Source: Methanocellales archaeon
GTDB lineage: Archaea > Halobacteriota > JAWCLZ01
Length of the DNA stretch: 14,058 nucleotides
Reading direction: 5' to 3'
Assembly (NCBI GenBank): GCA_038850285.1
Contig: JAWCMA010000030.1
Span: 1 to 14,058 of the forward strand
Made by a program: the position numbers and the translations under genes. The notes below the pieces were generated by a model, which worked only from the letters and a program-made list of their open reading frames with translations, was not told the origin of the DNA and ran no database searches. Positions 1 through 14,058 of the stretch are shown here, in pieces (position 1 is the stretch's first letter; each line of letters opens with the position of its first letter).

Positions 1-25
1 GAAATCCTCTTTTTTCTATAAATTT

Positions 26-75
26 TTTTATATAAGGTTCCCCTAATAAATCCTTGTAATGAATTTATTAGGGGA
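26..75 (+). promoter_or_regulatory. TATA box plus 13-bp inverted repeat covering the transposase RBS and start
   Basis: TTTTTATATAA at ~25-35. TCCCCTAATAAAT (39-51) pairs perfectly with ATTTATTAGGGGA (63-75), which includes the GGGG RBS-like run and the A of ATG75. Confidence 0.7.
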
Positions 76-875
76 TGGATATCGTGAATAGATATCTTGG
101 CTTTATTGATATAGCTTTGGGTGTGTGAAGAGTTCGAGAATTCCATTGTATTCTTCGAAGTTTTCTAAGAGGACTTATACGCAGCATCAATTGCTTGCGA
201 TCTTGCTTTTCAAGGAATATTTGAATGAAGATTATCGAGACTTAAGGGATCTTTTGGAATTGATGAGTGGTGTTGTGAGGAAATTGAAGTTAAATTCTAT
301 TCCTCATTTTACTACCCCTCAAAAATTTCTCTCTAGATTTAGCTTAACTCTATTTGAAAAGCTATTGAGGAGTACTCTTGCTCTTTTCTATGCTCGTAGG
401 GAGGGGGTCGAGATTGTTGCAATTGATAGCTCAGGCTTTACAAGTGATCGCGATAGTCTATATTACTCTTTTAGAGCTGAGAAGCTTAGGAAGAGCTTTT
501 TGAAGACTTCTATTGCTATAGATAGTTATAAGCAAGTTGTTATTGCTTGGAAGATAAATAGGACTCCTATTCATGATGTTAAGCTGCTAAGCCATTGCTT
601 AAGAAGTCTCATAGAATTAAGAGGGCTTACTTCTATGTCTTGGATAGGGGCTATGATTCTGAGGCTATACATCGCCTCATTAGAAAGGGGTTAAAGGCTA
701 TTTCTATCATTCCACTTAGAGTTAGGGATAGAAAGCAGGTTCTTGGTAGATATCGCAAGCAAATGCAATCTTTAGACCCAAGATATTATAGGAGGAGCAT
801 AGCTGAAACTAATCTCAGTAGTGAAGCGTAGATTTGGTGAAGAGCTTAAAGCTAGAAATTATCGAAATCAAATTC
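75..875 (+). pseudogene. IS5-family DDE transposase, frameshifted three times and C-terminally truncated
   Basis: Stitched reading: MDIVNRYLGFIDIALGV / (shift ~122) VKSSRIPLYSSKFSKRTYTQHQL..IPHFTT..AIDSSGF..HDVK / (shift ~584) AKPLLKK..LDRGYDSE..YYRRSIAETN / (shift ~812) SVVKRRFGEELKARNYRNQI. The D, D and E motifs are all recognisable. Confidence 0.9.
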
Positions 876-1022
876 ATCGACCTTGGGGAAATCGACCCCT
901 TATTCTTTGAGAGCAGTTATTATTTAGGTCATGCGGAAGTTAGTATAAAGGCATTTGAGCTATTAAGGGGAGTGCTCGAGAGGAAGAAAAAGGCTGCTAT
1001 CACCAAAAATTGTGGGCTGTAA
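861..1022 (+). pseudogene. ku: Internal fragment of a prokaryotic Ku (NHEJ DNA end-binding) protein
   Basis: IEI-KFIDLGEIDPLFFESSYYLGHAEVSIKAFELLRGVLERKKKAAITK matches the recalled Ku core segment (IeI..FV...eIDP.yf...YYL.P......aY.LL..aL.....vaia k). Both termini are missing. Confidence 0.8.
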
Positions 1023-1032
1023 AGTAAACGTC

Positions 1033-1059
1033 ACCTAACATATGCGCTTATAAGAAGTT
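1033..1059 (+). repeat. 27-bp direct repeat copy 1 (candidate tyrosine-recombinase site)
   Basis: ACCTAACATATGCGCTTATAAGAAGTT, 21/27 identical to 1764-1790. Confidence 0.7.
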
Positions 1060-1183
1060 TTTTCGAAGGAAAAATTGGGGTGGAGCCAAGCGGCAGAGCA
1101 AAGGCGGAACCCGCTGTAAGTCCTTTGAGCGTAAGCGAAGACCGAGAGCCAAAGGCTCGGAGGAGGTCGAAGGTGCCGTAGTT

Positions 1184-1198
1184 CGAAAATTATTTAAA
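1184..1198 (+). promoter_or_regulatory. Archaeal BRE+TATA promoter of the HYExAFE gene (probably leaderless mRNA)
   Basis: CGAAAAT-TATTTAAA ends about 22 nt before ATG1221, and no RBS is visible. Confidence 0.6.
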
Positions 1199-1220
1199 AC
1201 AGCTTATCGCATTATCTATT

Positions 1221-1748
1221 ATGACAAAAAGAAAAGGTTCACACAGCCATTACGAATTAATGTTTGAGAGTTTTTTAAGAGAGCAACAATTCCTTTATAT
1301 TGCAATAAATGAAGCAAAGCGTCCAATTTTCAAAGGCGAGAAAGTAAAAAATTTTGATTTTATTGTTGTTTCTAAATATGGAAAACTTATTCTTATGGAC
1401 ATCAAAGGGAAACAATTCCCATACGAATCAAAGTTAGGTAAAAATTATTGGGAAAATTGGGTTGGATTAGATGATGTAAAATTTCTGAAAATGTGGGCTG
1501 AAATTTTTAATACGACTGGGATTATCGTATTCCCGTATTTGATTAAATACAAGGAAGATGAGAAATCATTCAAAGACATTTTCAAATTTAAGGGGAATTC
1601 CTATGGAATTGTTGCGATTGAGGTAAATGAATATCATAAAAATTCTAAACCAAGAAGTAAAGCCATAAAAGGAACTTTTAATGCGATAAGCATCTCAAGA
1701 GAATTATTCTCGAAATTAGCAAAACCTATCTCATTCTTTTTGTTGTAG
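1221..1748 (+). CDS. HYExAFE-family protein, putative PD-(D/E)XK nuclease
   Basis: N-terminal HYELMFE, YIAINEAKR, a KNFDFIV..LILMDIKGKQFP catalytic-like motif and WENWV. Intact 175 aa, visibly AT-richer than the core genes. Confidence 0.8.
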   Translation: MTKRKGSHSHYELMFESFLREQQFLYIAINEAKRPIFKGEKVKNFDFIVVSKYGKLILMDIKGKQFPYESKLGKNYWENWVGLDDVKFLKMWAEIFNTTGIIVFPYLIKYKEDEKSFKDIFKFKGNSYGIVAIEVNEYHKNSKPRSKAIKGTFNAISISRELFSKLAKPISFFLL

Positions 1749-1763
1749 TGCCTAACCGATTGG

Positions 1764-1790
1764 ATTTAACGTATGCGATTATCTGAAGTT
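1764..1790 (+). repeat. 27-bp direct repeat copy 2 (candidate tyrosine-recombinase site)
   Basis: ATTTAACGTATGCGATTATCTGAAGTT, 15 nt after the HYExAFE stop codon. Confidence 0.7.
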
Positions 1791-1941
1791 CTTCGCCTTA
1801 ATTTTATCAAATAAGCAAAGAATTTGGGAATTTTACGCAGCTCTTTCTAGCTATTTCTCCAGGATCCATTTTCTTTTGCCACGCATAAAAATAAAAATAT
1901 ACGCTTTAAAAATTTTTATATAGTTAACTAACTAAAAGTTT

Positions 1942-4320
1942 CTATTCATATTTACTACTTGCCACTTCCCTTATTTTTTTAGCCGTTTTTCGACCTATTT
2001 TTTCCACCTTAAGCAATTCCTCAACTGAAGCTGTCATAATCCCCTCTACCGAGCCAAAGTAGCGCAGCAAATTCTTCGCAGCTATTAATCCCACGCCTGG
2101 AATTGCACTCACTAAATATTCCTGCTGCTCTTTAAGCGTGAGTATAGTTTTTCTACCGTGCAAACTTATTTCCCTCTTTTCATCGAATTGCTCTCGCTTA
2201 GCTATGATGTATAGAAGAGCAGCGGTGTCCTCTGGATTAGCAGTGCTGATAATTGGAATTCCAAAGTCAATTGAAATAGAAGCAAGCATGCTGCGCACTG
2301 CATTTGGATTGATCCTCCTAGCAGTATATAATCCCTCGCCCTCTAGAATGAGAACTGGTCTTTCAAAATTCCTAGCAAGTTCCGCCATTTGAGTGAAGAG
2401 ATCTCTCCCTTGAGATCGATCTATGAGCGTGCCTAGGAAGTCTTCTACGGTTTTCCTCTCCACGCCAACTCTCTCAGAGAGAATATAATCTCCAACCTCA
2501 AGAGTCTTAAGGGTAATTATTGCTCCCATTTCCTCAAGAGCCTTGGCCACTGGCGAGCGCATCTCGCGCGCGTCAACATATATATTAACCTTTTTCGCTT
2601 CATTTGAATACTCAAATATTGTTTTCTGAGCTCTATCTACTACCTCGTGGTTCATAGCTGCATTCCTCCTTCTAGCTTCATTTTCAAAGCAATTTGCGTG
2701 CATTACCCCTTCAAAAACAGGTGAATCTGAGATGCGATCCTCAAAATAGTCAAGCATATCTACTTCCTCTTCTAAATTAGCTAGCTCAGCTTGCATTTCC
2801 CTTATCCTCTTATTCATTTCTCTTTCCTTTCTATGGCTGATCCAGAAATAAGCTTCATCTCTCGTTCCCTTTGCGATGAGGACAATTATTCTGCCAACTC
2901 TATGTCTGCCAGTTCTCCCTCTTCTTTGAATACTTCTAATTTCAGATGGAACTGGTTCGTAGAATAATACCAAGTCGGTAGAGGGAATATCTAATCCTTC
3001 TTCAGCAACTGAAGTTGCAACAAGTACATTGTAATCTCCAGCTTTGAATTTCTCCAGAATTTCAACCTGCTGCTTTTGACTAAGTCCTTTATCTTCAAAT
3101 TTGCTTGCTTGTCCCACGAATCGCACTGGCTTGATGTTACCGCTGGAAAGCATTTCAGTTACAAGTTCAGCGGTATCCCTAAAATTGGTGAAGATAATTA
3201 TTCTTGAATCTGGATTTCGCTCAAGTTCTCGGGTAACAATCTTTTTAACCATCTCTAGTTTGGGAAAAGTAGCTCTAGAGTTCTTCGCAAGCATAATTGC
3301 ACGCTTTATATTCTCCTCGCTCAATATCCTCTTAGATGCCTTGCTTCCCCCTTTAGAGGAAGCTTCACTGCTTAAGCGCTCGAAGTATTTCCTCAAAGCA
3401 TCTATACCTTGTGTTTCACAAAGCTCTATACCGTGCTTCAACTTCAAGATCTCAGCAGTTAAAGAAAGCGCGTGATAGAGCTGCGGACTTTTCTTCGTTG
3501 CAAGCTCAGCTTGAATCTGCTGCTGAAGCTGCAGAAGTTCTCTCTTCAGCTGTGCTTGCTCTCTTCGCTCAACGATGCCGGAGTTAATTAGCTCAGCTGT
3601 TCTAGCAGCAAGCACACTTTCAAGCAGCCTTTTAATCTCAAGAACCTCGCTCGGTAGCTTGACATATCTCCACTCTATATCTTTTCTATAGACATATGGA
3701 GCTACATCTGCATCTTGCTCAGTTCGAAGTTCCACAGCAGATATATGAAGATTTTTACATACCTCATCGATCTTTAATTCATCGCTACCGGGAGAAGCTG
3801 TGATGCCTAGGATTAAAGGATGCTTAGCTTGAACTACATATTTATTCGCAATGTAAACATAGGAATAGCCGCCTGTTGCTCTATGCGCTTCATCGAAGGT
3901 GAGGTGAACTACATTTGAAAGCTCTAGGCGCTTAGCCATGAGGTCGTTCTCAATAACTTGAGGGGTAGATACAATAACCCTAGCTTTACTCCAGAGCTCT
4001 CTTCTTTTCTCAATTGATACCTCTCCAGTGAAGATCGCGATCTCCTCGGGCTTCACAAGTAATAGTTTTTTTAGAAATTGAGCGTGCTGCTCAACCAGTG
4101 GCTTAGTTGGCGATAAAATCAAGGCTTTGCCATCTGGGAAATCTTTGAGCCTGCTAGCGATAACTAGGAGTGCAATTATAGTTTTTCCCAAGCCAGTTGG
4201 CAATACAGCAAGTGTAGATTTTTGAAGAGCAGTTGCTGCGATTGCAAGTTGATATAATCGCTTCTCTATGCTATTTGGTTTTATTAACACGTGCTCTAGG
4301 TATTCATCTTCCACTTCCAC
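1942..4320 (-). CDS. hef: Hef (FANCM/XPF-like) DEAH helicase with ERCC4 nuclease and HhH domains
   Basis: PTGLGKT, FDEAHRA, TASPG, EEGLDIP, QRRGRTGR; ERCC4 motifs VDARE..GDY..VERKT..DF; C-terminal HhH pair (IPGVG, VEKIG). Confidence 0.96.
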   Translation of the reverse strand: MEVEDEYLEHVLIKPNSIEKRLYQLAIAATALQKSTLAVLPTGLGKTIIALLVIASRLKDFPDGKALILSPTKPLVEQHAQFLKKLLLVKPEEIAIFTGEVSIEKRRELWSKARVIVSTPQVIENDLMAKRLELSNVVHLTFDEAHRATGGYSYVYIANKYVVQAKHPLILGITASPGSDELKIDEVCKNLHISAVELRTEQDADVAPYVYRKDIEWRYVKLPSEVLEIKRLLESVLAARTAELINSGIVERREQAQLKRELLQLQQQIQAELATKKSPQLYHALSLTAEILKLKHGIELCETQGIDALRKYFERLSSEASSKGGSKASKRILSEENIKRAIMLAKNSRATFPKLEMVKKIVTRELERNPDSRIIIFTNFRDTAELVTEMLSSGNIKPVRFVGQASKFEDKGLSQKQQVEILEKFKAGDYNVLVATSVAEEGLDIPSTDLVLFYEPVPSEIRSIQRRGRTGRHRVGRIIVLIAKGTRDEAYFWISHRKEREMNKRIREMQAELANLEEEVDMLDYFEDRISDSPVFEGVMHANCFENEARRRNAAMNHEVVDRAQKTIFEYSNEAKKVNIYVDAREMRSPVAKALEEMGAIITLKTLEVGDYILSERVGVERKTVEDFLGTLIDRSQGRDLFTQMAELARNFERPVLILEGEGLYTARRINPNAVRSMLASISIDFGIPIISTANPEDTAALLYIIAKREQFDEKREISLHGRKTILTLKEQQEYLVSAIPGVGLIAAKNLLRYFGSVEGIMTASVEELLKVEKIGRKTAKKIREVASSKYE

Positions 4321-4405
4321 AGCTGACCCTTTTTAATAACATATTGCAGAACTTTAAAAGTTTTGATAGCAGAATGAAAGTACTTGTACTTAAAATTAAA
4401 TTTAA

Positions 4406-4440
4406 TAAAATTAAAATTAAAATTAAAATTAAAATTAAAA
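4406..4440 (-). repeat. (TTAAAA)n tandem repeat, T-rich on the minus strand; likely terminator region of the antiporter gene
   Basis: Five exact TTAAAA units at 4411-4440 plus a partial unit, directly after the antiporter stop. Confidence 0.7.
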
Positions 4441-4443
4441 AAG

Positions 4444-5616
4444 CTAAAACCTCTCAATATATCCCTCTATTTTATCTATATTAATAATACTATATTTTAT
4501 CATTGCAGGTGTTAAAAGGGCTGTGAAGACCATGAGCATGGCTGCTATTGACTGCAATTCAACTTGAGCTCCAGCAAGCGTGCCATATCTCGCAACGATT
4601 AGCGAGACCTCCCCTCTAGGTACTAGCATTATGGCGCATATAAATGCTGAAACCTTTGGAATTCCATAGAATTTCAAACTTAAATAGCCCCCTAAAAATT
4701 TACCTCCAAAAGCAATGATGGAAATAGCTAGAGCCAGAGGTATTCCCAAGATTAATAGTCTGGGATCTATGAGCATTCCGATTGCAGTGAAGAATACCGC
4801 GGCAAATATATCCCTAGCTGATCTGATGAAGCGAGCTATGTCGTCTACAAATCCAGTTAAGGCAATGATTGAGCCCGCGAGAAATGCACCAGTCATTGGA
4901 GCAAGCTGCACTAGAGCTAGGAAGTAAGAGATGAAAAAGCAGAGTGAAACCGCAAGCAATACCATTCCATCGCGCGATATTCTGCCCACGAAGCTGAATA
5001 AAGCTGGGAATATTTTTACCCCTATAATTGAAATCGCTAGTACTGCGAGGAGAATTAAACCTAGATCTAAGATCAATCCAAGGGGAGATATCTTGATGGA
5101 GAGGCTGAGGTTAACTGCAAGTGTTAAAGCGATTAAACCATAGAGGTCATCTACCACTATGGCAGCGAGGGTTAAATCAGCACCGCTTATGCCTAGGAGA
5201 TTCATATCTTGAATTAGTTTAACAGCAATGCTGGAGCTCGTGCTAACCAGTAGCACGCCTAAGAAAATTGCGCTTGCTAAATCCCATCCAAGCAGCAAGC
5301 CGAATGCAAATCCAAGGAAAAAGGAAATCAAGGCACCTGCACCAGCGATGAAGAAAGCGGCTATTCCAATTTGCCTCAGCCTCGATATATTGAATTCCAA
5401 GCCCATTGAGAACATCAAAAAAACTGCGCCAAGTTCGACGAAGCTATCAATGGTTTCACCCCACTGCACTAAATTAAGTACAAATGGGCCCACGAGCATG
5501 CCAAAAATGAGCATTCCCACAACTGCCGGGAGTTTGATTTTAGCCAGAGCTAGATATCCAATGACTGCAGCCAGGAGTATTATTCCGAGTTCAAGTAGCA
5601 TTAATGGCGAATCCAT
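4444..5616 (-). CDS. CPA2-family cation:proton antiporter (KhtU/KefB-like membrane subunit)
   Basis: Multi-TM protein with ELGAVFLMFSMGLE, STSSSI, VVDDL, GAFLAG, FFTAIG and PRGEVS. ATG5616 (MDSPLMLLELG) is preferred over TTG5646. Confidence 0.9.
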   Translation of the reverse strand: MDSPLMLLELGIILLAAVIGYLALAKIKLPAVVGMLIFGMLVGPFVLNLVQWGETIDSFVELGAVFLMFSMGLEFNISRLRQIGIAAFFIAGAGALISFFLGFAFGLLLGWDLASAIFLGVLLVSTSSSIAVKLIQDMNLLGISGADLTLAAIVVDDLYGLIALTLAVNLSLSIKISPLGLILDLGLILLAVLAISIIGVKIFPALFSFVGRISRDGMVLLAVSLCFFISYFLALVQLAPMTGAFLAGSIIALTGFVDDIARFIRSARDIFAAVFFTAIGMLIDPRLLILGIPLALAISIIAFGGKFLGGYLSLKFYGIPKVSAFICAIMLVPRGEVSLIVARYGTLAGAQVELQSIAAMLMVFTALLTPAMIKYSIINIDKIEGYIERF

Positions 5617-5679
5617 CCCGCATACCAATAGTGGATATTGCAGCAATGCTAATATATCTTATCCTCTTATTCATATACG

Positions 5680-6159
5680 ATGCAAATAGAAGAGGCACAT
5701 CTAGCTGGCATTGGCAAGCGAGTGGTTTATAAAAATGTTTTAAGTGGAGATACCATTGTAGTTGTGGCTAGAAATGATGATGTTTTCGAGCTGCACGTGA
5801 ATCCTGATAAAATTGGTAAATCAATTAGTTTGAAGCTAGCAAAAGATGAAGCAAAGAGCATTGGAATCTTCCTAGGGGGCTTGCTCTCCTCACCTAGAGT
5901 GGTGGAAGTGCTTTCCCACGTGATCACGGGAGACATAGCAATTGATCAAATTGCCATAAAACACGGGGCAAAGGTAATTGGAAAAACCATAAGTGAAATT
6001 GACTTAAGGAAGAACACCGGTGCTTCAATTCTCTCCATCATACGTCAAACTCAAACCATTACCAATCCAGATCCCAGTGAGAAGATCTTAGAGGGCGATG
6101 TTTTAATTACAATTGGCACCTCGGAACAGCGAGAGAGGGCAAGGAAGATACTCAGCTAG
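5680..6159 (+). CDS. KhtT-like cation:proton antiporter regulatory subunit (TrkA-C/RCK_C)
   Basis: N-terminal IEEAHLAGIGKR (KhtT N-domain like) and C-terminal GKTISEIDLRKNTGASILSIIR..NPDP..GDVL. Confidence 0.88.
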   Translation: MQIEEAHLAGIGKRVVYKNVLSGDTIVVVARNDDVFELHVNPDKIGKSISLKLAKDEAKSIGIFLGGLLSSPRVVEVLSHVITGDIAIDQIAIKHGAKVIGKTISEIDLRKNTGASILSIIRQTQTITNPDPSEKILEGDVLITIGTSEQRERARKILS

Positions 6160-6203
6160 TTCGGGAGAATAGAAAATAGAAATAGAAACGAAAAATACAT
6201 ATT

Positions 6204-6390
6204 GAGCGCGTTAAACTTGCGAGTACCTCTCTTCAGTAACCATTCCCACCACTACATCTCCTTCTTTCACAAGCACTGCCCCACTGCGATGCCTGGACAT
6301 TTGATTTATGACATCCTGCAAAGTGGAAGTGATTTGTACCGAGGGAATATCAACTCGCATAAAATCCTTGACCTTTCCCTTTATCACCAT
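6204..6390 (-). pseudogene. CBS-domain protein 1, N-terminal half (inverted)
   Basis: ATG6390 with upstream AGGAG; MVIKGKVKDFMRVDIPSVQITSTLQDVINQMSRHRSGAVLVKEGDVVVGMVTE.. to TAA at 6211-6213. Not in the ORF track. Confidence 0.85.
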
Positions 6391-6427
6391 CTCTATTCTC
6401 TCCTTGCTTTATAGCTTTACTTATTAA

Positions 6428-6641
6428 TATGGGAAGGATACCAGCGAGCTAAAGGTGGATGGATTCATGATGGCTTGCAAGTTCGAGGGTGCCAATCCTT
6501 GTATACAAATCGATGAGAATTCAGATATAAGATGTATTCAAGGTAATGAATGCAAGGGATGTAGGAATAGATCATTTATTAGTCTGGGGCAAGCGTGGTC
6601 TAGCTGGTGCGATTTCCTTTAGAGATATAATTAAAGGGTGA
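6428..6641 (+). pseudogene. CBS-domain protein 1, C-terminal half (no start codon, one frameshift)
   Basis: YGKDTSELKVDGFMMACKFEGANPCIQIDENSDI / (shift ~6530) DVFKVMNARDVGIDHLLVWGKRGLAGAISFRDIIKG*. Confidence 0.8.
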
Positions 6642-6645
6642 AGCT

Positions 6646-7009
6646 ATGAAGCTCAAGGGAAATGTTAGAGATTTCATGAGAATTGATTTACCAGTGGTAA
6701 GTGGAGATGCAACGATGCAGGAAGTGGTTAGCAAGATGAAGCAAGAGGACACAGACTTGTTTTGGTGAAAGAGGAAGAGAATGTAATTGGAATGGTTACA
6801 GATCGCGAGCTGGTTGATTGCTTAGCCAAGGGAGAGGACCTTTCAAAGGTCAAGGTGAAGAAATACATGGAAGCATACTTTAGGTGGGCCGAGTCCCTAC
6901 TGGCAGGTTAATGGTTGCAGCTGGCATAGACCATTTACTGGTCTGTAAGCCCAAGGAGCTAGCTGGCGTTGTTTCAATGGGAGATATAATTGAATATCTA
7001 GCTAGATAA
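6646..7009 (+). pseudogene. CBS-domain protein 2, a frameshifted paralog of protein 1
   Basis: RBS GGGTGA; MKLKGNVRDFMRIDLPVV..EDTD / (shift ~6757) VLVKEEENVIGMVTDRELVDCLAKGEDLSKVKVKKYM.. / (shift with probable deletion ~6875-6905) RLMVAAGIDHLLVCKPKELAGVVSMGDIIEYLAR*. Confidence 0.85.
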
Positions 7010-7045
7010 AAAAAATAATAAAATATAAAATAAAATAATAAAATA
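7010..7045 (-). terminator. T-rich low-complexity tract after DP1, probable archaeal terminator
   Basis: The minus strand reads TATTTTATTATTTTATTTTATATTTT.. directly after the stop codon. Confidence 0.5.
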
Positions 7046-7048
7046 CTA

Positions 7049-8488
7049 TCAATAGCCAAATCTCAAGATCTTAGTCTCAAGGGTTTTCAAGTCAACGATT
7101 GAAGCGCGAGCTGGCATTGGGGTTAAATTCAATGCCCTCTGATACTCAGTTTGACTCTGCCATGTACCTGAGTTAACTAGCGTTACGCCTCGATATTTCA
7201 TACACCCCGCGGTATGCACGTGGCCGCAGTGTAAAATCTCAGGAACCATATTTATCACGAAGTGATCATTTTCCTCAGGCGCAATTAAAACTCTCCCGCC
7301 GTAAATTGGAGCTAGGTGCCTGCGCTTAAGCATCTCCACCATTAGCTTTTCAGGTTTATCATAACTCGCGTTTGGGAGAGCTGCTTTTAAATCATCAAGC
7401 GATCTACCGTGGTATATTAATATTCTCACGCCATGCAGCTCTATCAAGGCAGGATTGCCGATGAATTGTACATTCTTCATCTTGAAGGGCTTGGTATATT
7501 CCCTTCCAATCGCTGGCTGAGGCTCAGCTTGGCGAACTGCATCGTGATTGCCTGGGGAGATTATAATTTGAATATGAGAGGGCACTTCAGCTAGATATTC
7601 CGCTGCTTTTTCATACTGCTCATAGATATCCATTATACTTAATTCCCTCTCTTGATTTGGATATACACCTATGCCGTCAACTAAATCCCCTGCGATTAGT
7701 AAATATTTAATTCGCTCCGCTAGCTCTCTTTCCTCTTCCACTTTTAAATTAAGCCATTTTATAAAACTAAGCCAAGTCTCCTCTAGAAAAACACTGCTCC
7801 CAATGTGTATATCTGAAATGAGAGCAGCGCATATATTCTCACTTGCCACATTGGGTTCGTGATCCGTTGGAATATCGGGGTAGAAGATATCCTTCGCTAT
7901 GAGCAAGCCATTGTTATTGGTTAAAAAACCACTTACTCCTATTACTTCATCCAGTAGAATAGGCTGGGAAAATAGCTCTCTATCCTTAGATATAAGCACC
8001 GGGAAAACTCCAGTTCGGTCTTCAAGCTCAATTAATCTATGGCCATTTGAAGTGGTTCTAATGTCACTTACCATGCCAATTATAGCAACTTCGCCCTCGC
8101 TGCCTTTTTTGCTCTTTAAACTCTCAATAGGCCTTGCGTGGAGGCGCTTTCTTATCATATCGCTTAGCTTTTGATAGCGATCTTTGAAGTAAGTTACGAA
8201 TTCATGGAAGTCTCCAATGCAGGTTGACTTATTGGTGATATCCGAGAGAATTTTAAAGTCACGCTCGCCATACTTAGGCGGGACTTTTTTAACACGCTCC
8301 TCCGCAGCGATGGCTTTTTTAACATGCTCCTTTGAGATCACAAGTACACTACTATCGAGGGAATTCAAGACCTTTGCAATCAAATCCCCAACTTGCCCTT
8401 GATAAGTATTAAATAGATTGATCGCTTCAGGCTCTATGCAAAATCCGTGATTTGCGAATTCTCTCACGATATTCAACTTAACATCCAT
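7049..8488 (-). CDS. polB: DNA polymerase D small subunit DP1 (3'-5' proofreading exonuclease)
   Basis: OB fold (IIGMVSDIRTTSNGH..ELED) and calcineurin-like motifs SDIHIGS, AGDLVDGIGVYP, PGNHD, YHGRS, RRHLAP, HCGHVH, NSGTWQSQT. Confidence 0.96.
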   Translation of the reverse strand: MDVKLNIVREFANHGFCIEPEAINLFNTYQGQVGDLIAKVLNSLDSSVLVISKEHVKKAIAAEERVKKVPPKYGERDFKILSDITNKSTCIGDFHEFVTYFKDRYQKLSDMIRKRLHARPIESLKSKKGSEGEVAIIGMVSDIRTTSNGHRLIELEDRTGVFPVLISKDRELFSQPILLDEVIGVSGFLTNNNGLLIAKDIFYPDIPTDHEPNVASENICAALISDIHIGSSVFLEETWLSFIKWLNLKVEEERELAERIKYLLIAGDLVDGIGVYPNQERELSIMDIYEQYEKAAEYLAEVPSHIQIIISPGNHDAVRQAEPQPAIGREYTKPFKMKNVQFIGNPALIELHGVRILIYHGRSLDDLKAALPNASYDKPEKLMVEMLKRRHLAPIYGGRVLIAPEENDHFVINMVPEILHCGHVHTAGCMKYRGVTLVNSGTWQSQTEYQRALNLTPMPARASIVDLKTLETKILRFGY

Positions 8489-8600
8489 GCACCCTACCCT
8501 TTATAGAAGAATCTATGATGGAGATATAATTCTATCGGTGCAAAATCTTTTATATTGCAACATCATATTCTTTTAGGGTCTTGAATGAAAATGAATCAAA

Positions 8601-10148
8601 GTGCAGGTGGTAGTCTTTTATTCCACCAGTTTAATTAAGCGCCTTCCAGTTGAAAAAGTGCAGATTTTCGATACCACACTTAGAGATGGAGAGCAAACCC
8701 CAGGGGTCTCGCTTACAGTTGAGGAAAAACTTGCCATAGCTAAGCAGCTGGATAAACTTGGAGTGGATATAATTGAAGCCGGCTTCCCCATAACCTCCAA
8801 GGGGGAGAAAACCAGTGTTAAGAAAATTGCCTCAGCAGGGTTAAATGCCACGATATGCGGCTTAGCAAGGGTAACCCAGAGCGATATTCAAACTGCTCTT
8901 GACTGCGATGTAGATATGGTGCATATCTTCGTTTCAACCTCAGATATCCAGATTAAGCATACTATAAAGAAAACTAAAGAAGAAATCATTCAGCTTGCAG
9001 TTGAAGGCACTGAGATGGTGAAGAGCCACGGTAGAATATGTCTATTCTCAGCCATGGATGCAACTCGCACTGATTTAAATTTCCTGCTTGAGATAAATAA
9101 AGCAGTGGAAAAAGCAGGCGTGGACTGCATCAACATACCTGATACCGTTGGGGTTATGGTGCCCTCCGCCACCTATGAGCTTATCTCCAGAGTTAGAAAT
9201 GCAGTTAAAGTGCCAATTCACATCCACTGCCACAATGACTTTGGATTAGCAGTTGCCAATTCAATTGCAGCACTTGAAGCTGGAGCAAACTGCGTGCAGG
9301 TAACAATAAATCGCCTTGGAGAAAGAGCGGGCAATGCTGATCTAGCTGAAACAGTCATGACAATACATTCAATCTATGGAGCTAAAACGAATATCAAAAC
9401 TCAATATCTAGTGGAAACCTCAAAATTGGTGGAGCGTTTCACAGGCATTAAAATGCCTCCCAATACCCCTGTAGTTGGAGATAATGCTTTTTCCCATGAA
9501 AGCGGGATTCACACCCACGGGGTAATTCAAAGAGCAGAAACCTTTGAACCCGGGGTTATGACTCCTGAGATGGTTGGACATAGGCGGAGGATTGTTCACG
9601 GCAAACACGCTGGGAAGCACGGGGTTAAAAAAACTTTAAATGAAGCTGGAATATACCCAGATGAAGAGCAGCTCGCGGAAATTCTGGAGAGAATCAAGGA
9701 CTTGGGGGATAAGGGCAAGCGCGTTACAGAGGCAGATCTATTTGCAATTGCAGAAGGAGTAATGGGCAAAGTGGCGAGGGAAAAGCGCGCTTTTGTGCTC
9801 AAAGAAATCACAGTTATAACTGGCAATAAAATAACGCCCACCGCGAGTGTTAAAGCAGTTTTCAATGGAGAGGAAAAACTATCTGCTCGAACTGGAGTTG
9901 GACCTGTGGATGCAGCGCTTAATGCAGTGCAAAGCATACTAGGGGAGAAGGCAAAGATCAAGCTTCGGGATTTCAGCCTCGAAGCTATAACTGGCGGGAG
10001 CGATGCTCTCGCGGAGGTTATAGTTTCAGTTGAAGCTGAAAAAAGCGGCGTTGTTTCAGCGAGAGCAGCACGCGAGGACATAGTCATGGCCTCGGTTGAG
10101 GCACTTATAAGCGCGATAAATCGCTTAATGCTGCTTAAAAAGAAGTAA
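8601..10148 (+). CDS. leuA: 2-isopropylmalate synthase (LeuA/CimA family) with C-terminal allosteric domain
   Basis: [40 protein letters not shown] and GPVDA. LeuA versus citramalate synthase cannot be settled by eye, and the GTG start is uncertain. Confidence 0.8.
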
Positions 10149-10214
10149 AAAATCTTTCACAAACTATTTGAACATTGCGAGTAAATTTAAAACTATTATT
10201 TGGAGAATATTCTC

Positions 10215-10745
10215 ATGCCCAAGGAGACCGTTGAGTCTTTGAAGAATAGGCTGGAGACCTTTCGCGCTAAACTCGTGCCTAAGAAAGAGAAAACTAGGAA
10301 GATAGGTTTGTTGGTAGACGGCCCCAATATGCTTCGCAAGGAATTTGCAATAGACCTTGAGGAAATTAGGGAGATTTTAAGGGAATATGGCAGCATTAAA
10401 GTGGGAAAGGTTTTCCTCAATCAATATGCCTCTGAAAAACTCGTGGAGGCAATTGAGAATCAAGGATTTGAAGCGGTTATTAGCTCTGGAGATGTGGATG
10501 TACGCCTCGCGATCGAGGCTACTGAGTTGATTTTCAACCCCAATATCGATACCATAGCACTTGTAACTAGAGATGCTGATTTCAAGCCAATATTGAGCAA
10601 GGCAATGCAGCATGGCAAGGAAACCATAATATTCGGCGCCGAGCCAGGCTTTTCAATCGCACTTAAAAACAGCGCAGATTATGTGATAATTTTAAATGAA
10701 GGGAAGCCACTTCCTCTTCCAACTCTTATGCAAAATGGTGAATGA
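10215..10745 (+). CDS. NYN-domain (LabA/DUF88, TIGR00288-like) protein
   Basis: [33 protein letters not shown]10215 follows GGAG; TTG10200 is the alternative start. Confidence 0.92.
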
Positions 10746-10747
10746 AT

Positions 10748-11977
10748 TCAATAAAATGCTAGAATTGCACTTCCCATAATTATCGTGAGAACTGTAACTA
10801 CCACACCCACTTTTGCATATTCCCAGAAGCCAATCCAAATCCCAGTGCGCCTGCTAACTTCAACTACAATTAAATTTGCCACGCTACCAATTATGGTGAG
10901 ATTGCCTGAGAAGGTACTGCTCATTGCAAGAGTATACCAGAGTAAATCTCCCCTTGCAAGTTTCTCTGCAAAGGGCAGCATCATCATAACGAAGGGCACA
11001 TTGCTCACTAAATTTGAAACAGCGAGTGAAAAAATACTTAGACCAAGAATAAATGCAAATCCACTTAGCCTAAAGAGAGGGGAAAAGAACGCAAACATCT
11101 CATTGGTGAGCCCACTTTTCTCCACGCCGTGCATTACTATGAAGAGATTTGCGAAGAAAAGTAAAAGTGTCCAGTCCACGCGCTTAAAAGCACGAGCAGG
11201 TGGTTTACCGCTTAATATAAACATAAGTGCAGCGCCACTTGCTGCTACCACTGGAATAGATATATATTTCTCTCCAAATAAAAAGCCCATGAGCACTAGG
11301 AGGAGCACAGCAACAGCTTTTTTAAGCAAGCCTCTATCCAGCTTTGGCTCTGGAAGTTGAACTTCAATATGCTCAGTGAAAAGCTGCTTCCTATATAGTA
11401 GGGAGATAACTGCTATATTGATTAAAAGTCCAGCTATACCAATTGGAAGTAAATGGAGGAAGAAGTTTAAGAAGGATATTTTACTTTGCATACCAATTAG
11501 CATATTCTGGGGATTGCCAACTATTGTTACCACGCTGCCTATATTTGAAGAAGTAGCAAGGGCAATTAAATATGGTTGAGGCTTGAGCTTAGCTAGCTTA
11601 ATAACTCGAATTAAAATCGGGGTGTAGATTAAGCAAATGGTGTCATTGACGAAGAGGGCTGAGAGAAAGCCTGAGGAAAATACAATTAATATTAAAAGCT
11701 GAAGGGGATTTTTCGCTGCCTGCAAAATGCGCACCGCTATGAAGTCCAAAAAACCAGCTAGGGTGAGATATGCAACTATGATCATCATTCCAAGGAGTAA
11801 GATAATGGTATTATAGTCAACTGCTCTCACTGCTTCCTCAAAGCTGAGCACCCCCAGGAGAATCATAAGCACTGCGCCAACTGTTGAAGCAGCGGGTCTA
11901 TCTAGAGGTATCTTGGGGAAGCGCTGCATTGAGATGAAGATATAGGTGAGTAGAAAAATTGCAAGTGCAGTGTACAT
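10748..11977 (-). CDS. ArsB/NhaD-superfamily (IT) anion transporter
   Basis: LDRPAAS, VDYNTIILLLGMM, SALFVND, SNIGS..IVGNPQN, SNLVSNVP, GNLTIIGSVAN; GGGAGGG RBS. Confidence 0.92.
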   Translation of the reverse strand: MYTALAIFLLTYIFISMQRFPKIPLDRPAASTVGAVLMILLGVLSFEEAVRAVDYNTIILLLGMMIIVAYLTLAGFLDFIAVRILQAAKNPLQLLILIVFSSGFLSALFVNDTICLIYTPILIRVIKLAKLKPQPYLIALATSSNIGSVVTIVGNPQNMLIGMQSKISFLNFFLHLLPIGIAGLLINIAVISLLYRKQLFTEHIEVQLPEPKLDRGLLKKAVAVLLLVLMGFLFGEKYISIPVVAASGAALMFILSGKPPARAFKRVDWTLLLFFANLFIVMHGVEKSGLTNEMFAFFSPLFRLSGFAFILGLSIFSLAVSNLVSNVPFVMMMLPFAEKLARGDLLWYTLAMSSTFSGNLTIIGSVANLIVVEVSRRTGIWIGFWEYAKVGVVVTVLTIIMGSAILAFY

Positions 11978-12212
11978 CAAGAGATATCCCTCCCAAGTAA
12001 CAAGAAGGATACCTTATAAAACTATAGATATTTAAATTTGTGCTTAGTTGCTGTCAAACCTTGTGTTACCTAATGTTTAAGCAAATAGCTTTGGTACCGC
12101 TTGATTCTGCGCTCGCTCTCAGTCATAATTGACCTATCAATTTAACTTGAGTTAACGTTATAGCTATTATTCGCATTAATTTTAAGATAAAGAAGGATAA
12201 AACGGAATTTCA

Positions 12213-12668
12213 ATGGAAAAGAAATATAGCTCTCCGCCTTTTTTCATCGCAAGGCCAAAGGATCTTGGACTCGTAAGCATTCTCCATCTCCCCCTGCTCA
12301 TCTATGGCTTTGAAACGAAAGTGAGCCATACTGCTTCTGAGATAATCGCTACCACTAAAGAAGGCAGATATATAAAGCTAATCTACGATGCCACTCAAAA
12401 AGAAAAGCCGCTTATAGCAGTTTCCGGCGATGCTGAACTTATTGAGAAATTTGATAAATGGATAATGAACTATGTACCAAGTAGATTGAAATATGCAGCG
12501 GAAGTGAGGAAAAGAAGGATTGAAATAGCAGTGCAAAAGGAGAGGGAAAAAAGAGAGGCAGAGCTTGTGGAATTGATAGAGAAATCCGGGGGGAAGCTTA
12601 GAATTAGGGAGGTGATGGAGAAAATTGGTAAGAAGCAAATGAAGCTTAAATGGAAATTAACCAAGTAG
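12213..12668 (+). CDS. Hypothetical protein with a charged helical segment and a possibly incomplete C-terminal wHTH
   Basis: 151-aa ORF with plausible composition; no family recognised. Confidence 0.6.
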   Translation: MEKKYSSPPFFIARPKDLGLVSILHLPLLIYGFETKVSHTASEIIATTKEGRYIKLIYDATQKEKPLIAVSGDAELIEKFDKWIMNYVPSRLKYAAEVRKRRIEIAVQKEREKREAELVELIEKSGGKLRIREVMEKIGKKQMKLKWKLTK

Positions 12669-12688
12669 AAAGATTTATTTGCAAAAAA

Positions 12689-14058
12689 ATGCATTTTAGC
12701 ACGATGTTTGCATTATTAAAAGACTGCAACGCGAGAATTTCCTTCGCGGTGATAGGTATATTTCTAATTTTAATCTCCACCTTCATCTCAGCATTTTTAT
12801 TAAAAGTGGATTTAGAAAAAGCAAGCAGCTTGCTTGAAAGCGCGAAGCTCAGCGAAGTGGATGAAATCTATTTATATGCCAAAGCAGATCTCGCTCGAGC
12901 GTTGAACTACGCAGGGTTAAGAGCCCTTCGCCAAGCAGGTAAAACACCCTTGATTAACATCATTGATCACGCGCCAGATAAGCGCGCTAATGGCTCTCTA
13001 TTTCACCAATATGAGGTGAATATAAAAAGAGAATCATATTTACCCGGGGAGCTCTTGGAAATCGAAGTAAGCAAACCCACGAGTGCAGTGGTAATAGATG
13101 TCAAACTCCTGCTAATCGATGATAGCAATACCACAGTGGCAACTTGGAATATGAGCGATCTCTCCTGGGGGTGGTTAGGTAGCGAGGTTAAAACTCTCTA
13201 TTATCCCCTTCCAAATAATGCAAATGGCACTTGGACTGCTAAGATCCAAGGTCAAGATATCCAAGACACTGCTTACATAGGCGTTATTCTAGATCAAGAT
13301 GGTTGGATTAAGGAAATGACGCATCATAACTTCAAGAGCTTTTTAAAGGCAAATTACGCCAATGATAGCTATAAACGTGGAGATTATGCATTAAATGTTT
13401 ACCCCTGCGAGGACTGGAGGAAAACTAAGCTTAGGAGAATTGATATGCGCTTAGAGAGAGCCTTGAATGCACCTGATATACTTGGTTTGAAACCGCGCGA
13501 TAATTATGAGGTATACTACGAGGTTTCAATTCCAGTTGCACTATGCATAAAAGACCTGCGAAGCGATGAATTGATTTATACTCAAAATATCAATGTTAGC
13601 ACCTTAATTACCTCTCGCTATCTCCTATTAAAAGAACTCTGCGAGGAATATGAAAAACGCATCTCTGGCACGAGGCCTCTTATGATTGAGAGCACTAGTG
13701 CAGCAATGGCATATACTTGGGCAAGGGGATATCAACAATTCGCCAAGAGAGAACCTGTGAACATCGTAAACAACACCCATCTTGCATTAATAGTGAATGC
13801 CGCTACCCTTCTCGATCAAGGCTTTGTCTTCAACAGCGCAGACCCGATGAGTATAATTGAGCTGGTTTATTATAGCTATAAAAGTGCAAGTAAAAAAGAG
13901 GCTTTGAATAACACCACGCTCATCGATAGCAAATATCCCCATAATCCACAGGATGATGCCTATGAAAAAGCCGGCAATGGCTCGAGGGAAGCGGAAGAGG
14001 AATATGGCAGCTTTGCTATAAATGCAAGTGAAATAGCTCAAGCTATCTACGAGGAGAG
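12689..14058 (+). CDS. Large membrane-anchored or surface protein with a class III (pilin-like) signal peptide, DUF7286-like; 3'-partial
   Basis: The frame is open from ATG12689 (alternatives 12650, 12704) to the window end, at least 456 codons. It is absent from the ORF track because it has no stop. KDCNAR-ISFAVIGIFLILISTFISAFL, later ARGYQQF..NIVNNTHLALIVNAA.L..Q..VF..ADP; several N-x-S/T sequons. Confidence 0.8.
   Translation, partial: MHFSTMFALLKDCNARISFAVIGIFLILISTFISAFLLKVDLEKASSLLESAKLSEVDEIYLYAKADLARALNYAGLRALRQAGKTPLINIIDHAPDKRANGSLFHQYEVNIKRESYLPGELLEIEVSKPTSAVVIDVKLLLIDDSNTTVATWNMSDLSWGWLGSEVKTLYYPLPNNANGTWTAKIQGQDIQDTAYIGVILDQDGWIKEMTHHNFKSFLKANYANDSYKRGDYALNVYPCEDWRKTKLRRIDMRLERALNAPDILGLKPRDNYEVYYEVSIPVALCIKDLRSDELIYTQNINVSTLITSRYLLLKELCEEYEKRISGTRPLMIESTSAAMAYTWARGYQQFAKREPVNIVNNTHLALIVNAATLLDQGFVFNSADPMSIIELVYYSYKSASKKEALNNTTLIDSKYPHNPQDDAYEKAGNGSREAEEEYGSFAINASEIAQAIYEE

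Follow-up and report, generated by a model that had tools for sequence, protein, structure and literature searches.

A HYExAFE-family gene between two degenerate attC-like sites in a Methanocellales genome: a probable integron-type cassette

Imperfect repeats on both sides of a single gene

Is the gene enclosed by two imperfect direct repeats at one end of an archaeal contig the cargo of a gene-capture system, and what kind of recombination site would the repeats then represent? The question was addressed in the stretch formed by positions 1 to 14,058 of contig JAWCMA010000030.1 of a Methanocellales archaeon (assembly GCA_038850285.1), hereafter the window. The initial annotation of this DNA described two 27-bp direct repeats 731 bp apart, identical at 21 of 27 positions, and the pair was recovered as described at positions 1033–1059 (copy 1) and 1764–1790 (copy 2). 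The longest exact match shared by the copies is a run of 6 nucleotides, and the top score of any 27-nt window at the 731-bp offset is 22/27. The pair is absent from the top 20 repeat families obtained by a repeat search of the window (seed 8). Chance expectation was estimated by first-order Markov simulations of the window, which gave 0.18 such pairs at spacings of up to 1 kb, versus 2 in the real window, and 1.8 pairs at any spacing, versus 9. Taken without other evidence, the bare repeat lies near chance and weakly above it. Scanning the 1.28-Mb assembly with a degenerate 27-mer motif (up to 3 mismatches) retrieved both window copies and no further occurrence, and a reversed control pattern occurred once in the same assembly. 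In two Micrarchaeota genomes, the counts of a short motif (one mismatch) were at the control level.

Copy 2 begins 16 nucleotides past the stop codon of a 175-aa gene of the HYExAFE family (positions 1221–1748, plus strand). Copy 1 begins 11 nucleotides past the stop codon of a 62-aa frame, which is a fragment of a Ku gene. The statement that each copy follows the end of a coding sequence thus holds for copy 2, but what precedes copy 1 is a Ku pseudogene fragment. The ‘structured leader’ reported between copy 1 and the gene did not survive analysis since its fold was no better than that of shuffled sequences (z = -1.41; 19 of 200 shuffles equal), and a stand-alone RNA formed by this GC-rich stretch was rejected as both strands were at the shuffle level (z of -1.41 and -0.60). 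Searches of the window and of a homologous Micrarchaeota locus, L028, for tRNA, tmRNA, and Rfam families returned nothing relevant, Rfam being devoid of an attC family. The GCCTAAC heptamer at positions 1750–1756, which had been read as a further att core, looks incidental, the homologous cassette having unrelated letters at this place.

A family of hairpin sites in two archaeal phyla

The two copies are the conserved 5′ halves of hairpin sites of ca. 100 nucleotides, W_A (positions 1027–1125, plus strand, holding copy 1) and W_B (positions 1758–1853, plus strand, holding copy 2). Two covariance models, R1 and the broader R2, were used for this site family, which is widespread in archaea. With these models, sites were found in 12 of the 41 genomes of the window’s own phylum (G000 included), where a genome can contain as many as 18 copies, and in 7 of the 151 sampled genomes belonging to the same phylum as a Micrarchaeota MAG (G041). 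A motif scan of metagenomes provided at least 120 stretches. In the intact site, the AAC...GTT stem is followed by a 3-nt bulge in the 5′ arm and then by an inner stem of 11 bp, which co-varies and ends in a variable, branched tip. Its 9-bp outer stem is made of six cassette-specific bases and of the AAC and GTT triplets, which are conserved across alignments A3 and A4. Base pairing was assessed for the 15 modelled pairs (a 4-bp and an 11-bp helix): 90.8% of the cells are paired, versus 33 to 48.5% if the partner is slid, 12 of the 15 pairs vary on both sides, and none of 500 shuffles reached the observed values. The unpaired bases of the R″–L″ arm form a single 3-nt bulge; a symmetric spacer is lacking, as are isolated extrahelical bases in the inner stem. 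On one strand, G.T pairs outnumber A.C pairs (22:6 and 44:12), an excess that would also fit a structure formed at the RNA level. Ends of an IS or a MITE were also considered for these elements and rejected since the own flanks of a site are not complementary (2.1 to 3.3 of 6 positions), the copies display compensatory stem differences, and the motif is present only twice in this genome.

In the window, W_A was detected by R2 with a score of 38.2 bits (E-value of 5e-6 in 35 kb and of 1.9e-4 genome-wide). W_B, the second-best match in the window and the more decayed of the two sites, is marginal if taken alone (17.4 bits, E-value of 0.2) and is homologous to the site located 3′ of the HYExAFE gene in L028. 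Neither site was found by R1 at E-values up to 10. The GC-rich stretch at ca. 1060–1111 corresponds to the branched tip of W_A, intact homologues of which are seen in alignment A3. Both window sites lack 7 nucleotides of the 3′ stem arm. The AAC triplet is kept in both copies, and the GTT triplet of W_A is short of one T. The initial annotation was right that the window contains no GTTRRRY arm to complete an attC, and the reason is that both sites have lost part of the 3′ arm. Conversely, the dif- or pdif-like 27-bp site with a 4-nt centre has to be abandoned as the 27-mer is only the 5′ half of an imperfect palindrome of ca. 100 nucleotides. Paired outer and inner boxes, which characterize attC sites, are present in the site family and, following the loss of 7 nucleotides, incomplete in the window copies. 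Judged from their sequence, the latter copies do not look like functional sites.

Cassette arrays and linked recombinases

The six bases following the GTT of one site are complementary to the six bases preceding the AAC of the next site. In Micrarchaeota (8 pairs), 38 of 48 positions are complementary, versus 2.1 of 6 for the own flanks of a site and 2.38 of 6 for pairs taken from different loci. In the window’s phylum (20 independent pairs), 104 of 120 positions are complementary, versus 3.3 of 6 for own flanks. None of 20,000 random pairings reached 38/48 or 104/120, respectively. In the window, complementarity extends to 5 of 6 positions between the outer 3′ half-site of W_A (R′-like, positions 1116–1125) and the bases preceding the AAC of W_B, the 5′ flank of W_A itself matching at 3 of 6. 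In the cassette model, this half-site would be the beginning of the HYExAFE cassette. Since any unit between two sites has ends that complement each other, circularisation would restore one entire hairpin site. Such chimeric end complementarity is the signature of integron cassettes.

Sites are co-oriented within each array, and most are separated by one to three genes. A single ORF occupies 7 of the 8 Micrarchaeota intervals; the 20 intervals from the window’s phylum contain no ORF (n = 1), one ORF (n = 9), two ORFs (n = 6), or three ORFs (n = 4). Among ten cassette ORFs scanned, seven are of an accessory type (HXXEE, AlkD-like, tRNA-binding domain protein, two N6/N4 methylases, HxlR, and GNAT) and the remaining three have no Pfam family. 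Relative to the sites, ORFs have the same orientation in five cases and the opposite orientation in four for Micrarchaeota and the window taken together. In the window’s phylum, the corresponding numbers are 6 and 27, and the HYExAFE gene has the minority orientation. At the KH-PolD locus, a 1.8-kb block comprising a site, a methylase gene, and a second site is present in one genome (G046); the same interval is about 600 nucleotides in length and devoid of any site in two others (G054 and G067), and an insertion at this locus in a fourth genome (G132) contains no site. Since the empty loci carry no solitary site, the arrival of the first site at a locus is not explained by the cassette model.

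As previously noted from the sequence, the window encodes no recombinase. The single PF00589 match of the genome, on contig C1, is its own XerA (NF040815, 257 bits for a cut-off of 220 bits), and the assembly yielded no cognate recombinase. In four genomes, an XerA/IntI-like tyrosine recombinase gene is located 0.5 to 2.4 kb from an array. In the set of 151 genomes, the three matches scoring highest against TIGR02249 all occur in site-bearing genomes, two of them at 1.2 and 2.4 kb from sites, and, in the window’s phylum, the recombinase gene lies at 1.0 kb (G028) or 0.5 kb (G008) from an array. Recombinase genes and sites have the same orientation in G115 and G046, and opposite orientations in G028 and G008. 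The array-linked proteins share 41 to 49% identity across phyla, versus 32 to 39% with the XerA of the window genome. Among solved structures, the best-scoring relatives of these proteins are VchIntIA (2a3v, 156 bits) and XerA (5hxy, 154 bits). Scores against TIGR02249 (142 to 179 bits) are under the cut-off of 265 bits, and the matches skip model positions ca. 170 to 237, the IntI-specific domain being absent; the only match over the cut-off is an unlinked fragment (G038:C69, 281.5 bits). Scores against NF040815 are also under the cut-off of 220 bits (208.9 bits in G115 and 153.1 bits in G180). The linked enzyme has a simple two-domain organization, as do archaeal XerA and XerC/D, and the R, K, HxxR, H, and Y residues are visible by eye. 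XerA is the closest family model; the array-linked proteins resemble one another across phyla more than they resemble the XerA of the window genome.

Integrons are the classic bacterial gene-capture system. Several properties of the archaeal sites match those given for integrons in the available text of the sources (PMC9668308, PMC2727003, PMC4889954): imperfect palindromes of ca. 100 nucleotides fit the 57 to 142 nt range of attC sites, AAC and GTT are located at the inner ends of the outer boxes, and both types of sites possess a second, inner stem, one arm with additional unpaired bases, and a tip that varies and is branched in some cases. In both, structure is conserved to a larger extent than sequence, the outer box is chimeric with two cassette ends pairing over 9 nucleotides, co-oriented sites mostly enclose single accessory genes, and a nearby integrase is often absent, as in CALINs. 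Differences concern the centre of the site, which is a 3-nt bulge facing 0 to 1 nucleotide rather than the two unpaired 5-nt spacers and isolated extrahelical bases of the textbook attC (PMC2727003, in its available text), and the tip, which has conserved junction motifs (GAAG and TTTGGG). In addition, the domain specific to IntI, by which integron integrases are defined, is missing from the linked recombinases, no platform resembling attI was recognised, the arrays are short and scattered over many loci, and ORF orientation is mixed in Micrarchaeota. It was only in 2022 that integrons were reported in archaea, for the most part as clusters without an integrase that a bacterial attC model had detected; the main text of that report, as distinct from its figures and data files, names neither Micrarchaeota nor Halobacteriota (PMC9668308). 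The literature searched, in its available text, contained no description of such an XerA- and integron-type archaeal cassette system (including PMC8138268).

Explanations that dispense with capture of folded DNA were weighed against these data. Structured intergenic RNAs or repeats of the REP/MITE type, with roles in termination or processing or as small RNAs, would account for the co-variation of the stems, for the one-strand preference for G.T wobble (22 vs 6 and 44 vs 12), for a top strand folding 5 to 10 kcal/mol better than the bottom strand, for the conserved loop and junction motifs, and for an intergenic location with copy numbers reaching 18 in a genome. However, elements of this type are not predicted to have flanks that pair with the next element instead of their own flank, the orientation of the Micrarchaeota elements relative to neighbouring genes is mixed, no Rfam family matches, a tyrosine recombinase is linked in four genomes, and the same gene is found between such elements in two phyla and in differing genomic contexts. 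We therefore regard this explanation as unlikely. A role as duplex sites moved by the host XerA in the manner of pdif modules is decidedly unlikely. The sites known as dif and pdif are 28-bp duplexes in which a 6-bp centre separates two 11-bp arms, and those of modules alternate in orientation. The XerA-like character of the linked recombinases (NF040815 as their best family, 208.9 bits), the presence of one XerA in the genome, and the resemblance to dif arms noted in the initial annotation speak for sites of this type. Against them, conservation and co-variation extend over a hairpin of ca. 100 nucleotides with long-range pairing, adjacent sites are direct rather than alternating, half of the structure is missing from the window copies, and the motif is absent elsewhere in the genome, indicating that it is not the chromosomal dif; the family consists of long hairpins arrayed around accessory genes and not of one 28-bp chromosomal site. 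Finally, the two 27-mers could be alike by chance in A+T-rich spacer DNA, as the 0.18 pairs expected per window at up to 1 kb and the nine pairs observed at any spacing might suggest, but both copies align to a structured site family present in other genomes and the homologous L028 cassette has the same motif on its two sides, leaving a coincidence extremely improbable.

We consider it likely that the region is one integron-type cassette, extending from ca. 1117 to 1845, carrying the nuclease-like HYExAFE gene with its own promoter, and flanked by two degenerate archaeal attC-like sites. This reading is supported by the relatives, in which arrays are co-oriented, cassette ends are complementary, some loci are empty, and a recombinase is linked. 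The putative archaeal promoter of the gene is an A+T-rich box located ca. 25 to 35 nucleotides upstream from the ATG codon, in the 5′ region of the cassette (positions 1126–1220). In the proposed mechanism, an XerA/IntI-like tyrosine recombinase, encoded beside some of the arrays, would bind the folded single strand, probably the G.T-tolerant one, and strand exchange at the conserved triplet would insert and excise cassettes at existing sites. Of the initial proposal of excisable cassettes served by a recombinase encoded elsewhere, sites of a tyrosine-recombinase type delimiting a single-gene cassette and an XerA/IntI-like enzyme are retained; the window copies themselves are decayed. 

The probable cassette in a strain-variable island

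The cassette is located in an island flanked by a TrpB-like gene and hef. The island is strain-variable and contains an IS5 remnant, a Ku gene fragment, and the cassette. The IS5-family remnant (positions 1–870, plus strand) matched NF033579 with scores of 90.1 and 27.7 bits, under the cut-off of 140 bits, and PF01609 weakly. The contig starts here, and the transposase gene is split over two frames (125–694 and 595–831) with its 3′ end cut off; a partial copy on contig C2 is 87.8% identical to window positions 514–873. The Ku fragment (NHEJ; positions 843–1007, plus strand; PF02735, 32.3 bits; TIGR02772, 40.3 bits) spans only model positions ca. 85 to 137, is the sole Ku sequence of the assembly, and displays 58% identity over 55 amino acids with Ku from the same genus. 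A Ku gene running on through copy 1 was rejected as extensions to positions 1043 and 1121 were weak (HMM and tblastn); the DNA from position 1006 onward is homologous to the flank of an L028 site, not to Ku, and no remainder of Ku was found 3′ of copy 2. An A+T-rich spacer (positions 1854–1938) leads to the right boundary of the island. The first conserved core gene beyond it encodes the Hef nuclease/helicase (positions 1942–4320, minus strand; NF010337, 1069 bits) and is 84 to 86% identical at the DNA level to its counterparts in genomes of the same genus, the identity setting in exactly at the stop codon of hef. Contig C11 carries an alternative joint, with a 99-nt overlap that is 100% identical to window positions 1939–2037. 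The sole presence/absence breakpoint seen in the assembly is 1938/1939, outside both copies, and not in the repeats as had been anticipated.

The same joint raised the possibility that block 1–1938 was misjoined to hef in a mixed hot-spring assembly, the cassette belonging to another organism such as a member of the Micrarchaeota. The branch point of the assembly graph falls precisely on 1938/1939, with the 99-nt overlap shared with C11, the closest relative of the cassette is in a Micrarchaeota MAG, the same metagenomes contain a Micrarchaeota-like site (the loose end of X2), and the one public contig crossing the joint extends only 25 nucleotides to its right, no Logan contig from the one study considered bridging it with at least 31 nucleotides on each side. 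However, a 99-mer graph requires reads spanning the joint, word depth over positions 901–1950 (0 to 6.8) is similar to that of hef (0 to 9.6), contig depth being a poor measure, another part of the genome contains a copy of the IS5 remnant with 88% identity, and the window sites are decayed, which those of Micrarchaeota are not. A misassembly is therefore very improbable. Neither a circle junction nor an excision product was observed in the public data, which consisted of Logan contigs from hot-spring metagenomes of one study, uncovered parts being uninformative. A joint linking positions 1079 and 1757 in X2 (24 nucleotides on one side, depth of 12.8) was rejected as an excision product and attributed to a site of another organism because the loose end resembles a G046-type site.

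Returning to the integron-type cassette, we propose that it reached this genome by horizontal transfer, its nearest relative being in a Micrarchaeota MAG. It would now be a stranded, immobilised relic since its sites are decayed, no cognate recombinase was found, and the island is strain-variable; its gene may still be expressed. Considered alone, the window provides a modest result: a single cassette that has decayed, is probably immobile, and lies within a variable island. More tentatively, at least two archaeal phyla, that of a DPANN (Micrarchaeota) MAG and that of the window, might carry an integron-analogous capture system, combining an XerA-like enzyme devoid of the IntI-specific domain, sites with a 3-nt bulge and a three-way tip bearing conserved motifs, and many scattered chromosomal loci in place of a single platform, the window cassette being a fossil of traffic between Micrarchaeota-type and methanogen-related archaea within one hot spring. 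If so, gene capture through folded DNA would not be tied to IntI, the linked recombinase lacking a domain thought to be necessary for integron recombination. A concrete recombinase and site pair would be available for testing, and a mechanism would be provided for gene flow between the tiny DPANN archaea and other archaea.

The gene carried by the cassette belongs to the HYExAFE family NF038001, which is uncharacterised and of which a literature search gave no mention. The match is full length (145.9 bits for a cut-off of 60 bits), residues 8 to 171 aligning with model positions 3 to 164 of 166. Based on a motif read by eye, the protein is a candidate nuclease of the PD-(D/E)xK type; it has no sequence relative among PDB structures. 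The gene is present as a single copy in the genome, and none of 40 relatives encodes a protein scoring over the NF038001 cut-off. A second HYExAFE locus, L029 (62% identity), has no nearby site, either on visual inspection or in an unfiltered R2 search. The protein is 89% identical to that of a Micrarchaeota MAG, and window positions 1168–1796 are 84.6% identical at the DNA level to positions 2947–3576 of the Micrarchaeota cassette in L028, which has intact sites on both sides. The G+C content of the HYExAFE gene is 0.26 to 0.33, versus 0.41 for the genome.

Repeat pair and hairpin site family

The two 27-mers described in the initial annotation at positions 1033-1059 and 1764-1790 were recovered with the reported identity (21/27) and spacing (731 bp). 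Considered as bare repeats, they gave a weak signal: the longest exact run was 6 nt, and the pair was absent among the 20 repeat families shown by a repeat search of the window. In Markov-1 simulations of the window, comparable pairs numbered 0.18 at distances of up to 1 kb and 1.8 in total, versus a total of 9 in the actual sequence. Allowing up to three mismatches, no further occurrence of the motif was detected in the assembly (1.28 Mb, 39 contigs), in which the window is the entirety of contig C30.

The HYExAFE protein encoded between the repeats (1221-1748, plus strand) had no relative above the cut-off in 40 related genomes. The closest protein (89% identity) was encoded by a Micrarchaeota MAG at a locus, L028, whose DNA is 84.6% identical to window positions 1168-1796. 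The motif is present on either side of the HYExAFE gene of L028, and a third, more divergent copy is located 1 kb upstream, directly after an IscS-IscU pair (named by eye). Inspection of this locus also revised the size of the site, since the 27-mer is the 5' half of an element of about 100 nt. In this element, AAC(A) and a 3-nt bulge on one side and TGTT on the other surround two mutually complementary 11-nt arms, which in turn enclose a hairpin, a conserved TTTGGG, and a second variable hairpin, in this order. The long stem is paired in all three copies of L028 despite differing letters.

A covariance model built from these three copies, R1, returned 17 matches at E <= 0.01 in seven of the 151 genomes sampled from the phylum of the Micrarchaeota MAG, and 21 matches at E <= 10 on the fetched loci. 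In the alignment of the 21 matches, 90.8% of the cells were paired, as opposed to 33-48.5% if the partner was slid, although this alignment was fitted to the model, a bias toward pairing. Both sides had changed in 12 of the 15 pairs, and the observed values were reached by none of 500 shuffles. On the top strand, G.T pairs were more numerous than A.C pairs (22:6 and 44:12), an excess which indicates that one strand is under selection for pairing and is compatible with single-stranded DNA or RNA. For the phylum of the window, the broader model R2 detected the site in 12 of 41 genomes, including that of the window, with up to 18 frequently clustered copies per genome; no site was found by R2 in two genomes of the same genus. 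A metagenome scan for the motif returned at least 120 stretches.

In the window, R2 matched sites W_A (1027-1125; 38.2 bits, E of 5e-6 in 35 kb) and W_B (1758-1853; 17.4 bits, E of 0.2). Seven stem positions of the 3' arm are missing in both alignments, a broken state overlooked in the initial annotation, and W_A additionally lacks one T of GTT. We rate the window instance as a decayed member of the family.

Proposed cassette arrays and complementarity of unit ends

Elements located on one contig share the same orientation. At the Micrarchaeota loci, flanked by core genes such as those for the PolD large subunit and a KH protein, seven of the eight intervals contain one ORF and the eighth contains three. 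Seven of the 10 cassette ORFs scanned were of accessory type (an HXXEE membrane protein, an AlkD-like repair protein, a tRNA-binding domain protein, two DNA methylases, an HxlR regulator, and a GNAT acetyltransferase); no Pfam family matched the remaining three. The 20 intervals of the window's phylum contain no ORF (one interval), one (nine), two (six), or three (four). Relative to the top strand, 27 ORFs are in the opposite orientation and six in the same orientation in this phylum; orientation is mixed in Micrarchaeota (five same, four opposite, in a tally including the window). The HYExAFE gene has the orientation that is in the minority in the window's phylum.

The decisive pattern for the cassette logic is that the six bases outside GTT complement the six bases outside AAC of the next element rather than those of the same element. 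For the eight adjacent pairs of Micrarchaeota, 6, 6, 5, 2, 3, 6, 4, and 6 of the six positions were complementary, versus control means of 2.1 (the two flanks of one site) and 2.38 (360 pairs combining different loci). In the window's phylum, 104 of 120 positions were complementary over 20 adjacent pairs (control means of 3.3). The observed total of either set was reached by none of 20,000 random draws. In the window, W_A and W_B are complementary at 5/6 positions, as opposed to 3/6 for W_A with its own flank. As read from the flanks, three of the six end pairs of the HYExAFE cassette differ between the window and Micrarchaeota, with pairing kept in each. Given the complementarity between neighbours, the two ends of each inter-element unit complement each other, and circularisation of a unit would restore an entire hairpin.

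Complementary unit ends are a known property of integron cassettes, for which PMC2727003 describes R'/R'' pairing reaching 9-11 nt. Several observations are at odds with the cassette reading: a centre of the hairpin site unlike that of a textbook attC, the orientations of the ORFs and of the recombinase genes, the strand bias of G.T pairs, the lack of a solitary element at empty loci, and the lack of an excision product in public contigs. The integron cassette/attC is the closest known system and was reported in archaea in 2022 (PMC9668308); the main text of that paper contains neither the word Micrarchaeota nor the word Halobacteriota. We therefore consider the family, with moderate confidence, to be a new variant of this kind. 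The class initially proposed, gene cassettes delimited by a recombinase encoded elsewhere, was correct.

At the KH-PolD locus, a site-methylase-site block is present within 1.8 kb in one genome (G046). In two others (G054 and G067), the interval is about 600 nt long, and no element was detected in it even when filters were switched off; the empty loci retain no solitary element. In a further genome (L106, G132:C1:93500-100500), the insertion at this locus is another one, about 3 kb in length and devoid of hairpin site, and the locus may be a general insertion hot spot. At L069 (G115:C2), near-identical sites (8754-8855 and 10214-10314) surround a block of two cassettes, an AlkD-like gene and a tRNA-binding-domain gene, separated by a different site, which looks like a recent duplication or insertion event. 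Public contigs from one study, recorded as hot springs metagenome, confirmed pieces of the region of the window and revealed no excision product; a single candidate joint belonged to the element of another organism.

Recombinases associated with the arrays

Among the 151 sampled genomes, the three top-scoring hits of the integron-integrase model were all in element-bearing genomes: G180 (106 bits), G115 (98 and 84 bits, with an element at a distance of 1.2 kb), and G046 (a pseudogene, 2.4 kb from an array). The next-best match scored 56 bits. In the window's phylum, recombinase homologues were located 1.0 kb (G028) and 0.5 kb (G008) from arrays. The best model for the array-linked recombinases was archaeal XerA (208.9 bits, below the cut-off of 220), followed by the integron-integrase model (179.3 bits, cut-off of 265) and then by XerD and XerC. 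In contrast to IntI, these proteins lack the IntI-specific insert. Sequence identity among them is 41-49% between the two phyla, but only 32-39% to the XerA of the window's genome, and their best solved relatives, VchIntIA and XerA, are nearly tied. The orientation of their genes relative to the arrays is variable. The single tyrosine recombinase of the window's genome is encoded on contig C1 and is a bona fide XerA.

A truncated bona fide integron integrase (281.5 bits, above the cut-off), with the IntI-specific motif read by eye, is encoded by a short contig of the archaeal genome G038 (L239, C69:2-730). It is linked to none of the 16 hairpin sites of this genome and may be bacterial contamination. 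Between the array-linked recombinase gene and the first site of G028, a 322-aa ORF (L240, C4, 2357-3325) was detected; G115 has a 298-aa membrane-type ORF in the corresponding position, with weak Pfam matches below cut-offs (E of 0.0008-0.009). Either ORF could encode an accessory factor.

Variable island and layout of the window

In two genomes of the same genus, a 460-aa gene, putatively TrpB-like as judged by eye, directly abuts the stop codon of hef. In the window's genome, the same gene is located at the end of contig C11; after it, about 58 nt precede a stretch of 99 nt identical to window positions 1939-2037. This identity is exactly one k-mer overlap, and empty and filled joints coexist in the assembly graph. 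Thus, the DNA up to position 1938 constitutes a variable island, whose breakpoint (1938/1939) is three bases beyond the hef stop codon and outside either repeat.

From the left, the island comprises the remnant of an IS5-family transposase (profile match, two frames), a 55-residue Ku fragment, a GC-rich stretch, the HYExAFE gene (175 aa; NF038001, an uncharacterised family, 145.9 bits), and a spacer of about 190 nt preceding hef, which is on the opposite strand. The G+C content of the HYExAFE gene is about 0.30, versus 0.41 for the genome. Searches for tRNAs and Rfam families found none in the window. The GC-rich stretch had been viewed as a structured leader; it folded no better than shuffles, and the R2 alignment identifies it as the tip of W_A.

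The IS5-family element is present in two decayed copies (window 1-870 and C2:88995-89370 of the same genome; 87.8% identity over 376 nt), both devoid of intact transposase, and the start of the contig appears to coincide with the end of the element. The Ku fragment (843-1007) is the sole Ku sequence of the assembly; each of the three same-family genomes has intact Ku, and one of them has two such genes. This may reflect a loss of NHEJ in the window lineage, or the Ku gene may be unassembled (completeness of 93%). The region separating hef from the Na+/H+ exchanger gene contains an A+T-rich tandem repeat (4382-4443; repeat unit of about 15-18 nt). Finally, among short ORFs of both strands, region 6200-7000 contains long imperfect repeats, both inverted (arms of 54 nt, 6337-6390 and 6646-6699) and direct (6600/6959), which may reflect paralogous small domains.
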